A stretch of 51,682 nt of DNA, taken from Thermodesulfobacteriota bacterium. GTDB taxonomy: Bacteria; Desulfobacterota; Desulfobulbia; Desulfobulbales; Desulfocapsaceae. The notes below the pieces were generated by a model. The model made no database searches. It worked only from the letters and a program-made list of their open reading frames with translations, and was not told where the DNA came from. Made by a program: the position numbers and the translations under genes. The DNA lies in assembly GCA_039715055.1 (NCBI GenBank), contig JBDLID010000004.1:1-51682 (forward strand), in the 5' to 3' direction. This document shows, one piece after another, positions 1 to 51,682 of the stretch (positions within the stretch are counted from its first letter, which is position 1; each line of letters starts with the position of its first letter).

Positions 1-353
1 CGCGCCATAAGACCTGACCAGGTCGCGATATCGGCCTTGGTATACCCGACGACGGTGGGTTTGCCGGTGGTCCCCGACGAGGCGTGGACCCTGACAACCT
101 CATCCATGGGCACGGTGAAGAGTCCGAAGGGGTAGTTTTCCCGCAGGTCCTCCTTGACGGTAAACGGCAGCTTGGCAAGGTCTGCAAGACTCTGGATGTC
201 CTCGGGCTTAACGCCTGCTGCATCCATCTTTTGCCGGTAGGGAGCTACCGTTTTATAAACCCTCTCAACCAGTCTTTTTAACCGAATCAGCTGAACGGAT
301 TCAAGTCCCTGCCTGGGCAGGGTTTCCATTTCCTCTTCCCAATAGAGTGTCAT
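1..353 (-). CDS. paaK: Phenylacetate-CoA ligase, N-terminal ~117 aa. The gene runs off the 5' edge of the window and its start codon is at 351-353.
   Basis: Reverse-strand translation from the ATG at 353 gives [54 protein letters not shown]...[19 protein letters not shown]. This closely parallels the PaaK N-terminus, including the AMP-binding SSGTTGKPT motif. It lies 18 bp downstream of iorB in the same orientation. Confidence 0.85.
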
Positions 354-371
354 ACCGTTGAACTCCTGTTA

Positions 372-953
372 TTATTGGCTGACTTTACGACCGGCCGCAA
401 AAGCTTTCAAGTTGACTTCACGGAACCGCTCAGGAACCCGGGTGTTGATAACCTCCTCATACACCGAGACATCAACAGACAGGAATGTGGAAAGCGCTCC
501 AACCATGACCACGTTGGCGGTCTTCACTTCACCAACTTCAGCTGCCAGATCAAAGGCGTCGACGGTGACCACATGAATCCCCTGGTCACTGATGACATCG
601 AGAACGTTTTCCGGATACTCTGTCTGACCGGTGGCAACAGCCGGAGGCAAAATCTTCTGACTATTGACGATCACCTTGGAATCCTTGTGAAGGTAGGGCA
701 GATAACGGGCCGCCTCCATCATTTCAAAGGCCACCTGGATATCGGCCGAACCGGGCTCGATAAGCGGTGAGTAGACCTTTTTGCCGTAACGCAGCTGGGC
801 AGTGACGGAACCTCCGCGCTGGGCCATGCCGTGGACCTCACTTTTCTTGGCGTCAAAGCCTGCGGCAAGAAGAGCATAGGCGGTCACCTCGCTGGCCAGG
901 AGAATCCCCTGGCCGCCCACTCCTGAAAAGAGAATATTTCCTGTATCGCTCAT
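372..953 (-). CDS. iorB: Indolepyruvate:ferredoxin oxidoreductase beta subunit (2-oxoacid:Fd oxidoreductase gamma-type domain).
   Basis: The 193-aa ORF opens with the MSDTGNILFSGVGGQGILLAS motif typical of IorB/POR-gamma. Its start codon overlaps the iorA stop at 953. Confidence 0.85.
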   Translation of the reverse strand: MSDTGNILFSGVGGQGILLASEVTAYALLAAGFDAKKSEVHGMAQRGGSVTAQLRYGKKVYSPLIEPGSADIQVAFEMMEAARYLPYLHKDSKVIVNSQKILPPAVATGQTEYPENVLDVISDQGIHVVTVDAFDLAAEVGEVKTANVVMVGALSTFLSVDVSVYEEVINTRVPERFREVNLKAFAAGRKVSQ

Positions 954-2764
954 TACTTCTCCTCCTCTCGGTCGATGGCCTCAAACTTACAGAGCTCCAC
1001 ACACTGGCCGCAACCGTTGCATTGTACCTCATTGATCAGGGCAATACCCTTCTGCTTCTCACGATATCCCTTGGCCTTGGCCTCTTCCGGAGTCATGGCC
1101 TGCCAGCTGATGGCAGGACATCCCAGCTTGACACAGGCCTTACAGCCGTTACAGTTTTCAAGAACGGTGGAGTAAGGATTGTGCGGCTGTTTTTTCATCT
1201 CCGGCAGGAGCACACATGGTGCCCTGCTGATGACCACGGAGAACTCGTCACGCTCCAGAGCCTCTCTGACCACCCTGCCGCATTCCTTCACCTCGTGGGG
1301 ATTAACCTCATCCACATGCTTCACGCCAACGGCTCGGCAGAGTTCTTCGAGGTTGATGGTATTGGCGGCCTCGCCCTTGATGTTGTAGCCGGATAACGGA
1401 TTGTTCTGCTGGCCGGTCATGGCGGTAATCCGGTTATCAAGGATGACCAGAAGTGATGAAGATTCGTTGTAGACCGAGTTGATCAGACCGGTGACTCCCG
1501 AATGAATAAAGGTGGAGTCGCCGATTACTGACACCAGCTTGGACTTGCCCTCTTCGCCTAACGCCTTGTCCATGCCGTGGGCGATGGTCACTGCCGCGCC
1601 CATGCAGACACAGGAGTCCATGGCGGAAAGCGGCGGCAGAAAGCCGAGAGTATAGCAGCCGATGTCGCCGGAGACGAACACGTCAAGTTTGGACAGGTTG
1701 TAAAACAGGCCGCGATGGGGGCAGCCGGCACACATATTGGGCGGCCTCATGGGCAGCTGGGCCGGCTCAAAAAGTGTCGGCATACTTGCCGGGTCTATGG
1801 ATCCCCTGACGATGGCGGTGTTGAGCTCACCCTGGTTGGTGATCAGCTCCTTGCCGCGGCAGTTGATTCCCATGGACTTGATGTGGTGCTCAAGAAAGGG
1901 ATCAAGCTCTTCAACCACAAACAGCTCATCAACCGAGTCGGCAAACTCTCTGATTTTTTTCTCGGGCAGCGGCCAGCACATGCCCAGTTTAAACACTGCA
2001 GCCTCGGGAAAGGCTTCCTTGACATAGAGGTAAGAGACCCCGGAGGTAATAAAACCGCGCTTGCGGTCGCCCTCCTCCACCCGGTTGATTCCGGTGGTCT
2101 CAGCAAATTCAATGAGTTTTGCCATCCGCTCCTCAACCACCTTCCGGCGGTTACGGGCATTGGCCGGCAGCATGACAAACTTGGCAGGTACCTTCTCAAT
2201 TCCTTTTGTCACCGAGGACTGTTCCATCTCACCCCTGTCAACCACCCCCTTGACGTGGGCGATGCGGGTGGTGATCCGGAAAAGAACAGGTGTGTCGAAC
2301 TCCTCGGACAGACGGAATCCTTCTTTCAGCATATCCTTGGCTTCGGCCGGATCGGACGGCTCGATCATGGGCAGCTTGGAGTGGTAGGCGTAGTTACGGT
2401 TATCCTGCTCATTTTGCGATGAATGCATCTCGGGATCATCGGCAGTAAGCACCACCAGTCCGCCGCGGACACCGGTGTATGATGCGGTAAACAGCGGGTC
2501 AGCGGCTACATTGACGCCGACATGCTTCATGGTGGCAAGCGCTCTTACTCCGGCAAAAGAGGCACCGATGGCAACCTCAAGCCCTACTTTTTCATTTGGC
2601 GCCCACTCGGTGTAAACCTCGCCATACGTGGAGAGATTCTCCATAATTTCCGTGGACGGTGTGCCGGGATAGCCGGAGGCCACCTTGACGCCGGCTTCTG
2701 AGGCGCCCATGGCAATGGCTTCATTGCCTGACATCCACAGGGATTGATCACTTAATTTAGACAC
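953..2764 (-). CDS. iorA: Indolepyruvate:ferredoxin oxidoreductase alpha subunit, with a TPP-binding region and two C-terminal 4Fe-4S ferredoxin motifs.
   Basis: The 603-aa ORF has a TPP/PFOR-like N-terminal region. Two CxxCxxCxxxCP motifs occur near the C-terminus (CNGCKACVKLGCP and CNGCGQCVELC). The iorA-iorB-paaK order is the canonical operon layout. Confidence 0.9.
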   Translation of the reverse strand: MSKLSDQSLWMSGNEAIAMGASEAGVKVASGYPGTPSTEIMENLSTYGEVYTEWAPNEKVGLEVAIGASFAGVRALATMKHVGVNVAADPLFTASYTGVRGGLVVLTADDPEMHSSQNEQDNRNYAYHSKLPMIEPSDPAEAKDMLKEGFRLSEEFDTPVLFRITTRIAHVKGVVDRGEMEQSSVTKGIEKVPAKFVMLPANARNRRKVVEERMAKLIEFAETTGINRVEEGDRKRGFITSGVSYLYVKEAFPEAAVFKLGMCWPLPEKKIREFADSVDELFVVEELDPFLEHHIKSMGINCRGKELITNQGELNTAIVRGSIDPASMPTLFEPAQLPMRPPNMCAGCPHRGLFYNLSKLDVFVSGDIGCYTLGFLPPLSAMDSCVCMGAAVTIAHGMDKALGEEGKSKLVSVIGDSTFIHSGVTGLINSVYNESSSLLVILDNRITAMTGQQNNPLSGYNIKGEAANTINLEELCRAVGVKHVDEVNPHEVKECGRVVREALERDEFSVVISRAPCVLLPEMKKQPHNPYSTVLENCNGCKACVKLGCPAISWQAMTPEEAKAKGYREKQKGIALINEVQCNGCGQCVELCKFEAIDREEEK

Positions 2765-2829
2765 GTTGGCTCCTGTTTAAACATTATTTATTTAACATGG
2801 AACATCTCTGCAGCCTGGTCAGAAAAACA

Positions 2830-2851
2830 TGATATTTTCTCAAAAATATCA
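2830..2851. promoter_or_regulatory. Palindrome TGATATTTT-N4-AAAATATCA about 65 bp upstream of the iorA start. Candidate operator for the iorAB-paaK operon.
   Basis: The 9-bp perfect inverted arms were read directly from the sequence. They sit in the divergent intergenic region between iorA and the M50 protease gene. Confidence 0.3.
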
Positions 2852-3083
2852 CCCATTCCGACCTGAACTGAACTATATAGTCTGGTAAAAATCTAAAAAG
2901 ATAAAAGTTACTCCGAAAAGAGCTGAACAGGCAAGTCTTTTTTCCTTTGATTTCAAGGAAAGAGACCTTTTTAATGAACCTAAACGAAAGGGGGAATGCT
3001 TACCGATGGCAAGTGGAAATGAATTCATTGAAATATTGGTCGGTTAATGGCAAACAGTCTGCTTCCGATTTTAATCAAATTAC

Positions 3084-3812
3084 TTGCTTCTATTGCGTGG
3101 TTGGACCATGGTGTTTAGAGTAAGATATCAAGTCAACCAACTCATCAACTCCCCCTGGAGACAATACGACATTATGGACATCAGTAAGTTTATTACAGAT
3201 CTGATCATCATTGCCCCCCCCCTGCTGCTCGCTCTCACCTTGCACGAGTTTGCCCACGGTTATGTTGCCTTCCGGCTTGGTGATCCAACCGCCAAGGCCA
3301 TGGGGCGCCTGACCTTAAACCCGCTTAAACACCTGGACCCGCTTGGGACCATCGCCTTTTTCTTTATCAAATTCGGCTGGGCCAAGCCGGTTCCGGTTAA
3401 TCCCAACTACTTTAAGGACCCCCAGAAAGGCATGCTCTGGGTCGCCCTGGCCGGGCCTGCGACCAATTTAGTGCTCGCTATCATCAGCGCCATCGGGGTC
3501 AAGCTGGTCTGGTTCATAGCAACAACCATCGGCTCCCCGACCCTCATCCAGACCGTCCTCCGCCCCCTTTACGACACCCTGGTTGCCAGTGTCTGGATCA
3601 ACCTGGTGCTCTGTATCTTCAATTTTCTGCCGATCCCTCCGCTGGACGGCAGCCGTATCCTGTCAGGACTGCTGCCGCCGGACATGGCAAGATCCTACAA
3701 CTCAATCGAACGCTACGGATTTATCATTATCCTGGTTCTTGCCTTCTCCGGTGTCCTCGGAAAACTCATTCTACCGGTGATCAGTTTCGCCACCAACATG
3801 CTGCTTGCCTGA
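3084..3812 (+). CDS. Site-2 protease family (peptidase M50) integral membrane zinc metalloprotease. The true start is probably the internal ATG near 3165 (MDISKF...).
   Basis: The HExxH motif (LHEFAHG) lies in a transmembrane context. A multi-pass hydrophobic profile and an LDG motif are typical of M50/S2P. Confidence 0.8.
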   Translation: MLLLRGWTMVFRVRYQVNQLINSPWRQYDIMDISKFITDLIIIAPPLLLALTLHEFAHGYVAFRLGDPTAKAMGRLTLNPLKHLDPLGTIAFFFIKFGWAKPVPVNPNYFKDPQKGMLWVALAGPATNLVLAIISAIGVKLVWFIATTIGSPTLIQTVLRPLYDTLVASVWINLVLCIFNFLPIPPLDGSRILSGLLPPDMARSYNSIERYGFIIILVLAFSGVLGKLILPVISFATNMLLA

Positions 3813-4174
3813 GGAACCGTCTGTTACACACATGAAAGAAATTCCCGCCAGTTCAGCCTTGCCGGGAGTTTCTTGTTGCAGACTAAAAAACAGGCGAGCA
3901 AAGTAGTCACCCGGGTTGTAATCAACACCAACTGCTGCTGCATCAGTACACTGTCTTTCCATGTCTGAAAGGTAATATCTCTCCGGCTGCAGGACGATCT
4001 AAAAAAATACCCTTTCCTCAATGGGATACACCTTTTATCATCGTCAATTAGATTTGCATTACTTATGATATTCATTGTAGTATAAATCCCGGGGCTCTGC
4101 CTCTTTGCTGTTCCCCTGGCCAGAATCGTGAGTAACGAGTTATTCCTGTTAAACAAATCAGCTAAAAGGTAAAA

Positions 4175-4720
4175 ATGGAAAACGGATCAAACAGAAGAAA
4201 TTTCCTGGCTTCAGCCGCTGCCGGTATCACCCTTCTTCCCCTGGTGAATTTTCTGTCAGGCTGCCGTCAGGAAAAAAAAGCCATACCGGAAAAGAAAATT
4301 TATGCTGACCCCAAGCTCGAACTGCTTGATCTTGCCCTCCAGCATGAGTTCGGGGCGGTCGTTCAGTACAGTAATCATGCAGGTGTCATTGCCGCACTCA
4401 ACCATGACAAGACCGGATATCTGCGGGATCAGGTCCAGACGATCATCGCTGATGAAGTGGAACATGCCATTGAGATTTCCGAGATACTGAAGAAAAACAA
4501 TCTCCAGCCATCGGTTACCGTATGGCCTGCCCAACTTGGAGAAACTCCAAAGGAGATGTTAGAAAAAGATATCAAGGCGGAAGAAGGTGCCATGAAGCTG
4601 TATGAACAGATACTTGCCTTGCCGCTGAACGATATGGAAAAACGGATTATTGAACAAATCGCCCTGTCCGAGGAGATGCATTTTACCACTTTTACCAGTC
4701 TATTTGGTGACTTTTCCTGA
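4175..4720 (+). CDS. Ferritin-like domain protein with a Tat-type signal peptide and a lipobox; predicted exported lipoprotein.
   Basis: The N-terminus reads MENGSNRRNFLASAAAGITLLPLVNFLSGC, giving an RRxFL twin-arginine motif and an LSGC lipobox. Ferritin-like helices follow, with E...EVEH and EE...E pairs. Confidence 0.65.
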   Translation: MENGSNRRNFLASAAAGITLLPLVNFLSGCRQEKKAIPEKKIYADPKLELLDLALQHEFGAVVQYSNHAGVIAALNHDKTGYLRDQVQTIIADEVEHAIEISEILKKNNLQPSVTVWPAQLGETPKEMLEKDIKAEEGAMKLYEQILALPLNDMEKRIIEQIALSEEMHFTTFTSLFGDFS

Positions 4721-4724
4721 TCTC

Positions 4725-6896
4725 ATGCCCATCCCCCGTCACAAATCACTTCGCTTCCAATTCGCATCCTGGACATTTTTCATCATGTGCCTGCTGGGAA
4801 TGACGATAACTGCCATTACCAGTTACCGATCCTACACCATTTTTTTTAATGATTATCAATCAATGCTGACCGAACGTATGCAACACGTTTCCAAGTCCCT
4901 GGACAGCATGATCAGCGACACTGACTACCTGGGGATGACCAGGCAGGTTAACTCAATCCTGTTGACCGAAGGCGTGGTGGGTGTCAGGGTGGTGGACCGG
5001 AACAATGAACCCATTATCCATAAAGGTGTCCTGGCCAACTTTATCCTTGAAGAATCAATTACCAGAACCAAAGAGCGAATCGGCCTCATCCAGGTCGCAT
5101 TTTCCGATACCCCGGTCAAAGAAAAAGTCATATCTCTCATTCGGGAAGATATCCTGCTTGGAATTTTCCTCACACCACTTATCGCCTACCTGATGTGGCT
5201 TTTTTGCGGCTGGAAATTTAAAGATATCATAAGGCTCTCCAATGATGTGCATAGAATCGGTGATATTGCCCAGGAAGAAGTTGACCTGCCCGGCACCCGG
5301 CGGCATGATGAGATAGGCCATCTTGCCCGTACTCTCACCGAGAGAAGCAACCTCATCAAAGAAGGAAAAAGACAGGAACAGCTGTTGTACCAGGCAATTG
5401 ATCAATCCCATGACTCGATATTAATCACCAACGAACAGGGGGACATCGAGTATGTCAATCCCGCCTTTTCAAGAATCACCGGTTATTCAAGAAAAGAGAG
5501 TGTGGGAAAAAATCCACGGATGCTGAAGAGTGAAAAACACCCTTCAAAATTCTATGAACTCCTGTGGAACACCCTTATTTCCGGAAAAACCTGGCATGGC
5601 CGCCTGGTCAACAGGCGGAAAAATAATGAGCTCTACCATGAACAGGCAACCATCACACCGGTTATTGGCCCTGCTGGTGATATACATCATTATGTCGCTG
5701 TAAAACGTGACATCACCCAGGAACTCCTTCTGGAGGAACAGCTCAACCAGGCACAGAAAATGGAGGCTGTCGGCTTGATGGCCGGGGGAGTCGCCCATGA
5801 TCTTAACAATATTCTTTCAGGGGTTGTCGGCTACCCGGAACTGCTTCTAATGCAACTTCCGGAAAACAGCAGTCTGCGGCAACCGATAGAAGAGATCCAG
5901 AATTCAGGGAAAAGAGCTGCAGAAATAGTTGATGACCTGCTCACCATTGCCAGAGGAATTGCTGCAAAGCGGGAAACTAAAAACCTCAATGAACTGGTCA
6001 TCGATTACCTGGAGTCGCCTGAGTTAAAGAAACTACAGTCACTCCACCCTGAGACAGCCTGTTCGACAAAGCTCGATAAGACATTATGGAACTTTTCCTG
6101 TTCGGCCATTCATATCAGAAAGTGCATTATGAATCTTGTCACCAACGCTATCGAGGCGATCTCCAGTCATGGAGAAGTCGTTATTTCCACAGAGAATCTG
6201 ACAATTGACAAACCGGACTCAGCAGACAGTCACTTCCTTGGCAAAGGAGACTATGTTGTCCTCACGGTGGCGGATACGGGAAAAGGCATCCCTGAAAAAC
6301 ATCTCAGCCGTATTTTTGAACCGTTCTACAGTAAAAAGGCCATAGGCAGAAGCGGGACAGGACTGGGTCTTGCGGTTGTCTGGAATACGGTTGCAGACCA
6401 CGATGGGAAAATCAATGTTGAAAGTGATGACTCCGGAACGAGTTTCACACTCTTTTTTCCAGCCACTCCGGAAATAGCTTCTTTAACAAAAAAAGAGGAG
6501 CATGCAGCCGCCCACGATTTCCAGGGAAAAGGCGAGCAGATTCTCGTTGTTGATGACGAGCCGCAACTATTGGACATAGCTAAAAACATGCTGGAAACAA
6601 TGGGCTACGCAGTTCACACTGTTTCCAGTGGCGAGGAAGCACTTGACTACCATTCGCAGCACCCTGTTGAGCTGATCCTTCTCGATATGCTGATGGAACC
6701 CGGGATAAACGGCACCCAGACCTACAGGGAAATCATCAAGACCTACCCCCGGCAAAAGGCTCTCATTGTCACTGGTTTTTCAAAAAGCCAGGAGGTAGAG
6801 GAGGCAATAGAACTTGGGGCTGGAGGGATCATTAAAAAGCCGTATGTTCTAAAAGAACTCGTCTCTGCGGTTCATGACCAGTTGAACTCGCAGTGA
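4725..6896 (+). CDS. Hybrid sensor histidine kinase: transmembrane, PAS, HisKA, HATPase_c and a C-terminal receiver domain.
   Basis: The H-box is AHDLNNILSGVVGY. ATPase G-boxes are GTGLGLAVV. The C-terminal REC has the D-box ILVVDDE...LLDMLMEP. The start was moved to the ATG at 4725 (MPIPRHK...) because the longer ORF from 4650 overlaps the preceding gene. Confidence 0.85.
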   Translation: MPIPRHKSLRFQFASWTFFIMCLLGMTITAITSYRSYTIFFNDYQSMLTERMQHVSKSLDSMISDTDYLGMTRQVNSILLTEGVVGVRVVDRNNEPIIHKGVLANFILEESITRTKERIGLIQVAFSDTPVKEKVISLIREDILLGIFLTPLIAYLMWLFCGWKFKDIIRLSNDVHRIGDIAQEEVDLPGTRRHDEIGHLARTLTERSNLIKEGKRQEQLLYQAIDQSHDSILITNEQGDIEYVNPAFSRITGYSRKESVGKNPRMLKSEKHPSKFYELLWNTLISGKTWHGRLVNRRKNNELYHEQATITPVIGPAGDIHHYVAVKRDITQELLLEEQLNQAQKMEAVGLMAGGVAHDLNNILSGVVGYPELLLMQLPENSSLRQPIEEIQNSGKRAAEIVDDLLTIARGIAAKRETKNLNELVIDYLESPELKKLQSLHPETACSTKLDKTLWNFSCSAIHIRKCIMNLVTNAIEAISSHGEVVISTENLTIDKPDSADSHFLGKGDYVVLTVADTGKGIPEKHLSRIFEPFYSKKAIGRSGTGLGLAVVWNTVADHDGKINVESDDSGTSFTLFFPATPEIASLTKKEEHAAAHDFQGKGEQILVVDDEPQLLDIAKNMLETMGYAVHTVSSGEEALDYHSQHPVELILLDMLMEPGINGTQTYREIIKTYPRQKALIVTGFSKSQEVEEAIELGAGGIIKKPYVLKELVSAVHDQLNSQ

Positions 6897-7045
6897 TGAA
6901 AGGATAGACGTTTCCGCTCTTTACCGCACCCATTGTCCCTTCGCAATGGATTGAATCCGCGAACTTATTCAGTGTAAAGCCGGGTGTGTCCCTACGCAGG
7001 GAACAGTAACCCTTTGCCCTGTTTGTAAATACCAGCCACAAAAAA

Positions 7046-7081
7046 ATCCCCCGGAAGATTCAATCTCCCGGGGGATTTTCC
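7046..7081. terminator. Bidirectional rho-independent terminator hairpin (AATCCCCCGG...CCGGGGGATT) flanked by A/T runs. It lies between the convergent kinase and FadL-like genes.
   Basis: A 10-bp GC-rich inverted repeat with a ~13-nt loop. An A-run precedes it and a T-run follows it on the + strand. Confidence 0.6.
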
Positions 7082-7122
7082 ATTACAAGCCCCAACAAAG
7101 CAGGGCTGCTTTCAGTCAGTCT

Positions 7123-8358
7123 CTAGAATTTATAGGTCACACCGACTGTCACCAGGTCAGCGACGGCATCGGTGAAGGTGCCGTTAACGTAGGTGTTGCT
7201 AACCTCGCGCTCTTCCTTGTAGTCATAAAGATATCCAACGCTGATTTCCATGGCCTCGTTGACCTTGTAGCGGGCACCGAGGGAGTAGAGCCAGGCGTCA
7301 GAGTCGGGCAGTTCGAAGTTGAGGGTCTCATCGGGTACCGGAGACTCGTCGTAGGCAAACCCTGCCATAAAGGTCAACGCTTCGGTCATTGCCCAGCTCA
7401 CGCTGATCCGGTAGGCGGAGGAGTCATCCCAGTTCTTGGGAATTTCGCTGCCATACACCTGAGCAAACACGGGGTTGGTGAAAGCACTGTCATAACTGAT
7501 GTCAATTGATTCATATTCGGACCAGAAGGTACGATCCCAGGCCATCTCAACGGTTAGATCATTAAAGGTGTAGGCACCGGCAACAGTGAGGACAGCCGGG
7601 GCCGGGATCGTAACGGAGCCGGTTGTGGTCATACCGTTGGGGACAGGAAAATTGGTTCCCATGATGACATCACCTTCCAGATCAAGGTCCACATGGGAGC
7701 GATAGGTGACGGCCAGTTTCAGGTCATCCACAGGGGTAAGGGTGGCGGCGATATTCCAGCCGAACTCAGTGGTATCACCGTCAAGCCAGCGCTCCGCAGC
7801 AATATTTCTTTCCCGGTCAACAATGCCCTTGCTTGACACCTTGGCCTCGGAATAGATCATCCGCGCGCCGACGGCAATGGAGAACATATCGCAGGTCTTG
7901 TAGGAGAGCGTGGGGTTGATATCAAAAACCTTGAGTGAATACTCTTCGGCAAATGTTGTCGCGTACTGGTCTTTCCAGCGTTTGGAAAGCCCGAACGGGC
8001 CGGTGATGGAGAAACCGATGCGGAAATTATTGTAGTCCGGGGAGACCATGAAGAGGGTGGGAAGAAGAAAATTCTCCGCCTCGGACTCACCGCTCAGCAT
8101 GGGCGATCGATTATCGTCATAGGTAACCGAAGGCAGATAAATGTAAATTCCGTCCACCTCCACCTGCCAGGCATCGTCGGCGAGGTGCATGGCGGAAGGG
8201 TTATAATAACTCGAATCGGCACCATTGGCCGAGGCAACGTGAGCACCTGCCTTGGCAGTCGAGTCAGCGGACTGCTCGGGGATGCGGTAGGCGGATCCCC
8301 AGGCGGAGCCGGCGGCCAGAACCGACACCAGGGCCATCACAGAAATTCTCTTCTTCAT
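7123..8358 (-). CDS. FadL/TodX/OmpP1-family outer-membrane transporter for long-chain fatty acids or hydrophobic compounds.
   Basis: A signal peptide (MKKRISVMALVSVLAAGSAWG) is followed by a beta-barrel-like profile. The C-terminal aromatic residue (…VTYKF) is typical of OMPs. It lies downstream of an acyl-CoA synthetase in the same orientation. Confidence 0.8.
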   Translation of the reverse strand: MKKRISVMALVSVLAAGSAWGSAYRIPEQSADSTAKAGAHVASANGADSSYYNPSAMHLADDAWQVEVDGIYIYLPSVTYDDNRSPMLSGESEAENFLLPTLFMVSPDYNNFRIGFSITGPFGLSKRWKDQYATTFAEEYSLKVFDINPTLSYKTCDMFSIAVGARMIYSEAKVSSKGIVDRERNIAAERWLDGDTTEFGWNIAATLTPVDDLKLAVTYRSHVDLDLEGDVIMGTNFPVPNGMTTTGSVTIPAPAVLTVAGAYTFNDLTVEMAWDRTFWSEYESIDISYDSAFTNPVFAQVYGSEIPKNWDDSSAYRISVSWAMTEALTFMAGFAYDESPVPDETLNFELPDSDAWLYSLGARYKVNEAMEISVGYLYDYKEEREVSNTYVNGTFTDAVADLVTVGVTYKF

Positions 8359-8444
8359 TATTCTCCTCCAATCTGTTTAACGGCTCCTGAGTGATCGGAA
8401 CCCGTCGAGTTTTGCCCTTTCCACCGGTGTTACCGGACACCGGT

Positions 8445-10217
8445 TCAGTCAGAGCTGTCTTGCTGTTCCAGGTTATTCTTTTTTCCCGAGGCATCATAAA
8501 GATACCGTTTGATCTTATGGGTAGCAGTCTTGATAAACGGTTCCCTCCGTTCATATAGTTGAGACAGGCGGGAGGCAGGAGGCAGCTGCTTGTTGACCTC
8601 TTTTTTCATATTCGCCAGCAGCTTTTCGATATAGGCATGCCGCTCGCTACGGTTCTGGCCGACGGTCTCCTCGTCGATCAATTCATAATCCGGGTAAACC
8701 CAGCCGTCGAGCCGACCGTTGTTCTCCACAACCAGTGATTCCACCACCCAGGCAAAGGCATTCATCTTGTGCTCAACCGGCTCAGGGTAGACATTTTCGC
8801 CGTTGGCCATAACGATCACATTTTTGGAGCGGCCACGAATATGGAGGTTGTTTTCTTCATCGAAATATCCGAGATCGCCGGTGAACAGCCAACCGTCTTC
8901 AGACAGCACCTCCTCGGTGGCTTCAGTGTCGTTCCAGTACCCCTGCATGACATTGGGACCACGTGCAGCAACCTCACCAACCCCGGTCTCGGGGTCCGGG
9001 TTCTTGATACGGATCTCAACATGGGGAATCGGCTTTCCGGTGGAACCAATGGCAATCGTCGGGTCTCCCGGAGGCCCACCTGCGAGCAGCGGTGCCGATT
9101 CCGTCATACCGTACCCGATGATATATGGAAAACCTGCAGCGTGAAGAAACTTCTCAACATCAGGGTTGAGTGCCGCACCACCAATTCCCATGAGCTGGAG
9201 GTTGCCACCGAAAAATTCGAGCAACTTGGCGCCGATTTTTTTGTAAATCATTTTTCTGCCGGCTTCGAACCGACAGACAGTGGACAGGACCAGGCTATTG
9301 TCGATTTTAGGCAGCACCCGTTTCTTGTAAATTTTTTCCATGACCAGCGGGACGGCAAACATGGCAAATGGTTTTTCTTCCTTGCACAACCTCTGAAGAA
9401 TTACCGGTGTGGGGGTCTTACCGGCATAGGCAATTCGAGCACCGGACAGCAGTGGCAGAATAAACCCGAGGGTAAACTCATAGGTGTGTGACATGGGCAG
9501 AATCGAGAGAAACACTGCCCCGGGTTCCACCTCAATCAATGACGAAGCCGAGTAGGCGTTGGCCGTCAAATTTTTATGGGTCAGCATCACCGCCTTGGAA
9601 AAACCGGAAGTGCCTGATGTATACAAAATAGCAGCGAGGTCCTCTTCATCGATCTCCTCGAAGCCGTACTCTTTTGACTCACCCAGTTTTTCATCACAGA
9701 GTTCATTGGCGCCATGGAGGTATTGTGAAAAGGGATCAACAAGGACAACACCTATGGTCCCCACATAATCATCAAGAGTGACCACCCGGGACAGGGTGTC
9801 ACGTTTGAGCTCATAGATTTTCTCAATCTGGCGCTGGGTGGTGAAGAGGAAAGAAACCTTCATCTCGGTAAGAATATGATGGACATCAGCTTCAGGAAGA
9901 TCAGGCAGAATGGGAACAACAATGGCACCGAGACGGACTATGGCAAAATAAGCCACTCCCCAGTTATGAGAATTCTCAGCAAGAATGGCAACGTGATCTC
10001 CTTTTTTGACTCCTTCATCAGTCAAACGGTAAGCAATTGCCATCACCCGGCCATAGAACTCACTATAGGTCAACGGGGTCTCCAACGCCATGCCTATGGC
10101 ATCACGATCTCCATAGAGATTTCGACTGTTGTCCAATATATAGTTCAGGGTCATCCGAACATCATCGTTACTTGACACTGGTAACCTCATTTTGGTGTGA
10201 ATCAAATCTACCTGCAA
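8445..10217 (-). CDS. AMP-dependent synthetase/ligase (long-chain acyl-CoA synthetase-like).
   Basis: The AMP-binding signature is LYTSGTSGFSKAVMLTHKNL. Length is 590 aa. It forms an operon with the FadL-like gene. Confidence 0.85.
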   Translation of the reverse strand: MQVDLIHTKMRLPVSSNDDVRMTLNYILDNSRNLYGDRDAIGMALETPLTYSEFYGRVMAIAYRLTDEGVKKGDHVAILAENSHNWGVAYFAIVRLGAIVVPILPDLPEADVHHILTEMKVSFLFTTQRQIEKIYELKRDTLSRVVTLDDYVGTIGVVLVDPFSQYLHGANELCDEKLGESKEYGFEEIDEEDLAAILYTSGTSGFSKAVMLTHKNLTANAYSASSLIEVEPGAVFLSILPMSHTYEFTLGFILPLLSGARIAYAGKTPTPVILQRLCKEEKPFAMFAVPLVMEKIYKKRVLPKIDNSLVLSTVCRFEAGRKMIYKKIGAKLLEFFGGNLQLMGIGGAALNPDVEKFLHAAGFPYIIGYGMTESAPLLAGGPPGDPTIAIGSTGKPIPHVEIRIKNPDPETGVGEVAARGPNVMQGYWNDTEATEEVLSEDGWLFTGDLGYFDEENNLHIRGRSKNVIVMANGENVYPEPVEHKMNAFAWVVESLVVENNGRLDGWVYPDYELIDEETVGQNRSERHAYIEKLLANMKKEVNKQLPPASRLSQLYERREPFIKTATHKIKRYLYDASGKKNNLEQQDSSD

Positions 10218-10740
10218 TCCGAATCAGAATTCGACAGCCGATACTAACTAATCGGGACCTTTAGGTCAACAATAAGGCCACCTTTAAAAATTGTCTTTTT
10301 GTCCCAACTCTTCGTTGCGCGAATAATTTTGTACCCGGAATATTAGAAGTGAGCCGAGCACTTCGTCCTCGGAATATCAGCTATATGCCTGTGGCAAAAT
10401 TCTCCTCACGCCTCGATTTGGAACAGATAAGCGAGGCACGAGACTCCGAAATACTAATTTTTCAAGGTACCCTATGAGACAGTTTTCAACTTGACCTAAA
10501 ATATGCGCTAATCCTAATAAAATCTTGACAATACGACCATTTCATAATACAAAATGTTAGAAATTGGTAAATGATTATTAATTAAATCTGCATCAGTATA
10601 GTCATTTTTCAATATTGATACATTAATTTATGCTTTGTTCCATACTCTATTATTTATTTGATATTACGAAATTCTTCACTAGTTATCCGGGACAGATTGC
10701 GAGAAAAACAACAGCTCAAGCTTAACCAGACATTTTTCTC

Positions 10741-11775
10741 ATGAATTATTTCCAGACATCAGTCAAATTGCTGTGCGGCCTTTTTATCAGTACTCTTTTT
10801 TTTCTGCCGTATTCAGTATCCGCCTCGATTCCAACACTGCAGGACTCCTTTAAAAGAGCTCCGCAGACAAAGAGTGCCTCCCGCGCTCCGCAAATCGTCA
10901 AAAAGACATCTTTGCCTGTTCTCGGCATTTATCGGGATATCTCTTTAAAAAGACGAGGCATCTCTCCTGCCACCAATAACAGTGACCGGAAAATAAAGCG
11001 GAAAATTTCTGCCAGAAGTGCCATCATCATTGACGCTGTCACTGGCAAGACCCTGTTCTCAAGGGCGCCTGACCGGCCACGACAGCCCGCTTCCACCATC
11101 AAGGTGATCACCGGTATGATCGCCATGAAGTCACTGTCGGAAACGGATAAGGTTGCTGTCAGTCCCAAGGCAGCCAGACAACCCCGATCAAAAATCTACC
11201 TCGATCATAAGAAAAACTATAAAGCCGCAGATCTCATCCAGGCGGTTCTTCTGGCTTCCGCAAATGATGCAAGTGTTGCCCTGGCTGAAAAAATTGCCGG
11301 CAATGAAAAAGAATTTGCTCAGATGATGACCCTGCGGGCCAGGCTGTGGGGTGCAAAAAATACCATCTGCCAGACAGCCTCCGGACTAACCGCCAAGGGA
11401 CAGCAAAGCACTGCAAGGGATCTGGCCACCATCTTCCGTCATGTCATGGCAGATGATGACTTTGCCGCCATTATGAAAAAGACCAAGGCCAGAACGACAA
11501 GAGGCAAACTGCTCCGCAATCACAACAAGGCTCTCTGGCAGATCAAGGGAGCAGAGGGCGGTAAGACCGGGTATACCAACAAGGCACGCCAGACCTATGT
11601 GGGCAAATTCAAGCGTGGTGGAAACGAGATTATCGTCGCAATCATGGGCAGTGAAACCATGTGGACCGACATCAAACGACTTGTGGAGTATGGTTTCACC
11701 CACAGCTTTGCCAACAACAGCGTTCCGGTTGACAATAAATCAGCCCAACCTGCTCAACTGATCGCCGGCCGTTAA
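10741..11775 (+). CDS. D-alanyl-D-alanine carboxypeptidase (serine peptidase S11, PBP5/DacC-like).
   Basis: A signal peptide is followed by the SxxK active-site motif (ASTIKVITGM) and an SAN-like motif (ASANDAS). Confidence 0.85.
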   Translation: MNYFQTSVKLLCGLFISTLFFLPYSVSASIPTLQDSFKRAPQTKSASRAPQIVKKTSLPVLGIYRDISLKRRGISPATNNSDRKIKRKISARSAIIIDAVTGKTLFSRAPDRPRQPASTIKVITGMIAMKSLSETDKVAVSPKAARQPRSKIYLDHKKNYKAADLIQAVLLASANDASVALAEKIAGNEKEFAQMMTLRARLWGAKNTICQTASGLTAKGQQSTARDLATIFRHVMADDDFAAIMKKTKARTTRGKLLRNHNKALWQIKGAEGGKTGYTNKARQTYVGKFKRGGNEIIVAIMGSETMWTDIKRLVEYGFTHSFANNSVPVDNKSAQPAQLIAGR

Positions 11776-11802
11776 TTCCCCTCCCTGCCAGCGTAATTGT
11801 CA

Positions 11803-11846
11803 ACAGTCTGTATACCTATTTCAACGGTATACAGACTGTTTTTATT
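11803..11846. terminator. Rho-independent terminator: ACAGTCTGTATACC / GGTATACAGACTGT hairpin followed by TTTTTAT.
   Basis: A perfect 14-bp inverted repeat plus a T-run. It sits between the convergent dacC-like and dnaE2 genes. Confidence 0.7.
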
Positions 11847-11887
11847 TCTGCCTCTCAACCTTGTCCCCATCTTTTAAAAAATTCGCT

Positions 11888-14884
11888 TCACGTCGTCCTG
11901 ACAAGACTCACCCTGTTCACCACCAGGCTGACTGCGCCAAAATCACGATCTATCGTCCCGTGCAGTACATACGGTCTGCCTGAGGACAGGAGATGGGCGT
12001 AACGCTGATATGTCCTTGGGAAAAAGGTGGTCTCCACCAGCCCGGTCTCATCCTCAAAGGTCAGGAACTCCATCACCTCGCCATTTTTGGTTGAAACCAG
12101 TTTGCCGGTGATCAGCCAACCGACAAAGCGCACTTTTTGACTGGTGTGATCCTCGAGATCGATTGCCCTGACCCGCCCTGCCAGGATACTTTCAGGCATC
12201 AGAGAGACCGGGTGACAGGAGGTGAGAAAACCCAGTATTGCATATTCCCTTCGCAGTCGCTCCCTGGTTACACCGTCTTTTAACTCTGGAGGAGGAGGCG
12301 CTGAAAAACCAAGCAGGGGTGTTGTCCGCTCCGCCGCTCTAGCACTATTGAGACGTGCGCACTCCCACAGCAGTTGACTGCGGCTCAAAGGTCCTGCCAC
12401 ACAATCCAGGGCACCGCTGTGGATCAGGGCCCGCACCTCGTCAGTCGACGGAGAGGTACGGACAAAAAAATCAGCCGGATTGCGATAAGCACCCTCCAGC
12501 CTGCAACTGATGACTCGCTCAACCAGACCGCGGGAAAGACCTTTGAGCGCCATCAGGCCGACCCGGACCACACTACCCTCGCCGCTCCATTTTCTGGTAC
12601 TTTCATTGACGCATGGAGGCACTATGGTCAAGCCGAGCCGCCTGGTCTCAGAGACATAGGCAAATGTGGAGTAGAAGCCACCCTCATTTGAAATCACCGC
12701 CGCCATGAACTGGGCCGGAAAATGGCACTTGAGATAGGCGGCCTGAAAAGAGACCTTTGCATAGGATGCCGAATGTGGCTTGCAGAATGAATAGCCGTCA
12801 AAGGAGAGGATCATCCGCCACAGATCCTCTATTACGCTTTGCTCGATCCCGTTTTGACGACAGCCTGAAAAAAATTCCTGCCGATAATCGGGCAGCCGCA
12901 TCTCCCGATCCTTTTTCGATAACACCTTGCGCAACCCGTCCGCCCGGGCGTGGGAAAAAGAGGCAAGGCGGACCGCCACCCGTGAAACATCCTCCTGGTA
13001 GACCATCAATCCGTAGGTCTCGTCCAGAACATCTGTCAGTAGAGGATGGAGCTGGTCATACCTGCCGCCATGGAGACGCCTGACATACTCCCTGACAAAT
13101 TCGTTGGCAGCCGGCCTGATGATCGATGACTGGATGACAAGCTGCTCAAAGTCACCCACCGCCGCCTTTTTCTGGAGAAGCCGCATGGCCGGGCTCTCGA
13201 TATAAAAGCAGCCCATGGTCAGCCCGTTGGCCACCGTCACCCTGGTGGCCGGATCATCTTCCGGCTGCCAGTTTGTCTCGTCAAATTCAACCCCACAGCC
13301 ACGCACAGCTCCAAGTCCGTCCCGGATGACACCCAGGCTGCGGTTGCCGAGCAGGTCGATCTTCACCAGCCCCGCCTCCTCGGTGCCATCCTTTTCCCAG
13401 TGAATGATGGGAACGCCCTTGGCGGCCCGCTCCACCGGTACATAGTGGTTGATCGGCTGCGGCGTGATGACCACGCCGCCCGGATGGACGGAGAGGTAAC
13501 GCGGAACTCCGACCAGTTGCTCCGCCTGTTTAAAAATTGACGGCCACGGTGGCGACAGGTCGATGCCCCGCATGGTCGGCAGGTGGGCCACGCTTGCCGC
13601 CATACTTGTACCATGACCACGATACCATGGCAGCCGCTTGGTCACCGTTGATATCTCCAGGGATGACAACCCATGGGCCCGGGCGGTTTCACGGATGGCC
13701 ATTTTCGGCTGAAAGCAGACGTGGTTGGCGACCATGGCGATGTGACCATTGAAATCATGAAGGACCTCGGCCAGAACATGGTCACGCTCGTCCCAGGAAA
13801 AATCGATATCGATGTCCGGCGGATCACTGCGGCCCGGATTTAAAAAACGCTCAAAATAGAGATTGTGTTTTACCGGGCAGACGTTTGTGATTTCCAGGCA
13901 GTAGGCAACAAGAGAGGCCGCACCTGAGCCGCGGCCGCAGATCCGCCTTTTTTTTCGCACACCGTTTGTTCCCAGGCGGTGGACGATATCACGCACCACC
14001 AAAAAATAGGAGGCGAATGCCATTTTACAGATCACCTTCAACTCGTGCTCCAGGCGTTCCACCACCGGTTCGGCCAGATCCTCTCCGTAGCGGTTGACCG
14101 CCCCCTCATAGGCCTTGCGACGCAGGACGGTGCCACTCTCTCCACGACCGCGCCAGGGCGGCATGATAATCCCAAAATCCGGGCCGCGGAATCGACAACG
14201 CGCTGCAAGCAGTTCACTGTTTTTCAAAACTTCAGGCCAGATTGCAAAACGGTCCGCATAAACATCAGGGTGCTCCAGATACTTCGCAGTGCAGTTGCTG
14301 CTTCGGCTCCTGATTTGCGACAGGCTTTTTTTCTCATCAATGGCCCGCAGCAGTTGAAACAGCTGCTGCTCATCCGGACCACCAAGGACTGCGGCCGGTG
14401 TACAGAGCGATGCGATCCTCCTGGACCGTGCCCAACTGCGCAGTCTCGATGCCCTTGCGTCCGGCTGCGCCCCGAGGTCCGCCGAAACCGACAGACCAGC
14501 CCGCTGCAGCCCCGCAAGAACTGTTCTGTTATCGCTTAAAAACAGAAGTCCCTCACCGTGGTCAGCGCACTCCCGGACGAGTTCAAAATCCGTATCCAGA
14601 TGCTTCCCTGTTAACAGCTGACAGAGGTTTTTATAGCCCTTCTCATTTTCAACCAGAGCGGTGAGCCGATGCCCGCCGTCGTCATCTATGTCCGCACCGA
14701 TAACCGGTCGCAGCCCCTCTTTTTTGCAGGCCGCAAGAAATGACCAGAGTCCGTAGAGGTTGTTCAGGTCGGTCAGGGCCAAACCGCTGTAGCCAGCCTT
14801 TTTTGCCAGGCGGCACAGTTTTGCCGGAGAGGCGGTGCCCTGCATCAGTGAATAGTGGGAACGGAGCCGCAGGGGGAAAAACAT
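11888..14884 (-). CDS. dnaE2: Error-prone DNA polymerase DnaE2 (ImuC), a Pol III alpha-like protein with a PHP domain.
   Basis: The 998-aa ORF has a PHP N-terminus (RSHYSLMQGTASPAKLCRLAKKAGYSGLALTDLNNLYG). Its start is coupled to the imuB stop by a 4-bp overlap. Confidence 0.9.
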   Translation of the reverse strand: MFFPLRLRSHYSLMQGTASPAKLCRLAKKAGYSGLALTDLNNLYGLWSFLAACKKEGLRPVIGADIDDDGGHRLTALVENEKGYKNLCQLLTGKHLDTDFELVRECADHGEGLLFLSDNRTVLAGLQRAGLSVSADLGAQPDARASRLRSWARSRRIASLCTPAAVLGGPDEQQLFQLLRAIDEKKSLSQIRSRSSNCTAKYLEHPDVYADRFAIWPEVLKNSELLAARCRFRGPDFGIIMPPWRGRGESGTVLRRKAYEGAVNRYGEDLAEPVVERLEHELKVICKMAFASYFLVVRDIVHRLGTNGVRKKRRICGRGSGAASLVAYCLEITNVCPVKHNLYFERFLNPGRSDPPDIDIDFSWDERDHVLAEVLHDFNGHIAMVANHVCFQPKMAIRETARAHGLSSLEISTVTKRLPWYRGHGTSMAASVAHLPTMRGIDLSPPWPSIFKQAEQLVGVPRYLSVHPGGVVITPQPINHYVPVERAAKGVPIIHWEKDGTEEAGLVKIDLLGNRSLGVIRDGLGAVRGCGVEFDETNWQPEDDPATRVTVANGLTMGCFYIESPAMRLLQKKAAVGDFEQLVIQSSIIRPAANEFVREYVRRLHGGRYDQLHPLLTDVLDETYGLMVYQEDVSRVAVRLASFSHARADGLRKVLSKKDREMRLPDYRQEFFSGCRQNGIEQSVIEDLWRMILSFDGYSFCKPHSASYAKVSFQAAYLKCHFPAQFMAAVISNEGGFYSTFAYVSETRRLGLTIVPPCVNESTRKWSGEGSVVRVGLMALKGLSRGLVERVISCRLEGAYRNPADFFVRTSPSTDEVRALIHSGALDCVAGPLSRSQLLWECARLNSARAAERTTPLLGFSAPPPPELKDGVTRERLRREYAILGFLTSCHPVSLMPESILAGRVRAIDLEDHTSQKVRFVGWLITGKLVSTKNGEVMEFLTFEDETGLVETTFFPRTYQRYAHLLSSGRPYVLHGTIDRDFGAVSLVVNRVSLVRTT

Positions 14885-14886
14885 TT

Positions 14887-16074
14887 TCAGGCCGAACTGT
14901 CAGCACATTTTCCCGGACCAAACCACACAGCATCGTGACCAAAACGGCTGCGAACCCGGTCCATGGCAGCAAACAGCTTCTCCTCCCGGAGCTGCCTCGG
15001 GTTTTTTGTGCAGAAGAGGGAAAGCTGGGGAGAGACCTTTTGCAAACGGTCGGCGATGAGTCTGCAGCTGCGCAGACGGCTGCGCATACTCCAGGCCCGG
15101 AGCAAGGCGTCAAAGGCCATTTTTTCGATCTCAACATCCCTGCTGCTCCCCTGTCGACCTGAGCTTCCTCCTGTACTGCGACGACCATCACTGTGATGAA
15201 GTTCAACCATAACCCGTCGGCATTCAAGCTGCCTTGAACGCAACTTGCGACAGAGACGCCCGGCGAGGCCTCTCAAACAGATACGGACAAGCTCGTGATC
15301 TCCACAGTCGTCATCAAACAGGTGCTCAAAAAAGATCTTTGCAGCCGACTCATTTTCAGCATGCACCTGACAACTGTCTATGCCGCGGCTGACCTGATGG
15401 AGAAATTCTCCGCCCTTGCCGAAGATAACCATGAGCTGCTGGGGGCTCAGACTTGCCAGTTCACCGACCCGGCTCAGATTGAACTCCGCCATCCGCCCCT
15501 GCTGGTGACGGCTCACTCCGGGAAGAATGGTAAGCGGCAGAGGAGCCAGAAATGCACTCTCTTCCCCCGGACCGACAATATATTCGCCCAGCGGCTTAAC
15601 CAGACGGGAGGCCACTTTTGAAACCAGCTTGGAAGTCGCCACCGTCCAGATCGGCCGGATTCCCAGGCGGTTGCCAAGCTGTTTACGCAGCCGCCAGGCA
15701 ATATCCGGCGGGGGACCAAACAGACGATGGGTGCCGGTCACATCGACAAAAAGATGACCATCGAGCAGCCCCTGCTCGATCTTTGGAGAAAAACTGCTCA
15801 CCTCGGAGACGAGGCCCTGCATGGCACGCCGGTAAAGAAGAGGCTGCGGCGGCAGGACTGCTGCACGGCGGCAGAGCCGTCTTGCCCGGCTGAGGCGCAT
15901 TCCTTTACGAACGCCGTCCTGGTATGCCTCTTCACTCATGTCATAGACCGAGGCCCGGCCGCCGGCTCCGGCAGCGATAAGAAGGGGGCGACTGCGCAGC
16001 GAGGTGTCTTCAAGGCGCTCTACGGCAACAGCAAAGTCAGCCACATTCAAGTGGATAATGGCACGTTCCAGCAT
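14887..16074 (-). CDS. imuB: ImuB-type Y-family DNA polymerase homolog (UmuC/DinB-like, mutagenesis cassette). The start was set at the internal ATG (MLERAIIHLNVADFAVAVE).
   Basis: The Y-family N-terminus follows the IxHxDxDxFFAxVE pattern. The longer ORF running to 16251 passes through a structured inverted repeat and has no match to the family N-terminus, so it was rejected. Confidence 0.75.
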   Translation of the reverse strand: MLERAIIHLNVADFAVAVERLEDTSLRSRPLLIAAGAGGRASVYDMSEEAYQDGVRKGMRLSRARRLCRRAAVLPPQPLLYRRAMQGLVSEVSSFSPKIEQGLLDGHLFVDVTGTHRLFGPPPDIAWRLRKQLGNRLGIRPIWTVATSKLVSKVASRLVKPLGEYIVGPGEESAFLAPLPLTILPGVSRHQQGRMAEFNLSRVGELASLSPQQLMVIFGKGGEFLHQVSRGIDSCQVHAENESAAKIFFEHLFDDDCGDHELVRICLRGLAGRLCRKLRSRQLECRRVMVELHHSDGRRSTGGSSGRQGSSRDVEIEKMAFDALLRAWSMRSRLRSCRLIADRLQKVSPQLSLFCTKNPRQLREEKLFAAMDRVRSRFGHDAVWFGPGKCADSSA

Positions 16075-16176
16075 GGTAGAAGGGTAAATACAATTCAGAA
16101 TCTGATTACGTATAAAGTGTCGCCACCTCTTGCCATTGAATAACAAGCAGTTAAGGCTGACATTCTGGCCCGGAGT

Positions 16177-16273
16177 GATAGATGTTTGATTTGCGGGACG
16201 CCATAAACCCATCCATAGGGGCTTGATCGCAGCCGTCCGGGCTGTGATCAAGCCCCCAAATCAAACATCTATC
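16177..16273. repeat. Nested long inverted repeat. The outer arms are a 17-bp perfect match (GATAGATGTTTGATTTG / CAAATCAAACATCTATC). The inner arms are an 11-bp perfect match (GGGGCTTGATC / GATCAAGCCCC).
   Basis: Read directly from the sequence in the 290-bp gap between the DUF72 stop and the imuB start. Confidence 0.6.
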
Positions 16274-16366
16274 CTCCCTACTCTGTCGAAAAAATTAATC
16301 CTGTATTCAATTATTAAATACCATGACTGAGTTTGGTGGGTAATCACCGTCCCATCCGGACGCTGC

Positions 16367-17230
16367 TCAACCGGCGGCGAGCAGCTGCCCGAACAGCCTG
16401 GCGTTTCTCGGTGCCTGGGCCCGGACATGATTGTTGAAAAATACCGCTCCGCTTGAGGCCCTGCTGCAGATAACCGACATATGGTCGCGCAACCAGCTCT
16501 TCAGCTCCTCTTCACTGTAGTCGTAGTCGAATTTCTGCTGCATATTGGCCGATCGCCAGCCCCTTTCATTGCGGCCATGAAAGCGGATATAAAAAAGGTC
16601 GGGATTGGTCACCACATCAAGCAGGGGAAAAAGACCGGGCAGTTGCGGAGCGTCAACGGTCACCAGGGTGACTCCTCGTTTCTCAAGCTCGGCAAAAACA
16701 GAATCCCGGGCCCAGGAACGATGACGAAATTCAACGGCCAGCGGCAGCCCGGCCAACCCGTCGAGCAGCCTGGCCAGATAGCTGCGCCTGGAGTGAGTCC
16801 AGTCAAAATCAGGAGGAAGCTGAATGAGGATGGCCAGTAAACGGTTCTTCAACGGAGCGATTCCCTGGCGATAAGAGCGCAGCTGTTCGGGCCACCCGGC
16901 ATCGACTTCATGGGTCAGGGTTCGGGTCAGCTTGGCGGCAAAACAGAAGTGGTCCGGAGCTCTGCTGACCATCCGCTCCACAGCCTCGGCCCTGACCATC
17001 TGGTACCAGGTATAGTTAAGCTCCACCACTGAAAATTTTTGACCATAGAGCGGCAGCATGTCAGGGGTTTTGGTCAGTGATGGATAAAAACCGCCGTCCA
17101 CCCACTCCGTATAGGAATAACCGCTGGTTCCGATCCGCACCCTGCTCTCCTGTGCAGAAGAGTGGTTTTGGACCATATGGACCTGCGGCAACGGATCCGT
17201 CTGCTGTTTCATAACCTCTTTGCTGCTCAC
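16367..17230 (-). CDS. DUF72 (YecE-like) family protein. It is translationally coupled to lexA through a GTGA overlap. An alternative internal ATG start is possible.
   Basis: The conserved DUF72 N-terminus is RIGTSGYSY, and the family-typical length is about 270 aa. Its start codon overlaps the lexA stop. Confidence 0.75.
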   Translation of the reverse strand: MSSKEVMKQQTDPLPQVHMVQNHSSAQESRVRIGTSGYSYTEWVDGGFYPSLTKTPDMLPLYGQKFSVVELNYTWYQMVRAEAVERMVSRAPDHFCFAAKLTRTLTHEVDAGWPEQLRSYRQGIAPLKNRLLAILIQLPPDFDWTHSRRSYLARLLDGLAGLPLAVEFRHRSWARDSVFAELEKRGVTLVTVDAPQLPGLFPLLDVVTNPDLFYIRFHGRNERGWRSANMQQKFDYDYSEEELKSWLRDHMSVICSRASSGAVFFNNHVRAQAPRNARLFGQLLAAG

Positions 17231-17841
17231 ATCTGTCCACGGATGACGCCGACCACCTTACCCTGGACCAGCAGCTCGCCGAACCCATAACGTTTTGCGT
17301 CGAACTCCTTGTTTTCAGGGCGAAGCTCAATACAGTCGTCATGGCGAAAAAACCGCTTCACAGTTGCCTCTTCACCGTGGAGAAGGGCCACTACAACCTC
17401 CCCGTTTTCCGCATACTGACGTGGTTCACACACCACAAAATCGCGGTCGAGAATCCCGGCGTCACGCATGGATTGTCCATCCACCCGGAGACAGAAAAGA
17501 TTGTCACCGGGAAACATTGCAGCGTCAACCCACACCGATCCATCCCACTCCTGCTGAGCATACATGGGCAGACCGGCGGTAATCTGCCCGATTACCGGCA
17601 GCTCACGACCGGCCCCACTTTTTTTCTCAGGTGGAGAACCGGACAGCAGGCGGATGGTGCGACTGTAATGACCGGCCCGCTCGAGATAGCCTTTTTTTTC
17701 AAGCTGACCAATAAACTGGGCCACCGCAGAATGGCTTATTCCCAGATCCAATGCGGCTTGACGCAGGCTTGGAGCCCGGCCCTGGTTGTCTAAACATTCT
17801 TTGAGGTAATCGAGAAAGGCGCTTTGTTTGGTGGTCAGCAT
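17227..17841 (-). CDS. lexA: LexA repressor: winged-helix N-terminus plus an S24 autopeptidase C-terminus.
   Basis: The 204-aa ORF has an HTH in the N-terminal region. The C-terminal S24 domain shows Ser/Lys dyad context (VDGQSMRDAGI...VVALLHGEEATVKRF). Confidence 0.9.
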   Translation of the reverse strand: MLTTKQSAFLDYLKECLDNQGRAPSLRQAALDLGISHSAVAQFIGQLEKKGYLERAGHYSRTIRLLSGSPPEKKSGAGRELPVIGQITAGLPMYAQQEWDGSVWVDAAMFPGDNLFCLRVDGQSMRDAGILDRDFVVCEPRQYAENGEVVVALLHGEEATVKRFFRHDDCIELRPENKEFDAKRYGFGELLVQGKVVGVIRGQM

Positions 17842-17847
17842 GAGAGA

Positions 17848-17992
17848 AGGGTGTAGGGTTCAGGGTATAAGGTTTAGGGTATAAGGTTTAGGGTATAAAA
17901 GCAGGGTGCAGGGTTTAAGGTATAGGGTTTAAGGTTTAAGGGCTAAGGGTATAAGACGGGGTGCAGGGTTGAAGGTACAGGGTTTAAGGATT
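17848..17992. repeat. Degenerate tandem array of ~7/14-bp G-tract repeats (GGTTTAGGGTATAA and variants) containing the telomere-like TTTAGGG. Thirteen GGG tracts occur on the + strand, which is the lexA template strand.
   Basis: Read directly from the sequence. Exact tandem 14-mers occur at 17871-17884 and 17885-17898. The array begins 7 bp upstream of the lexA ATG. Confidence 0.8.
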
Positions 17993-18004
17993 AAAAATCA
18001 CCAA

Positions 18005-18042
18005 TGTACATATACATTATCTTGACAATGGGGAAATGTCAA
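18005..18042 (-). promoter_or_regulatory. Candidate lexA promoter on the - strand: TTGACA (18042-18037), a 17-nt spacer, then TAATGT (18019-18014). The palindrome TGTACATATACA (18006-18017) overlaps the -10 and is a candidate SOS operator.
   Basis: Hexamer matches and the TGTA-N4-TACA dyad were read from the sequence. The position is consistent with autoregulation. No validated LexA-box consensus exists for this lineage. Confidence 0.3.
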
Positions 18043-18084
18043 TACACTTTGTCTGGCTGTTACCCTCACTCCTGGCCCGCTGGA

Positions 18085-18122
18085 CAAAAAAAGGGGGAAA
18101 CCGGAAATACCGGCTTCCCCCC
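18085..18122 (-). terminator. Rho-independent terminator for the DUF1566 gene: GGGGGAAGCCGG / CCGGTTTCCCCC hairpin with one mismatch, followed by a U7 run on the - strand.
   Basis: Inverted repeat at 18093-18104 and 18110-18121. An A-run at 18085-18092 gives the T-run on the - strand. Confidence 0.6.
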
Positions 18123-18150
18123 TGGTTGGAAGTTTAGATGGATGTAACTG

Positions 18151-19095
18151 CTACTCGATGGTTCGGCAGAGACGACCGAAACCTCCGGGAATGGTGCCTG
18201 ATGACCAGAACGATCTTCCCTGCTTGTAATCAACAAACCAGTAGCCACCGGGCTTTCGTTTGGCGGCCACAAAGATGAACGGCTGTTCCTTGGAAAAACA
18301 GTTGTCGAGATAAAGGCCTTTAGGGTTGCGCTCCCTTTCCATGAGCGACATGGCCTCTTCCAGCGTTGGCAGGCGCCATTTGTCGTGCCCACCATATCCT
18401 TCTTTGCCGTCGATCTGCTCAATAACGCGCTGCATACTGCGGATTGAATTGATGTCCAGGCCGCCCCGCTGCCACATGAGGCCGGTACGAAGATCAGTGA
18501 CTGTTAACCCGTCATCATTGTCAACCAGATGATTACCAAAGTCACCTTCCGGGTTGAGTTCGGCGTCAAAAAAATTCCACTTTTTGATCACCGCCTCGGC
18601 CTCTTCATCGGTAAACAGGTCGAATTCAGATGGAAATACTACCTGCTCCCCCTCAAACGTTGAGCTGCCGGCCTTGGGCAGATCTCCCATGTACTCCTGC
18701 TCAGCCTGACTCTCTTTTAAAGGAACCACAAAAGCATTATCCTTGGCTTCCACGACATTGCTCTTCAGCCATTGCTTGAGAGCATCGTCAATGGCGTAAC
18801 TTCGCTCAAAAAATGAGGAACTGCCCTGGCTGCGGACACATTCCTTCACCATATCGACTGGGGCCTCAATCTCAGCTACAACCTTGGCGTGCTTGACCCC
18901 TCGCTCCATGAGACATAACTTGGGTACTTCTCCCCAGTTATCGATAAAAAAATAAAGAATCCGCTCGCTGTTATTTCGAACCCTCTCTCTGCCCCCCCAT
19001 GATTCGTAAGTACCGAAAGTCATGTCGGGAGTCATCTCCCAGTCAATTGTTTTTATTGTATCATTTCCAATATCCAGATTCTTGAACATACCCAT
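18151..19095 (-). CDS. Hypothetical protein with a C-terminal DUF1566 (Lcl-like) domain. The N-terminal ~190 aa are unrecognised.
   Basis: The C-terminal motif TGLMWQRGGLD...WRLPTLEEAMSL is typical of DUF1566. There is no signal peptide. Confidence 0.55.
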   Translation of the reverse strand: MGMFKNLDIGNDTIKTIDWEMTPDMTFGTYESWGGRERVRNNSERILYFFIDNWGEVPKLCLMERGVKHAKVVAEIEAPVDMVKECVRSQGSSSFFERSYAIDDALKQWLKSNVVEAKDNAFVVPLKESQAEQEYMGDLPKAGSSTFEGEQVVFPSEFDLFTDEEAEAVIKKWNFFDAELNPEGDFGNHLVDNDDGLTVTDLRTGLMWQRGGLDINSIRSMQRVIEQIDGKEGYGGHDKWRLPTLEEAMSLMERERNPKGLYLDNCFSKEQPFIFVAAKRKPGGYWFVDYKQGRSFWSSGTIPGGFGRLCRTIE

Positions 19096-19467
19096 CTTGA
19101 TCTCCTTGCACTGGTTAACGCTTATTTTTTTTGTGAAAAATGCGCCAAAAGAAGGTTGACTATTTTTTATTTAGGATCAATTATAGTTACTATTCTCAAA
19201 ACTGTCCAGCAAAATTTCTGCGCTGCAGAGGAAGAGATTCAGAAAGAATTTGGCACGATCTGATGGGTATGTTACTTTGCAGTCAACAAACAGATCACTC
19301 GCTTTATCCCAATGGGTTTATAAGAAAATTGGTAACTATTCAGCTGCACTCCATCTTGCCCCATTTAAGCCTTCTCACATAGCACAAGTATGCTTCGAAG
19401 CCTTAAATGACCCAATCTGAAGCACATCTGAACAGTTAAGAAAATTGAAGTGTTACCCGGCTGAGAT

Positions 19468-19992
19468 ATGAAGAAATTTTCCCTGTTATTTGTTGGTGAT
19501 TCCCTCATTGCAGATTTCAATTGGCAATCACGGATGCCCAACTTCATGGTTCACAATTACGGTGTTCCCGGTGAAACCGCCCTGGGTCTGCTGGATCGAC
19601 TGCACCTGGTTCACCAGGAAATCTCCAACCCGGACGCCATCCTCGTAATGATCGGTACCAACAACCTGCTCATTGAGGATTACAGTTTTACCGAGGCGCT
19701 CAAGGAAATCATCACCAAGCTGACCAACCTCTACCCGGGAACAGAGGTCATCGTCAACTCAACCCTTCCCTTCAAGGCTCCCTGGCTGACTGAAAAAACT
19801 CTTAAACGCATCAACAAAACCACTGAAACCATGACTCTCAAGACCGGGTCCTGCTACCTTGATATGTACTCCAAGTTCGAAAATTCCAAGGATCAGCTGT
19901 TTGCACTTGACGGCATTCACCTTACTGAACTGGCTTACGATATCTGGAGCAGATCCATTCTCGAGTTCATTGCCTTTCTGGTCGAAGACTGA
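19468..19992 (+). CDS. SGNH/GDSL-family hydrolase (esterase/lipase).
   Basis: The GDSL block is FVGDSLIAD, followed by a GTNN block and a DGIHLT (DxxH) block. Confidence 0.8.
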   Translation: MKKFSLLFVGDSLIADFNWQSRMPNFMVHNYGVPGETALGLLDRLHLVHQEISNPDAILVMIGTNNLLIEDYSFTEALKEIITKLTNLYPGTEVIVNSTLPFKAPWLTEKTLKRINKTTETMTLKTGSCYLDMYSKFENSKDQLFALDGIHLTELAYDIWSRSILEFIAFLVED

Positions 19993-20041
19993 GACAGTAC
20001 ACCACCCCCAAATACAAAACAAATTCAAACAAGAGGAAGAC

Positions 20042-20887
20042 ATGTTCAAGAAATTCTATCAACCGTCCGTTGTGGCGATTTTTGCAACTCTGGCCCTATC
20101 CGCCACCCCATTCAGCGCCGGCGCCTTTCCAAAAGACGGCGGCGCCTCCGCAGGAATGACCGCAGCCCAAAGCGGCGGTGTTAAAGCCAAGGTTCTGGAA
20201 ACAATGAATTCAGGCGGGTACACTTATTTTCATGCCGAGACCGCAGACGGCAAGATCTGGGTGGCTGTTCCTGAAGCCAAGATCAGCAAAGGCCAGGAGG
20301 TCACTTACCTGCCGGGTATGGTCATGAAGAATTTTGAGTCCAAGACCCTTGGGCGCACCTTTGAGTCCGTTGTCTTCTCCTCCGGACTTGCAGGAAATGG
20401 TAAGGGCGGCAATCCGCATAAGGCTGCTCCCAAGGCAAGCACGGGCGGAGACTCCTTTGACACAGCCCTCCAGGCTGAAACCGGCATGGCCATGCAGGCT
20501 GCTCCCAGTCCCCAGGCTGCAGGTTCCGGCGGTTCAATGGGTGCCATGGTTCCCCAGGCCGACATCAAAACCGACAAGGCTGCCGGGGAAAACAGCTACA
20601 CTGTTGGTGAGATTTTTGAAAAACGCAAAGACATCAGCGGCAAGACCGTTCGTGTACACGGCAAAGTGGTTAAATTCAGCCCTTCGATCATGGGCAGAAA
20701 CTGGATTCACCTCCAGGACGGTACCGGCGACGCTCTCCAGAACACCCATGACCTGGTAGTAACTACCAATGACAAGCCCGGCGACAAGAAAGAAATCACC
20801 ATCGAGGGTAAGGCTGTAGCCGATCGTGACTTTGGCGCAGGCTACAATTACGTGGTTATCATTGAAGACGCCAAAATCATCAAATAA
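20042..20887 (+). CDS. Secreted protein with two tandem OB-fold-like (BOF/YgiW-like) domains. The start was set at the ATG at 20042 with an AGGAAG SD.
   Basis: A signal peptide (MFKKFYQPSVVAIFATLALSATPFSA) is present. The second domain (GKTVRVHGKVVKF...WIHLQDGTGD...EITIEGKAV) resembles BOF proteins. The longer ORF from 19859 overlaps the preceding gene. Confidence 0.5.
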   Translation: MFKKFYQPSVVAIFATLALSATPFSAGAFPKDGGASAGMTAAQSGGVKAKVLETMNSGGYTYFHAETADGKIWVAVPEAKISKGQEVTYLPGMVMKNFESKTLGRTFESVVFSSGLAGNGKGGNPHKAAPKASTGGDSFDTALQAETGMAMQAAPSPQAAGSGGSMGAMVPQADIKTDKAAGENSYTVGEIFEKRKDISGKTVRVHGKVVKFSPSIMGRNWIHLQDGTGDALQNTHDLVVTTNDKPGDKKEITIEGKAVADRDFGAGYNYVVIIEDAKIIK

Positions 20888-20945
20888 AACCCTCTGAATA
20901 TCAAGGGTGCTTCAAGGTTCCTTGAAACCAGGGGAATGATACCCC

Positions 20946-21890
20946 ATGAATATCACCATCGTTGGTCCGGGTGCCCTTGGTTGCCTGTTCGGCGTGCTGC
21001 TTGCCAGACACGCCGAACAGGCGGGCCAGGGAGTCCGGATTCTCGATCATAACCCTGAAAGGGCTGAACTTCTCAACCGGGTCGGCCTGAGCTGTACTGA
21101 CGGCGATGGAGAAGAACCGGCTTCAGTCCCGGTCTCTGCCTCCCCCAGTGATGTTGAAACAAGCGATGTTGTCATCTTTTGCGTCAAATCCTACACGTTG
21201 AACCAGGCCTTAGATAATCTTCGCCCCCATCTTCGGCCCGAAACTCTTCTGCTCTTTCTCCAGAACGGCATCTCCCATCTTGACATACAGGAACGGCTGC
21301 AGCTTGCTCAGCCACCTGCCTACGGAGTCAGCTCTGAAGGAGCCACCCTGCTCGGCACCGGTAAGGTGCGTCATGGTGGGCATGGAATCACTCGACTCGG
21401 CTTTCTTTCCTCCGTCTCCCGTGAAAGAAGTGCTCTTTTGACCGCTCTGAGCAAACGATTTGACCAGGCTGGAATTAAAACTTCACTCTCCGCTGACATT
21501 CTTGGTCGCATCTGGCAGAAGCTCTTTGTCAATATTGGGATCAACCCCCTCACCGCTATCTACAATCGCAGCAACGGTCAACTGCTCACCTCCTGTGCGG
21601 CCAGAAGTCGATTGAAAAATCTGGTCAGGGAGGCTGAAGAGGTAGCAAAAGCAAAGAAAATCAATATCCATGAAGATCCGGTAAACGCCACGCTTTCCGT
21701 CTGTCGTTCAACAGCGAGAAATATCTCTTCAATGCTCCAGGATGTCCGCAGCCACCGACAAACCGAGATTGAGGCAATCAGCGGAGCCCTGATCCGCGAG
21801 GCCCAAAATATCGGGATTCAGACCCCATACAATGACAAGGTGTACCGGGAAGTCAAAGCCATTGAGGAGCGGCAGCGCCATGAGAGTTAA
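20946..21890 (+). CDS. panE: 2-dehydropantoate 2-reductase (ketopantoate reductase).
   Basis: The N-terminal Rossmann motif is ITIVGPGALG, and the ORF is 314 aa with ApbA/PanE-like architecture. Confidence 0.8.
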   Translation: MNITIVGPGALGCLFGVLLARHAEQAGQGVRILDHNPERAELLNRVGLSCTDGDGEEPASVPVSASPSDVETSDVVIFCVKSYTLNQALDNLRPHLRPETLLLFLQNGISHLDIQERLQLAQPPAYGVSSEGATLLGTGKVRHGGHGITRLGFLSSVSRERSALLTALSKRFDQAGIKTSLSADILGRIWQKLFVNIGINPLTAIYNRSNGQLLTSCAARSRLKNLVREAEEVAKAKKINIHEDPVNATLSVCRSTARNISSMLQDVRSHRQTEIEAISGALIREAQNIGIQTPYNDKVYREVKAIEERQRHES

Positions 21891-22452
21891 CAGTTCCGAG
21901 ATCGGTTTTGATTTTGACGGTGTCATCGCCGACACTGCTGAGGCCTTTATCCGACTTGCCTGTGAAGAACACCACTTCTGTTCATTTAGCCTTGAGGACA
22001 TCACCAGTTTTGAAGTGGAAAACTGCCTTGATATGCCCGCTGACACCATTGAGCGGATTTTTCTCGACATCCTCCACGACTCCCTGGCCTCCCGGCTCAG
22101 ACCCATGGAAGGATCGGTCGAGGTATTAAGCCGGATGAGCAACATCGCGCCGGTTACCATTATCACCGCAAGACCATTGGAAAAACCGGTTATCGACTGG
22201 CTTGATCACCACTTTGAGGAACCGGCTCGGGAAAAGATCAGGCTGGTGGCCATGGGCAACCATGATGACAAGGCCCGCTATATCCATGACCACGGGCTGC
22301 GCTACTTCATTGACGACCGCAGCGACACCTGCCGCCAGCTGCATGCGGCCGACATTCACCCTTTTGTTTTCTCACAGCCCTGGAATCGCGGGAAACACCA
22401 GTTTGCAAGCGTTGCAAACTGGCAGGAGATCGGTGAAATGGTGGGGGTCTGA
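21880..22452 (+). CDS. HAD-superfamily hydrolase (5'(3')-deoxyribonucleotidase-like). It overlaps the panE end by 11 bp.
   Basis: HAD motif I is [10 protein letters not shown]. The start was set at the internal ATG at 21880 rather than the ORF-track start at 21832. Confidence 0.65.
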
Positions 22453-22456
22453 GAAG

Positions 22457-22879
22457 ATGAAATGCCCGAAATGCAACCAGGAGGTCAACCCGTACCAAAA
22501 TCCCATCCCCACGGTTGATATCATCATCGAGGTAGGAGAAAAGATTGTCCTCATCAAGCGCAAAAATCCGCCTCCGGGCTGGGCTCTTCCTGGGGGCTTT
22601 GTTGACTATGGCGAGTCCTATGAAGAGGCTGCGCGACGTGAAGCCCTTGAGGAAACGGGTCTTGCGATCAGAAAGCTCCACCAGTTCCACACTTACTCCA
22701 ATCCCGGACGCGACCCTCGCCACCACACCGCCTCAACCGTCTTTATCGCAGAAGCGGACAGCCCTCCCACAGCCGGCGACGATGCTGCCGAGGCAGCCCT
22801 TTTCTCAAGAGACACCCTGCCCGAGCTGGCCTTTGATCACGGGAAGATCCTGGAAGATTACTTCAACTGCAGATCCTAG
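22457..22879 (+). CDS. NUDIX hydrolase with an N-terminal CxxC zinc ribbon.
   Basis: The Nudix box is [24 protein letters not shown]. The start was set at the ATG at 22457 (MKCPKCN...); the upstream ORF extension overlaps the HAD gene. Confidence 0.85.
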
Positions 22880-22901
22880 GAGCCTGTCGATCTTCCGGCT
22901 A

Positions 22902-23468
22902 TTATTTTCCCGGCAGCTCGTACTTGCCGAACTCCCAGTAACGGTGACCGGGTTGACGCGGACCACTCCATCCGGCGGACAGTAGATTGTGGCCGATCAT
23001 TTTATTGAGAATACCGTGTCCGACAAAAAGGAGCGGCCCTTCATCGGCTGCCGCCTCTGCCAGCCTGACAGCACAACTCCTGGCTCTTTGACGAGCATCA
23101 TCCAAAGATTCACAGTTTGGGCAATAGCCGAGAAACCAGAGAATCCGTGCTGTCACGACCCAGACACCAGGCGGTAAACGGGGTGATGGAAAGTTTAATC
23201 CGGGAAGCTCAGCCTCTCTGAAAAGCGGATCTCCATGAGTATCCCCAGAAAACCCCAGTGCCCCTGCAGACTCAATGGACCGTGGAAGGTCGCTGCATAT
23301 CACACTTCGGCACTGGTTTGCCATTTCCAGTGCCTGAACAGGTGGCTCATCTCCTGCTGCCAGGCCCGCCATATTGTACAAGCTGACCCAGTGGGAAATC
23401 GATCTGGCGTTCAGTCGGTCATTATGAGGGGGTTCCGGTCGGCCATGTCTCAATAAAATTATCTGCAT
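22902..23468 (-). CDS. Histidine phosphatase (phosphoglycerate mutase-like) family protein.
   Basis: The RHG motif occurs at the N-terminus (IILLRHGRP), and a C-terminal VGHG motif is present. Confidence 0.75.
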   Translation of the reverse strand: MQIILLRHGRPEPPHNDRLNARSISHWVSLYNMAGLAAGDEPPVQALEMANQCRSVICSDLPRSIESAGALGFSGDTHGDPLFREAELPGLNFPSPRLPPGVWVVTARILWFLGYCPNCESLDDARQRARSCAVRLAEAAADEGPLLFVGHGILNKMIGHNLLSAGWSGPRQPGHRYWEFGKYELPGK

Positions 23469-23541
23469 AACTGTCTTTTGCAGCCAATGGCTGCTCGCCC
23501 CGGAGAACCAGAAAGCAGACCGCTGCTGTCAGCCAAAAAGG

Positions 23542-23673
23542 TTAGTGCCTTACTCCATGAAAACGCCAATAAAAAACAAGACGTAATGAAATAACTTTAA
23601 AATCAAAAAGTTAGCTCAACCACAAAAACACTTATCCAGCGACTCTAAAAAGTTTCACGACTTATCGGGTTAG
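23542..23673 (+). repeat. Copy A of a ~130-bp dispersed repeat (TTAGTGCCTTACTCCATGAAAAC...CACTTATCCAGCGACTCTAAAAAGTTT.ACGACTT.TCGGGT.AG). The second copy is at 50670..50800.
   Basis: By-eye alignment of the two copies gives about 80% identity, with conserved 5' (~35 nt) and 3' (~50 nt) blocks and a diverged middle. Both copies are on the + strand in intergenic DNA. Confidence 0.6.
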
Positions 23674-23711
23674 AGATCTTCCAGCTGCGATATTTGCTGG
23701 AATCTCAAAGA

Positions 23712-24611
23712 TTACGATGCAGGAGCCCGCACGGCCTTGAACAGATGTATCGTAACCAGCAGAAGTGACCCGACAATCATCCCCGTGAGAAGTTCAGCAG
23801 CCACGGCTGGCAGGATTTCAAGGGCATGGTGAACAGCATCAATATTGTGAACAAACATACCGCCGCCCACCAGCAGCATGGCAACGGTACCGATAATACC
23901 CAACAGCCGGATTACTCTCGGCAGGGATGCGGCGAGGAACTCACCGCCCGATTTCAAAACCCTTGCTCGAAGCCCCTCTTTGGTGGCAGAACGTCTTATA
24001 AGAAAATAGCCGGTGTCATCCATTCGGACAATGAGAGCTACAAACCCATAAACACCAACCGTTGCAATCAGTGCGATCATGCTGACGACAATAATCTGGA
24101 GCACCAGGCTCTGACCGACCACAGTCCCCAGGGCAATAACGATAATCTCAATGGAGAGGATAAAGTCGGTACGTACAGCCGCCTTGATCTTTTTCTTTTC
24201 ACGCTGCTCAAGCTCCTCCGGATTGCTCGATTCCTCAGAGCTGCCGTCGACCTCTTCCGTCTTCTCATGCCCCCCATGGCCAGTTAGCCACTCATACACT
24301 TTTTCGACTCCTTCAAAACTGAGATAGGCGCCACCGAGCAGCAATATGGGAACAATGAGCCACGGCATGTAAGCGCTGAGCAGAAGCGCGACTGGAAGGA
24401 TAATCAATTTATTGATAATTGACCCCTTGGTAATCGCCCAGATGACCGGTAATTCCCTTGAGGCCTGGAACCCGGTGGCCTTCTCCGCATTGACCGCCAG
24501 ATCATCACCCAGCAGACCGGCTGTTTTTTTGGCAGCAACCTTGCTCATAACCGCAGCGTCATCGAGCAGTGCTGCAATATCATCCAGAATCGCAAAAATT
24601 CCACTGGCCAT
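23712..24611 (-). CDS. DUF808 family inner-membrane protein (YedI-like).
   Basis: Conserved N-terminus (MASGIFAILDDIAALLDD) and a multi-TM profile, 299 aa. Confidence 0.8.
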   Translation of the reverse strand: MASGIFAILDDIAALLDDAAVMSKVAAKKTAGLLGDDLAVNAEKATGFQASRELPVIWAITKGSIINKLIILPVALLLSAYMPWLIVPILLLGGAYLSFEGVEKVYEWLTGHGGHEKTEEVDGSSEESSNPEELEQREKKKIKAAVRTDFILSIEIIVIALGTVVGQSLVLQIIVVSMIALIATVGVYGFVALIVRMDDTGYFLIRRSATKEGLRARVLKSGGEFLAASLPRVIRLLGIIGTVAMLLVGGGMFVHNIDAVHHALEILPAVAAELLTGMIVGSLLLVTIHLFKAVRAPAS

Positions 24612-24907
24612 ATTTTCTGGTCCTCATCACAGGGGTTTATTTTGTGACCAATTTCTTTGGCCACAAATACAATAAGAGTCATTACCGACTGTTTCCCACT
24701 ATAGCCTACTTTCACAGCCGCCTTCAATTGTATTCTTCCGGCCTCACCACAATGGTCTACAGAACAGGGCATCAGCTTGTATTTTCCTCTTACCTTCTTC
24801 TGCGATGTCAACTGTTTCCAGCCGCTATATCGGTAACCTTATTGATGGACAACAGAGCTTTGAGAGTGACTACACCTGCCCAGATAAATTCATAGTCGCG
24901 GTATTTT

Positions 24908-25765
24908 TCAAAAGCGCTCTACAATTATTTCTCGAGCCACGCTCATGAAGGCATGCAGTGCTGCAGTTTCAACATTGTTGACATGGGTTAATATTCCAAC
25001 TCTTCCCTCGCTATTTTCAAGAGGAACAGAGTTGATATGAGGCGCTATGTGGGGCAGGGCCGATACTGACTCAGGCAGCAGACTGACTCCAACACCGCCA
25101 ATGATACATGCCAGAACAGCATCCATTCCTTTTAAAGTCAATTCCCTGGTCACATTGACCTGTAAATGATTGAGGTGCTCGTACAGTATCCGCCGATACT
25201 GGCTTGCCCTTGAAAAGGTCAATGTGGTCACCTCTGCTTGAGCGGAAAATTCGTAATCTACGCCGTGGACCAGCATCAACTTTTCCGGTCTGGAAAATCC
25301 ATAGTTGAGTTTGGGGTGTGCTATGGAAATATCTGTAAGCGCACAGTCCAGCTGATGGTTCAATAACTGTGCAGTCATGGTTTCGACAAAGAGCGACTGC
25401 ACATTGATCTCCACTTCAGGGTAGTGCTTGATAAATGCTTGAAGAATTTTTGGTAACCATGCAGTTGCAGCAGTCTGGGAAACTCCTATATTCAGGAGGC
25501 CGGAGATTTCATTTTGTGAGAATCTGGTTTCAGTGTCCTTTGCCAGTCGAACAATCTGTTTTGCCTGCCCTATGAGTTCACGACCATTGGCGGTAAGGGT
25601 CACCCCCCTGTTCTCACGGTAAAACAGCTGTGCATCAAGAGTGCTTTCCAGCTTCTTAATCCGGGCAGTCACATTGGGCTGAACACAGTTGAGCTTTTCT
25701 GCAGCCCGTGTAAAACCGCCGCTTTCCACAACCGTAAGAAAGACCATCAGGTCATAGATCTCCAT
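24908..25765 (-). CDS. LysR-family transcriptional regulator, divergent from the GNAT/DapF-like unit.
   Basis: The HTH begins the protein (MEIYDLMVFLTVVESGGFTRAAEKLNCVQPNVTARIKKLE), followed by an LTTR substrate-binding domain. The start was set at the internal ATG at 25765; the ORF-track extension to 25936 lacks homology. Confidence 0.85.
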   Translation of the reverse strand: MEIYDLMVFLTVVESGGFTRAAEKLNCVQPNVTARIKKLESTLDAQLFYRENRGVTLTANGRELIGQAKQIVRLAKDTETRFSQNEISGLLNIGVSQTAATAWLPKILQAFIKHYPEVEINVQSLFVETMTAQLLNHQLDCALTDISIAHPKLNYGFSRPEKLMLVHGVDYEFSAQAEVTTLTFSRASQYRRILYEHLNHLQVNVTRELTLKGMDAVLACIIGGVGVSLLPESVSALPHIAPHINSVPLENSEGRVGILTHVNNVETAALHAFMSVAREIIVERF

Positions 25766-25924
25766 GTCATCACCATTTTTGATTGATTCATAAAAATTGA
25801 TTATTTGAAACAATATCACGAGTTGACCATAGTTCAAGTAACTGATCAACAAAAGAACAAAAGGGTGGAAAGGTGCTTTTCCGGTGAAAGAACTGCCCCC
25901 TGACAGCAACGGAGAGCCACAGTT

Positions 25925-26329
25925 ATGGAAATACAATACCGGACGACACAGTCGTTTGAGCGTTCACAGTTACAGCAGTTGTTTCTCGCGGTGGAGTGGT
26001 CTTCCGGCAACTATCCGGACAGGTTGCAGACTGCCATGAAAAATGCTGACACGGTATTTTCTGCTTGGGATGGCACCAAACTGGTTGGGCTGATGCATGC
26101 TGTTTCCGATGGTGTTATGACAGCATATTTCCAATATTTACTCGTCCACCCGGATTATCAGTCGAGAGGAATTGGCAATGCCCTTGTCACCGCAATGCTT
26201 GGTAAATACAAGGACTGCGCCCGTAAAGTGCTGATAGCCTATGACAAGGAAATTGAATTTTATAAGAGTTGCGGTTTTCTGGTCGGACATGGCAAAACAC
26301 CAATGTTCATCACCTACCTGTCAACATGA
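25925..26329 (+). CDS. GNAT-family N-acetyltransferase.
   Basis: Acetyl-CoA-binding motif A-like sequence (YQSRGIGNALV), 134 aa. The stop overlaps the next gene's start (ATGA). Confidence 0.75.
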   Translation: MEIQYRTTQSFERSQLQQLFLAVEWSSGNYPDRLQTAMKNADTVFSAWDGTKLVGLMHAVSDGVMTAYFQYLLVHPDYQSRGIGNALVTAMLGKYKDCARKVLIAYDKEIEFYKSCGFLVGHGKTPMFITYLST

Positions 26330-27180
26330 AATTTACAAAATATCATGCACTGGGAAATGATTACCTGGTGATCAACCCGCAAGAACTGGCATCTGAGCTG
26401 ACAAGGAAGGCCATCACTCTTCTCTGTCACAGAAATTTTGGTGTGGGATCAGACGGCCTTCTGCTTGGTCCGCTGAAAAGTATGCGATGTGATTTCGGCT
26501 TGAAAATATTTAATCCCGATGGAAGTGAAGCGGAAAAGAGCGGCAACGGGTTGCGTATTTTTGCGCGCTGGTTGTGGGATGAAGGTCGCGTTGGTACAAA
26601 ACCGTTTAGTGTGGAAACAGACGGCGGGATCGTATCCTGCACTGTCGAAGATGATGGCAGAAATGTTACAGTTGAAATGGGAGAGGTCATTTTTGAGCGA
26701 ATCAACGAGACAATAGCGGTTGAAGACCAGGTCATGACCATCTGTACCGCATCTGTTGGTAACCCTCACTGTGTTGTCCTCTCCGAGCTCCCAACCGCAG
26801 CGCTGGCTCAAAAGTATGGTCCAATTATTGAAGTTGATCCACTGTTTCCAAACCGTACGAACGTGCAGTTCATACGTGTCATTGATCGCAATACCATCCA
26901 GCTTGAAATCTGGGAACGCGGGGCTGGCTATACGCTCGCCTCGGGCAGCAGCAGTACCGCAGCAGCGGCAGTTGCCTACAAGCTTGGTTTATGCGACCCG
27001 GATATCACTGTTCAGATGGTTGGGGGAGAAATCGAAATAGAGTTGAATGAAGCATTTCTTGCTACAATGCGAGGTCCGGTAATCAAGGTATGCAATGGCG
27101 TCATAGCAGATGAGATGTTTGAAACACTCGTAACAATTCAGCAGCACCCACATTGTGGCCGATCAGGCCGCCTCGAGTAG
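26326..27180 (+). CDS. Diaminopimelate-epimerase (DapF) family protein in which both catalytic cysteines are replaced by serine.
   Basis: N-terminus [17 protein letters not shown] matches DapF [38 protein letters not shown] matches [42 protein letters not shown] matches [20 protein letters not shown]. The start is at the ATG at 26326. Confidence 0.75.
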   Translation: [284 protein letters not shown]

Positions 27181-27250
27181 CACAAGTGCGCTTCGTCAGC
27201 CTGCTTGACCACACTGCATGCCCTGCTGAACAGTTACAAACACTCTTACA

Positions 27251-27739
27251 ATGATCAGAGCAGCAATTAAGGGCGAGGCCACAATTCTCACCAGAATCTC
27301 ATTTGAATCCAAGGGGCACTGGAACTACCCCAAAAAATATTTTGATATCTGGGAAAGTGAACTGACGATACGACCTGACGATATTGTGGAAAATCACGTC
27401 TATGTCGTAGAAAACAATGGTGACATCGTAGGATATTATTCAGTTACTGAACTCCGCCAGGATAGGCAACTATTCGAGATGAAGTTAGAAAAAGGATTCT
27501 GGCTTGAACATATGTTTGTGCTCTCCTCCAATATCGGTCAAGGCTTTGGGACAGAGATGTTTGAGCATCTCCGAGAATGGTGTAAATCACACCGGGTGAA
27601 CAGATTGTTCATTCTTGCAGACCCTAACGCCAAAGGATTTTACGAAAAAATGGAGTGTGAATATCAGGAGGATTTTCCTTCTACTGTCGCAAATCGGACG
27701 ACACCGCTTTTCACCTTGGACATTGAACCACAGGAGTAA
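27251..27739 (+). CDS. GNAT-family N-acetyltransferase.
   Basis: GNAT motif A is GQGFGTEMF, 162 aa. Confidence 0.7.
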   Translation: MIRAAIKGEATILTRISFESKGHWNYPKKYFDIWESELTIRPDDIVENHVYVVENNGDIVGYYSVTELRQDRQLFEMKLEKGFWLEHMFVLSSNIGQGFGTEMFEHLREWCKSHRVNRLFILADPNAKGFYEKMECEYQEDFPSTVANRTTPLFTLDIEPQE

Positions 27740-28011
27740 GGCCGGGATGGCGCAGCGTAGCTCATCATGACAATGAAAGGCCAGAGAAGCAAGGTATGTG
27801 ATGGAAATATTTCGGCTGAAATTTTTAACACAAGTTGAGTAGGATAGGTATGAGAAGAAAAGATAAGGAAATCACTGACAGATCTGTTATCGAGACCATT
27901 ATTTCCAATTCAACTGCCTGCAGGGTACCTTGAGTCGTTACTGATCTGACTCAGCAGATATCCCGCACCCGGTCCTGAACTGCGCCAAAGAAAACCCGGA
28001 AGTTACTGACA

Positions 28012-28413
28012 ATGGAGAAAGCAATGAATCAAATTGATTTTTATGAGGCAAAACTAAAATACGAAACTGATTCCTGGGATTTATCAGAAGCCTTGAAAAA
28101 CAATGACAACGTGGTCGTAATCGATGCACGGTCGATAGAAGCGTATGAAATCGATCATATCCCCTCAGCAATCAGCTTTCCTCACAGGACCATGTCCGAG
28201 AAAACAACTGTCAATCTGGACAAATCAAAAACATATGTCACCTACTGTGATGGAATAGGCTGCAATGCGTCTACAAAGGGCGCGGCAAACCTTGCCAGAC
28301 TCGGTTTTAACGTAAAGGAACTTTTGGGCGGCCTGGAGTGGTGGAAAAGAGATGGGTATGCAACTGTTGGGAAAAATGGCATTGAAGGCAAGAGCACTGC
28401 TTGCGGCTGCTGA
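28012..28413 (+). CDS. Single-domain rhodanese-like sulfurtransferase.
   Basis: Rhodanese fold with an active-site Cys loop (YCDGIGCNASTKGA), 133 aa. Confidence 0.7.
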   Translation: MEKAMNQIDFYEAKLKYETDSWDLSEALKNNDNVVVIDARSIEAYEIDHIPSAISFPHRTMSEKTTVNLDKSKTYVTYCDGIGCNASTKGAANLARLGFNVKELLGGLEWWKRDGYATVGKNGIEGKSTACGC

Positions 28414-28786
28414 CAATGGTGGAATAATAAGAATTAAGGTGGCCGTCGGGCCTGACCGGAAACTGGCAATTACGCCTGCGGGCCGGGGAGTACTGTCCGG
28501 TCAGAAAAAATGGCTGGCGATTGAAGAATATGACAGATGGCTCGGAGGAGTTCATCTGTCATATACCAATACCTGGTGTTGGGACGAGACTGTAAAATAA
28601 ATTGTGTAAATGAGTATCGCTTGGTCTGAGTCCGGAATTCTATATATCTATCCATTAACTCTATTTATCCGCAGTACCCTTCTTTCAAATCATCCTCGCC
28701 TCCTCCAGATTTTTTCAACACCGGAAACATTCTCCCTTGTTACAACCTTAGCTACACTTGTCAATCGGAAGAGATCATTTACCCCC

Positions 28787-28815
28787 TTGACAAATTAGAG
28801 TAATTGCTCTAATTA
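28787..28815 (+). promoter_or_regulatory. Sigma70-like promoter TTGACA-N17-TAATTA. A perfect palindrome TTAGAG-TAATTG-CTCTAA (28795-28812) overlaps it and is a candidate operator upstream of the B12-rSAM gene.
   Basis: Hexamers and the 6-bp inverted arms were read from the sequence, about 45 bp upstream of the rSAM ATG, which has a GGAG SD. Confidence 0.4.
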
Positions 28816-28858
28816 TTTCTCCAGCTAAGATCCCAACTCAATACAGCCGGAGAATATC

Positions 28859-30217
28859 ATGCGAATTCTACTCATTCAGCCAGCAAGCAGCATTGGATTC
28901 ATAGATCAGGTTTATATGCACGAACCTTTAGCTTTAGAATATCTTGGGGCCGGCCTGAAATTGGATGATCATGATGTTCTATTATTAGATGGTCGTATCG
29001 ATACAGATCTATTATCCAGAGGGCAAGAGTTCCAGCCTGATATCGTCGCACTGACCGGCTATACCAGCCAGGTGAACATCATCATAGAACTTGCTCGAAA
29101 ATTCAAAGCCATCTCCCCTGCCCCTTTCGTGGTTGTCGGTGGGCATCATGCCACTGTTCGACCAGTTGATTTCAATCTCCCTGCCATTGATCTGACGGTA
29201 ATCGGCGAGGGGGTGACGACACTTAGGGAAATTGCCGGTAAGCTTGCAGCAAGACAGGATTTCAATGCTGTTGACGGATTGGCTATTCCCGGAGACAAAC
29301 AACGGTTCACCCGGGCACGCCCACACTGCAGCCTCAATGATCTTCCAATGCCTGATCGTTCCCTGACGGCCCGCTATCGAAGCCACTATTTCAGTGAATG
29401 GCTGCAGCCTCTTGCCTCTATCCGAACTTCACTGGGATGTGTTGGTCGTTGTAATTTCTGTGCGCTATGGTCACTCACCGACGGCAGATACCTGAAGCGA
29501 AATCCGGAGAAAGTCATTGAGGAGCTTAAAACAATAAATGAAAAGAACGTTTTCTTCTGTGATGATGAATCAATGTGTGACGTGAAGAGAATGGAAATAT
29601 TAGCTGATCTGATACGCGAAAATGGAATTAAAAAGCATTATTTTCTCTATGCCCGGGCAGATACCGTAGTTCGCCATCCGCAACTGTTTGAAAAATGGCG
29701 GGATGTGGGGTTGCGCCAGGTATTTGTTGGAATGGAGAGTTTCTCAGATTCGCATTTGCAGGCGATGAACAAGGGAATCACCTTAGAGCAACAAGAAGAA
29801 GCCGTACATGTCCTGAGAGAGTTGGGGATAATGCTTTATGCTTCTTTTGTTGTAGATCCTGACTTTTCTCATGAGGACTTCGGATCTCTGACACAATATG
29901 TACGTCGTTTACAGCTGAACCATGCCTCCTTTTCAATCCTGACACCGTTACCCGGGACAAAGATGTGGGAAGAACGACAAAATGATTTACTTCCATACCG
30001 TCCGGAGCTGTTTGATTTTATCCATACAGTTCTACCGACTCGGTTGCCGTTTCCTGAATTTTATACCGAATTTGCCCTTCTCTGGCAAAACGCTGTCCCA
30101 CCATATCGTGCACTCAAGACTTTCTCTCGCTATGGCCTGAAGAGATTGCCTGGAGTCTTTCGGCTCTTAAGCAAGGCAACATCAACCATGCGCCGGGCAC
30201 ATCTGGACCACTGTTAG
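28859..30217 (+). CDS. Cobalamin (B12)-binding domain radical SAM enzyme (class B rSAM).
   Basis: A B12-binding Rossmann-like N-terminus is followed by the CxxxCxxC radical SAM motif (CVGRCNFC), 452 aa. Confidence 0.85.
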   Translation: MRILLIQPASSIGFIDQVYMHEPLALEYLGAGLKLDDHDVLLLDGRIDTDLLSRGQEFQPDIVALTGYTSQVNIIIELARKFKAISPAPFVVVGGHHATVRPVDFNLPAIDLTVIGEGVTTLREIAGKLAARQDFNAVDGLAIPGDKQRFTRARPHCSLNDLPMPDRSLTARYRSHYFSEWLQPLASIRTSLGCVGRCNFCALWSLTDGRYLKRNPEKVIEELKTINEKNVFFCDDESMCDVKRMEILADLIRENGIKKHYFLYARADTVVRHPQLFEKWRDVGLRQVFVGMESFSDSHLQAMNKGITLEQQEEAVHVLRELGIMLYASFVVDPDFSHEDFGSLTQYVRRLQLNHASFSILTPLPGTKMWEERQNDLLPYRPELFDFIHTVLPTRLPFPEFYTEFALLWQNAVPPYRALKTFSRYGLKRLPGVFRLLSKATSTMRRAHLDHC

Positions 30218-30230
30218 AAAATCGGCTACT

Positions 30231-30845
30231 ATGCTGCCGATGACAGCAAAAGCCAAAATCAAAACGCGTGAGAAAATCCTGGAGAAAGCTTTACAGCTCT
30301 TTAATGAAAGAGGAACTGCTGCGGTGACGACAAACCACATCTCCGCAGCCATTGGTATCAGTCCAGGCAATCTCTACTACCATTTCCACAATCGTGAGGA
30401 GATCATTCGAGAGATATTCTCTATGATGGAGGAAGAAAGTCGTGAAGGTTTCGGGCCTATTGCATCTGAGGCTCATGGACTCGGCCTTCAGGCGTTTGAG
30501 GAAACTTTCCGATTCATCCAGCAATTCAACCAACGCTTTATATTCTTTAAAAGAGAGTTGCCGATACTGCTGATGCGTGACCCTGAACTGCGAGTGAGTT
30601 TTGAAAAAGTCCACCAGGAGACCCTGGAGCTGATTCGTACTCTTGTCGATGGTGCTGTTGCCGGAGGGATATTGCGTCCACTTGAAACTGAGGAGAGACA
30701 ACTGCTCACCGAGATGAGTTGGATGCTGACTCTTTTCTGGCCCAATTATCTCGAAATATCAGGCCAGGACAATTCTCAAGAGGGGCTTGAACGTGGAATC
30801 GCCATGATCCGATTACTTGTCAATGGGTTTAAAGCAGGTGAGTAA
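30231..30845 (+). CDS. TetR/AcrR-family transcriptional regulator.
   Basis: N-terminal TetR HTH (LFNERGTAAVTTNHISAAIGISPGNLYYHF), 204 aa. Confidence 0.85.
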   Translation: MLPMTAKAKIKTREKILEKALQLFNERGTAAVTTNHISAAIGISPGNLYYHFHNREEIIREIFSMMEEESREGFGPIASEAHGLGLQAFEETFRFIQQFNQRFIFFKRELPILLMRDPELRVSFEKVHQETLELIRTLVDGAVAGGILRPLETEERQLLTEMSWMLTLFWPNYLEISGQDNSQEGLERGIAMIRLLVNGFKAGE

Positions 30846-30857
30846 GAAGTAACGATC

Positions 30858-31268
30858 ATGGCAAATTCTCTACTATCCGGCGAAACCAGCCTCACAACAC
30901 TACTGCAGAGTATGAATCCAGTACTTCGCCCAGGGGAGTTTGTCTTTTGCTCCATCGATCCGGACGCAGTTGCCGGCCTTTCCGGCACGCCCATTTGCCA
31001 GTTTACCGAAGAAGAGGGGCTGACGGTCATCATGCAAAAAGAAGACGCCGAAAAGAGCAGCCTGCAATATGGTTATGTTTCTAAAATGATCACCATAGGC
31101 GTTCACTCAAGCCTTGATGCAGTGGGATTTCTTGCCGCGATAACCGGTAAATTGGCAGCACATGGCATCAGCGTCAATGCGGTTTCAGCATTTTATCACG
31201 ATCACCTCTTTGTTCCGCCTGACAATGCCGATGAAGCCATGGAAATTTTAAATAGTCTGTCAAAGTAG
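30858..31268 (+). CDS. ACT-domain-containing small regulatory protein.
   Basis: The C-terminal ACT-like fold pattern is ITIGVHSSLDAVGFLAAITGKLAAHGISVNAVSAFYHDHLFV. Confidence 0.55.
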   Translation: MANSLLSGETSLTTLLQSMNPVLRPGEFVFCSIDPDAVAGLSGTPICQFTEEEGLTVIMQKEDAEKSSLQYGYVSKMITIGVHSSLDAVGFLAAITGKLAAHGISVNAVSAFYHDHLFVPPDNADEAMEILNSLSK

Positions 31269-31516
31269 AGCCGCAATCACTGTCCCCTCCATCCACCAAA
31301 GAAGCTCACTGTTTTACCTGGGAGAACTGAGTTCAAAAAACAGCGCCGGAAAATATTCATACCTGGCCCGGACCTGTTCTTGCTAAATTCATAGCTTCGC
31401 CTCAAGTTATTGATTATTATTATGTCACTCAGCAGCTGATCGTACAGGCTTGAAATGATAGTGATCATCCCGGATTTTTCGTTTTCAAGGTAGCCTTAAA
31501 CCAATTGAGGTTTCTC

Positions 31517-32152
31517 ATGACTCTTCTGACCACCACCATCAAGCACATGCGGCAGGAAAAGGCATGGCAGAACAAACATAACCCCAAGGCCCCTAAAGAG
31601 GGTGACTCTGCACCGGATTTTGAGCTGCTGGCTGTTGACGGTACTACGCCTTTTCGTCTATCTGATTATCGCAGCAAAAAACCGGTGGCCCTTGTTTTCG
31701 GCTCTATTTCCTGACCCCCCTTTGTTAAAGGGACCGTGAGTCTCGGACAACTGTTCAAACGATATCAGGACCAGGTTCAGTTTGTTATGATCTACATCAG
31801 GGAGGCGCACCCGGTGGATGGCTGGACTTTCGGCCATGGAATAATGGCCGGAATGATCCAGTCATATGCTCCGCATACAAATTTTGAAATCCAGGATCCT
31901 CAAACAATCGAGGAAAGGCGTCGCATAGCCGACAGTTGTCAGGCCAAACTCCAGTACGGCTTCACGACCATTGTTGATGAAATGGACGACAGGGTCAACA
32001 AACTCTATGCCGCTCAACCAACTCGGCTCTATCTCATCGGCCTGGATGGCAAAGTCGCCTATGGTGGTGGAGGCGGTCCGCTGGGATTCAAGCCGGCCAG
32101 GCTTGGCGAGGCAATAGAGAGTTACCTGGAAGAACAACAGAAAGTATCTTGA
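31517..32152 (+). CDS. Deiodinase-like (thioredoxin-fold) selenoprotein with an in-frame UGA (Sec) at 31712-31714. The two ORF-track entries 31505..31714 and 31736..32152 are one gene.
   Basis: Both ORFs share a frame and are separated only by TGA, with no other stop until 32152. The motif KPVALVFGSIS-U-PPFVKG matches the iodothyronine-deiodinase active site FGS(A/C)T-U-PPF. The start is set at ATG 31517 with a GAGG SD. Confidence 0.7.
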
Positions 32153-32226
32153 TCGTGGGTCTAAGGCAGGTGAGTAACAACAGGAGCTGGAGTAAGGTTG
32201 CGTTCACCTGTCTGCCGAGTATGACA

Positions 32227-34656
32227 TCACGACCGCAAATGGCCAGTGGCCAATTTGTGAAAAACAGATTCAACAGCTTCAGGGACAAATGGTTTTGAAA
32301 GGTAGGCATCCATACCCGCTGCCAGACATTTTTCTTTGTCACCACTCATGGCATTTGCCGTCATGGCGACAATAGGAACGTGGCCACCGGATAGGCGGGA
32401 AGCGAGTTGCATGGCCAGATCCTCTACCACCCCTTCCACCTGATTTCCGCATTCTGCGTCACGGATAATTCTGGTACAGGTCAAGCCATCCATCACCGGC
32501 ATCTGTACATCCATTAAAACCACATCATAATTTTGTTTTGCCAGTAAATTCAGCGCCTGCAGGCCGTCATGAGCCTCGCTGATGCGGTGATCATTTTTCT
32601 CCAGAACCATTCTTGCCAGAATCATATTTGGTTCGTTATCATCCACCAGCAATACAGATTGGGGAGGAACCGGTCCTTTTTCACTGGATCCTTTCCTGGA
32701 ACTGGCAGGTAACTCCCTGACATCACATGGTTGAAGGCAGAGGGTAAACATGAATGTGGAGCCCAGGGAAGAGCTGCCTGCCAGCTCGATATCTCCCCCC
32801 ATAAGGTGGCACAATTCCCGACAAATCGCCAGACCGAGACCTGTACCACCGAAAATTGTGGTTATGGAGCCGCTTTCCTGGATAAACTTACCAAAAATAT
32901 TTTCCTGCTCATCAATCCCGATACCTATGCCGGTATCCTGGACAAGACATTGAAGCAGAAGCGATCCATCAGGCAATGTCGAACTATCAACAAAAAGTTC
33001 GATATATCCCTGCTCTGTAAATTTAACACTGTTGCTCAGCAGGTTGAGCAGGATCTGTCTCAATCTCAGAGCATCGCCTATGGCTGCCTGTGGAACATCC
33101 GGAGCAATTGTGCATCTCAGTTCCACCCCCTTATCCGTGTCTTCCAGAAGGACATGGATGGTTTTAAGACACGTCTCAACAGTTTCGTGGAGATCAAAAG
33201 GTTTATTGTCAATTCTCAGCTCCCCGGCCTCAATTTTTGAGAAATCAAGGATATCACTGATCAAAGCCAGGAGATTATCAGCCGAACTGGAAATCATTTC
33301 CAGATGGGATCGGGTTTCCCGGTCAAGTTTGTTATCAAGCGCTAAACGAGTCCGGCCAATGATCGAATTCATGGGGGTACGTATCTCATGGCTCATATTG
33401 GCAAGAAAACTTGATTTTGCCTGACTGGCTGTCTCGGCCTCGTCCCTGGCCTTCCGAAGTCCTGTCTCTGCCTCCTTAAGCCATGAAATATCAGAAACCA
33501 TTGCAATGGACCCGATTTTTTTGCTCTGAGCATCATAGAGTGGAATGGCATTAACCAGGCATGGAACCAGTGAACCGTCATTTTTAGATACACTGATCTC
33601 ATAGGATCCCTGTTTACCAAGGTCCCTTTGAGTGCGCTCCTCCGTCAAAATGGCCTGGTTCTCATCATCCAGAAACTCCATGATTGAATGTCCGACAATA
33701 TCTTTCTCTTCTCGCCCGAAGATCTCTGCCAACCTGGGATTGATCTTTTCTGTAATGGCTTCGTTATCCCCCTGCCAGAAGCCCTGGGTAGAGGTTTCAA
33801 GAATAGAGGTCAACTGATTAGTTGTTAGCTGTAAATCCCGGGTACGGGCCTCCACCATTTTTTCAAGGTTGCGACTGTATGTCTTGTTTTGAGAAGAGAA
33901 TTCCAGCAGTGAGGAGGACATCCGGTTAAATGAATCGGTGAGTTTACCGATTTCATCAGCCGATGAAACAGGAATCGATACACCAAATTTTCCGTGAGCA
34001 ATATCTTCTGCATAGTCGGCCAAGGCAACAATTGGCCGGGTAATTCTCCTGGAAACAAAAAGGCAGGTGAGACAACTGAGAAGAACGATAATGAGACCAA
34101 CCCTGAGATTGTAAACGATAATATCTTTTTTCTGGCGACTGATGCTCTCCAGCGAACCGCCAAGAGAAATCATCCAGGTTTCATTGCCGATAGCAATGGG
34201 TTCAGTTATCAGAAAAGTTGTCTGGTCAAGAAGAGACAAGCCTGGCTTCTCACACTGTCGTTTGTGATCGCTGGACTTTTTCAAGCAATTTACTCTCTCG
34301 TCCTGACCTCGACCAATGTAGACCTCATGATCGGGGTTAAGAATGGTCAGCCAGAGAACCTCTTCCGACTGTATTTCACTGTCGAGTAATGTTTCGATAA
34401 AATCCCAGTTCAGTGTGTAAAAAGCACTCTGTACAGCAAAGGCGACCTGCTTGGCAATCGTCTGGTTGCGGTTGAGCAGATCCTGTCGCTTGGAGCTTGT
34501 AAGACTATGGATGGAATGCCATGAGAGCGCACTTATGGAGACGATGAGGATAAGAACGATGGGAAGGAAAATACGTAAAAAGAGCTTGCCCTGTCGTTTC
34601 CTGTCTGGATTGGAACTTTTTGTCATTGTGAAAGCTTTGCGAGCAATAATGGCCAA
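32227..34656 (-). CDS. Hybrid sensor histidine kinase/response regulator: transmembrane, HAMP, PAS, HisKA, HATPase_c and REC.
   Basis: The H-box is MSHEIRTPMNSIIG. ATPase motifs include GTGLGLAICREL. The C-terminal REC has VLLVDDNEPN...DVVLMDVQMP. Confidence 0.85.
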   Translation of the reverse strand: MAIIARKAFTMTKSSNPDRKRQGKLFLRIFLPIVLILIVSISALSWHSIHSLTSSKRQDLLNRNQTIAKQVAFAVQSAFYTLNWDFIETLLDSEIQSEEVLWLTILNPDHEVYIGRGQDERVNCLKKSSDHKRQCEKPGLSLLDQTTFLITEPIAIGNETWMISLGGSLESISRQKKDIIVYNLRVGLIIVLLSCLTCLFVSRRITRPIVALADYAEDIAHGKFGVSIPVSSADEIGKLTDSFNRMSSSLLEFSSQNKTYSRNLEKMVEARTRDLQLTTNQLTSILETSTQGFWQGDNEAITEKINPRLAEIFGREEKDIVGHSIMEFLDDENQAILTEERTQRDLGKQGSYEISVSKNDGSLVPCLVNAIPLYDAQSKKIGSIAMVSDISWLKEAETGLRKARDEAETASQAKSSFLANMSHEIRTPMNSIIGRTRLALDNKLDRETRSHLEMISSSADNLLALISDILDFSKIEAGELRIDNKPFDLHETVETCLKTIHVLLEDTDKGVELRCTIAPDVPQAAIGDALRLRQILLNLLSNSVKFTEQGYIELFVDSSTLPDGSLLLQCLVQDTGIGIGIDEQENIFGKFIQESGSITTIFGGTGLGLAICRELCHLMGGDIELAGSSSLGSTFMFTLCLQPCDVRELPASSRKGSSEKGPVPPQSVLLVDDNEPNMILARMVLEKNDHRISEAHDGLQALNLLAKQNYDVVLMDVQMPVMDGLTCTRIIRDAECGNQVEGVVEDLAMQLASRLSGGHVPIVAMTANAMSGDKEKCLAAGMDAYLSKPFVPEAVESVFHKLATGHLRS

Positions 34657-34668
34657 TACGGTGGGAAG

Positions 34669-35535
34669 TTAAGCCAGGATTTTTTCACCGGGCTGAGCAA
34701 CCAGTACCTGGATCTGGGGGTTTACTTCTGCCATCCTGGTAAGAAACCCTTTGGCATCAGGCTCAAGAACTGGGAAAGTGGAGTAATGCTCCGGAATAAC
34801 AACCGAAGGGCGGATCATTCCGCAGGCATGGGCTGCCTCTTTCGGCCCCATGGTGAAAACCCCGCCGATGGGAAGGATCGCCAGGTCAGGCTGGTAAAAA
34901 TCTCCGACCACATATTTCATATCAGCCATGAGCCCGGTGTCTCCGGAGTGATAAATTTTATATCCATTTTCGAATTCCAGGATATAGCCGACGGCCCTGC
35001 CCATGAATTTATTCATTCCGGTAAAATTTGTCAGCTGGGCACCGGATGAATGTTCTGCTGTCACCATGGAAATTTTTATACCATGGTAATCGTGTGTTCC
35101 CCCGACATTGGAAAGCTGGTAGGTCATGCACTTGGCTGTGGGAATCTCCTGCTTGGTAAAAATGGATAATTCCCAGGGAGCAATGACGTCAGGGGAATAT
35201 TTAGCTATGAGCTTTTTCACATCAGACAACATAAAATGATCCACATGGCCGTGGGTAAAAAGGATCAGGTCAACCTTGTCAAAACCGTTAAACGATCTGT
35301 ATTCAGAGGGTAATTTAGGATTTGTGCTGATCCATGGATCGAGCAGGATCACCTTTCCCTGTGGTGAGGTAAATTTAAAAGAACCATGGCCAAGCCACTC
35401 TACCTGGACCTCTTTCTTTCCTTGAAAAGGTTGTTTCTGCGAATCCTGCTTACCACCAAAGGCCAGTTTCGGTAAACCAAGCGCCGCCATACTCAAACAA
35501 AGAGAGGAGAGAAATTCTTTTCTGGTCAATTGCAT
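34669..35535 (-). CDS. MBL-fold metallo-hydrolase with an N-terminal signal peptide.
   Basis: The metallo-beta-lactamase motif HxHxDH is present (LFTHGHVDHF). A signal-like N-terminus is present, 288 aa. Confidence 0.75.
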   Translation of the reverse strand: MQLTRKEFLSSLCLSMAALGLPKLAFGGKQDSQKQPFQGKKEVQVEWLGHGSFKFTSPQGKVILLDPWISTNPKLPSEYRSFNGFDKVDLILFTHGHVDHFMLSDVKKLIAKYSPDVIAPWELSIFTKQEIPTAKCMTYQLSNVGGTHDYHGIKISMVTAEHSSGAQLTNFTGMNKFMGRAVGYILEFENGYKIYHSGDTGLMADMKYVVGDFYQPDLAILPIGGVFTMGPKEAAHACGMIRPSVVIPEHYSTFPVLEPDAKGFLTRMAEVNPQIQVLVAQPGEKILA

Positions 35536-35882
35536 ATTGTTTTCTCCTTGTCCTTTCCAAAAGGGAATTTTTCAAGGTGCCCTGTAGTCTTTGAATTATC
35601 TGATAATTCTCCAGGTGGTCGCCAAATGTCTCCATTCATTATAAAATGAATAGTTTCAGAAAGATAAACTCGGGTTGGGGGAAGAATCGAGGCTATGATC
35701 TTCAGGCATCAAGACATGTGCAACATGTCGGCATGTCTTCCGATACCCACTTTATTTAACAAATTCTCTCTTGAATATCCATTTCATTCACCAGCTGACA
35801 AAAATTACCATTCAGATTGTGTTTCAAATTATGCCTTTTTTACCCATATTATTTAATTCACCCGGCACTGGCAGCTGGAAAC

Positions 35883-37937
35883 TCACCAGACCCTATTGAT
35901 AACTTTCTTTATTGCCTGAACCTGTTCAGCACTTTGTTCACTTTTTAAGGTGACAAAGGATAAGGGGAAGGCAAATTTCTCCTGTTCCCAGACCACCAGG
36001 CTTCCCTCTGCAGCATGTTCTCTTGCCTGATCTTCGAGCATGAAATTAAGCCCCACTCCAGATTTTATCAAACTGAGAATAGCTGCTTCATCACTGGCCG
36101 CAATGACCCGTTGAGGGAAGAAGCCCCGATCATAAAAGATATCGTCCATCATTTGACAGTAGGGACATTCCGCTGGATTACCGATCCAGGGAAGCTCTGC
36201 CAGATCTTCATATTCAGCATTCATAATCTTGTCAGCCATCTGGGATGGTCCCACAATTCGCAAATAAAGGGTAACCAGGTGTTGAACCACGAACCTGTCA
36301 TCATCACAGGTTCCAAAAACAAAACCGCCATGCAACTCACCGCTTGCGATAAGCTTCAGGATATTACCGGAAATGGACTGATGAAACCGCAGCACCATTT
36401 CTGTATCTCCAGGGGAGAAATTCTGAATAACTTTTTCAATCTTAAGAAGTTCGGGGTCACAGTTCAATCCAACCACCACCTCTTTGCCGATTGGTACATT
36501 ACTGAGCCTTTTTGGAGGTTTAATCAGTGAATCAGCCAGCTTACCAAGTGCTTCCATGCCCTGTTCAAGTCTGTCACTCCAGGGATGACCATACGATAAC
36601 CGAATACAATGGTCATACTGGCCACTACCTGAGCAGAGCGTACCCGGCATTATGGCAATATCCTCCTTTTCCGCCAGGCGAAACAGTTCAAGGCTGTCCA
36701 CATTGCCCGGCAACTCTACCCAGAGGCTCAGTCCTCCTCTTGGAGACGATATCCGGGTACCCGGGGGAAAGTAGCGAACAATGGCCTGGCTCATGTCTGC
36801 GGCCTGTCTGCGAAGACTGGTTCGCAGTTTCCGCAGGTGACGGTCATATCCACCGGTCTCCAGAAAGTTGGCAAGAGCATGCTGCATAAGCTGAGAGCAT
36901 GCAATGGAGTTGTTGAACTTGAACCGTTTTACTTTTTCCCGGTATTTCCCGGCCAGAAGCCAGCCAAGCCTCATGTCCGGCAGGAGAGCCTTGGAAAACG
37001 AACTACAGTAGAGCACCATTCCCTGACTGTCAAAGTGTTTAAGAGGGAGAGATTTGGACTCTCCAAAGTAGAGATCGCCGTAAATGTCATCTTCAATGAT
37101 TGGTATGCCCCGTTCACTGAAGAGTGCAACCAGGCCCCGTTTGGCAGACTGCTCCGTATCAAACCCCAACGGGTTCTGAAATGTTGGATTGAAAAGGGCG
37201 GCACGAATATCATGCTCATCAAGTGCGTTACGAATTGTATGTAAATCCAATCCGCTGGACGGGTCTGCCGGAATTTCAAGGGCCTGCATGTTGAGGTCTT
37301 CAATCAACTGGAGGTAACAGAGAAAGGTGGGAGATTCCATCAGGATGATGTCCCCTGGTCTTGCCACACTTCTCAAACAAAGCTCGATACCGCTCATGCA
37401 GCCCTGGGTCACAATAATCTCACTGCCGCATTCCCTGTGGGGAAGATTCAGGGAGCGCTTGGCAATCCCTCGTCTCAGCTTTTCAAGCCCTGCAGAAGAT
37501 CCATAACCAACACTGACCCCATCCTGATATCCAGCAGCGGCAGTTCGTATGGCTGCAGCCATCTGCTTTCCCGGTAGAAGAGACGGCGCTGCAGTGGCCT
37601 CACCAAAAGGTATCAGGTCAGGATTGTCCAGGGATCGTTGAATGAGGGAGGACAGCACATTGATTGCCACCTTGTGTGATTTCACGGGAGAAGTGGACTG
37701 ATTTGGTAAGGGGAGGATATCTCGCAGCAGAGGTTTTGCAAAAAATCCCGACTTCTCTCTTACTTCAACCAGTCCACGGTTCTCCAACTCTTCATAGGCC
37801 TGATAAATGGTGGAGATTGATCTGCCTGTGGCGGCCTTAAGCTTTCGCAACGACGGAAGTTTCTCTCCGGCTCGATAATCACCTGCTTGAATCTGTCTTT
37901 CCAGTTTGTTGGCCAGTTGTACATAGTGATATTCCAT
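35883..37937 (-). CDS. MocR-like regulator (GntR-family HTH plus class I/II aminotransferase-like domain) with an extra C-terminal LysR-type substrate-binding (PBP2) domain.
   Basis: There is a GntR winged HTH at the N-terminus and an aminotransferase fold in the middle. The last ~200 aa show the LTTR effector-domain pattern (ILKLIASGELHGGFVFG...LRIVGP...VIAASDEAAILSLIKSGVGLNFM). The ORF is 684 aa versus about 480 aa for a typical MocR. Confidence 0.8.
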   Translation of the reverse strand: MEYHYVQLANKLERQIQAGDYRAGEKLPSLRKLKAATGRSISTIYQAYEELENRGLVEVREKSGFFAKPLLRDILPLPNQSTSPVKSHKVAINVLSSLIQRSLDNPDLIPFGEATAAPSLLPGKQMAAAIRTAAAGYQDGVSVGYGSSAGLEKLRRGIAKRSLNLPHRECGSEIIVTQGCMSGIELCLRSVARPGDIILMESPTFLCYLQLIEDLNMQALEIPADPSSGLDLHTIRNALDEHDIRAALFNPTFQNPLGFDTEQSAKRGLVALFSERGIPIIEDDIYGDLYFGESKSLPLKHFDSQGMVLYCSSFSKALLPDMRLGWLLAGKYREKVKRFKFNNSIACSQLMQHALANFLETGGYDRHLRKLRTSLRRQAADMSQAIVRYFPPGTRISSPRGGLSLWVELPGNVDSLELFRLAEKEDIAIMPGTLCSGSGQYDHCIRLSYGHPWSDRLEQGMEALGKLADSLIKPPKRLSNVPIGKEVVVGLNCDPELLKIEKVIQNFSPGDTEMVLRFHQSISGNILKLIASGELHGGFVFGTCDDDRFVVQHLVTLYLRIVGPSQMADKIMNAEYEDLAELPWIGNPAECPYCQMMDDIFYDRGFFPQRVIAASDEAAILSLIKSGVGLNFMLEDQAREHAAEGSLVVWEQEKFAFPLSFVTLKSEQSAEQVQAIKKVINRVW

Positions 37938-38070
37938 GGTCTCACCCTGACACTGCGCAATCTGTTATGGTTGTTTTTTTATATTTCTGCATCTGTTCCT
38001 ATCTAGCATCTTAACTATTATGAAGTAAAGGGAAAAAATAACAGATCAGGAAGTTAAACCGGGAGGAAAG

Positions 38071-38268
38071 GTGATGAAGGTAGAGAGATTCAAAGAGAAT
38101 TTATGTTGGCTGATGTGCCCTGAAGACAGCAGTGTCCTGGAGGAAGAATGGATGAGAAACTACTCCTTCAATCAAAATGCAAAGGAATCTCTATTGTCGG
38201 TTATCAAGTTTCTCCTCTGGTACGCGATATCCGTTGTCATGGCTTTTATTCTGGCCGGGCTGGACTAA
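38071..38268 (+). CDS. Small hypothetical protein (65 aa) with a C-terminal transmembrane helix, divergent from the MocR-like regulator.
   Basis: ORF with a hydrophobic C-terminus (LLSVIKFLLWYAISVVMAFILAGL). No homology was recognised. Confidence 0.3.
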   Translation: MMKVERFKENLCWLMCPEDSSVLEEEWMRNYSFNQNAKESLLSVIKFLLWYAISVVMAFILAGLD

Positions 38269-38321
38269 AAAATTTTCTGTACCGGTTTATGGATACGGAA
38301 CACATCCACAGGTGATACAAG

Positions 38322-38843
38322 ATGATTAGACAAGCGACAGGCACTCTCAACAGAGAAACTTACAACAACGATTCAGCAGATCAAAAAAGACTGTTAGCAG
38401 ATGTAATCAAATGGTTTAATACTGTATCGGAGATCCGGGAAAGATCACCAGCAATTTTAACCGTCCACAGAGACACGGGATTTGGCAATCAACTGACAAG
38501 CACTGTTACCTGCGTGGAAGAAGCTGTCCATATTCCACGGGGGCTGCGAAACTTCAGGAGTAAACCACAATTTGACCTCGTTTTTTACTCACCTCTTCAT
38601 GGTGCTGAAAACCTGGACCATCTCTTAGAAGATTTCTGCTACTGCCGGATGCTGTTGAGACCCGGCGGATTCATTTTTTTTAGAGCAGAGCCCGATGCAC
38701 CCTGGTGGGCCAACTGCTGGTTTAGCGGAGCAGGCAAAGAAAAGATGTCCTGGCTTCGGCAGGCAGGATACATGAAGGTCATGAGGACAAAAATTGGTAC
38801 TGAGATGGTTGTCTGTGGGCAACGACCACTACCGAACTATTAA
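38322..38843 (+). CDS. Hypothetical protein with weak methyltransferase-like features.
   Basis: 173-aa ORF with an LLRPGGFIFF-type motif. No confident family assignment. Confidence 0.4.
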   Translation: MIRQATGTLNRETYNNDSADQKRLLADVIKWFNTVSEIRERSPAILTVHRDTGFGNQLTSTVTCVEEAVHIPRGLRNFRSKPQFDLVFYSPLHGAENLDHLLEDFCYCRMLLRPGGFIFFRAEPDAPWWANCWFSGAGKEKMSWLRQAGYMKVMRTKIGTEMVVCGQRPLPNY

Positions 38844-39034
38844 CCCGCATTTATCATCAAAAACTATTAGGGTAGCGGTAAACACTGCTTCAGAAACAAA
38901 CATTTTTTCTGATCTTCTGAACAGAAAGTCCTTCGATAACGTCTGCAGGACAATTAACAGGTAGTTTCTCACACCCGCAGACCATTACGCTTTCTAAACA
39001 ATACTATTACCACCTCCTGCCAAATGGGTTCGCT

Positions 39035-39814
39035 ATGAAAATGAAGCTCTACCAAATTGATGCCTTTACTGATCAACTCTTTTCTGGGAATCCGGCTGCA
39101 GTCTGCCCCCTTGACGACTGGCTGTCCGACGACTTGATGCAGCAGATAGCCCTGGAGAATAATCTGTCGGAGACAGCTTTTTTTGTGTTTCGCGATGGCG
39201 AATATGAGCTTCGCTGGTTCACTCCGGCAACAGAGGTTGACCTGTGTGGCCATGCCACCCTGGCCTCCGCATATGTGATTTTTAATGTTTTGAATTATGA
39301 TTCCGGACAAATCATCTTTAATACCAGAAGCGGCCAGCTGGTGGTGGGCAAACAAAAAGACTTCTTCTCCATGGATTTTCCATCACAGCCTCCCACCGCC
39401 TGCGAGGTTCCGCCAAACCTTATCGCTGCTCTCGGTGTGCAACCTGAAGAGGTACTGTCTTGTGAGGATCTCCTTGTCGTTTTCCAATCGCAAAACGATG
39501 TGGAACAATTGACTCCTGTTTTCAATTTATTGAAAAAAATTCCCCAACGAGGAGTGATTGTCACCGCGCCGGGCAACGATGCTGACTTCGTATCGCGCTG
39601 CTTTTTCCCAAACCTGGGAATCAACGAAGACCCTGTTACGGGTTCTGCCCACTGCACATTAACACCTTATTGGGCCAAACGACTGGACAAGACGGAACTG
39701 GAAGCTCACCAGGTCTCTTCCAGGGGTGGAAAACTGCGATGCAAAATTGATGGGTCAAGAGTGGTGATGTACGGACAAGCGGTCAAATACCTGGAAGGGT
39801 TGATCGAGATTTAA
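39035..39814 (+). CDS. PhzF-family (phenazine biosynthesis-like) isomerase/epimerase-fold protein.
   Basis: PhzF signature N-terminus (LYQIDAFTDQLFSGNPAAV...LSETAFF), 259 aa. Confidence 0.85.
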   Translation: MKMKLYQIDAFTDQLFSGNPAAVCPLDDWLSDDLMQQIALENNLSETAFFVFRDGEYELRWFTPATEVDLCGHATLASAYVIFNVLNYDSGQIIFNTRSGQLVVGKQKDFFSMDFPSQPPTACEVPPNLIAALGVQPEEVLSCEDLLVVFQSQNDVEQLTPVFNLLKKIPQRGVIVTAPGNDADFVSRCFFPNLGINEDPVTGSAHCTLTPYWAKRLDKTELEAHQVSSRGGKLRCKIDGSRVVMYGQAVKYLEGLIEI

Positions 39815-39839
39815 CCTGCCAGGGCGAGATGATGCAGAA

Positions 39840-41393
39840 TCAATCTCCACCTTTTTCGGATTGAACCACCTCATCATACTCTTCGGGAAAGTGTTCCTGA
39901 GCACATTCCGGACAGATAGCGTGGCTGATATCAGCCTGGGAGTGGCTTCGAATAAATGTATCTACCTGTTGCCAATAACCTTCGTCATCACGTATTTTTT
40001 TGCAATATGAGCAGAACGGCAGAATCCCTTTTAAGGTTTTAATTTCGACTATTGCTTTTTCCAGTTCAAGGATAACCTCCTCTTTTTTCTCTTCTGCCCT
40101 TTTTCGCTGTTTTACTTCAATACTTAATTCATCTCTTGAAGCCATGGTTTTGTGGAGATTTTCCGACATATTGTTCAATGATTGTGCCAAAGACCCTATT
40201 TCATCACCAGAAAGCACATCTGCTCTTTTTTCAAGATTACCTTCACCAATGACTTGAGCAGTTTCTGCCAATTTCACTATGGGACTGGCAACCCATTTTC
40301 CCAAAAGCAAAGAAACAAAAGCGGTTAATATAGTGATCAAAATTCCGGAAACAAGAATTAACAGTGTTGTTTGATCAATAGCCTTTTCGGCTTCTTCTTT
40401 AGCCATACATACAAGAACATGCCAACCTTCACCTAAATTCCCTTTAATGTGGTCGATGGATTCTTTACTGCCTCCAAAACCAAATTTATCCGATCCCATT
40501 GTTATTCGAATGGGAGAAAAAGCAGCTAACCAGTCATCATTGCTTCCCGAGACAATTATGGTACCGTTTTCTTTTTTATGTAACTGCTCCAGATGTGCAT
40601 CGTTAACTTTTGTAGATAAGGGCACGATGCCCTGTTCGGCTACTATTAACCCACCGGTGCGTACTATTCTTAATTTGCCGCTATTTCGCTGACTAAACTC
40701 CTGGATGACATCGGTCAACGGTCCCATAATATTGACATTGCTTTTCAAAATTCCAATAATCTCATTATCATTCATTATTGGAATAACCACTCCGAGAACA
40801 TACCCCCCAACACTCGTATCAAAACCACGGTCATCCAGAAAAACTCTGCCCTTACCATTATCAAAGCACGCTAGCCACCAGTATTTATGAGCATGGGCAA
40901 GAGTTGTGAGTTTTCCAGTTGTAGCGACCATCACCCCGTAACGATTAGTAAGAAATATTTCACCGTACTCCTTTGGTAAAATTACCTGCTGTTTTTTTAG
41001 ATAGTCAGCAGCAGGGTTGAACATGTGCTCCTGAACAAAAGGGTCGTTGATGTCAACTGCGTTCTTCCATTGTTTGTTGAGTCGGTCAATCTCTTGCTCT
41101 CTTTGTGCATCTGAAAATGCGGCAAATTCAGAATTACTCTTCAGCAGAGTATTTTTAATAAGAGGTGAAGAGGAAAGAGTCGTGGCAATTTTTGTCTTTT
41201 CTGTGAGGCGGGAATCCAAATGTAACGCAACTTCTTGTGCAATATTTTGCAATCTTTGCAGCTCCTTGCCTTGAAGAACTCTATGACTGTACATGTCATA
41301 TCCTACTGAAAGCAGGAGTAATATGACAACTCCGAACAAAGTCATTATGATCGAAGCTTTATACTGTAGCTTCATAATTCTCCCCATTTGCAA
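39840..41393 (-). CDS. Membrane sensor: TM, Cache-like periplasmic domain, TM, HAMP, coiled coil and a C-terminal Cys4 (CxxC...CxxC) module. No kinase, MCP, GGDEF or other known output domain is present.
   Basis: Two TM segments flank a ~300-aa periplasmic region. The HAMP sequence is SPIVKLAETAQVIGEGNL...IGSLAQSLNNM. The C-terminal module is FCSYCKKIRDDEGYWQQVDTFIRSHSQADISHAICPEC. Confidence 0.7.
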   Translation of the reverse strand: MQMGRIMKLQYKASIIMTLFGVVILLLLSVGYDMYSHRVLQGKELQRLQNIAQEVALHLDSRLTEKTKIATTLSSSPLIKNTLLKSNSEFAAFSDAQREQEIDRLNKQWKNAVDINDPFVQEHMFNPAADYLKKQQVILPKEYGEIFLTNRYGVMVATTGKLTTLAHAHKYWWLACFDNGKGRVFLDDRGFDTSVGGYVLGVVIPIMNDNEIIGILKSNVNIMGPLTDVIQEFSQRNSGKLRIVRTGGLIVAEQGIVPLSTKVNDAHLEQLHKKENGTIIVSGSNDDWLAAFSPIRITMGSDKFGFGGSKESIDHIKGNLGEGWHVLVCMAKEEAEKAIDQTTLLILVSGILITILTAFVSLLLGKWVASPIVKLAETAQVIGEGNLEKRADVLSGDEIGSLAQSLNNMSENLHKTMASRDELSIEVKQRKRAEEKKEEVILELEKAIVEIKTLKGILPFCSYCKKIRDDEGYWQQVDTFIRSHSQADISHAICPECAQEHFPEEYDEVVQSEKGGD

Positions 41394-41636
41394 GCGCTGA
41401 CATCGGTTTTGATCTTTTCAACGGAGGTACGGTGTCAGAGTGGACCTCATTGTTCTGCCGCCTCTAACCACGTTCTCTTTTCAGTATAGCGGCAGACAAG
41501 CGACAGTACAATTGATCCCATTAAAATTGGCCCCCAAAACACGGAAAAAGTGAATATTCATATTGGTACTGGATCAGTATTGAGTTTTATATTATTCTGA
41601 TATCAAACCAATTTCTCAGATTCCAGATACCCCCTT

Positions 41637-43013
41637 GTGAGGCAAATGAAGACAATGAAGATCCTGAAACTATTCCCCTTAGCTGCCATCCTGTCCCTCA
41701 TCATCAGCACCAATGGTTTTGCGGCTAATGATAAACTCAACTGGATCGGGCACTGGAAAGGAGAGGACAAGCGGGAACAGCTGGTGATGGAGATCAAAAA
41801 AGAATTTGAATTTCTCAATCCCGATGTGGATGTCAATTTCACCTTTGGCAAGGATCTGGATGCTCCCGGCCGCAACCGTAAGTGGAAAGCCGCCAACAAC
41901 ATCGCCCAGATGATCAAAAGCGGCAACATCACCTGGGACGTCGTCTTTCTCGACTATGTTGTCTACAACCACGTCGCTGAAATCATTGGCGATCCTGACT
42001 GGGGCTCCAAGCACCTCCTCGATGTCAGCAATGAACCGTGGTTTCAAAAAAGCCAAAAAGACTTCATTCTCAACACACCGTACTACAGAGATCAGATAGG
42101 CGGCCTCCTGGTTGGTCCCTATATCGAGGGATTTATCACCTGCCTCTGGTACAACCGCAAAGTGGCCGGCCAGACCGGAATACAGGTCAAGGAACGAAAG
42201 ATGACAGCAGAGGATTTTATCTCCTATGCCAGAGAACTTTCCGACTACAACAAAAAGAACAACACCTCCATCCCCCTTATCAAGCTCTGCGTCTGGAACA
42301 GACTGGAGGTATTATTTGAGTACCTCTACAAGAGTCTCTGCCCTGACCCGCAGTATGCCATCGACCAGTCATACAGCCCGGAAAAGGCTGAACTCTTTTT
42401 AAAGACATTGAATGTCTTTGAAGAGCTGGCAAAATACCCGCTTGTTCTCAATGCTGATTATGAAACCCTGGCCCATGACAAGTGGCACCGCCAGTATCTT
42501 AATGGAGATGGGCTTTTCATTGTCGCCGGAACCTATATGTACAGCCATTTTTATGGCATGGATCCGGTCAAATTCAAAGACCTCATCCCGGTGGAACCCC
42601 CTGTCATTAACAAGATGAACGGTCTCGTTGGCGACTACGTGACCACCTTTGCGGTGATGAAAAATTCCAAAAACAGGAAAGCGGCCATTAACCTGCTCAA
42701 GCTCTGGTCGGAACCGCGGTTAGCAGAAAAGTGGATCTCTTACACCAAGAACCCAACCGCTCTCAAGCAACACCTGAACAGCCCGTTTTCAGAAACCATG
42801 GGTGATGATGTTTACAACAAGTTCATCATGGACATGAGTGTGGAATACAGCGATATGCCCATCAGGTATATCAGGGCTCTAACGTATATTTTTGGTGAAA
42901 AGAACCCGGTTACTCCAAATGAATTGCGCACCAAGCTTGCGCTGATCATGACCGGTAAACTAACTGCCCGCCAGTACTATGACGATGTGATGCAAAGAGT
43001 CGGGGACAAATAA
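41637..43013 (+). CDS. Periplasmic extracellular solute-binding protein (family 1-like ABC substrate-binding protein). It is orphan, with no permease or ATPase nearby.
   Basis: A signal peptide is followed by a ~430-aa SBP-like architecture. It is divergent from the Cache sensor gene. Confidence 0.65.
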   Translation: MRQMKTMKILKLFPLAAILSLIISTNGFAANDKLNWIGHWKGEDKREQLVMEIKKEFEFLNPDVDVNFTFGKDLDAPGRNRKWKAANNIAQMIKSGNITWDVVFLDYVVYNHVAEIIGDPDWGSKHLLDVSNEPWFQKSQKDFILNTPYYRDQIGGLLVGPYIEGFITCLWYNRKVAGQTGIQVKERKMTAEDFISYARELSDYNKKNNTSIPLIKLCVWNRLEVLFEYLYKSLCPDPQYAIDQSYSPEKAELFLKTLNVFEELAKYPLVLNADYETLAHDKWHRQYLNGDGLFIVAGTYMYSHFYGMDPVKFKDLIPVEPPVINKMNGLVGDYVTTFAVMKNSKNRKAAINLLKLWSEPRLAEKWISYTKNPTALKQHLNSPFSETMGDDVYNKFIMDMSVEYSDMPIRYIRALTYIFGEKNPVTPNELRTKLALIMTGKLTARQYYDDVMQRVGDK

Positions 43014-43085
43014 TATTAACCTGCCTGAAGATGGGAACGTAAAGCCACGGTCTTAATTGATTAGCGGTTCCCTTAGCATTGATGG

Positions 43086-44804
43086 CTACCTGTTGGTTTG
43101 ATTATTATTTTTAGCCTGACCACCTGTCTGCTCTTTTAAGCCCTGCACTAAATTCGAGGCTCCGAGAATGGCGGCAGCTCCTTCAAGGCCGCCATTTTCT
43201 CCTGACACCAGGATATTGGGGATCTTAACGATCTTTGGATTTTCCACTGCGGCACGCAGGATTTTATCGAGGACAGCAAGCTGGGTGACCCGTTCCTCAC
43301 CCAGTACGCCAACCTGGGCACCCTGCCCCAGTGCAATCTCGGTTAATTTAAGTTTCTCACCCTCCCCTTTCAGTTTAGCCGCCTCCTTGTCGCGTTCGGC
43401 GATCTTGACCCTGATCTCGGCGGCCACCAGTTCTGATTGCTGATTGGCCTCTGCCCGTGCTTTTTCCGTGGCTATACGCTGGTTTTGAGCTATCTGCTCC
43501 TTGAGAAAGGTATCCCGCAGCTGTTCGGCCAGCTGTTCACGCAACCTGGCAGTGAGCAGTTCCGGTGGCACAGCAGTGTCTGCGATACGGACATCCTTGA
43601 TGCTGACCCCGGCTTTTTTCCCCTCAGGAATAACTGATTCTTCGATACGCTGTTCAACCTCTGTCCGGTGTTCATCAATCATGCTGAGAACTTTCTCAGC
43701 AGCACAGATATTACGGACCACAGAGCGGATCGAGGGAGTGACTATCTTATTCTCGGCTGATTCAACATTTCCAACAGACGCTACGAGAAAAGGGGCATCC
43801 CGGGGCTCGACCTGAACCTGAATACGCAGTTCCTGGGGCACCAGCCAGCCCTCCATACGTGTAAAGATAGCCGAATCTGCGGCATTGTCGGGAACCGCTA
43901 TGGCCAGGCTCCGCTCACTCTGAGTGATCTGACCATCCTGGGTTACCTTAAGGTCGATAAATCGCTGGGTGTAGCCGCCCTCGTAACTCCAGGTCTGTAC
44001 CCGGGTATCAACCAGGGTAACGTTGTAGGCAACGGCGTTAAGGTAATAGCGGCCGGGTTGGAGAGGCTGATTCCAGATACCCACAGAGCCCTTTTTAACA
44101 AGGGGCACAGACAGGGAACCGGCAAGTTCTGACGGTATCTCAGCCAGTTCCAGCTGCGGAGTCTCCTGGATGTTGGATTTGACCACACCGACAAACCCGG
44201 CGGGCACATCGGTGGCCTTACCGGACTTAATCTCAAAGAGATAGCGATTCAGACGATAGGTGCCGGGAGGCAGAATTGAGAGCTGCGGTCCTTTCTGGCC
44301 TCCATTCTTCAGAAAAAAAGTTGCATCGAGCATGTTCTGGAACTTGTCTTCGGGCCAGGCATCGGCAAGGTAGCGGCCACGAAGTGGCTTACCGTCACGG
44401 GCAACTAAAAATCCGTACTGGCCCTCGGCAACACTGAAGACTTCAAGCTCCTCTACTTCAAAAAATACGTTTAAAAGAAACTTGAAGTGAAAACCGGGAG
44501 GCAGTATACGGGCCTGGGGCCCTTTCTGTCCTTCAAAGGCGATAATCTGGCCCGGGTCCATGGACTTACCGAGATAGATGCGCTTAAGATGCCCCACCTT
44601 ATCGGCATCAATGATGACAAAAGAGGTGGAAAGCACGAGATAGCCGGCAGCGAGGAGCATTCCACCGCCAAGCAAACGGCGAACCAGGGGAAGGTGCCTG
44701 GTCTTCTTCTTTTCTTCCATACCGGGCTTCAACTTTGAAGGCATCAGCTGGAGGACAAGAATGCCAAGAATGACAAGAACAATCGCAATAATGACAGAGA
44801 GCAT
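43086..44804 (-). CDS. Flotillin-like SPFH/band-7 family protein (YqiK-like). The start is set at the internal ATG (MLSVIIAIVLVILG...).
   Basis: An N-terminal TM is followed by an SPFH domain and a C-terminal Ala/Glu-rich coiled coil. The ORF-track extension to 44963 encodes a non-homologous hydrophilic leader. Confidence 0.75.
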   Translation of the reverse strand: MLSVIIAIVLVILGILVLQLMPSKLKPGMEEKKKTRHLPLVRRLLGGGMLLAAGYLVLSTSFVIIDADKVGHLKRIYLGKSMDPGQIIAFEGQKGPQARILPPGFHFKFLLNVFFEVEELEVFSVAEGQYGFLVARDGKPLRGRYLADAWPEDKFQNMLDATFFLKNGGQKGPQLSILPPGTYRLNRYLFEIKSGKATDVPAGFVGVVKSNIQETPQLELAEIPSELAGSLSVPLVKKGSVGIWNQPLQPGRYYLNAVAYNVTLVDTRVQTWSYEGGYTQRFIDLKVTQDGQITQSERSLAIAVPDNAADSAIFTRMEGWLVPQELRIQVQVEPRDAPFLVASVGNVESAENKIVTPSIRSVVRNICAAEKVLSMIDEHRTEVEQRIEESVIPEGKKAGVSIKDVRIADTAVPPELLTARLREQLAEQLRDTFLKEQIAQNQRIATEKARAEANQQSELVAAEIRVKIAERDKEAAKLKGEGEKLKLTEIALGQGAQVGVLGEERVTQLAVLDKILRAAVENPKIVKIPNILVSGENGGLEGAAAILGASNLVQGLKEQTGGQAKNNNQTNR

Positions 44805-45129
44805 GGTGAGTTCCTTGTAAAATATCTTATGATTTTTTGAATTTGTGTCAGTGTATGGGCCCCTCCTGGAAAACACAAGGGGAATCCGAATCCAGTTGTT
44901 TTGGCTTTTCTGCTGACAGGAAAACTGTTTCTGCCTGCCCCAATAATCCTGGTCAGTTGCCACCAGTTTTCTGCAACATTTTCTATGGGCCGGCCAACAA
45001 CACCACGATGTAGCACCTTTGATGATTAAACTAACACATCATCAGCGCATCTGTAAATATGGAGGCGAAAAAGAGCTTCCCACAATTGGAAAAATAGAGA
45101 AATGATAAAAAAAATATCCGGGAGGAAAT

Positions 45130-45861
45130 ATGACTGAAATTTCAGACGGTATCCGAATCCTTGACGGCACCACCGATATCGTGGTGGTGGCCCCCCATGG
45201 CCCACTGATAGATGGAAAATTTGAAAATGATGTTCGCACTTCAATTATTGGTGAGGAAATTCATCGTTTACTTGGCTGCTTTACCATTATCAATGATCGT
45301 TTTTTCAAACCGAAGGGTCCTGTAAAAAAGGATGCGAAACAATATTTTCTGGATCTTTACCGGGTGGATCACTCTGCAAAAGTCGCCGGTTACATGGAGG
45401 CAATACGCCACGTTGCCGACTCCGATAAAAAATCGCTGGTCCTGTGGCTGCACGGTATTTTTGACCAGTTTGCCATTGACCGGGCAAAAGAGCACATGGA
45501 GCTGGGACTGTATGAAGGACCACCTGAGAATCTGCAGGCCCTGATAGCCTATGGCCAGGGGGGAGACCCCAAAACAGGTGTCACCCGGGACAGCCTTTCG
45601 GCCCGCCAGGCAACGGTGGACAGGTTCTCAGCCATGCTGAACAAGAGTGGAATCCAAACCATTTTAACCCACCCCCATTGCAACAACTACAGGGGCCGGG
45701 ATGCTAAACGATTCAACCAGTGGTTTATCAACAACGGCTATAACCATGACCAGGTTGAGTCAATCCAGCTGGAACTGAAAGAGTCCGGTTTAAGAGACAC
45801 TAAAGAAAACGCTGTTCAAACCGCCAGGCTTCTTGCGTCAATACTCATGGCTCTAAACTAG
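45130..45861 (+). CDS. N-formylglutamate amidohydrolase (FGase)-like family protein (tentative).
   Basis: Motifs DIVVVAPHGP and LVLWLHGIFD resemble FGase/zinc-carboxypeptidase-like metal ligands. 243 aa. Confidence 0.45.
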   Translation: MTEISDGIRILDGTTDIVVVAPHGPLIDGKFENDVRTSIIGEEIHRLLGCFTIINDRFFKPKGPVKKDAKQYFLDLYRVDHSAKVAGYMEAIRHVADSDKKSLVLWLHGIFDQFAIDRAKEHMELGLYEGPPENLQALIAYGQGGDPKTGVTRDSLSARQATVDRFSAMLNKSGIQTILTHPHCNNYRGRDAKRFNQWFINNGYNHDQVESIQLELKESGLRDTKENAVQTARLLASILMALN

Positions 45862-45880
45862 CCCGGCACACCCTGAGTCC

Positions 45881-46783
45881 ATGCCCAACCTGCATACCAA
45901 TCACCGCAAAGGAATTCAGCTAGCCGCATTCGGTGTGCTGGTTCTGAGTTTTGATGCGCTGCTCATCCGCCTTGCCGATACTACCCCCTGGAATGTGATG
46001 TTCTGGCGGGGAGGCCTGATGATGATTTCACTCTCTTTGCTGGTCATGATCCGCACCGGATTGAGGTCACTGCATGTAATCATGGCTTCCTGGAGAATTG
46101 TACTGCTGCTGTCAGTCATATACGGTATCAACGGTTCACTGTTCGTCACCGCCCTGTCGCTCACCAGTACCGCAAATACAGTAGTTATCCTGAGCTGCAG
46201 CGCCTTTTTTGCCGCCTTTTTCTCCTGGCTTCTACTGCGCGAACGACTACTTGCCAGGACCTGGCTTGCCATTAGTATCTGTGTTCTCGGAGTGGTTGTT
46301 GTCTTTTTCGGATCAATCGGCTACGCCAGCCTGGCCGGTGATCTTGTTGCCCTCCTGCTGGCTGTCTCCATGGGCATGGTATTTACCCTGTGGCGTCTCT
46401 ATTCACACCTGCCGCGCATGCCTGTCATTGGACTGAGCGGTCTGGTCATGTGTCTTATCGCCATCCCCATGTCCACGCCATTTTCCCTGCCCCAGGCAAG
46501 CTATCCATGGCTGATCATCATGGGGCTGATCCAGATTCCTGCAGCCTCGGTTTTATTGATGAGCGCCACCCGCTATCTCTCTTCACCGGAGGTCAGTCTT
46601 TTTCTGCTCATTGAAACGGTATTCGGCCCGATCTGGGTCTGGCTTGTCCTTGGTGAGGAGGTGGCACCGCTGACTCTCTGGGGAGGAGCCATTATTCTTA
46701 CCACCATCATCATCCACTCATGGATATCCATAAGGACGGAGCAGTGCCAGTTAAGTCCCGGCGACAGTCTTCATCCTGATTGA
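45881..46783 (+). CDS. DMT-superfamily (EamA-like) transporter with ~10 TM helices.
   Basis: A highly hydrophobic 300-aa ORF with duplicated EamA-like halves. Confidence 0.8.
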   Translation: MPNLHTNHRKGIQLAAFGVLVLSFDALLIRLADTTPWNVMFWRGGLMMISLSLLVMIRTGLRSLHVIMASWRIVLLLSVIYGINGSLFVTALSLTSTANTVVILSCSAFFAAFFSWLLLRERLLARTWLAISICVLGVVVVFFGSIGYASLAGDLVALLLAVSMGMVFTLWRLYSHLPRMPVIGLSGLVMCLIAIPMSTPFSLPQASYPWLIIMGLIQIPAASVLLMSATRYLSSPEVSLFLLIETVFGPIWVWLVLGEEVAPLTLWGGAIILTTIIIHSWISIRTEQCQLSPGDSLHPD

Positions 46784-46901
46784 GTCGGAGGGTCTTAAAA
46801 AAAACAGGGAGGGAATTGGGATATAACTGGTGGCCCCGGTGACCGGTGAGACTTTTATGGCCACCTGATGACACCCGGGACCCTTTTACGGTCATCGGGT
46901 T

Positions 46902-47261
46902 TTAAACAGGCTCTTTGAACAGTTTTTCAAGACATTCGGAAAAATCCCGTTCTCCCAGGCCGGAAAATTCAAAAAATTCGAGGCCAAGCCCTTTGGGCTT
47001 ACGGATTCTCTGCACCCAGCGAACAATCGCCTTGGCCTCGATATGCACCTCGTTTCCGTCATCGATGCACATAAAACTGAGGTTCAAGACAGTTCCTTTG
47101 GGCATCAGGCAGTCCGTACTGAGAAACATACCTCCAAGACTGCAGTTATCTGCAACCCCCTGCAGATACTGGCGTGTCTCTTTATCTTCGACCTTCTGTT
47201 CATTGAATCTCACCAGGACATTGGTTGCGACTCGTTTAAATTTCCGTTTATCTTCAAACAT
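46902..47261 (-). CDS. PilZ-domain (c-di-GMP-binding) protein.
   Basis: RxxxR (RKFKR) and D/NxSxGG (DNCSLGGMFL) motifs, 119 aa. Confidence 0.7.
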   Translation of the reverse strand: MFEDKRKFKRVATNVLVRFNEQKVEDKETRQYLQGVADNCSLGGMFLSTDCLMPKGTVLNLSFMCIDDGNEVHIEAKAIVRWVQRIRKPKGLGLEFFEFSGLGERDFSECLEKLFKEPV

Positions 47262-47421
47262 CTTTTCATCACCTTCAACGGATTCCTGCCGAAAACACTT
47301 ACCTTCACGGATAACTGCCGGACAATCTTTTTGCTGAGACCTGAGAAGTCCAGAAATTCAAATGGTCCTGTTTGATACAGACTAGCATCAACCAGAACCA
47401 TTTGAAACAACGGTTGTATGA

Positions 47422-47637
47422 CTATTTTTGCTTATACTTGAAAGAAACTGCAACTCTGGTCCGATAGGCCATTACTTTTCCTTTCTGAATCTGCATATCC
47501 ATCTTGACCACTTCAGCAATCCGTAAATCTTTCAGGTTCTTAGAGGTGGTCTCCACTGCATTTTTTGCCGCATCTTCCCAGGATTTTTTGCTGACACCAA
47601 CGATTTCGATAATCTTGTACACACTGGCCATAGTCAA
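47422..47637 (-). CDS. Dodecin-family flavin-binding protein.
   Basis: The 71-aa ORF reads MASVYKIIEIVGVSKKSWEDAAKNAVETTSKNLKDLRIAEV...YRTRVAVSFKY, matching the dodecin consensus. Confidence 0.8.
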   Translation of the reverse strand: MTMASVYKIIEIVGVSKKSWEDAAKNAVETTSKNLKDLRIAEVVKMDMQIQKGKVMAYRTRVAVSFKYKQK

Positions 47638-47878
47638 TCTCCTTGAAATGAGGTTTAAGATAGAAAAGGGTACTACTGTACCCCAGCTATCTAATTCTAT
47701 AGCCTATCACCTTTAGAATCTAAGAGAAAATGGTCCGAGGGATAAAAAGAGGGGGAAACAGGCCAAAGAAGACCTGCTTTTCCTGAATAAGGCCGGCTGT
47801 ATGAGACTGGACTTAAAAAACGGTCTCAAGTGCCCAGAAAACAAACACTCCCGCACCGAGGGAGCCGTAGAGGAGCAG

Positions 47879-47974
47879 TCAGGGGATGCAGTCGCTGCCG
47901 TATTTTTTGGCAACCACCGCAAAGGTAACAAGGCCTGCGATCCCTGAAATAATGAGAAAGAGAAGTTCCTGCAT
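47879..47974 (-). CDS. Candidate small membrane protein (31 aa, MQELLFLIISGIAGLVTFAVVAKKYGSDCIP) immediately downstream of typA. Not in the ORF track because it is under 60 aa.
   Basis: ATG preceded by a GAGGC SD 6 nt upstream. A single hydrophobic helix is followed by a KK anchor. No homology support. Confidence 0.25.
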   Translation of the reverse strand: MQELLFLIISGIAGLVTFAVVAKKYGSDCIP

Positions 47975-47982
47975 TGTTTGCC

Positions 47983-49782
47983 TCAGCCCTTGATGCGCAC
48001 GCCGGTCTTTTTACGAAGACGGATTGAGGCAGGGGTCACCTCCACCAGCTCGTCGTCATTGATGTAGGCAATACAGTCTTCCAGGGTCATGATGACCGGC
48101 GGGCTGAGAATAACCGCGTCATCTGAACCCGAGGCCCGGACATTTGTCAGCTTCTTTCCCTTTGCCGGATTGACGACAAGGTCGGATGGGCGGCTGTGCT
48201 CACCGATAATCTGCCCCTGATAAAGGGGAGCTCCGGGAGCAACAAAAAGCTTACCGCGATCCTGGAGATTAAAAAGGGCATAGGCAACGGCCGTACAGCT
48301 CGGTTCTTTAACGATCAGTACGCCGTTGATACGGTTCTTGATCTCTCCGGCATAGGGTCCGTAGTGGGCAAAGACATAGCTCATCATACCCATACCTTTG
48401 GTATCGGTCATAAATTCGGATTTGTAGCCGAGAAGGCCTCGGGTGGGGATGATAAACTTCATCCGCACCATGCCATTCTCACTGTTCATCTCTTCCATCT
48501 GCCCTTTGAGTTTGCCCAACTTTTCAATGACAGCGCCCTGGTAGAGCTCATCCACATCGACGGTCAGCTCTTCATAAGGCTCGAGCACCTGGCCGTCTTC
48601 CTCCTTCATGATCACCTCGGGCCGGGTGACCTGGAATTCGTAATCTTCCCGACGCATCTTTTCAATGAGGATGGAGAGATGCAGCTCACCACGGCCGGAG
48701 ACCCGGTAGCCGACACTGTCTGTCAAGGGTTCAACCTGCAGTGCCACATCGGCAAGAGTCTCACGGCTCAACCGTTCCTCAAGATGCCTGGAGGTGACAT
48801 ATTTGCCCTCCTTGCCGGCAAAGGGAGAGTCGTTGGGGATAAAACTCATGGAGATGGTCGGCGGATCGATATCAATAAGAGGCAGAGGCTGCGGATTGTC
48901 AGGATCGGTAAAGGTGACCCCGACAGTCACATCATCCATACCGGCAACGGCCACAATCTCACCGGTGATCGCAGACTCAACCGGAACCTGGCCGTCGCAT
49001 TCAAAACGAAAAATTTTGGTGATACGGATCGGCTTGATGGAACCGTCACGTCTGGCAACGACGATGGGCTGATTGATTGACATGGTGCCGTTCACCACCT
49101 TGCCAATCCCCAGGCGTCCAAGGTAGGGGGAATAATCTATGGTGCCGACCTGCATCTGCAGAGGGGCATCGATGGTTCCGGAAGGTGACGGAATATGCTC
49201 GGTGATCATCTTGGAGATGATATGCATATTGCCATCCTTAATTTCATCGTCCGGCTCTGCTATGGCATAGCCATCTTTGGCAGAGGCATAGACAATGGGA
49301 AAATCAAGAATATCGTCAGGGGCGTTGAGTTTGACAAAAAGATCAAAAACCTGATCAACCACCCATTCGGGGCGCGCCGCGGGTTTATCGATCTTGTTGA
49401 TGACGACGATCACCGGCAGATGATTGGCAAGGGCCTTTTTCAGGACAAAATAGGTCTGGGGCATGGGCCCTTCCTGGGCATCGACCAGAAGAAGAGCACC
49501 GTCAGCCATCCGCAGGACACGTTCCACCTGACCGCCGAAATCGGCATGACCGGGGGTGTCGATAATATTGATCCAGAAATCATCAAAGCGGTAGGAGCCG
49601 TTTTTGGCGGTAATGGTGATGCCGCGCTCCCGCTCCAGATCCATGGAGTCCATCAGTCGTTCCGCAACATCCTGGTTCTCCCGAAAGAGTCCGGAGTGCT
49701 TGAATAACTGATCTACAAGAGTGGTTTTGCCGTGATCAACATGGGCAATAATGGCCACGTTGCGTATTTTTTGCTGTTCCAT
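47983..49782 (-). CDS. typA: Translational GTPase TypA/BipA.
   Basis: The N-terminus is MEQQKIRNVAIIAHVDHGKTTLVDQLF, followed by GTPase G1-G4 motifs. The 599-aa EF-G-like architecture is present. Confidence 0.95.
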   Translation of the reverse strand: MEQQKIRNVAIIAHVDHGKTTLVDQLFKHSGLFRENQDVAERLMDSMDLERERGITITAKNGSYRFDDFWINIIDTPGHADFGGQVERVLRMADGALLLVDAQEGPMPQTYFVLKKALANHLPVIVVINKIDKPAARPEWVVDQVFDLFVKLNAPDDILDFPIVYASAKDGYAIAEPDDEIKDGNMHIISKMITEHIPSPSGTIDAPLQMQVGTIDYSPYLGRLGIGKVVNGTMSINQPIVVARRDGSIKPIRITKIFRFECDGQVPVESAITGEIVAVAGMDDVTVGVTFTDPDNPQPLPLIDIDPPTISMSFIPNDSPFAGKEGKYVTSRHLEERLSRETLADVALQVEPLTDSVGYRVSGRGELHLSILIEKMRREDYEFQVTRPEVIMKEEDGQVLEPYEELTVDVDELYQGAVIEKLGKLKGQMEEMNSENGMVRMKFIIPTRGLLGYKSEFMTDTKGMGMMSYVFAHYGPYAGEIKNRINGVLIVKEPSCTAVAYALFNLQDRGKLFVAPGAPLYQGQIIGEHSRPSDLVVNPAKGKKLTNVRASGSDDAVILSPPVIMTLEDCIAYINDDELVEVTPASIRLRKKTGVRIKG

Positions 49783-50208
49783 AATTTTTATCTAAACAGA
49801 GTGTGATCTATTGATCTTAAAAATTAGAGACGCCTGAAAGTGGTGTAAACTGGAAAGCCTTTCCACGTTTTTCAAGACAGGCGTCATAAATATATTTATA
49901 TGATAAACATTTTCGAAAATAAAAAAGCTCATTGTCTAACATATGGAAAGAAACCAGGCAAGAAAATACGGACAAATCGGATTTTAGCTGAGAATGACTC
50001 CCCTCTGGTCGACATTTTATTCCGGTCCGTCGACGATATCGTCGACTGTTGACCCTGTCAAACCGATTCCCCAACAATACAAAAAACTTTTTATTTCGAA
50101 AAATTATAGAGTTACAAAGTTACTGTTTGGTCAGGCATGCATATAGCAATCAAAACCGCATCATAAAACGCAGCTTCTTCAATAACACTCAGCAAAGGGG
50201 TAAAGACA

Positions 50209-50673
50209 ATGAAACTTGTAACAACATCCAAAGTAATTGGTGCGGCAATTCTCTTCTCCATGGCAGCCTGGCCTGTTCAGGGAATCTCCTCACAGAACCC
50301 GGTTGATCTCGATTCACTCCGGCAGCAGACTCTCAATAACACCTTGCAGGCAGATCTGGAATCACCTGTTAATACAGACTGGATTGTAGTCGCCGGCAGA
50401 GGCGGCGGGAACGGTGGTGGAGGCAATGGCAATGGTGGTGGTGGTAACGGCGGCGGTGCGGGAGCCGGAAACGGCAATGGCAACGGTGACGGTTCAGGGG
50501 ACGCGCCAGGGGACGGAACCGGTAACGGTCCCGGCGACGGATCAGGAGACGGCCCACAGGATGGCACCGGTTTTGGCGCGGGCAATGGCCCGGGTAACGG
50601 TGTTCATGAACCGGGAACAGGCGGCGGCCCTGGAAATGGCATCCACGTCCCGGGAACCGGGCTGACTGATTAG
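50209..50673 (+). CDS. Secreted low-complexity Gly/Asn/Asp-rich repeat protein.
   Basis: A signal peptide (MKLVTTSKVIGAAILFSMAAWPVQG) and a ~60-aa N-terminal region are followed by GNG/GDG/GPG repeats (GGGNGGGGNGNGGGGNGGGAGAGNGNGNGDGSGD...). Codon periodicity is consistent with the + strand. Confidence 0.55.
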   Translation: MKLVTTSKVIGAAILFSMAAWPVQGISSQNPVDLDSLRQQTLNNTLQADLESPVNTDWIVVAGRGGGNGGGGNGNGGGGNGGGAGAGNGNGNGDGSGDAPGDGTGNGPGDGSGDGPQDGTGFGAGNGPGNGVHEPGTGGGPGNGIHVPGTGLTD

Positions 50674-50800
50674 TGCCTTACTCCATGAAAACACCAATAA
50701 AAAAAAGAAGTGATGAGGTAGCTTTAAAATCACAAACTTAGAGTGATCACCAAACCACTTATCCAGCGACTCTAAAAAGTTTTACGACTTGTCGGGTCAG
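50670..50800 (+). repeat. Copy B of the ~130-bp dispersed repeat (see 23542..23673). It starts at the stop codon of the Gly-rich gene.
   Basis: By-eye alignment to copy A gives about 80% identity, in the same orientation. Confidence 0.6.
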
Positions 50801-50814
50801 CAACATTATTTATG

Positions 50815-50843
50815 CCGGAGGGGGATCTTGTACCCCTCTCCGG
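50815..50843. terminator. GC-rich hairpin (CCGGAGGGG...CCCCTCTCCGG) between the convergent Gly-rich gene and the helicase gene. Likely a bidirectional terminator.
   Basis: The ~9-bp stem with a 9-nt loop was read from the sequence. An A/U-rich tract follows on the - strand, and a moderately U-rich tract follows on the + strand. Confidence 0.4.
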
Positions 50844-50854
50844 CCCCCTCTCTT

Positions 50855-51682
50855 TCAAAGAGTCTCAAAAACCTTGCGCCTGGCCTCGGCCGATCGTTTC
50901 AGGGCCGATACCGAATCATCAACATAGTCAAAAACCCTGGCCTCCTTACCCTTTGCCGGACGCATAATCCGGCCGATTATCTGCAGCAGTCGCCCCTCAA
51001 AGGTGATGGGGGTGGTGAGAAAAAGACAGGTCAACCCCGGGCAGTCAAAGCCCTCGCCAATCAGCTGCAGGGTGGCGACGAGTACGCTGATCCTTCCCTC
51101 ACGCACATCGTCTACAACCTGGCTCCTCTTTTCCGCCGGAGTCTGACCGGTGAGCATGGCCACTTTAACACCCCTGTTCAACAGCAGCCGTTCAAAGAGC
51201 TCACAGTGAGTCACCCGATCTGAAACAACAAGCGATACCCCACCTTCCTTTTCACCGGCAACCGCAGCCACGTCGCCTACGATCTGGACATTACGTCCCT
51301 CGTCTTTTGTCAGGGCGGTGATGAGCGCCTGATAATCTCCCCTGTAACGGTAGCTGAACGCGGTCATTTTTCTGAAAAATTTCGGTTTGACAATTGCCCC
51401 GCTTTCAGCAAGTTCCAGCTTGTCCACCTGATGAATGCGGTCTCCCATGAAATAATAAATAAGACGGGTGGTCTGGTCATCGCTGCGAAAGGCGGTGGCG
51501 GAAAGGCCGAGCATGTAATAACAGTCGAAACGGCTCACCACATCGGTAAACAGACTTGCCGGAACACGGTGACACTCATCCACTACCAGGTGACCGAAGT
51601 GATCTTTCAACTCGTCCACCCGTTTCCTGGCACTGTTGACAATGGCCACGGTCACCGGCTCGATTGTAAAATGGCCATCTCC
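50855..51682 (-). CDS. Superfamily-2 DEAD/DEAH-box helicase (type III restriction res-subunit-like / RadD-like), C-terminal part. The gene continues beyond the window end.
   Basis: Motif II is DExH (VVDECHR), motif III is SAT (GLSATAF), and helicase C-terminal motifs include QIIGRIMR. The reading frame is open to the window edge. Confidence 0.75.
   Translation of the reverse strand, partial: GDGHFTIEPVTVAIVNSARKRVDELKDHFGHLVVDECHRVPASLFTDVVSRFDCYYMLGLSATAFRSDDQTTRLIYYFMGDRIHQVDKLELAESGAIVKPKFFRKMTAFSYRYRGDYQALITALTKDEGRNVQIVGDVAAVAGEKEGGVSLVVSDRVTHCELFERLLLNRGVKVAMLTGQTPAEKRSQVVDDVREGRISVLVATLQLIGEGFDCPGLTCLFLTTPITFEGRLLQIIGRIMRPAKGKEARVFDYVDDSVSALKRSAEARRKVFETL

Follow-up and report, generated by a model that had tools for sequence, protein, structure and literature searches.

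A DUF72-family gene between lexA and an ImuA-less iPolY-DnaE2 module in a probable SOS operon of a Thermodesulfobacteriota bacterium

Introduction

The canonical lexA-imuA-imuB-dnaE2 cassette (ImuABC) of Pseudomonas putida, Caulobacter and Mycobacterium is controlled by LexA, has lexA as its first gene and serves induced mutagenesis by combining DnaE2 with a scaffold protein, a catalytically dead member of the Y-family. In Caulobacter, gaps resulting from excision are substrates of DnaE2 (PMC8102061). A related system, the putative iPolY-DnaE2B-RecA mutasome, has been described from genomes that lack both ImuA and ImuB, and is described to use RecA via a RecA-NT motif (Timinskas & Venclovas 2019, PMC6511836; NAR 2026, PMC12926913). 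Its Y-family protein is inactive, has a length of about 395 amino acids, lacks the ImuB-C domain and bears the RecA-NT motif at the C-terminus; the corresponding gene lies directly upstream of a DnaE2B-type gene, often accompanied by lexA. The published AlphaFold models of the iPolY/DnaE2/RecA complex are of other species (PMC12926913), and the published descriptions of this module do not include a DUF72 protein.

For the DUF72/YecE/TM1631 family (PDB 1vpq, 1vpy, 1ztv) a role as DNA-repair endonuclease has been put forward in computational proposals only (PMC3828134, PMC4939058). Modelling of TM1631 placed residues N44, Y47, Y48, K72, H79, Q114 and R145 at the DNA or phosphate interface, and three DUF72 crystal structures are devoid of an active-site metal (PMC3828134). 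DUF72 genes are furthermore enriched, together with lexA, in the vicinity of damage-inducible PolB2 operons (PMC11791011).

Here, we describe a locus on a contig of a Thermodesulfobacteriota bacterium (51,682 nucleotides, in the following referred to as the 51.7-kb window) that probably represents a LexA-autoregulated SOS operon of the order lexA-DUF72-iPolY-dnaE2, in which an ImuA-less polymerase module is joined by DUF72 as an accessory enzyme. For the DUF72 family, membership in an SOS operon is a new context.

Results and discussion

The four genes noticed in an initial sequence-only reading of the window are real. They are co-directional on the minus strand and follow one another as lexA, DUF72, the gene of a Y-family polymerase that is catalytically dead, and dnaE2. 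For comparison, loci from Desulfobulbales (39 from GTDB species and 80 from metagenomes) were collected and reduced to 107 dereplicated clusters, 101 of which were informative. About 95% of the informative related loci show this order of genes again, which is beyond chance. Upstream of the operon, the Lcl_C-domain gene (18151-19095, Lcl_C match) is followed by its intrinsic terminator (18091..18123, minus strand; a stem of 14 pairs, nine of them GC, then TTTTTGT), which marks the 5' boundary. At the other end, a perfect 15-bp hairpin (11802..11840) with a T-run on the plus strand lies between the convergent genes for dnaE2 and a D-Ala-D-Ala carboxypeptidase; both genes probably use it as a terminator, and the operon would end here on its 3' side.

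The lexA gene (17227..17841, minus strand) encodes a protein of 204 amino acids with a winged-HTH and an S24 autopeptidase domain. Both PF01726 (the N-terminal LexA DNA-binding domain) and PF00717 (the C-terminal S24 peptidase) match, and the equivalog cutoff of TIGR00498 is passed (168.4 bits vs 110.95, E 1.4e-49). The translation contains ITA/GLP, DGQSM (in DGQSMRD) and TVKRF (in ATVKRF), which, by comparison with E. coli LexA, correspond to the Ala-Gly self-cleavage site and the Ser and Lys of the catalytic dyad. In the upstream region, a -35 hexamer TTGACA (18042..18037) can be read inside a degenerate operator-like box AAAGTGTATTGACATT (18035..18050, minus strand), at the position of which relatives carry AATGTACATTGACATT. 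Upstream of related lexA genes, the sequence ATGTACATTGACATT is conserved in more than 25 cases. The -10 region is covered by a perfect 16-bp palindrome, AATGTATATGTACATT (18003..18018), the sole zero-mismatch match to AATGTA-N4-TACATT within the 51.7-kb window. Among the 33 upstream regions of related lexA genes that were examined, most contain TTGACA and a palindrome of the AATGTA-N4-TACATT class downstream of -35/-10, and this conservation points to the palindrome at 18003..18018 as a putative LexA operator.

Between the operator and the lexA start codon a degenerate, G-poor tandem repeat is inserted (17848..17994, minus strand; 7/14/55-nt periods, ACCYTNN heptads, TRF score 187), which leaves lexA without a Shine-Dalgarno sequence; in relatives the operator box is located 10-25 nt from the lexA ATG and a GGAGG is present. 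Neither the rest of the window nor the other loci contain a further copy of this leader repeat. It is an insertion private to the present lineage and outside the conserved design.

The Y-family gene (14887..16074, minus strand; IMS and IMS_C domains) had been labelled imuB, which does not hold. Its open reading frame starts at M60 (16074; P0121) and yields a protein of 395 amino acids, and therefore no ImuB-C extension is present: the protein ends 10 residues past a C-terminal RecA-NT-like motif (EKLFAAMDRVRSRFGHDAVWFG), as compared to 460-491 amino acids for Burkholderiaceae ImuB. The catalytic aspartate and glutamate residues are replaced (IIHLNVADF; LLDGHL); in an alignment to DinB, the residues N, A and G stand opposite D8, D10 and E104, respectively. 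The clamp-binding motif QLSLF and the segment AMDRVRSRFG..AV..G align with the reference motif region, with Q350, L353, F354, D372 and G379 being invariant. The protein is gbDinB2-like, with full-length identities of 32% over 389 amino acids to C. bremense BCG45748 (E 5e-57 to 1e-56 in two runs) and 31-32% to N. japonica SLM47932. Matches to the scDinB2-like and Bacteroidetes PolY2 groups were weaker, and BLASTP against two Burkholderiaceae ImuB proteins gave none at E<1e-3. We refer to it as iPolY.

The 998-residue product of dnaE2 (11888..14884, minus strand) has PHP, pol3-alpha, finger, HhH and OB domains and the PDIDIDF catalytic motif. The ATGA overlap claimed for its junction with the Y-family gene is in fact a 2-nt spacer (TGA-AA-ATG). 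Against NF004225, 'error-prone DNA polymerase', the protein scores 537 bits and stays under the cutoff of 939 bits. Its N-terminal 400 amino acids gave a single contiguous alignment with Nitrospira japonica DnaE2B (38%, 248 bits), whereas alignments with two Burkholderiaceae ImuA-associated DnaE2A proteins were fragmented and reached only about 100 bits. Judged by pairwise alignment, this DnaE2 is nearer to DnaE2B than to ImuA-associated DnaE2A. Published representatives of the iPolY-DnaE2B-RecA class are the best sequence matches of the pair, which on these similarities belongs to this already published, ImuA-less class. The premise of a canonical cassette that merely lacks imuA was therefore wrong, as the cassette is of a different, already catalogued type. 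What distinguishes the locus from the published module is the presence of DUF72 between lexA and iPolY, seen in about 95% of the Desulfobulbales-clade loci.

The second gene (16367..17230, minus strand) encodes, as initially recognized, a DUF72/YecE-family protein with the RIGTSGYSY motif in its translation (PF01904, 8e-57, above the gathering score). The expected TIM barrel was confirmed as well: the DUF72 model and the homologous crystal structures (1vpq, 1vpy) are (beta/alpha)8 barrels. The GTGA overlap with lexA stands as a matter of reading-frame geometry but not as an assured start, since the start codon is ambiguous. The protein has 287 amino acids if translated from the GTG overlapping the lexA stop codon and 281 if translated from the ATG at 17212; the public annotation of the same contig uses this ATG, 18 nt downstream of the GTG (281 amino acids, P0001). 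The closest relative (L050) has a true ATGA overlap at this junction.

A survey of the neighbourhoods of DUF72 homologues, as had been suggested, revealed adjacency to lexA and iPolY in Desulfobulbales and to imuA-imuB-dnaE2 in Burkholderiaceae. The order imuA-imuB-dnaE2-DUF72 with perfect CTGT-N8-ACAG boxes is present in Paraburkholderia acidisoli (p1), Paraburkholderia sp. D15 (pla) and Trinickia violacea (chromosome). Here, too, DUF72 is packed closely to a DnaE2 cassette with a LexA box (11-28 nt), but the cassette is the canonical one with ImuA and ImuB-C, DUF72 is the last rather than the second gene, and the operator is of the E. coli type. The DUF72 proteins of these cassettes are 28.5% identical to that of the window and 63-81% identical to standalone Burkholderiaceae DUF72; the recruitments in Desulfobulbales and Burkholderiaceae are therefore independent. 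The PolB2-iRadA-PPB2 neighbourhoods (PMC11791011) likewise surround damage-inducible translesion polymerase operons; lexA is enriched in them in bacteria, and DUF72 'to some degree'. They differ in that the polymerase belongs to family B instead of C/Y, and DUF72 appears there as a neighbourhood enrichment without a fixed operon position. Thus, the idea of an SOS-regulated function for DUF72 is upheld at the level of context, namely by its adjacency to lexA in relatives, the conserved promoter and operator and the independent recruitment in another phylum.

The most suitable reading of DUF72 is that of an accessory enzyme co-regulated with the SOS response, neither a subunit of the mutasome nor a substitute for ImuA. 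It may be a DNA-processing nuclease of the Endonuclease IV/UVDE superfamily that feeds gaps to DnaE2, even though the fold alone is no proof of a nuclease. With these xylose-isomerase-like TIM-barrel nucleases it shares the broad fold and acidic and histidine residues at the C-terminal mouth of the barrel, and a damage-response context is plausible. All seven interface residues modelled for TM1631 align to invariant residues here, which argues against the alternative that DUF72 is SOS-induced but no DNA endonuclease, acting instead in damaged sugar, nucleotide or abasic-site chemistry (as isomerase, lyase or hydrolase) or in another stress task with SOS timing. In favour of this alternative, a profile search of DUF72 with UvdE (PF03851) and AP_endonuc_2 (PF01261) gave no match even at E<=10, MbnB and sugar epimerases/isomerases come closest in fold outside the DUF72 family, and the metal-free crystal structures mentioned above point the same way. 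However, the recruitment of DUF72 has been specific to damage-inducible operons for polymerases, of three types (DnaE2B, ImuABC and PolB2; PMC11791011), and has not extended to other SOS genes, and plasmid-borne DUF72 genes have DNA-ligase, Ku and imuA as neighbours. We therefore regard a non-endonuclease role as unlikely.

The structured gap of about 290 bp that had been noticed downstream of DUF72 measures 292 bp (16075..16366, minus strand) and contains a nested inverted repeat (about 16173-16277), with outer arms of 21 nt (16177-16197/16253-16273) and an inner hairpin with arms of 17 nt (16218-16234/16240-16256). Its predicted RNA fold is very stable (z-score = -5.2), it is placed exactly where other genomes split the operon, and about 20% of the relatives have other long hairpin inserts at the same junction. 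These features would fit a dedicated regulatory element, i.e. an attenuator, an RNase III processing site or a protein-binding site, separating early lexA-DUF72 from late iPolY-dnaE2. Yet the repeat sequence is unique to the present contig, the hairpins of the relatives are unrelated to it in sequence, and in most relatives the spacer has only 0-20 nt. Neither a U-tract nor a promoter-like or operator-like site was found in the 292 bp, no Rfam family matched, and the pattern is consistent with palindromic or MITE-like elements having inserted here repeatedly. A dedicated regulatory role thus appears rather improbable, and the nested repeat is a lineage-private insertion that is not part of the conserved design. 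Together with the heptad-repeat leader of lexA it may nevertheless influence the ratio in which the two operon halves are expressed. As lexA lacks a Shine-Dalgarno sequence and the structured 292-bp spacer precedes iPolY, co-expression is less certain in the present organism than in its relatives.

The sequence-only reading had staked its proposal on conservation of the lexA-DUF72 adjacency, and this is found in 82 of the 84 clusters informative for it. DUF72 and iPolY are adjacent in 94 of 101 informative loci; in the remaining clusters they are split by an insertion (two), DUF72 is absent (three) or iPolY is absent (two). It could be argued that a housekeeping DUF72 gene landed by chance 3' of lexA in the ancestor of the Desulfobulbales and has been inherited by hitch-hiking ever since. 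DUF72 is indeed a very large family, and outside the Desulfobulbales and Burkholderiaceae lineages most of the sampled genes stand alone, lack a LexA box and have neighbours of unrelated kinds. Moreover, 16-30 Desulfocapsaceae loci share the flanking Lcl_C, peptidase S11 and AMP-binding genes, and conservation inside this family is in part retained chromosomal synteny. However, the four-gene order is kept where the flanks differ (Desulfobulbaceae and many metagenome loci), and all four genes are also carried by Do28_1, a mobilizable plasmid of Desulfosarcina ovata, which belongs to another order of bacteria. The junctions in relatives are 0-20 nt long or overlapping. Where trkA/trkH split the operon (L032 and L033), lexA and DUF72 remain together, while the split-off iPolY has its own TGTACA/TTTACATT repeats. 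With the second recruitment in Betaproteobacteria under a different LexA box added, we consider mere synteny to be quite improbable.

The remaining suggestion, that in this lineage DUF72 functionally replaces ImuA as a structural or regulatory subunit binding the Y-family scaffold and DnaE2, could draw on its tight coupling to lexA, on its place in the slot held by imuA in the canonical cassette and on the absence of imuA, which was confirmed for the 51.7-kb window (no ImuA or RecA homologue) and about 119 related loci, but it is largely refuted and very improbable, given that DUF72 coexists with ImuA at the opposite end of the Burkholderiaceae operons, that natural lexA-iPolY-dnaE2 variants without DUF72 exist in close relatives, lexA directly abutting iPolY-dnaE2 (L085, L125), that DUF72 is retained after loss of the polymerases (L019, L135), and that iPolY has its own RecA-NT motif and belongs to a class lacking ImuA genome-wide (PMC12926913). 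Instead of the RecA/SulA-like fold of ImuA, DUF72 has a TIM barrel in which a constellation of polar residues resembling an active site is invariant, and tblastn revealed no similarity to five ImuA proteins. Overall, the present operon differs from the canonical cassette in lacking ImuA and ImuB-C, in a DnaE2 of group B rather than A, and in a TIM-barrel enzyme occupying the second slot instead of a RecA-like protein.

Conclusions

Taken together, we propose the following course of events. Upon DNA damage, activated RecA would induce the self-cleavage of LexA, whose loss would free the promoter with its TTGACA hexamer and the AATGTA-N4-TACATT palindrome over the -10 region and allow the joint transcription of the four tightly packed genes. 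The dead gbDinB2-like iPolY would serve as a scaffold via its beta-clamp motif QLSLF and its RecA-NT motif and pair with the active DnaE2, with RecA itself presumably in the place held by ImuA in canonical cassettes. DUF72 would act on the damaged DNA, most likely as a lesion- or structure-specific endonuclease or as an end-cleaning enzyme, making or tidying nicks and gaps that DnaE2 would then fill. Through this operon, the large family of DUF72 orphans becomes tied to the response of bacteria to DNA damage.

Results

The window, a 51,682-bp MAG contig from a member of the Thermodesulfobacteriota, has its closest relatives among the Desulfocapsaceae and Desulfobulbales. Profile matches and translations confirmed the four genes proposed in the sequence-only reading, including lexA and a DUF72 gene with the RIGTSGYSY motif; all four are co-directional on the minus strand. 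lexA (17841..17227) matches TIGR00498 (1.4e-49) and contains LexA_DNA_bind and Peptidase_S24 domains; both the Ala-Gly site and the Ser/Lys dyad can be read in its translation. The DUF72 gene (17230..16367) matches PF01904 (8e-57). It is followed by a gene for an inactive Y-family polymerase (iPolY; 395 aa; IMS, IMS_C and IMS_HHH_1 domains) and by dnaE2 (14884..11888), which codes for a C-family polymerase of 998 aa with PHP, DNA_pol3_alpha, finger, HHH_6 and OB domains. For iPolY the start was set to M60 at position 16074, in agreement with the deposited protein (P0121) and with every homologue (387-434 aa). The cassette is flanked by unrelated housekeeping genes (Lcl_C, ketopantoate reductase, NUDIX, D-Ala-D-Ala carboxypeptidase, acyl-CoA synthetase and FadL). 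As had been noticed before, imuA is missing: no ImuA/RecA-like sequence was found among the ORFs or six-frame translations of the 51.7-kb window.

This earlier description was largely correct, with errors of detail. A GTG overlapping the lexA stop codon, from which a GTGA overlap of lexA and DUF72 had been deduced, is present; which start codon is used is ambiguous. The public annotation of the contig places the DUF72 start at an ATG 18 nt further downstream (P0001, 281 aa), and in the nearest relative (L050) the two genes clearly overlap by ATGA. Since the two starts give distances of -4 or +15 nt, the coupling of lexA and DUF72 is tight either way. The ATGA overlap assigned to iPolY and dnaE2 does not exist; their junction reads TGA-AA-ATG, with a 2-nt spacer. 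In related operons this spacer is of variable length and can reach about 730 nt. A perfect 15-bp hairpin (11802-11840; AACAGTCTGTATACC / GGTATACAGACTGTT) separates dnaE2 from the convergent peptidase S11 gene; its T-run is confined to the plus strand, and it is likely a terminator common to both genes. The partial C-terminal region of an SF2 helicase (50855-51655, minus strand), which runs towards the end of the contig, weakly matched RadD, XPB and a Dnd-associated restriction enzyme; it is 33 kb away from the cassette and has no evident link to it.

The designation of the Y-family gene as imuB could not be upheld, as BLASTP against Burkholderiaceae ImuB proteins gave no match and the window protein has no ImuB-C domain. 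Its catalytic carboxylates are lost (IIHVDMDCF of DinB reads IIHLNVADF, and SLDEAY reads LLDGHL). The best full-length matches were gbDinB2-like inactive PolYs, taken as references from the supplement of PMC12926913, namely those of Citrifermentans bremense (32%, E 5e-57) and Nitrospira japonica (31%, 5e-52). [quoted passage not shown] The N-terminal 400 residues of the polymerase gave one contiguous alignment to N. japonica DnaE2B (38%, 248 bits), whereas only fragments aligned to ImuA-associated DnaE2. [quoted passage not shown] This class occurs in genomes without imuA or imuB, and RecA has been proposed to bind the RecA-NT motif (PMC6511836, PMC12926913). The missing imuA is therefore a property of the class and no loss calling for compensation.

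Conservation of the gene order was assessed by scanning the DUF72 protein against 185,579 species-representative genomes, which yielded 39 loci, and by an iPolY-centred metagenome scan. The latter was queried with a deliberately diverse alignment containing Geobacter- and Nitrospira-type sequences and returned the 80 closest relatives only (45-64% identity). Dereplicating the loci at 97% nucleotide identity left 107 clusters. DUF72 adjoins iPolY in 94 of these; an insertion parts the two genes in 2, DUF72 is absent from 3 and iPolY from 2, and 6 are cut by a contig end. Of the 84 clusters in which the position of lexA could be judged, 82 have it directly 5' of DUF72, and the adjacency on which the sequence-only reading had staked its interpretation is thus conserved. 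The most divergent proteins are 54% (DUF72) and 44% (iPolY) identical to those of the window. Within the Desulfocapsaceae the chromosomal flanks are partly conserved as well; the four-gene order is kept also where the flanks differ. In Desulfosarcina ovata, which belongs to a different order from the window organism, the whole cassette is carried by the mobilizable 136-kb MOBQ plasmid Do28_1 (L040; NZ_AP021877.1 59962-65737), where it adjoins a TraA relaxase and an IS200/IS605 transposase. There, RefSeq labels iPolY as 'hypothetical protein' and DnaE2 as 'DNA polymerase III subunit alpha'. A tblastn search of plasmids with iPolY detected no cassette beyond this one. One 'Christensenellales bacterium' contig (L029, JBMNTQ010000160.1) is essentially identical to Desulfobulbaceae/Desulfobulbus cassette contigs (L030, L031, L036) and is probably mis-binned.

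The upstream regions of 33 related lexA genes were compared, and in most of them a TTGACA -35 element lies inside AATGTACATTGACATT, and a second 16-bp palindrome, AATGTA-N4-TACATT, is situated just past or over the -10 element. The window copy of this putative LexA operator (AATGTATATGTACATT, 18003-18018) is perfect, and no other site in the 51.7 kb matches without a mismatch. The lexA promoter is preceded by a strong terminator that belongs to the upstream gene. In a Desulfobulbaceae MAG (L032) and in Desulfogranum japonicum DSM 18378 (L033), trkA/trkH on the opposite strand are placed between DUF72 and iPolY (8800-12500). The displaced iPolY-dnaE2 pair has its own TGTACA/TTTACATT motif cluster within 60 nt of the start codon in these two, as would be expected if both halves of the operon need the same repressor.

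The lexA leader of the window is filled by a 147-bp G-poor degenerate tandem repeat (17848-17994) between the putative operator and the ATG, consisting of ACCYTNN heptads, showing higher-order periodicity at 14 and 55 nt and leaving no Shine-Dalgarno sequence. The relatives have no such array; in them, 10-25 nt separate the putative operator from a Shine-Dalgarno sequence that is well placed. An array of similar heptads (ACCCTGA/GAACCNT) is found directly 5' of the iPolY start codon in L095, a related locus, and the spacers of two others (L082, L109) contain hairpins flanked by other short tandem repeats.

The structured gap between DUF72 and iPolY is present as described: the spacer measures 292 bp (16075-16366) and harbours a nested inverted repeat with outer arms of 21 nt and inner arms of 17 nt (RNA fold z-score -5.2). 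In most relatives this junction comprises 0-20 nt. About 20% of the related operons carry inserts of 140-560 nt at this place, which form long imperfect hairpins and are mutually unrelated in sequence (L013, L066, L080, L095, L104/L112 and L107, besides the window). This suggests that the junction is a hotspot for palindromic or MITE-like insertions, and the window element looks like a recurrent palindromic insertion at a tolerant junction rather than a conserved regulatory device. A local effect on mRNA processing may nevertheless result from the nested repeat. Neither the spacer with its nested repeat nor the leader repeats have further copies in the window or in the 39 genome-derived related loci, and on these data the nested repeat is therefore not callable as a mobile repeat. 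An Rfam scan of the whole window gave no family at the gathering threshold. An internal SOS promoter is unsupported, since no TGTA-N4-6-TACA operator-like site occurs in any long DUF72-iPolY spacer; the window spacer lacks a U-tract as well as any promoter-like or operator-like site. A consensus promoter/terminator scan of 11700-18300 found none in the spacer either; the same scan also missed the lexA promoter, because its -10 element is non-consensus.

The DUF72 protein was also compared with 72,556 plasmids by tblastn. On Paraburkholderia acidisoli p1 and Paraburkholderia sp. D15 pla, DUF72 ends an imuA-imuB-(error-prone polymerase)-DUF72 operon, with a gap of 11-20 nt between dnaE2 and DUF72. 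A search seeded with the Burkholderiaceae DUF72, together with context look-ups, revealed the same imuA-imuB-dnaE2-DUF72 set in the chromosome of Trinickia violacea. In all of these operons a perfect LexA box of the E. coli type (CTGT-N8-ACAG) precedes imuA, at a distance of 33-118 nt. The DUF72 proteins of these operons are only 28.5% identical to that of the window, whereas they share 63-81% with standalone DUF72 proteins of the same bacterial family; the two recruitments are thus independent. No zero-mismatch LexA box was detected 5' of the standalone Burkholderiaceae DUF72 genes, arguing that DUF72 is no general member of the SOS regulon there.

Two losses of the polymerases were also observed. 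In Desulfocapsa sp. MC-01 (L019, JAFLJO010000053.1) lexA is cut to its last ~16 codons (LVQGKVKGVIRSYDSR and the stop codon, ~3230-3290), DUF72 is intact, iPolY and dnaE2 are missing, and the locus occupies the chromosomal site of the window cassette, with the same Lcl_C gene upstream. Here the cassette decayed in situ and DUF72 was kept. A second decayed cassette retaining DUF72 is found on the chromosome of Caballeronia sp. LjRoot34 (L135, 5866-7909), where a perfect LexA box (CTGTACAAATATACAG) precedes imuA, a 72-codon ORF and DUF72, and imuB and dnaE2 are not present.

Other DUF72 loci have a context different from the cassettes. On Paraburkholderia aromaticivorans pBN4 (L045) DUF72 lies directly 3' of a 'phosphoadenosine phosphosulfate reductase family' gene, and on a Rhodanobacter plasmid (L042) about 3.6 kb downstream of one. 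Both are set in runs of small hypothetical genes, and this context is possibly linked to DNA modification or phage. The small hypothetical genes 3' of DUF72 on three plasmids showed no mutual homology and no Pfam match. The neighbours of a Spirochaete DUF72 locus (L038) were uninformative.

Discussion

The DUF72/YecE family is very large and ancient, with members in E. coli, Bacillus, Thermotoga and archaea, and three crystal structures have become available since 2004. To our knowledge its function has not been established experimentally. The sequence-only reading had offered two interpretations, a lineage-specific replacement of ImuA by DUF72 or an SOS-regulated function of DUF72 itself. The second is supported by the conservation of the cassette, the putative operator and the independent recruitment. 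A role as ImuA stand-in is tempting but wrong: DUF72 coexists with a bona fide ImuA at the opposite end of the Burkholderiaceae operons and outlives the polymerases in decayed cassettes. Furthermore, lexA directly abuts iPolY-dnaE2 with DUF72 missing in two close relatives (L085, L125), and a further iPolY cassette (L084) has neither lexA nor DUF72.

We found DUF72 attached to DnaE2B and ImuABC operons, and an association with PolB2 neighbourhoods has been mentioned in passing (PMC11791011), so that three kinds of damage-inducible polymerase operon have DUF72 attached. On plasmids, DUF72 also has a DNA ligase together with an imuA remnant, or Ku, in its vicinity. Published modelling of TM1631 proposed a DNA groove that has a phosphate site and a wedge of two aromatic residues (N44, Y47, Y48, K72, H79, Q114, R145; PMC3828134). 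These residues align to N66, W69, Y70, K94, H101, Q131 and R163, all of which are invariant in 38 orthologues. In non-replicating Caulobacter cells the substrate of DnaE2 is gaps made by excision (PMC8102061), which provides a rationale for an incision or end-processing enzyme in a dnaE2 operon. A weak-hit Pfam search of two DUF72 proteins gave no match to UvdE or AP_endonuc_2. With contextual evidence pointing to DNA, we consider the chances of a DNA-processing role for DUF72 to be nearly even, and those of a specific endonuclease role to be smaller. That DUF72/YecE as a whole is an unrecognised damage-response DNA-processing family, repeatedly wired into DnaE2B-iPolY, ImuABC and PolB2 operons, is a more speculative and rather doubtful proposition. 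On this reading the proteins would act as a lesion- or structure-specific endonuclease (metal-assisted or metal-independent) or as a 3'-end cleaner, and each such operon would constitute a self-contained, UvrABC-independent pathway that incises and then resynthesises mutagenically.

We found no description of DUF72 as a fixed component of DnaE2 cassettes in the searchable literature, and publications connecting YecE with SOS concerned prophage insertion sites only. This component thus appears to be newly described here. Overall, a polymerase operon headed by lexA includes DUF72 as a fixed component throughout an order of sulfate-reducing and sulfur-cycling bacteria, and an unrelated DUF72 lineage has separately been appended to LexA-boxed imuA-imuB-dnaE2 operons in the Burkholderiaceae. 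Taken together, the fixation in Desulfobulbales and the recruitment in Burkholderiaceae turn a vague computational guess of a 'repair endonuclease' into a specific, genetically testable hypothesis, for which Paraburkholderia, Trinickia violacea, Desulfosarcina ovata and Desulfogranum japonicum are culturable hosts. The cassette also enlarges the catalogue of DnaE2 mutasome variants, which are relevant to stress-induced mutagenesis and to how resistance evolves, and with a mobilizable plasmid as vehicle it is able to travel.

Follow-up and report, generated by a model that had tools for sequence, protein, structure and literature searches.

The window, by which we mean the whole 51.7-kb stretch of DNA analysed, carries on its - strand a run of four genes, all recognised with Pfam and NCBIfam, and a strongly folding nested inverted repeat at 16177-16273, between the second and the third of them. 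The genes are:

17841-17227, - strand: lexA
17230-16367, - strand: DUF72 gene
ATG at 16074, - strand: imuB, a Y-family polymerase of 395 aa
14884-11888, - strand: dnaE2-type polymerase III alpha homologue

The first-pass annotation had called the genes flanking the repeat correctly. As in its homologues, imuB begins at the ATG at 16074, and a start at the TTG at 16251, inside the repeat, is wrong. The closest homologues of ImuB (50-64% identity) belong to Desulfocapsaceae and other Desulfobulbales, and alignment with 26 homologues places N at the DxD position and DG at the DE position of the window protein, which is without the catalytic carboxylates. Judged from this alignment the Y-family polymerase is probably catalytically dead, which fits ImuB and makes the label a reasonable one. 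A candidate LexA box, TGTA-N4-TACA, was derived from three lexA promoters, those of the window and of two relatives (L002 and L003), and is likely to be the LexA box of this clade. No such box is present in the spacer 16075-16366 and no promoter-like site was reported in the DUF72-imuB spacer; imuB-dnaE2 is most likely still dependent on read-through from the lexA promoter.

The three boxes read TGTATATGTACA (window, 18010-18021), TGTACATGTACA (L002, about 2862-2873) and TGTAAATGTACA (L003, about 3455-3466), and at all three lexA genes they lie directly downstream of a promoter of the TTGACA-N17-TAAGAT/TACAAT type. The 5' leader of lexA in the window (17848-17994) consists of about 150 bp of tandem G-poor heptamers situated between the box and promoter (about 18000-18045) and the ATG at 17841. 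On the - strand these heptamers follow ACCYTNN (CCCTAAA, CCTTATA and others), with TRF periods of 7, 14 and 55 and a GC skew of +0.7. In L002 and L003 the box is found about 25 nt from the lexA ATG, with no heptamer leader, and similar ACCTTAC heptamers are present in the imuB-dnaE2 gap of L002 (5785-5810).

The same junction was compared in relatives, using 80 loci of GTDB species representatives and three further loci retrieved through exact protein matches. The gene order lexA-DUF72-imuB-dnaE2 is found in every relative locus that reaches far enough (82 Desulfobulbales loci), and in about 68 of these 82 the gap between DUF72 and imuB measures only -8 to +20 bp, frequently with ATGA as the overlap. 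Overlapping or adjoining as they do in relatives, the four genes form one operon with translational coupling, which makes it doubtful that, as proposed earlier, two transcription units meet at the repeat. The position held here by DUF72 is usually that of imuA. The DUF72 gene (TIM-barrel, UVDE-like) is present in all 82 loci (window 11888-17841; L002-L085), often overlapping imuB; no mention of DUF72 together with imuB or dnaE2 was found in the literature searched, and DUF72 has been described as enriched near PolB2 translesion operons (PMC11791011).

The outer arms of the repeat, GATAGATGTTTGATTTG (16177-16193) and CAAATCAAACATCTATC (16257-16273), were reconfirmed as a perfect 17-bp inverted repeat, and they grow to 21 nt at 95% and, across a one-base bulge, gain four further pairs (GGAG/CTCC). 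The outer 17-mer occurs at two sites only within the window, with 0.19 expected by chance. The inner repeat GGGGCTTGATC/GATCAAGCCCC is likewise perfect and, if one mismatch is allowed, reaches 17 bp, giving an inner hairpin with arms at 16218-16234 and 16240-16256 and a 5-nt loop. The fold is very stable, as the first-pass annotation had stated, with minimum free energies of -66.8 (- strand) and -68.0 kcal/mol (+ strand); compared with dinucleotide shuffles this corresponds to z = -7.7 and -8.4, respectively, and none of 200 shuffles folds as well. The additional pairing of CGGGACG with CGTCCCG that had been proposed does not exist: CGGGACG (16194-16200) is without an exact complement, pairing is limited to a 5-bp GGACG/CGTCC stretch, and in the minimum-energy fold another, weak stem forms at this position. 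There is indeed no U-tract, as neither strand has a T-run after the hairpin, and a scan of 16102-16347 reported no terminator-like site; the hairpin is not an intrinsic (Rho-independent) terminator. An independent Logan assembly (L001, run SRR27843389) contains the nested repeat base for base, which excludes an assembly artefact, and the repeat is real. When the window copy was searched against Rfam 15 only a sub-threshold mir-190 match was obtained (30 bits, against a gathering threshold of 48), and ten typical copies of the family described below gave no match at the element. We set the Rfam matches aside as chance miRNA-like ones; the element belongs to no curated Rfam 15 family.

Two other inverted repeats were noticed in the window. 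A perfect 15-nt inverted pair at 11802-11840, just downstream of dnaE2, is probably a terminator region, and a strong inverted repeat with 20-nt arms at 90% (TTCAAATGGTCCTGTTTGAT...) is situated at 47357-47406.

Conservation in relatives had been suggested as a check on the repeat: at the DUF72-imuB junction the element is absent from all 82 relatives with identical gene order, so that the 292-bp spacer of the window is a derived state. In about a dozen relative loci the gap is also enlarged, to 51-565 bp, with inserts that are mutually unrelated. The gaps of L002, L015 and L040 hold a different repeat common to all three, and that of L043 holds tandem hairpins. Since unrelated inserts are found there in several relatives, the junction is a permissive and repeatedly struck insertion site. 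The enlarged gap of L081 was left out as an artefact of a frameshifted DUF72 gene.

Several details of these junctions are recorded here in their own right. Two Desulfocapsaceae MAGs, L032 (3810-3994) and L038 (3813-3994), carry a nested hairpin of about 125 nt at the junction, with GATCACAGGG...CCCTGTGATTG around GAGCGGCAAGG...CCTTGCCGCTC. It is 74% identical between the two and unrelated to the element of the window, and it is another independent structured insertion at this site. The DUF72-imuB spacer of L068, a Desulfobulbaceae MAG (Soudan_16), contains at 3604-3853 the C-terminal half of an IS200-like Y1 transposase (Pfam Y1_Tnp, E = 2.8e-8). A second dispersed repeat family (…AAAAAGTTTTACGACTTGTCGGGTYAG…) has intergenic copies in the window at 50723-50800 and 23636-23673, which are 80-87% identical to the filler of the DUF72-imuB gap in L002; the L002 repeat is also found in L015, L023, L034, L040 and L051 and is common to several genera. 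In L002, the closest relative (GCA_008633355.1), the 3' end of DUF72 and the DUF72-imuB spacer are copied, inverted, upstream of the lexA promoter (2586-2667 with 4438-4519, 82 nt, 90%; 2750-2792 with 4344-4386, 43 nt, 100%). These inverted repeats bracket lexA-DUF72 and may reflect a segment capable of inversion, a rearrangement or an error in the MAG assembly.

An exact search with the 21-nt outer arm (GATAGATGTTTGATTTGSGGG) gave no match in GTDB genomes and JGI metagenomes, collections from which the source MAG is absent. This zero reflects both that absence and the copy-specific nature of the arm, and a naive BLAST of the 17-bp arm would wrongly suggest that the repeat is unique. A weak blastn match between the spacer and L012 led to the common core CC(T/C)GGACGGC-N21-GGGTTTATGGCGTCC, which is present at two sites in L012 and at one each in L054 and L068 (three GTDB genomes), where the closing arms are different yet complementary. 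When metagenome contigs were scanned with GGACGGCN{19,23}GGGTNTATNGCGTCC, at least 120 matching stretches were recovered; this pattern fixes 20 core positions, and the conservation of the family core is to that extent a product of construction. The core pattern was found neither in viral contigs nor in the plasmid database PLSDB (0 matches in each). Among the matches listed, 36 of 128 lie less than 100 nt from a contig end, and many profile hits are cut by contig ends; several metagenome contigs carry 2-3 copies, there are up to 3 copies in 8.5 kb, and one contig both begins and finishes in a copy. Copies at contig ends are the behaviour of a high-copy repeat, and this family often breaks assemblies. 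Among the matches listed, 121 of 138 copies are intergenic, and the strands of a copy and of its neighbouring ORFs are same/same in 14 cases, opposite/opposite in 14, convergent in 13 and divergent in 8; no orientation bias relative to genes was found when tested. An nhmmer profile built from 64 typical copies gives a single match in the window, at 16346-16169 (E = 7e-20; next best E = 0.17), which shows that the repeat belongs to this multicopy family. The window itself holds one copy: neither sensitive blastn with the element and the whole spacer nor nhmmer at maximum sensitivity detected a second one.

Typical copies of the family are 168-186 bp long. They open with CTGATTACC(A/C)CTGAAACTCAGC and close with the inverted GCTGAG...TGGTAATCAG, ends that are kept across subfamilies with different internal arms, and in 54 aligned copies these terminal inverted repeats (CTGATTACCNCTGAAACTCAG and ...GGTAATCAG) are at least 90% conserved at most positions. 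The copies are flanked by 10-bp direct duplications, with a mean identity of 6.8/10 in 68 distinct copies compared with 3.7 +/- 0.2 for shuffled partners. Duplications of at least 8/10 were found in 35 of the 68 copies, where 1.5 are expected, and 7 copies have 10/10; the duplicated target sites are 81% A+T. The family thus has conserved terminal inverted repeats and a target duplication of fixed length, and its members are short and non-coding (typically 168-186 bp, 246 bp in the window). Together with their dispersal over the contigs and loci searched, these properties identify it as a family of MITEs, i.e. non-coding, nearly palindromic DNA transposons moved in trans by a transposase encoded elsewhere. 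It appears to be undescribed, as it is without an Rfam model and none was found in the literature searched, where nothing linking MITEs with Desulfobulbales was encountered either. A search of 205 fetched loci (1.4 Mb) and of the PLSDB plasmids yielded no autonomous element sharing these ends. Pairs of terminal repeats 0.4-5 kb apart were seen in two cases only, each of which proved to be two separate MITEs around ordinary genes. An origin of the variable arms as halves of target palindromes that predate the insertion was rejected, for the true ends and the 10-bp duplications lie further out; the sorting of the arms into subfamilies also counters it.

With the strand of the family core corresponding to the - strand of the window, the copy in the DUF72-imuB spacer is composed as follows:

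16102-16347, - strand: full MITE-family copy of 246 bp (profile match, both family ends, 246-nt fold that pairs the termini)
16327-16347, - strand: left terminal repeat GTGATTACCCACCAAACTCAG (consensus CTGATTACCNCTGAAACTCAG), 16-17 of 21 positions matching family variants
16300-16311, - strand: left arm ATTGAATACAGG of an extra inverted-repeat layer, seen only in this long variant
16257-16277, - strand: 5' arm of outer helix P1 (GGAG + GATAGATGTTTGATTTG), the outer arm of the first-pass annotation
16248-16277, - strand: GGAGG-N4-ATG six-codon mini-ORF, judged fortuitous (no frame-specific openness in the family)
16218-16256, - strand: inner hairpin P2, 17-bp arms with one mismatch and a CGGAC loop
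16194-16221, - strand: conserved asymmetric segment CCCCTATGGATGGGTTTATGGCGTCCCG between P2 and P1, which gives the element its polarity
16172-16193, - strand: 3' arm of P1 (CAAATCAAACATCTATC + A + CTCC), from repeat search and fold
16135-16147, - strand: right arm CTTGTTATTCAAT of the extra layer, from repeat search and alignment
16102-16109, - strand: right terminal repeat remnant GTAATCAG (consensus GGTAATCAG), 8 of 8 positions matching
16348-16366, - strand: residual native spacer after the DUF72 stop codon, 19 nt
16075-16101, - strand: residual native spacer before the imuB ATG, 27 nt, without a Shine-Dalgarno-like sequence

The left end is at the expected place and in the expected orientation, beginning at 16347, 19 nt past the DUF72 stop codon. 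The element fills most of the 292-bp spacer: when 16102-16347 is removed 19 + 27 nt are left, and a spacer of about 46 nt is within the range seen in relatives. The proposal that the repeat is a MITE-like element was therefore right as to class, and wrong in taking the 17-bp arms for terminal inverted repeats, since these arms are an internal stem that differs between subfamilies and the true ends, at 16347 and 16102, are situated some 75 bp beyond them on either side. We consider it very probable that the nested repeat is the central hairpin of one MITE copy inserted in the DUF72-imuB spacer of a LexA-controlled operon.

As a member of its family this copy is atypical. It measures 246 bp against 168-186 bp, it has the extra layer, its P2 is lengthened from the 8-bp CTGCAGCC/GGCTGCAG stem of the family to 17 bp, and its right end is degenerate or interrupted on the inner side, with no recognisable duplication in the flanks (2/10). 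Its central arms are closest to those of one subfamily (e.g. L201, GGAAGTATCAGATGTTCGATTTGAG). From these features the copy seems to be old or rearranged, with central helices that are still almost perfect, and perfect arms beside decayed ends could mean selection on the hairpin at this locus.

That the family as a whole maintains its fold is evident from the alignment of 54 copies, in which an outer helix of 14 pairs, homologous to P1, and an inner helix of 8 pairs are paired in 94% of cells. Double-sided changes occur in 144 cells, compared with 48.7 +/- 6.8 in shuffles, and sliding the partners by 1-3 columns reduces pairing to 31-57%. The outer helix is kept with compensatory changes across the family, and the inner one exists in the variants CTGCAGCC/GGCTGCAG, CTGTGGCC/GGCCACAG, CTGCGGCC/GGCCGCAG and CTGTAGCC/GGCTACAG. 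At the level of sequence comparison, this covariation shows that the nested two-helix architecture is family-wide and maintained by compensatory substitutions. The most conserved part of the family is a segment of about 30 nt, AAGCCCCCAKGGAYGGGTTTATGGCGTCC, found between the helices on one side only, the second half of which is imposed by the search pattern and the first half of which is free of it; in the segment CCCCTATGGATGGGTTTATGGCGTCCCG of the window, correspondingly, GGGTNTATNGCGTCC is imposed and the AAGCCCCCAKGGA part is free. The pair statistics show that the element itself needs its foldback. As the element is palindromic DNA and occurs in both orientations, they are compatible with selection at either the RNA or the DNA level.

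Of the other origins that can be considered for the hairpin, the one with most in its favour is a dedicated cis-regulatory RNA that would set the ratio of lexA-DUF72 to imuB-dnaE2, in one of the roles that the first-pass annotation had suggested (an attenuator, a processing site or a stability element). A very stable hairpin without a U-tract, lying inside an operon on the transcribed strand, would suit such a role, and so would the perfect arms of an element whose ends have decayed and the presence of the same MITE family in the imuB-dnaE2 spacer of L068. This origin is nevertheless improbable, because the element is missing at the junction in all 82 relatives and its sequence belongs to a dispersed family with target duplications, found in unrelated contexts and in both orientations; furthermore, the unrelated inserts at the same junction elsewhere speak for a permissive site and not for a conserved function. 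Less probable still is that the family represents a structured non-coding RNA or ribozyme gene with merely incidental flanking repeats. The strong compensatory variation in two helices, the highly conserved asymmetric 30-nt segment and the apparent presence of many copies per genome, as known for some self-cleaving ribozymes, could be read in this way. However, terminal inverted repeats and 10-bp target duplications are marks of DNA transposition, no orientation bias relative to genes exists, no Rfam match is obtained even at E <= 1-10, and a palindromic DNA element yields the same pair statistics on both strands.

A cruciform-forming operator had also been put forward, and a DNA operator or cruciform bound by LexA or another regulator would give imuB-dnaE2 separate control; the element does belong to an SOS operon, 100 bp before imuB, and supercoiling could extrude its inner hairpin (17 bp, 5-nt loop). 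As an origin this is very hard to credit, for the candidate LexA box is not in the element, the spacer is without both a TGTA-N4-TACA box and a promoter-like site, the arms differ between family copies, the 82 relatives lack the element at this junction, and the family is dispersed elsewhere. Equally hard to believe is translation of the six-codon ORF, or of a longer family peptide, as a leader peptide: the ORF pointed out earlier is present (16277-16248, - strand) with its GGAGG-N4-ATG, and several subfamilies have GGAG-N5-7-NTG at the same position, but a role for it is without support, since there is no frame-specific signal across the family (the six frames are open to a similar extent in the G+C-rich core, the medians being 42, 43 and 46 codons for forward frames and 52, 29 and 30 for reverse ones), several subfamilies have CTG as the start codon or lack one, the ORF of the window ends after six codons where others run for 25-50, being cut short in the window copy only, and the Shine-Dalgarno-like GGAG is buried in helix P1.

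Returning to the MITE, its history at this locus may be reconstructed as follows. A copy would have landed in a short DUF72-imuB spacer (about 36-46 nt) and enlarged it to 292 bp, the pre-insertion junction being expected as ...GGATGGGACG|ATTCTGAATT..., and the mobilising enzyme was presumably a DDE transposase making 10-bp staggered cuts. The hairpin is probably maintained since the element, and not the host operon, needs the foldback. At its present position the element should be co-transcribed with the operon, and the insertion would break the DUF72-imuB translational coupling seen in relatives. The mRNA is predicted to contain, without a U-tract, a 17-bp hairpin on which a helix of about 21-22 bp is stacked. 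In principle this structure has the length that RNase III requires and the strength to halt 3' exonucleases; it could serve as an RNase III site or as an exonuclease barrier, and the output of imuB-dnaE2 might then drop relative to lexA-DUF72. A secondary effect of the element on operon expression is plausible by analogy with known repeats, and the RNase III or exonuclease-barrier hairpin and the loss of translational coupling are its likely routes. We regard as possible, at rather low probability, the stronger proposition that the MITE has been co-opted, with its double helix acting as an RNase III or exonuclease-barrier element that uncouples and lowers imuB-dnaE2, and, more broadly, that the conserved core and covarying stems mark a functional nucleic-acid motif (a site for the transposase or a host factor, or an RNA module) spread by transposition through Desulfobulbales. 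If co-option is true, the mutagenic imuB-dnaE2 half of the SOS operon is uncoupled and lowered.

The family resembles known bacterial MITEs in being short and non-coding, in its terminal inverted repeats, fixed-length duplications and long foldback hairpin, and in its dispersed, mostly intergenic copies, and it also disrupts short-read assemblies. It differs from them in that no parent insertion sequence was found among the loci and plasmids searched, in its conserved asymmetric middle segment and in stems that covary between subfamilies; the window copy, moreover, is without a duplication and without part of one end. The ends recall those which we take to be characteristic of the IS4 family (CTGA... 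ends of the IS10/IS50 type, with target duplications of 9-12 bp), a likeness that serves as a lead only; no transposase gene with these ends was found in any fetched locus. REP/BIME repeats (RAYT, IS200-like Y1) are likewise intergenic hairpins that can sit between operon genes and stabilise upstream mRNA, and a fragment of a Y1 transposase is located in the DUF72-imuB spacer of L068; REPs, however, are 20-40 nt long and have no such terminal repeats or duplication, unlike the present family of about 175 bp with its 10-bp duplications, and the element is not a REP/BIME. Correia elements (CREE/NEMIS) of Neisseria and ERIC sequences of enterobacteria are often co-transcribed, form long hairpins in mRNA and can alter its processing and stability. 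They offer the best analogy for a possible effect of the window copy inside its operon, but they are unrelated to it in sequence: the terminal repeats of Correia elements measure 26 bp and their duplication is TA, against CTGATTACC ends and duplications of 10 bp in the present family.

MITEs inside operons and their side effects at the RNA level are well known, and the present case is unsurprising in kind. For annotation it means that a striking structure in an SOS mutagenesis operon is very probably a transposon copy, and annotators should not take it for a conserved regulatory element. Because its copies are numerous enough to break up metagenome assemblies of sulfur-cycling sediment bacteria, a profile of the family would aid the curation of MAGs. 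Operons with and without inserts at the junction constitute a natural experiment on coupling and spacing for the ImuB-DnaE2 mutasome. A further, independently inserted copy of the MITE family, with the intact duplication TATATTTTT, occupies the imuB-dnaE2 spacer of L068 (5242-5375), and in L012 and L054 copies are found beside the operon, from which it follows that this operon tolerates insertions of the family.

Follow-up and report, generated by a model that had tools for sequence, protein, structure and literature searches.

We found the G-rich tandem array directly upstream of lexA in a Desulfobulbaceae-like Thermodesulfobacteriota genome to be one case of a common class of 7-base tandem repeats at gene ends, and not an SOS-specific device. 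On direct observation of the anatomy of the array, its absence from relatives, the generic distribution and orientation bias of its class, and the physical properties of the RNA, we consider it moderately probable that the array is a degenerate G-rich heptamer SSR or minisatellite of this ORF-boundary class, which is tolerated at its site and transcribed as an unstructured leader of lexA without a Shine-Dalgarno (SD) sequence. In what follows, the window is the whole stretch of 51,682 nucleotides that was analysed, and all positions refer to it.

Anatomy of the array and distribution of its class

The preliminary description had placed a repeat array with GGG tracts and the plant-type telomeric unit immediately before lexA and had taken the G-rich strand for the template of that gene; all of this was borne out: the array is real, contains 13 GGG tracts and 2 TTTAGGG units, has 40% G and 5% C on its plus strand, and ends 6 nt upstream of the ATG of the minus-strand lexA gene (Table 1). 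Tandem Repeats Finder (TRF) called it at 17848-17994 with a period of 55 (2.7 copies, 83% matches and a score of 187, the maximum in the window), as well as with a period of 14 (7.7 copies, 71% matches) and of 7. The unit GGTTTAGGGTATAA occurs in two exact copies, at 17871 and 17885, and with up to three mismatches it yielded 13 matches in the window versus 2.7 expected, a number reached in 0 of 100 shuffles; 11 of the 13 lie within the array. A telomere identity was rejected, the array being internal rather than terminal and holding only the two TTTAGGG units.

Altogether the array comprises some 20 heptads, degenerate but built on A-R-G-G-T-N-N as their core; 18 of them could be parsed in register, and the core-to-core spacing equals 7 nt in 14 of 16 intervals, with two register breaks. 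Upon profiling the heptads position by position, we observed that A1, G3 and G4 are invariant (18/18), that position 2 is G or A and position 5 mostly T, and that positions 6 and 7 are free. Heptads with GGG and heptads with AAGG alternate along the array. At a higher level, three blocks of ~55 bp align with a mean column identity of 77% and are copies of one another, and the longest perfect tract measures 37 nt at period 14 (17862-17898) and 16 nt at period 7, the remainder being degenerate.

Table 1. Features between the lexA coding region and the gene upstream of it.
Feature	Position	Strand	Details	Basis
lexA, 204 aa	17227..17841	-		Pfam PF01726 LexA_DNA_bind and PF00717 Peptidase_S24
Spacer TCTCTC between array and ATG	17842..17847	-	6 nt	sequence
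Degenerate heptanucleotide tandem array	17848..17992	G-rich on +, C-rich on lexA sense strand		TRF, core spacing
Higher-order block 1	17848..17902		55 bp, 8 heptads; holds the sole perfect tandem tract	alignment
Higher-order block 2	17903..17959		57 bp	block alignment
Higher-order block 3, truncated	17960..17994			TRF and block alignment
GGTGA, putative displaced SD remnant	17998..18002	-		comparison with loci L003, L167 and L169
Candidate LexA operator	18003..18018		perfect palindrome AATGTA-N4-TACATT, AATGTATATGTACATT	position and sequence conserved in relatives
Putative sigma-70 promoter	18016..18042	-	TTGACA (18042-18037), 15-nt spacer, GATAAT (18021-18016)	sequence and conservation
Intrinsic terminator of the upstream Lcl_C-domain gene (18151-19095)	18091..18123	-	14-pair stem, then T-run

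The window contains neither a second copy of the array nor an inverted C-rich partner on the plus strand, and thus no REP/BIME-type hairpin. No ORF of at least 40 aa crosses the array on either strand, and lexA cannot be extended upstream into it. A promoter scan found none on the plus strand or within the array. A divergent G-rich sRNA or CsrA-type sponge was dropped as a candidate, given that no plus-strand promoter was found and that the motifs read GGT rather than GGA. Searching Rfam 15 gave no match at gathering score in the window and none on the array at E <= 1 (region 17600-18250). The lone Rfam match, to sbrA with E = 0.22, falls on the terminator hairpin at 18086-18154.

An exact search with the 21-mer AGGGTATAAGGTTTAGGGTAT retrieved 41 metagenome stretches. 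In about 15 of them a short array lies between ordinary ORFs, on contigs that measure up to 300 kb; many of the rest are short contigs with a long TTTAGGG-like array and are probably eukaryotic telomeric DNA. No lexA-linked copy from the same lineage was present in this metagenome scan. Those telomeric matches, together with the resemblance of the units to the plant-type repeat, are what could be cited for an assembly artefact or chimera with eukaryotic (TTTAGGG)n DNA of the sample, a reading that we regard as exceedingly improbable. Both flanks of the array are bacterial and laid out as in relatives, with promoter and operator on one side and lexA on the other, and TTTAGGG units number just two. 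Furthermore, the independent Logan assembly of run SRR27843389 holds the same 43 nt of the array adjoining the ATG before it breaks inside the repeat, and since its junction is identical, the junction is not the artefact of one assembler.

To place the array among its kind, we scanned one genome per species (185,579 species; 596 Gb, on both strands) for four consecutive ARGGTNN heptads, a query with a 26-nt minimum. At least 120 stretches were found, compared to ~17 expected by chance according to our own arithmetic, and many of the listed arrays are far above 26 nt, up to 292 bp. Among the matches listed, the carriers belong to Cyanobacteria, Bacteroidota, Acidobacteriota, Desulfobacterota, Planctomycetota, Chloroflexota, Patescibacteria, Proteobacteria and other phyla, and many are cyanobacterial (Nostocales, Rivularia, Richelia, Moorena and Lyngbya). 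Several of the listed genomes have more than one array (L020 with L112, and L025 with L079), and several loci have two or three. According to the preliminary description, recurrence of the repeat at many unrelated loci as a generic element would speak against a special role at lexA; such recurrence was indeed seen for the repeat class, but not within this genome, where the 51.7 kb examined hold the one array.

The placement of these arrays follows a clear rule with respect to genes. Upon analysing the 120 listed loci with crude ORF calls (longest ORFs of at least 100 aa), we found 85 of 131 arrays among the matches listed to be intergenic, and 43 of 54 intergenic arrays among these matches to lie closer to the ORF on the 5' side of the G-strand (p = 1.4e-5). 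Within 50 nt of a start codon, arrays with the C-rich strand in sense outnumbered those with the G-rich strand in sense by 18 to 3 (p = 0.0015), and within 50 nt after a stop codon the G-rich sense prevailed by 27 to 7 (p = 0.0008), both counts again being taken among the matches listed. The lexA array, located upstream with its G-strand antisense, is a member of the dominant class. Arrays of the downstream class often form half of a long hairpin, the G-rich array being succeeded, after a spacer, by an inverted C-rich one.

C-sense arrays end 3-44 nt before the starts of MutL, MetH, TruA, AspS, a NikB/OppB-type permease and malic enzyme, and the true N-termini of all six were confirmed by NCBIfam profile alignments. 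The gap between array and start is usually too short for an SD or does not contain one. Because C-sense arrays precede mutL, metH, truA and aspS, C-rich heptad leaders are compatible with the expression of housekeeping genes. The preliminary description had linked the array to the SOS context of its neighbour; nothing we found supports such a link, and the same type of heptad adjoins unrelated housekeeping genes in many phyla.

The constancy of the heptads bears on whether the array is read by a protein. As a multivalent binding array, it would be recognised as A-R-G-G-T DNA or as A-C-C-Y-U RNA by S1, Csp or another single-strand binder that controls lexA. The strict 7-nt period, the invariance of A1, G3 and G4 in all 18 heptads, and the purine at position 2 next to the free positions 6-7 are in line with this idea, as is an analogous proposal made for TAACTGA heptamers that overlap ribosome-binding sites (PMC4679880). 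We nevertheless consider it distinctly unlikely: a period of 7 bp does not keep phase with the DNA helix, the variable heptad positions differ between carrier genomes among the matches listed, and these carriers span phyla with very different proteomes. Moreover, the invariance can also be obtained by amplifying a few founder units, and the ~55-bp blocks are mutual copies. Still, the A1/G3/G4 invariance fits the passive-repeat model poorly and could signal a sequence-specific constraint, either through a binding factor or through the G-tracts themselves, and a positive function could account just as well for the strong bias in position and orientation.

Putative promoter, operator and leader of lexA

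The lexA gene heads an operon that continues with DUF72, a Y-family ImuB-like polymerase and dnaE2, and both gene and operon are intact despite the array. The LexA protein of the window is a 100% match to the LexA of a Thermodesulfobacteriota MAG; the other nearest proteins in the database, which holds no close relatives, come from Desulfobulbaceae-like MAGs and are 67-73% identical. This lexA was seen on one MAG contig and on one truncated Logan contig. Upstream, a strong intrinsic terminator separates the transcript of the Lcl_C-domain gene from the lexA promoter. A strict consensus promoter scan did not pick up the putative sigma-70 promoter of lexA. The -35 context of this promoter, GTATTGACAT, is conserved throughout the six relatives.

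For this comparison, we used six orthologous lexA loci with DNA (L001, L003 and L167-L170), whose LexA proteins are 68-71% identical and which share the lexA-DUF72-polymerase synteny (6/6). In each of them, the -35 element AATGTATATTGACA is followed by a 16-nt spacer, a -10 hexamer and, ~5 nt on, a palindrome of the AATGTA-N4-TACATT type. Relatives with a reliably called start then have an SD (GAGGTG, GAGAGG or AAGGGGG) and the ATG within ~25 nt. The preliminary description had suggested comparing the repeat across related genomes, and at the orthologous lexA loci the heptad array proved absent (6/6). The window has this promoter and operator as well; GGTGA and a short T/A run follow, and the array stands between these and the ATG. 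Because the relatives share the promoter and operator and lack the array, the array is an insertion or expansion specific to this lineage, within the predicted 5' UTR of lexA.

The GGTGA that follows the operator is probably the ancestral SD: it now stands ~155 nt from the lexA ATG, and loci L003, L167 and L169 have GAGGTG(A) at this place, 4-7 nt before the ATG. From promoter conservation, we predict a TSS near 18009, so that the 5' UTR would measure about 168 nt and include the array in full. A C-rich leader, as described in the preliminary description, is indeed the likely transcript, because the array comes after both the conserved promoter and the operator. The spacing between the -10 element and the operator is altered in the window relative to the relatives, and lexA regulation may therefore have been remodelled here. 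A search for further AATGTA-N4-TACATT SOS boxes returned none beyond the lexA site.

The predicted leader RNA has unusual physical properties. In the lexA sense, the 145 nt of the array fold with an MFE of -0.8 kcal/mol, versus -37.5 +/- 8.9 kcal/mol for 1064 background windows on both strands, which is the weakest fold in the contig. Over the whole 5' UTR (~167 nt), the MFE amounts to -3.4 kcal/mol, and over -30 to +30 around the lexA ATG to -1.7 kcal/mol; jointly folding the leader with the lexA coding region produced weak long-range pairs only. The C-minus-G skew of the leader reaches 0.375 over 80 nt, ~4 SD above the mean and the highest in the contig. Because it has almost no G, the leader is without SD-like motifs and nearly free of ATG, GTG and TTG. 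An SD scan found no Shine-Dalgarno sequence within 25 nt of the lexA start; the same scan found an obvious SD to be missing in roughly half of the genes in the window.

We regard a Rho-dependent attenuator as the most serious alternative, even if an unlikely one. Here, the leader would act as a strong rut site and transcription would terminate unless ribosomes initiate efficiently, which would set the output of lexA-DUF72-imuB-dnaE2. The leader, at 40% C and 5% G, combines the strongest C-minus-G skew with the weakest fold of the contig and provides the untranslated, unstructured RNA with C>G over at least ~80 nt that such a site calls for; every heptad contributes a YC dinucleotide, pairs of heptads give a 14-nt period, and there is no SD for tight coupling to translation. 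Rut sites are described as loosely defined and C>G-biased (PMC13650167). A rut-like composition arises automatically, however, on the strand complementary to any G-rich repeat, and C-sense arrays precede aspS, metH and mutL, where constitutive premature termination would be costly.

On the opposite strand, the potential for G-quadruplexes (G4), which the preliminary description had raised, turned out to be borderline. The window is devoid of canonical G4 motifs (G3+ with loops of 1-7) because AAGG heptads interleave with the GGG heptads, and motifs arise once loops of up to 12 are permitted. G4Hunter returned a mean of 1.01 and a highest 25-nt window of 1.52, and ViennaRNA with its G-quadruplex option placed no G4 in the minimum-energy fold of the G-strand. 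We hence think it quite improbable that RNA polymerase or the replication fork is modulated by a structure within the leader, be it a G4 of the template strand or an i-motif of the coding strand, a mechanism that could tie lexA to replication stress. The 13 GGG tracts, the motifs with loops of up to 12 nt and the G4Hunter maximum do speak for some such capacity; GGGNATC heptamer repeats form G4s in vitro and their C strands i-motifs (PMC4692102), and the orientation of a potential G4 downstream of the TSS alters output in vitro (PMC7341879). Against this stand the lack of a canonical G3N1-7 motif and of a G4 in the ViennaRNA fold, the occurrence of the repeat class next to genes of all functions, which leaves nothing SOS-specific, and the fact that Rehm et al. 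did not identify a regulatory role for GGGNATC-type repeats (PMC4692102).

Slippage within the array, by altering the number of heptads, might alternatively tune lexA as a contingency locus, in the way of the (ATCTTTC)n repeat of hmw1A in Haemophilus influenzae. The idea of a hypervariable repeat, also raised in the preliminary description, draws on a heptamer repeat that sits between promoter and start codon, on the 37-nt perfect tract at period 14, and on the break of the short-read assembly within the repeat. The case is weak, though, and we hold this reading to be very improbable: beyond that tract the array is mostly degenerate (71% at period 14), which suppresses slippage, lexA is neither a surface gene nor one of host interaction, and Rehm et al. 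considered phase variation unlikely for G-rich heptamers as a class (PMC4692102). Unlike in hmw, moreover, the leader has no G-rich hairpin partner (5' UTR MFE, -3.4 kcal/mol).

Proposed origin of the leader and its possible roles

We suggest that the array grew in the interval from the SD to the lexA ATG, at first through slippage of heptads or 14-mers and afterwards through the duplication of a block of ~55 bp. Transcription from the conserved LexA-regulated promoter would then produce a leader of ~145 nt that is G-poor, C-rich and nearly structure-free, without decoy SDs or starts. LexA would be translated independently of an SD from this unstructured initiation region, presumably via standby or S1-type loading of the ribosome. 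Through ribosome standby, CA-rich 5' tails that lack structure are known to stimulate the initiation of translation (PMC5934652). As such tails promote initiation, as an obvious SD is absent from about half of the contig's genes, and as the housekeeping genes behind C-sense arrays have similar leaders, SD-less initiation of lexA is plausible.

The output of LexA probably differs from its ancestral level, a shift that negative autoregulation would buffer. In the SOS system, LexA represses its own promoter, and since it does so, a change in translation would be partly compensated. Such partial compensation may explain why the insertion became fixed at lexA. The orientation would likewise be a matter of tolerance: a C-rich sense strand abutting the ATG is what selection may let pass, while the opposite orientation would put SD-like AAGG and AGGG, GTG, TTG and ATG codons, and G-tracts into the leader.

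An active role of the C-rich heptad leader, as a cis-regulatory module that offers a multivalent pad to Rho, to S1 or a standby 30S, or to an RNA-binding protein that reads the heptads, appears unlikely to us. If it were true, the module would set the level of LexA and the induction threshold of the lexA-DUF72-imuB-dnaE2 mutagenesis operon, and ARGGTNN/NNACCYU arrays abutting start codons would be a widespread device for initiation or attenuation that replaces the SD, which would explain the placement rule.

As an SOS-specific element the array is unimportant, the evidence favouring a generic repeat class. It is of modest value as a natural experiment, in which a LexA-operated promoter and SD have been parted from the ATG by 145 nt of G-less, structure-free RNA. 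Its wider relevance is to a question open since at least 2015, namely what G-rich heptamer SSRs do and why they sit so strictly at the boundaries of ORFs. Our scan extends the placement rule from three genomes to more than 100 genomes of many phyla, and it also shows heptad arrays that directly abut the start codons of SD-less housekeeping genes. SD-independent initiation and Rho loading have thereby become testable hypotheses, also in cultured strains such as Aliivibrio fischeri ES114, which carries (AGGGTCT)15 at locus L070.

Comparison with known repeat systems

The closest known counterparts are the GGGAATC and GGGGA(C/T)T heptamer SSRs of Xanthomonas and Nostoc that were described by Rehm et al. 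in 2015 (PMC4692102). For GGGNATC-type repeats, the placement rule that we observed for ARGGTNN arrays had been reported earlier, and the repeats were found to be transcribed, without a tie to particular gene functions, and unlikely to be phase-variation loci, their role not being identified (PMC4692102). The lexA array and its class resemble these SSRs in having 7-nt head-to-tail units with one G-tract each, a strong G/C strand asymmetry, variable length and degeneracy, an intergenic location at most 50 bp ahead of an ORF to which the G-rich strand is antisense, neighbours in all functional classes, and inverted, hairpin-capable pairs. They differ in the unit, ARGGTNN as opposed to GGGNATC or GGGGAYT, which makes them a separate sequence family of the same kind. 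At lexA, furthermore, a canonical G4 motif of four tracts is missing, the array runs to ~20 units with a higher-order period of 55 bp instead of the preferred four, and the host is a Desulfobulbaceae-like Thermodesulfobacteriota MAG.

A second parallel is offered by the TAACTGA direct repeats, heptamers found in marine Beggiatoaceae, Cyanobacteria and Bacteroidetes (MacGregor 2015, PMC4679880). Like the C-sense arrays, they lie a few nucleotides upstream of starts in a fixed orientation, in the place of the ribosome-binding site, and the genes downstream are mostly SD-less and of unrelated functions. Their unit is another one, however, which lacks the G/C asymmetry between strands and usually occurs in 2-6 copies.

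With hmw1A and hmw2A, the lexA array shares pyrimidine-rich heptamers between promoter and start, within a 5' UTR that is putative in our case (PMC12721329, PMC8262952). The (ATCTTTC)n repeat of hmw1A is transcribed, and expression is inversely proportional to its length (PMC12721329). The hmw repeats are perfect and phase-variable, and pair with a G-rich arm into a hairpin that is cleaved by RNase III, thereby controlling an adhesin (PMC12721329, PMC8262952). By contrast, the lexA array is degenerate, its leader unstructured and its gene lexA.

The cyanobacterial STRR (short tandemly repeated repetitive) sequences, too, are intergenic tandem heptamers. Classical STRR units are CCCCAAT, TTGGTCA and CAACAGT, from all of which the unit of the lexA array differs. 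Finally, the leader resembles rut sites in being an untranslated RNA of more than 80 nt that is C-rich, G-poor and unstructured, whereas rut sites are no tandem repeats.

Candidate operator palindrome and start codons of lexA

We found that the palindrome AATGTA-N4-TACATT, which lies in the putative lexA promoter of the window, is also present upstream of lexA in related loci that have no heptad array (L003, L167, L169 and L170), where it sits a little downstream of the -10 element. It is the candidate LexA box of this clade, and a search of the whole window found no further copies. The relatives have another palindrome of similar sequence, AATGTATATTGACATT, at their -35 element, which it overlaps; the window carries a degenerate counterpart that reads GTGTATTGACATT. 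The spacing differs between the window and the relatives: the window operator overlaps the -10 element and lies about 11 nt nearer to the -35 element than does the operator of the relatives. Separately, the putative window promoter contains an inverted repeat, TTGACA-N9-TGTCAA, that extends across its -35 element and spacer.

The 5' ends of the lexA gene calls were inconsistent across the clade. At the related locus L168, with a called LexA of 222 aa, the called ATG falls within the operator palindrome, while at L170, with a called length of 218 aa, the operator is followed by an ATG upstream of the called start. Both called start codons seem to be misplaced.

Coordinates of features in the window and in cultured strains
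Feature	Location	Strand	Remarks
DUF72 gene	window 16367-17230	minus	overlaps lexA stop codon
Palindrome AATGTA-N4-TACATT	window 18003-18018		candidate LexA box; kept in relatives
Inverted repeat TTGACA-N9-TGTCAA	window 18022-18042		
Degenerate second palindrome	window 18034-18047		
ORF holding the skewed repeats	window 50209-50673	plus	
Repeat-rich, strongly skewed stretch	window 50386-50556		repeat periods from TRF
(AGGGTCT)x15	L070 5668-5770		Aliivibrio fischeri ES114, chromosome II
(AAGGTGA)x42	L092 3929-4220		Methylotuvimicrobium sp. KM1
Perfect heptad-class array	L063		Providencia sp. PAZ2

Heptad arrays and similar repeats at other loci

In many genomes, we observed a G-rich heptad array that begins 0-40 nt past a stop codon and gives way, after a short spacer, to an inverted C-rich array (L029, L033, L064, L074, L076, L108, L114 and L158). 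Each pair forms a long imperfect hairpin with the G arm first in every case, and these pairs look like REP- or terminator-like elements made of heptads. Perfect arrays of the heptad class are present in cultured, genetically tractable strains (see table), which are useful for experimental work on it; in A. fischeri ES114, the array begins directly at a stop codon, with a terminator-like hairpin behind it.

Many metagenome stretches that matched an exact 21-mer of the window array were short contigs with arrays of hundreds of bp in TTTAGGG, TATAGGG and TTCAGGG variants (L127, L129, L131, L136, L137, L143, L145, L153 and L160-L164). Several of them share a small set of samples, with the contig-name prefixes Ga0075108/9, Ga0208413 and Ga0222648. 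These long TTTAGGG-type arrays resemble telomeric or subtelomeric repeats of eukaryotes (algae) rather than bacterial arrays.

Within the window, the second skewed stretch, which ranks second-highest in C-minus-G skew on the minus strand, has repeat periods of 12, 21 and 24 with units such as GAGGCAACGGCAACGGTGGTG. It lies inside an ORF, where the repeats probably encode protein sequence rich in Gly, Asn and Asp.

A DUF72 gene in the lexA operon

The window has a DUF72 gene between lexA and the genes for a Y-family (ImuB-like) polymerase and dnaE2, an arrangement shared by five of the six related loci (L001, L003 and L167-L170); at L001, the operon order is lexA-DUF72-dnaE2. As this slot of the lexA-regulated mutagenesis cassette is usually described as that of imuA, the gene order suggests a role for DUF72 in SOS or DNA damage in the clade of the window.

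Follow-up and report, generated by a model that had tools for sequence, protein, structure and literature searches.

A short dispersed repeat bounded by TTA in marine Desulfobulbaceae-like bacteria, probably a non-autonomous transposable element

Why should two similar intergenic sequences of about 130 bp, conserved at their ends and diverged in the middle, stand 27 kb apart in the same orientation in the window (the whole stretch of 51,682 nt analysed here)? The initial annotation left two readings side by side: a multicopy sRNA or other structured non-coding RNA, and a repeat or small non-autonomous element. Only the second of these gained support. Because the sequence is dispersed, has sharp ends and is found at filled and empty versions of the same site with TTA on both sides of the insertion, each window copy is, on comparative sequence grounds, very probably an insertion of a short, non-coding, non-autonomous transposable element. 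The family appears to be previously undescribed, as it has no match in Rfam, in plasmid and phage collections or in the literature searched. Below we describe the two copies and their neighbours, the insertions that define the target, the anatomy of the element and the enzymes that could have moved it.

The two copies in the window

Copy A (23542-23673) and copy B (50670-50800) align by blastn at 85.6% identity over 132 nt (E = 7e-36). They lie in direct orientation 27.1 kb apart; the pair of repeats first noticed from the sequence alone is real and sits where it was reported. A search that tolerated three mismatches found each of the near-identical end blocks (23 nt and 27 nt) at these two places of the window only, and not once in 100 shuffled sequences. 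The division into conserved ends and a diverged centre also holds, since 76 of 80 end positions are identical between the copies as against 37 of 52 central ones (Fisher p = 2e-4). nhmmer recovers copy A with E = 3.7e-32 and copy B with E = 8.1e-35, and a profile search of the window returned no further copy with E < 1. In a MAFFT alignment identity drops to background immediately beyond both boundaries, and the flanks of the two copies are unrelated. Copy A indeed carries TTAG at both ends, as had been noted; copy B opens with the same TTAG but ends in TCAG.

The features of both loci are collected in Table 1. Pfam matches on both sides confirm that copy A lies between the 3' end of a DUF808 gene, whose stop codon is 39 nt from the 3' end of the copy, and a histidine-phosphatase-family gene, which starts 74 nt from its 5' end. 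The promoter-like site near the latter gene (23487-23458) falls outside the copy. Copy B is separated by 55 nt from the 3' end of a helicase gene; on its other side it touches a glycine-rich ORF that matches no Pfam family. If transcribed, copy A would most likely be read antisense, within the DUF808-to-phosphatase spacer of a neighbouring transcript, and copy B would most likely form part of the 3' UTR of the glycine-rich ORF.

Table 1. Coordinates of the two copies, their parts and the adjoining genes in the window
Feature	Position	Strand	Basis or remark
Copy A, 5' junction TTA, target-derived triplet	23542..23544	+	Sequence; recurs at 23670-23672
Copy A, element body, 125 nt, GTGCCTTACTCC to CTTATCGGG	23545..23669	+	Alignment with copy B and 17 other copies; nhmmer
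Copy A, 5' terminal inverted-repeat arm GTGCCTTACTCC	23545..23556	+	Most copies have the complementary inner arm AAGGCAC
Copy A, degenerate inner inverted-repeat arm (CCACAAAAACAC), then TTAT	23620..23635	+	In most other copies CCACCAAGGCAC, then TTAT
Copy A, 34-nt 3' tail CCAGCGACTCTAAAAAGTTTCACGACTTATCGGG, with small hairpin CGAC..(G/A)TCG	23636..23669	+	Block with the highest conservation in the family
Copy A, 3' junction TTA; followed by G (23673), the target's fourth base	23670..23672	+	
Copy B, 5' junction TTA	50670..50672	+	
Copy B, element body, 124 nt; first base G at 50673	50673..50796	+	
Copy B, 3' junction TCA, mutated copy of TTA	50797..50799	+	
Histidine-phosphatase-family gene (neighbour of copy A)	22902..23468	-	Pfam PF00300, E = 2.2e-7
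DUF808 gene (neighbour of copy A)	23712..24611	-	Pfam PF05661, E = 8.6e-96
Glycine-rich ORF, signal-peptide-like N-terminus (neighbour of copy B)	50209..50673	+	Stop codon overlaps the 5' junction of copy B
Helicase gene (ResIII / Helicase_C), runs past the contig end (neighbour of copy B)	50855..51682	-	Pfam

Could such a pair simply be duplicated gene ends, or the att-like direct repeats of a 27-kb island? The direct orientation and the distance between the copies would suit either, but the flanking sequences have nothing in common up to the very edge of the element, identity between the copies is no more than 86%, and the interval between them holds housekeeping genes (dapF, bipA) with no integrase or transposase. 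The element is moreover present in many unrelated contexts in other genomes. A segmental duplication of flanking gene ends, which the initial annotation had itself raised, is excluded by the unrelated flanks, and we give this whole line of explanation almost no credence. An integron attC site was ruled out on the sequence, to which the R'/R'' core motifs do not fit.

Dispersal, empty sites and the target

Beyond the window, the element was recovered from no fewer than eight further assemblies of marine Desulfobulbaceae-like bacteria. An exact search of genomes with a 20-nt word taken from the 3' block gave matches in three MAGs: one bin labelled 'Deltaproteobacteria', which has three copies, one assigned to Desulfobulbaceae and one labelled Myxococcota. 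A degenerate version of the 3' pattern matched four contigs from two metagenomes and gave no match in a scan of viral contigs; BLAST of a consensus copy against plasmids and phages returned chance matches only. All copies found by exact word or pattern have sharp termini (5' TTAGTGCCTTACTCC, 3' ...CCAGCGACTCTAAAAAGTTTTCCGACTTGTCGGGTTAG) set in unrelated flanks. With a profile built from the collected copies, more partial and variant copies came to light in the same loci, and the family includes truncated, internally deleted, tandem and mosaic members. In all, the profile search and look-ups of the neighbouring genes give about 20 independent insertions in at least nine assemblies, every one with unrelated flanks and sharp ends. 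Copies can be dense: locus L032 of GCA_964195205.1 holds six in 19.9 kb, that is, one per ~3 kb. They are mostly intergenic and lie in both orientations relative to neighbouring genes. One copy starts at about codon 121 inside a thiD-like ORF (PF08543), and the available contig stretch stops within the element; the best matches to an uninterrupted thiD relative are only 57-64% identical, and it is the left junction alone that is documented inside the ORF. The literature searched held nothing relevant on a MITE described in Desulfobulbaceae or on a TTAG-specific IS605/TnpB element.

What did these sites look like before the element arrived? Through cluster look-ups of proteins at least ~87% identical to the genes adjoining several copies, we obtained contigs in which the corresponding site is empty. 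Four filled/empty comparisons resulted, three of them clean; the empty sites have a single TTA and the filled sites two. The most informative site lies upstream of a CDP-alcohol phosphatidyltransferase gene and is filled in three contigs (L004, L015, L016) and empty in five (L027-L031). There the flanks are ~97% identical and the filled contigs carry exactly 128 extra bp; the empty site reads ...GTCACCA-TTAA-ATATAC and the filled one ...GTCACCA-TTAG-TGCC...GTCGGG-TTAA-ATATAC. Upstream of a cytochrome-b5/FMN-dehydrogenase gene, L005 carries a variant copy (L005b; ...TTAG-TGCC...CCGGTG-TTAG-TTCTTTTAC) where L014 is empty (TTAA-TTAG-TTATTTTAC). The spacer between tusA and a dsrE-like gene measures 52 nt in L026, which is empty, and 178 nt in L003, which is filled, and in place of the single TTAG of L026 the copy in L003, which is old and decayed, is bordered by CTAG on one side and TTAA on the other. 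The fourth site is the stop codon of a gamma-glutamyltranspeptidase (GGT) gene, where L008 is empty (GGCCTTTAG then CCCGC), and L021, L022 and L032 hold two copies head to tail; the comparison of the full copy in L008 with L021 is not clean, 47 extra bases accompanying the element. For the window copies no empty orthologous site was found, the nearest DUF808 relatives being 72-75% identical and not syntenic.

Thus, given filled and empty orthologous sites with TTA on both sides of the extra sequence, the element is an insertion. Integration takes place at a TTA triplet, which then stands on both sides, an arrangement also compatible with the element itself carrying one TTA. Since the target at the CDP-alcohol phosphatidyltransferase site is TTAA and yet the left junction reads TTAG, the G is the first base of the element and the bases shared by the junctions are TTA. 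The R of the right-hand TTAR, its fourth base, comes from the target. Ten junctions have G and two have A directly after the right-hand TTA, and on the other side A or T precedes the left-hand TTA in 12 of 13 cases; the target at the junctions examined is W-TTA-R, most often in the context W-TTA-G. Empty sites contain exactly one intact target, without a footprint.

With TAG or TAA as part of its target (TTAG/TTAA), the element is often inserted precisely at a stop codon, which stays unchanged. It can land on a T-TAG stop, or reversed on C-TAA, and regenerate the stop. In copy B the stop codon TAG (50671-50673) is made up of the TA of the junction and the first G of the element, and the reconstructed site before insertion, ...ACTGA-TTA-GCAAC..., gives the ORF at 50209-50673 the same stop codon. 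The stop codon of tusA in L003 likewise coincides with an element junction, and in L032 all three genes that end in T-TAG (GGT, 2-hydroxyacid dehydrogenase and URO-D) have the element at the stop. This placement is accounted for by the target alone: in L032 stop contexts make up 5 of 28 candidate sites and 3 of 6 insertions are at stops, which is not a significant enrichment beyond the target.

Anatomy of the element and the question of an RNA gene

The mobile unit of ~125 bp, with a family range of 115-180 bp, opens with GTGCCTTACTCC and closes on a small GC-rich hairpin and a G. Averaged over pairs of copies, identity is 88% at positions 1-15, 62% in the centre and 96% in the 34-nt tail. The body begins GTGCCTT(ACTCC), and the reverse complement AAGGCAC returns near positions 85-91 with TTA-T directly behind it. 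In their layout of TTA, inverted repeat and TTA, the first ~91 nt thus match a canonical MITE. The arms of this repeat covary by subfamily (GTGCC/GGCAC in nine copies, GTACC/GGTAC in four, a hybrid in one), which may reflect a single event inherited by one subfamily. No copy terminates at the inner arm; every one extends into a tail, and the inverted-repeat partner lies 16-60 nt inside the right end. The outermost termini, GTGCCTTAC... on the left and ...GTCGGG, ...CCGGTG or ...GGGGTG on the right, are not inverted repeats of each other, so that the terminal inverted repeats of a MITE are not found at the outer ends.

The tails come in three unrelated types, and in each a GC-rich hairpin of 4-5 bp and a G stand immediately before the outer TTA. 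The window copies carry the 34-nt type (...CCGACTTGTCGG-G), a second type is T-rich (...ACCGTTTACCGGT-G), and the third, found in the 115-nt subfamily that predominates in L032, consists of a bare 16-nt hairpin (ACCCCCTTGTGGGGT-G). Folded as DNA, the hairpins are weak (-2.6 to -3 kcal/mol; for the window type, CGAC..(G/A)TCG, about -2.6 to -2.9 kcal/mol), and with z-scores of 0 to -1.5 they are not clearly better than shuffles; although a hairpin precedes G-TTA in all tail types, it is unrelated to the stem at the left end. Some copies contain a 27-nt palindromic module, CAGTACCCCCTTGAGGGGTG, which can point either way and makes up the entire tail of one subfamily; most copies lack it, both window copies among them. 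At the other extreme, a 55-nt mini-copy retains the two ends only. No ORF is conserved between copies read on both strands, which rules out a small peptide gene. About half of the copies contain, by eye, an IHF-like match (WATCARNNNNTTR), of a kind that easily arises by chance in A/T-rich sequence.

The window copies have drifted from this plan. Their inner arms read AAACAC and AACCAC in place of AAGGCAC. Because the arm has lost its two central G and lineage-specific 5' variants are common to both, copies A and B are probably old, decayed and immobile passengers.

Might the copies nevertheless be members of a family of sRNA genes or another structured RNA? Conserved ends around a variable centre would be expected of such a family; two C-to-T changes on the + strand each retain a G-T/G-U pair, and a long-range helix of 8 bp is possible in the better-preserved copies, of which the L004 copy folds with a z-score of -1.2. 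That helix is broken in both window copies, however, whose folding z-scores lie between +0.15 and +0.28 on both strands against dinucleotide shuffles. Neither Rfam nor covariation, two of the checks first proposed alongside the RNA reading, lends it support. At the gathering thresholds of Rfam 15 the window and nine other loci (L001-L009) have no match apart from a tRNA, and at E <= 10 they yield chance-level matches only. RNAalifold on ten copies gives 10 weak pairs at -5.6 kcal/mol with no compensatory change, and among the helices picked out by eye in twelve copies no pair has changed on both sides, the covariation score falling below the shuffle mean. One compensatory position emerges, only when the GTACC subfamily is included, and a DNA repeat would account for it just as well.

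Consensus scans find neither a promoter-like nor a terminator-like site inside copy A or B, and conservation never extends upstream of the copies, so that the element does not bring a promoter with it. Nor does its behaviour suit an RNA gene: copies take either orientation relative to genes, one lies within a coding region, and polymorphism between filled and empty sites with a target duplication is a property of inserted DNA. We therefore consider a family of RNA genes very unlikely. More specialised roles were set aside on similar data, namely a bridge-RNA or omega-RNA scaffold (no stable fold, z-scores near 0) and a Rho-independent terminator or outward promoter (none inside the copies by consensus scans).

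Candidate enzymes and comparison with known repeats

Taken together, a family of non-autonomous, MITE-like elements is in our judgement a likely account of the whole. The element encodes nothing and would be mobilised in trans by a transposase encoded elsewhere in the genome. As a tentative best guess, this enzyme would be of the DDE type, of the IS5 / PIF-Harbinger kind that makes 3-4 bp duplications at TNA/YTAR sites, because the 3-bp TTA(R) duplication is the signature of that group and the covarying repeat would fit a transposase-binding site. IS5 duplicates YTAR (PMC10359306), elements of the IS1031 group have a 3-nt target (PMC2516522), and the Harbinger group, which is related to the IS5 family, leaves duplications of 3 bp (PMC12730594). 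Such an enzyme would bind the covarying inverted repeat GTGCCTT...AAGGCAC. Its source has left no trace in the DNA at hand: domains of a transposase or integrase are missing from the 40 ORFs of the window, no transposase is among the genes called in the 20-kb loci L032 and L033, in spite of the six copies in L032, and the loci examined contain no full-length parent IS with the same ends.

The ends of the element are awkward for both classes of enzyme: outermost termini that are not inverted sit badly with a DDE transposase, and weak hairpins with an enzyme of the IS200/IS605 type. On the main alternative, somewhat doubtful though the fit is about as good, the same element would be mobilised in single-stranded form by an HUH / Y1 enzyme resembling IS200/IS605 TnpA or RAYT, which would cut after the TTA of the left flank and after the terminal TTA of the element, guided by the 3' subterminal hairpin and the long inverted-repeat hairpin; there would then be no true target duplication. 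This would explain asymmetric outer ends without inverted repeats, the identical short sequence at left flank and right terminus, the GC-rich hairpin directly before G-TTA that three unrelated tails retain, and the single intact target, free of any footprint, at each empty site. The ~3-kb spacing of copies and their mosaic, invertible hairpin modules also recall REP/BIME arrays. Against such an enzyme, the hairpins are short and weak (-2.6 to -3 kcal/mol, not better than shuffles), and those at left and right are unrelated in sequence, whereas both ends of IS200/IS605 bind the same TnpA. Between TTA and the left stem a guide tetranucleotide would not fit, neither the window nor the fetched loci showed a gene for Y1, RAYT or TnpB, and the IS605-associated RNA motifs of Rfam have no match.

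The tails raise a further question, as the 34-nt tail, at 96%, is more uniform than transposase-binding ends require, which leaves room for a function at the level of the host. The element may have spread by transposition and then been domesticated as a cis-acting module, its near-invariant tail or the whole 3'-UTR unit serving as a protein-binding site or a stabiliser of mRNA 3' ends, as proposed for REP and ERIC. The gap in mean identity between tail (96% across genomes) and centre (62%) speaks for this, as do the L003 copy, with a badly decayed 5' half and a tail conserved at 92-98%, the many copies in sense orientation directly 3' of stop codons, and an orthologous insertion kept across strains in which the neighbouring protein is 93% identical. 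Yet other subfamilies swap the tail for unrelated sequence and still insert cleanly, copies after gene ends are antisense about as often as sense, the TTAG target explains the placement at stop codons, and substitutions in orthologous copies are evenly spread, tail included. On this balance we find domestication improbable.

We also envision, as an unlikely case, that the element represents an undescribed way of defining a transposon end: the covarying repeat would mark the left end and an internal site, and any small GC-rich hairpin followed by G-TTA would serve as the right boundary, which is why three unrelated tails could work. The responsible enzyme would be a structure-reading one, of the HUH type or otherwise, or a two-component system, outside the catalogued bacterial IS families, and the same scheme would take in the REP-like density and a preference for landing on T-TAG with the stop regenerated; the odds against this whole combination being right are likewise long.

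Returning to the reading we favour, a non-autonomous mobile element, both window loci should be annotated as repeat or mobile-element insertions and not as candidate sRNA genes. The family is a lineage-restricted repeat that can reach one copy per few kb in uncultured marine Desulfobulbaceae, and because one contig stretch ends inside a copy, it may fragment metagenome assemblies. With a target that contains a stop codon, the element can insert flush with gene ends and do no damage. Its presence/absence polymorphism offers strain-level markers for these populations. The covarying inverted repeat and a boundary that lies past the right arm provide a handle for finding the responsible transposase, and how the right end is defined is a concrete, testable puzzle.

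How does the element compare with repeats that are already known? With multicopy regulatory sRNA families it shares several similar non-coding copies per genome with conserved blocks, but it differs from them in having no travelling promoter or terminator, conserved fold or Rfam family, and in its insertion polymorphism with target duplication. The ERIC / IRU sequences of enterobacteria (~127 bp, intergenic) are alike in size and in lying in either orientation. They too are confined to non-coding, probably transcribed regions, are strongly conserved across species and have longer variants that arise from insertions at fixed internal sites. ERIC, however, is one long imperfect palindrome, which the element is not, and the sequences are unrelated and belong to another host lineage.

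Closer parallels come from elements moved by Y1 HUH enzymes, the IS200/IS605-derived PATEs and the REP/BIME/REPIN sequences. A REP unit is an imperfect palindrome of 20-40 nt with a conserved adjacent tetranucleotide, often arranged in inverted pairs. Common to these and to our element are asymmetric ends with a subterminal hairpin, a short conserved sequence at left flank and right terminus, great density in intergenic regions and just 3' of genes, and a mosaic build with a small palindromic module either way round. As in PATEs, terminal inverted repeats are absent and insertion occurs beside a fixed short target, here W-TTA-R. The differences are that the hairpins are short, weak and unlike at the two ends, that there is no GTAG-type REP signature, that no Y1, RAYT or TnpB gene was seen in the fetched loci, and that the TTA duplication fits a staggered double-strand cut equally well.

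The MITEs of the IS5 / PIF-Harbinger (Tourist-like) kind resemble it in being small, non-coding, high in copy number, mostly intergenic and in either orientation. They share with it a short specific target on both sides, TTA(R) here and TNA or YTAR duplications there, an inverted repeat (GTGCCTT/AAGGCAC) flanked by TTA on both sides, and conserved ends around a variable middle with internal-deletion and tandem derivatives. The element has what marks a MITE in being short, non-coding and dispersed among unrelated flanks, with a target duplication seen by filled/empty comparison. It departs from MITEs where it extends 16-60 nt past the right arm to a hairpin-G-TTA, with outermost termini that are not inverted repeats. 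The element thus belongs among the non-autonomous dispersed repeats of bacteria, and its unusual right end sets it apart within them.

Copies on stop codons and within a reading frame

The mobile repeat can be densely packed. In L032, a locus of 19.9 kb from another assembly (GCA_964195205.1, CAXMQL010000001.1), we found six copies between 6686 and 17061, among them a head-to-tail pair that has one TTAG in common, and every gene in this interval that terminates in T-TAG, three in number, has the element on its stop codon. At a second locus (L007 3620-4112), the left junction of the element falls at about codon 121 of a thiD-like ORF, the frame of which stays open across all the element sequence present; the right junction is not visible because the contig stretch stops within the element. 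A 55-nt mini-copy lying 10 nt past the stop of a 507-aa gene in L005 consists of the 5' end of the element (TGCCTTACTCCTGAAAAG) fused to the T-rich tail and nothing else. TTAG is missing from its left junction, and there was no clean empty site with which to compare it.

L007 also holds, adjoining thiD on the upstream side, a 52-nt sequence (3541-3592) that is 88% identical by BLAST to L006 6334-6385. The two contigs come from one metagenome, and the shared sequence has no match in Rfam at the gathering threshold.

Neighbouring genes and other features

The DUF808 protein (23712-24611) encoded beside copy A has its nearest named homologues at about 70-75% identity, with the self-hit left out. 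These are mostly labelled Gammaproteobacteria, such as Sedimenticola and Sulfurivermis, and few carry Thermodesulfobacteriota labels; horizontal transfer may have brought the gene in. The ORF beside copy B (50209-50673) starts with a signal-peptide-like N-terminus followed by a long low-complexity body rich in Gly, Asn, Asp and Pro, and it matched no Pfam family.

Elsewhere in the window, a G/T-rich tandem array with units of about 14 nt (TAGGGTTYAGGGTATAAGGTT...) occupies 17826-17997, directly upstream of a lexA-like gene. This gene leads a run of a DUF72, an imuB-like and a dnaE2-like gene that resembles an SOS mutagenesis cassette.

Features of the window and of the loci compared with it
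Feature	Sequence	Position	Strand	Remark
27-nt palindromic module	L005	3121-3147
27-nt palindromic module	L005	3829-3855
Palindromic module	L005	3741-3761
27-nt palindromic module	L008	about 2839-2865
27-nt palindromic module	L009	1646-1672
55-nt mini-copy of element	L005	5445-5497	-
Self-complementary stretch, 37 nt	window	7043-7079		self-BLAST
Self-complementary stretch, 67 nt	L006	2982-3048		self-BLAST
Self-complementary stretch, about 149 nt	L007	1407-1552		self-BLAST
lexA-like gene	window	17227-17841	-	first of run
DUF72 gene	window	16367-17230		in run
imuB-like gene	window	14887-16251		in run
dnaE2-like gene	window	11888-14884		in run

A palindromic module within the element

Two orthologous copies, L008 2806-2893 and L021 1940-2094, differ by the inversion of an internal segment of about 42 nt, made up of the hairpin module and its flanks. 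The L008 copy has also lost all sequence beyond element position ~61.

The palindromic module itself, 27 nt long (CTCAGTTCAGTACCCCCTTGAGGGGTG), was found only within copies of the ~125-bp mobile repeat, where it reads one way at element position ~28 and the reverse way at position ~94. A shortened form of it makes up the entire 3' tail of one element subfamily. This module may be a separate REP-like unit.

What the first reader, a model, noticed from the sequence alone, without database searches (positions are those of the whole stretch)
25925..27180. DapF-family protein with both catalytic cysteines replaced by serine, translationally coupled to a GNAT acetyltransferase under a divergent LysR regulator
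Residue-level alignment to E. coli DapF is unambiguous across the motifs: HGLGND, FNxDGSE, GNGxRxFARx, GNPH and ERGAG. At the two catalytic thiol positions this protein has Ser instead of Cys: AQCGNG becomes EKSGNG, and QACGSGAC becomes [8 protein letters not shown]. PLP-independent racemases of this fold require the Cys/Cys pair, and Cys-to-Thr/Ser variants in the related proline racemase family are dehydratases. So this is unlikely to be a DAP epimerase and may catalyse a different reaction on an amino-acid-like substrate. The GNAT upstream (ATGA-coupled) and the divergent LysR suggest a small regulated modification module.
Basis: partly seen in the sequence, partly recalled or inferred. Interest (0 to 1): 0.6.

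Follow-up and report, generated by a model that had tools for sequence, protein, structure and literature searches.

The report
Cysteine-free (Ser/Ser) diaminopimelate epimerase subfamily member
This gene belongs to a large, old and previously undescribed branch of the lysine and cell-wall enzyme DapF in which both "essential" catalytic cysteines are serines, and its genomic setting in other bacteria suggests that it still does DapF's job.

Summary
Formal alignments put Ser72 (AGC, 26539-26541) and Ser206 (TCG, 26941-26943) at the positions of DapF Cys73 and Cys217. The ATGA overlap with the upstream GNAT and the divergent LysR gene are also real.

It is not a sequencing error or a one-off. 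All 120 closest homologues and 139 of the best 150 cluster representatives are Ser/Ser. They form one clade, and both serines use both codon classes across it. Every DAP-binding residue is kept.

- Ser/Ser genes sit in dapF-dapL-lysA operons.
- One occupies the canonical dapF-yigA-xerC slot.
- Others are fused to LysA, MurE or alanine racemase.
- A natural Ser/Cys epimerase is already known in the sister proline-racemase family.

My best reading (about 0.5) is a thiol-free, isofunctional LL/meso-DAP epimerase. I could not test whether these genomes also carry a Cys/Cys dapF.

GNAT pairing is not a family-wide trait, but this particular GNAT lineage lies next to a Ser/Ser DapF in all three lineages found. 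Its role is unknown. I found no paper describing natural Ser/Ser DapFs.

The parts
24908..25765 (-). LysR-family transcriptional regulator, divergent from the GNAT1/DapF* unit
   Evidence: PF00126 HTH_1 (E 1e-20) and PF03466 LysR_substrate (E 1e-28). No NCBIfam equivalog reaches its cutoff; the best is PtrR at 145 bits against a cutoff of 400. The ATG was placed by reading the sequence.
25766..25924 (.). 159-bp divergent intergenic region. It holds weak promoter-like sites on both strands and an AT-rich inverted repeat, ATTTTT-N11-AAAAAT (25775-25797), a T-N11-A-type LysR-box candidate.
   Evidence: Promoter-like sites at + 25805-25833 and - 25829-25800 (11 sites found in the scanned region against 7.0 +/- 2.6 in shuffles, so this is weak). 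Inverted repeat I2. The GGAGAG Shine-Dalgarno sequence 8 nt before the GNAT1 ATG was read.
25925..26329 (+). GNAT1, a small (134 aa) GNAT acetyltransferase of unknown substrate
   Evidence: PF00583 E 4e-12. The closest solved relative is 2atr, an uncharacterised GNAT (E 5e-15). Orthologues lie next to Ser/Ser DapF in L086-L089 (74% id, same ATGA overlap) and in L098 (57% id, opposite gene order).
26326..26329 (+). ATGA stop/start overlap between GNAT1 and DapF*, which suggests translational coupling
   Evidence: Sequence. The same overlap is seen in L086. No obvious Shine-Dalgarno sequence lies upstream of the DapF* ATG (read).
26326..27180 (+). DapF* : a Ser/Ser member of the diaminopimelate epimerase family (284 aa)
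   Evidence: TIGR00652 at 227 bits (cutoff 114.65) and PF01678 x2. AF2 model with pLDDT 94.7; best Foldseek hit is Anabaena DapF 9mro, TM 0.87-0.89. 100% identical to an NCBI MAG protein named 'diaminopimelate epimerase [Thermodesulfobacteriota bacterium]'.
26539..26541 (+). Codon AGC for Ser72, at the position of catalytic Cys73 of DapF
   Evidence: In the model, helix 73-85 starts directly after it.
26941..26943 (+). Codon TCG for Ser206, at the position of catalytic Cys217 of DapF
   Evidence: In the model, helix 207-219 starts directly after it.
27251..27739 (+). GNAT2, a second and unrelated GNAT acetyltransferase (162 aa), 70 nt downstream on the same strand. It may belong to the same transcript.
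   Evidence: PF00583 E 7e-12; no NCBIfam hit. No terminator-like site between 27181 and 27250. It is absent from the closest relative's locus, which carries a 4HBT thioesterase at that position.

Best explanation
The gene encodes a member of a large, monophyletic, long-conserved subfamily of DapF (written DapF* here). In this subfamily both general acid/base cysteines are serines, accompanied by clade-specific changes next to them: Met72 to Lys, Glu213 to Tyr, and Thr219-Gly220 to Ser-Ser (E. coli numbering).

The subfamily most likely still interconverts LL- and meso-diaminopimelate for lysine and peptidoglycan synthesis. On this reading it is a thiol-free isofunctional variant.

Proposed mechanism (inferred, not shown). 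DAP binds exactly as in canonical DapF, since all binding residues are kept. The two serines sit at the N-termini of the two opposed helices, as in canonical DapF. [quoted passage not shown] The retained His159/Glu208 dyad and the new Lys and Tyr would help as proton relays or pKa tuners.

In this window the gene is the second cistron of a LysR-flanked unit, GNAT1-DapF*(-GNAT2), and is translationally coupled to GNAT1. That pairing is a trait of a narrow lineage and its biochemical meaning is unknown. One possibility is N-acetylation of DAP or of a DAP/lysine analogue.

Shown: the Ser/Ser identity, clade conservation, fold, retained binding site, and the gene contexts. Inferred: epimerase activity, the catalytic role of the serines, and co-transcription.
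For: 1. Both catalytic positions are Ser in all 120 closest homologues, in 139 of the best 150 50%-identity representatives and in 78 of 80 genome loci from at least 10 phyla.
2. The clade is monophyletic when the catalytic columns are masked: it holds 116 of 118 Ser/Ser sequences and no Cys/Cys sequence.
3. Both Ser sites use both AGY and TCN codons across the family (64/14 and 14/65). This indicates long purifying selection for Ser itself.
4. N11, N64, G74, N75, N157, P158, H159, N190, E208, R209, T214 and G218 are conserved as strongly as in 121 Cys/Cys DapFs.
5. The fold is DapF. The model is closest to the closed Anabaena enzyme, and both Ser sit at helix N-termini.
6. Operons DapF*-DapL-LysA-like occur in L042, L080 and L085, and DapF*-DapL in L079. 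The DapL genes pass their equivalog cutoffs: 543 bits against 365, and 644 against 585.
7. In Burkholderiales locus L076, DapF* is followed by a DUF484 gene and a XerC-like gene. This is the E. coli dapF-yigA-xerC arrangement.
8. In Cellvibrio locus L045 the order is leuC-leuD-DapF*-leuB-asd.
9. DapF* is fused to LysA (above the TIGR01048 cutoff), to meso-DAP-type MurE (found in two independent metagenomes) and to alanine racemase.
10. DapF* is present in many Opitutaceae genomes (at least ten of the 80 best loci, and more than 100 protein clusters at 77-91% identity), including the complete chromosome of isolate Opitutus sp. GAS368. A redoxin-like gene recurs nearby in several of these loci. 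DAP is present in cells of this family (PMC5303756).
11. Precedent: a natural Ser/Cys 4-hydroxyproline 2-epimerase, and a catalytic Ser that abstracts the alpha-proton, exist in the same fold (PMC4113996).
Against: 1. Engineered Cys-to-Ser mutants of DapF and its relatives are described as hindering catalysis and are used to trap open forms (PMC12039745 and PMC11602996). No Ser/Ser epimerase is documented.
In cyanobacteria such as Nostoc sp. CCY 9925 a canonical copy is expected, since Anabaena DapF is Cys/Cys. There DapF* is probably an extra copy.
3. The window itself has no lysine or peptidoglycan genes near the gene. Instead it has two GNATs and a LysR regulator, which looks more like an accessory module.
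4. The LysA-like genes in the L080-type operons score below the lysA cutoff (249 bits against 298).
Confidence: 0.5

Rival explanations
1. DapF* binds DAP or a close analogue but catalyses a different reaction. Examples are an elimination or dehydration on a beta-substituted DAP, or a one-directional stereoinversion. In this window it would work together with GNAT1 as a regulated amino-acid modification module.
For: - Both thiols are lost and the residues around them are remodelled in a coordinated way: K71, Y202, S208, S209.
- In the proline racemase superfamily, the Ser/Thr members are dehydratases (PMC4113996).
- The GNAT1 lineage is adjacent to DapF* in all three lineages found, in both gene orders.
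- One DapF*-GNAT fusion exists (P0158).
- A LysR regulator sits alongside.
Against: - The whole DAP-binding site, including the distal-centre residues, is unchanged.
- The recurrent partners across phyla are DapL, LysA and MurE, and one DapF* gene sits in the dapF slot. These partners need an epimerase, not a new product.
- GNAT neighbours are rare (3 of 105) and not orthologous to each other.
- The GNAT fusion rests on a single 1.4-kb contig.
Confidence: 0.2
2. DapF* is a catalytically dead DAP-binding protein (a pseudoenzyme). It would act as a sensor, a regulatory subunit or a substrate-delivery domain for LysA or MurE, or for transcriptional control.
For: - Both residues considered essential are lost, while the ligand-binding residues are kept.
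- It occurs as a domain fused to LysA, MurE and Alr, which could be regulatory.
- E. coli DapF has a known non-catalytic role as an activator of RppH (PMC6061791, listed).
Against: - Pseudoenzymes usually drift at the former catalytic positions. Here Ser is nearly invariant at both sites and is maintained across both codon classes.
- The His159/Glu208 catalytic environment is retained.
- Occupying the dapF slot and the dapF-dapL-lysA operons would leave those pathways without an epimerase, unless a second gene exists.
Confidence: 0.15
3. The serines are artefacts (sequencing or assembly error, or misalignment), or the gene is a decaying pseudogene.
For: The contig comes from a metagenome-assembled genome. 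In two related loci (L008, L052) the gene is split into two ORFs.
Against: - There is an intact 284-codon ORF and a model with pLDDT 94.7.
- The same motifs appear in hundreds of independent assemblies, including isolate genomes.
- Three independent alignment methods agree.
Confidence: 0.01

Closest known systems
Canonical diaminopimelate epimerase DapF (TIGR00652 / PF01678; e.g. H. influenzae, E. coli, Anabaena 9mro)
   Same: - The two-domain fold.
- 33-36% identity to the solved enzymes.
- All DAP-binding residues and the His159/Glu208 dyad.
- Catalytic positions at the N-termini of two opposed helices.
- In other genomes, the same pathway neighbours: dapL, lysA, and the yigA-xerC slot.
   Different: - Both catalytic cysteines are serines.
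- Clade-specific Lys at position 72, Tyr at 213, and Ser-Ser at 219-220 (E. coli numbering).
- It forms its own clade.
- In this window it is coupled to a GNAT under a LysR regulator, rather than sitting among lysine or cell-wall genes.
[quoted passage not shown]
   Same: - The same DapF-like fold.
- A natural replacement of a catalytic Cys by Ser, with the Ser shown or proposed to act on the alpha-proton.
- They show that Cys/Cys is not obligatory.
   Different: - A different superfamily branch: 15-18% identity, TM 0.72-0.76.
- The substrates are prolines.
- Only one position is Ser. No Ser/Ser pair is known to perform a reversible epimerisation.
Engineered DapF C73S and C217S mutants (PDB 2q9h, 2q9j)
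   Same: Ser at one catalytic position in an otherwise DapF active site. They are structural matches to the model.
   Different: - They are laboratory single mutants, described as hindering catalysis.
- They lack the compensating clade-specific substitutions seen in DapF*.
Other DapF-fold enzymes that use non-thiol bases (PhzF with Glu45; PrpF and Mii with Lys)
   Same: The same superfold. They are examples of other acid/base residues being used in it.
   Different: 13% identity. Their substrates are not amino acids. Their catalytic residues are not at the positions that are changed here.

Membership tests
DapF (diaminopimelate epimerase, TIGR00652 / PF01678) | Sequence matches the family models above the curated cutoffs | tested here: met
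   TIGR00652 at 227.2 bits against 114.65. PF01678 in two domains, E 5e-53.
DapF (diaminopimelate epimerase, TIGR00652 / PF01678) | Pseudo-symmetric two-domain DapF fold with the active site between two helix N-termini | tested here: met
   AF2 model with pLDDT 94.7 and pTM 0.91. Foldseek top 26 hits are DapFs, apart from O-ureidoserine racemase 7vdy at ranks 20-21; the best is 9mro with TM 0.87-0.89. Helices start at residues 73 and 207.
DapF (diaminopimelate epimerase, TIGR00652 / PF01678) | Catalytic thiol pair Cys73/Cys217 | tested here: not met
   Ser72 and Ser206 occupy these positions in three independent alignments.
DapF (diaminopimelate epimerase, TIGR00652 / PF01678) | DAP-binding residues N11, N64, G74, N75, N157, N190, E208, R209, G218 and S219 | tested here: met
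   All are present in the window protein. Across the Ser/Ser clade they are invariant or at least 97% conserved, except S219, which is Ser or Thr.
DapF (diaminopimelate epimerase, TIGR00652 / PF01678) | Genomic link to the DAP, lysine or peptidoglycan pathway | tested here: inconclusive
   Not met in the window, where the neighbours are LysR, two GNATs, a rhodanese and a radical SAM protein. Met for the subfamily elsewhere: dapL/lysA operons, the yigA-xerC slot, and LysA, MurE and Alr fusions.
DapF (diaminopimelate epimerase, TIGR00652 / PF01678) | LL-DAP to meso-DAP epimerase activity | not testable with these tools
   This needs an enzyme assay or complementation.
Proline racemase superfamily dehydratase (t3HypD-like) | Membership of the ProR superfamily, and a Ser(Cys)/Thr pair with the Thr methyl facing the substrate | tested here: not met
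   Only a distant fold similarity (15-18% id, E about 1e-16). The second position is Ser, not Thr. The binding residues are those for DAP, not proline.
GNAT acetyltransferase (GNAT1 and GNAT2) | Match to the GNAT fold models | tested here: met
   PF00583 at E 4e-12 and 7e-12. No equivalog-level assignment.
LysR-type transcriptional regulator | N-terminal HTH_1 domain plus a LysR substrate-binding domain, transcribed divergently from its target | tested here: met
   PF00126 and PF03466. Divergent with a 159-bp spacer. Regulation of GNAT1-DapF* itself was not tested.

The most novel reading that the evidence does not exclude
[quoted passage not shown] It would have replaced the thiol enzyme as the housekeeping DapF in whole lineages (for example Opitutaceae, some Planctomycetota, Polyangiaceae and Desulfobacterota). 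That would make those organisms' DAP supply insensitive to thiol oxidation and to cysteine-alkylating DapF inhibitors.
Probability: 0.4. Interest if true: 0.8.

Novelty: new variant of a known kind. Interest (0 to 1): 0.65.

Why it matters
DapF is the textbook case for the view that cofactor-independent amino-acid racemisation needs a desolvated thiolate/thiol pair. It is also an antibiotic target whose best inhibitors, the aziridino-DAPs, work by alkylating those cysteines.

A widespread natural Ser/Ser branch that still sits in lysine and peptidoglycan operons would have several consequences:
- It would give enzymologists a natural system to test how an oxygen acid/base pair can do this chemistry.
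- It would predict intrinsic insensitivity to thiol-directed inhibitors and to oxidative inactivation.
- It would show that annotation pipelines name these proteins "diaminopimelate epimerase" without noticing that the defining active-site residues are missing.

If the branch instead turns out to be non-catalytic or to do other chemistry, hundreds of genomes carry a wrong DapF annotation, and some may have a gap in their lysine pathway.

Tried and rejected
- **Sequencing error, misalignment or pseudogene.** Rejected.
- **A universal GNAT partner for the subfamily.** Rejected. Only 3 of 105 operonic neighbours in 80 genomes are GNATs, and those GNATs and the P0158 fusion domain share only generic GNAT similarity.
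- **A second DapF (canonical or Ser/Ser) in the window or in any of the 97 loci fetched by then.** None found. This says nothing about the rest of those genomes.
- **A plasmid-borne or mobile accessory gene.** tblastn against 72,556 plasmids gave only hits at 38% identity or less, at annotated dapF genes where a feature is listed.
- **Direct co-occurrence test with Cys/Cys DapF.** Not possible.
- **Tying the one DapF listed for Lacunisphaera limnophila IG16b (WP_069963382.1, PMC5303756) to the Ser/Ser type.** I tried cluster look-ups and a third homologue search. Lacunisphaera MAGs and Opitutus sp. GAS368 are Ser/Ser, but that accession did not surface.
- **Tool limits.** P0001 is not on record for the look-up of encoding contigs, and the afdb50 fold library was unavailable.
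- **Literature.** Searches for a described natural Ser/Ser DapF found nothing. "DapF2" in the GapMind preprint is an unrelated PLP (Alr-like) enzyme.
- **Cross-phylum identity (53-63%) as evidence of horizontal transfer.** Dropped, because canonical DapFs of this type show similar cross-phylum identity.
Full report
**1. The observation**

The region holds four genes:
- a LysR-type regulator at 24908-25765 (-);
- GNAT1 at 25925-26329 (+);
- a DapF-family gene at 26326-27180 (+);
- a second GNAT at 27251-27739 (+).

The GNAT1 stop and the DapF start overlap as ATGA at 26326-26329.

The DapF-family protein passes the NCBIfam DapF equivalog model (227 bits, cutoff 114.65) and carries two PF01678 domains. 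It is 100% identical to an NCBI MAG protein named [quoted passage not shown].

Residue-level alignments put serines at both catalytic positions. phmmer alignments to solved DapFs place EKSGNG opposite E-M/Q-CGNG and LASGSSS opposite (L/Q)ACGTGA. A 240-sequence MAFFT alignment that includes E. coli DapF gives S72 = C73 and S206 = C217. The E. coli sequence was verified against RefSeq. The codons are AGC (26539-26541) and TCG (26941-26943).

**2. It is a family, not an accident**

- All 120 closest database homologues (63-71% identity) carry EAEKSGNGL and YTLASGSSS.
- In an exhaustive search of 1.84 billion cluster representatives, 139 of the best 150 are Ser/Ser, down to 40% identity. The first Cys/Cys proteins appear only around E 1e-54.
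Of the 80 best, 78 are Ser/Ser. In the other two a simple pattern search did not find both motifs, at least one of them being a gene split into two reading frames.
- Those 80 come from Desulfobacterota, Verrucomicrobiota (many Opitutaceae), Planctomycetota, Chloroflexota, Cyanobacteria, Cellvibrio, Burkholderiales, Polyangiaceae, Ignavibacteriota, Armatimonadota and Bdellovibrionota.
- With the two catalytic columns masked, a neighbour-joining tree puts 116 of 118 Ser/Ser sequences in one clade. That clade contains no Cys/Cys sequence and eight rare variants (S/C, C/S, T/C, S/T and others).
- Across the genome loci, Ser72 is encoded 64 times by AGY and 14 times by TCN. Ser206 is encoded 65 times by TCN and 14 times by AGY. 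Moving between these codon classes needs two substitutions. So serine itself has been selected at both sites for a long time.

**3. What changed and what did not**

I compared 118 Ser/Ser sequences with 121 Cys/Cys sequences. Every residue known to bind DAP or to form the catalytic environment is conserved equally in both groups. In E. coli numbering these are N11, N64, G74, N75, N157, P158, H159, N190, E208, R209, T214 and G218.

The clade-specific changes cluster around the two catalytic positions:
- C73S and C217S;
- M72K (79% Lys, 8% Arg);
- E213Y (78%);
- T219S and G220S;
- C79I, plus a few more distant positions.

The loop position that becomes Lys belongs to the segment that "curves around the substrate" in Anabaena DapF (PMC12039745).

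An AlphaFold2 model built on a 43-sequence family alignment has pLDDT 94.7. Its best structural match is the closed, ligand-bound Anabaena DapF (TM 0.87-0.89, rmsd 2.0 A), and its top 26 matches are DapFs apart from O-ureidoserine racemase 7vdy at ranks 20-21. In the model, helices begin directly after S72 and S206, as they do after the cysteines of canonical DapF. The only Ser-containing DapF structures in the PDB are the engineered C73S and C217S mutants.

**4. What the subfamily does: evidence from other genomes**

There is no universal neighbour. The recurrent partners are the DAP pathway itself.

- **Operons with dapL and lysA.** In L042, L080 and L085 the order is DapF*-DapL-LysA-like with gaps of 2-46 nt or overlaps. 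In L079 it is DapF*-DapL. The DapL genes pass their equivalog cutoffs (TIGR03542 543 against 365; NF004937 644 against 585). The LysA-like genes score 249, below the cutoff of 298.
- **The canonical dapF slot.** In Burkholderiales locus L076, DapF* is followed by a DUF484 gene and a XerC-like recombinase (TIGR02224 at 299 bits, just under its cutoff). This is the arrangement lptM-dapF-yigA(DUF484)-xerC of E. coli K-12. It looks like an in-place replacement of canonical dapF.
- **Other biosynthetic settings.** In Cellvibrio L045 the gene lies between leuCD and leuB-asd. In Sedimentisphaerales it lies between thiS-thiG and a radical-SAM/BATS gene that looks like thiH.
- **Fusions.** The Ser/Ser domain is fused to LysA (360 and 410 bits, cutoff 298), to meso-DAP-type MurE, to alanine racemase, and also to GGACT, a methyltransferase and a GNAT. 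The MurE fusion was recovered identically from two metagenomes. One LysA fusion sits next to a YkfC-like NlpC/P60-SH3 peptidase and Opp-type peptide transporters.
- **Opitutaceae.** At least ten of the 80 best genome loci are Opitutaceae, and more than 100 protein clusters from this group share 77-91% identity. They include the complete chromosome of isolate Opitutus sp. GAS368. A redoxin-like gene recurs nearby in several of these loci. Cells of this family contain DAP, and a published pathway reconstruction for Lacunisphaera lists a single DapF (PMC5303756).
- **Not plasmid-borne.** No Ser/Ser copy was found on plasmids.

**5. Chemical plausibility**

In the proline racemase superfamily, which has the same fold, Zhao et al. 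solved two relevant structures (PMC4113996). [quoted passage not shown] The other is a Ser/Thr dehydratase in which the Ser abstracts the alpha-proton.

Against this, single Cys-to-Ser mutants of DapF-fold enzymes are described as hindering catalysis. No natural Ser/Ser epimerase is documented. I found no paper describing this subfamily.

**6. Best explanation and rivals**

- **Best reading (0.5).** DapF* is an isofunctional, thiol-free DAP epimerase. The two serines, on helix N-termini, act as the acid/base pair, assisted by the retained His/Glu dyad and the new Lys and Tyr. The activity and the mechanism are inferred. The identity, conservation, fold and contexts are shown.
- **Different reaction on a DAP-like substrate (0.2).** It is favoured by the window's own context.
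- **Non-catalytic DAP-binding protein (0.15).** Disfavoured by the strict maintenance of Ser at both sites and by the dapF-slot and operon evidence.
- **Artefact (about 0.01).** Excluded.

The main gap is that I could not test whether DapF* genomes also encode a Cys/Cys DapF. In cyanobacteria they probably do, because Anabaena DapF is canonical. So DapF* may be the sole enzyme in some lineages and a second isozyme in others.

**7. The window's own module**

GNAT1-DapF* is preceded by a Shine-Dalgarno sequence (GGAGAG). It has a 159-bp divergent spacer to lysR with weak promoter-like sites and an ATTTTT-N11-AAAAAT inverted repeat.

The closest DapF* relative (P0002, 71% identity, five contigs) has an orthologous GNAT1 (74% identity over 100 aa) with the same ATGA overlap. 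It is followed by a 4HBT thioesterase rather than by GNAT2. The only other close GNAT1 relative found in metagenomes (L098, 57% identity) lies immediately downstream of a Ser-type DapF*. So this GNAT lineage is adjacent to DapF* in all three lineages found, and in both gene orders. That argues for a real functional link within this narrow group.

Other close DapF* relatives (P0017, P0020, P0044, P0088) have no adjacent GNAT. The GNATs found next to DapF* elsewhere are unrelated to each other. GNAT1's nearest solved relative is an uncharacterised structural-genomics protein. What the pair does, for example acetylation of DAP or of an analogue, remains open.

**8. Verdict**

The gene is a member of a previously undescribed, widespread Ser/Ser variant of a known enzyme family, which databases annotate uniformly as DapF. 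I rate it "new variant of a known kind" with interest 0.65. It is surprising to racemase enzymologists and directly testable. Its activity is unproven, and the window's copy sits in an unexplained accessory-looking context.

Noticed in passing
L076:10001-12480: In a Burkholderiales MAG the Ser/Ser DapF is followed by a DUF484 (YigA-like) gene and a XerC-like recombinase. This is the E. coli lptM-dapF-yigA-xerC arrangement, so the Ser/Ser gene appears to have replaced canonical dapF in place.
   Followed up: yes
L014:4969-8027 and L081:9003-12017: In two Sedimentisphaerales MAGs the Ser/Ser DapF sits between thiS-thiG and a radical-SAM/BATS (ThiH-like) gene, inside a thiazole biosynthesis cluster. 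I have no explanation for this.
   Followed up: partly
L094:6001-9113 (protein P0130): A LysA-DapF* fusion lies next to a YkfC-like NlpC/P60 peptidase with SH3 domains, and is flanked by Opp-type peptide ABC transporter genes and an amidohydrolase. This looks like a murein-peptide recycling locus that feeds DAP to lysine.
   Followed up: partly
Representative proteins P0220, P0255, P0204, P0172, P0216 and P0142: Rare members nested inside the Ser/Ser clade carry S/C, C/S, T/C, S/T, A/S or R/S at the two catalytic positions. They may be evolutionary intermediates, reversions or dead copies. They would be useful for mutational-path experiments.
   Followed up: partly
L086:1-387: The GNAT1 orthologue upstream of the closest DapF* relative is cut short at its N-terminus by an in-frame stop. 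About 97-105 aa remain, against 134 aa in the window. It keeps 74% identity and the ATGA overlap, so it may be a degenerating or shortened GNAT.
   Followed up: partly
L008:891-1856 and L052:9992-10822: In two MAGs the Ser/Ser DapF gene is split into two adjacent ORFs. This could be a frameshift, an assembly error or a pseudogene. L008 also has an unrelated GNAT directly downstream.
   Followed up: no
window 25775-25797: An AT-rich inverted repeat, ATTTTT-N11-AAAAAT, lies 10-32 nt upstream of the lysR start codon. It has the spacing of a T-N11-A LysR box, but it could be chance in AT-rich DNA.
   Followed up: partly
window 28012-31268: Downstream on the same strand are a rhodanese-domain protein, a B12-binding radical SAM enzyme, a TetR regulator and a tandem-ACT-domain protein. 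The gaps to the DapF unit (about 270 nt and 445 nt) suggest separate transcription. Their function is unknown.
   Followed up: no
window 27130-27180 (DapF* residues 269-284): The window protein has a C-terminal tail (…[15 protein letters not shown]) that most homologues lack. The model gives it low confidence (pLDDT below 60).
   Followed up: no
L093 and the Opitutaceae loci L057, L060, L066, L077, L078 and L084: An AhpC/TSA-type redoxin gene is repeatedly found a few genes downstream of DapF* in Opitutaceae, on the opposite strand. This is probably just conserved synteny. I note it because thiol oxidation is the known weakness of Cys/Cys DapF.
   Followed up: no
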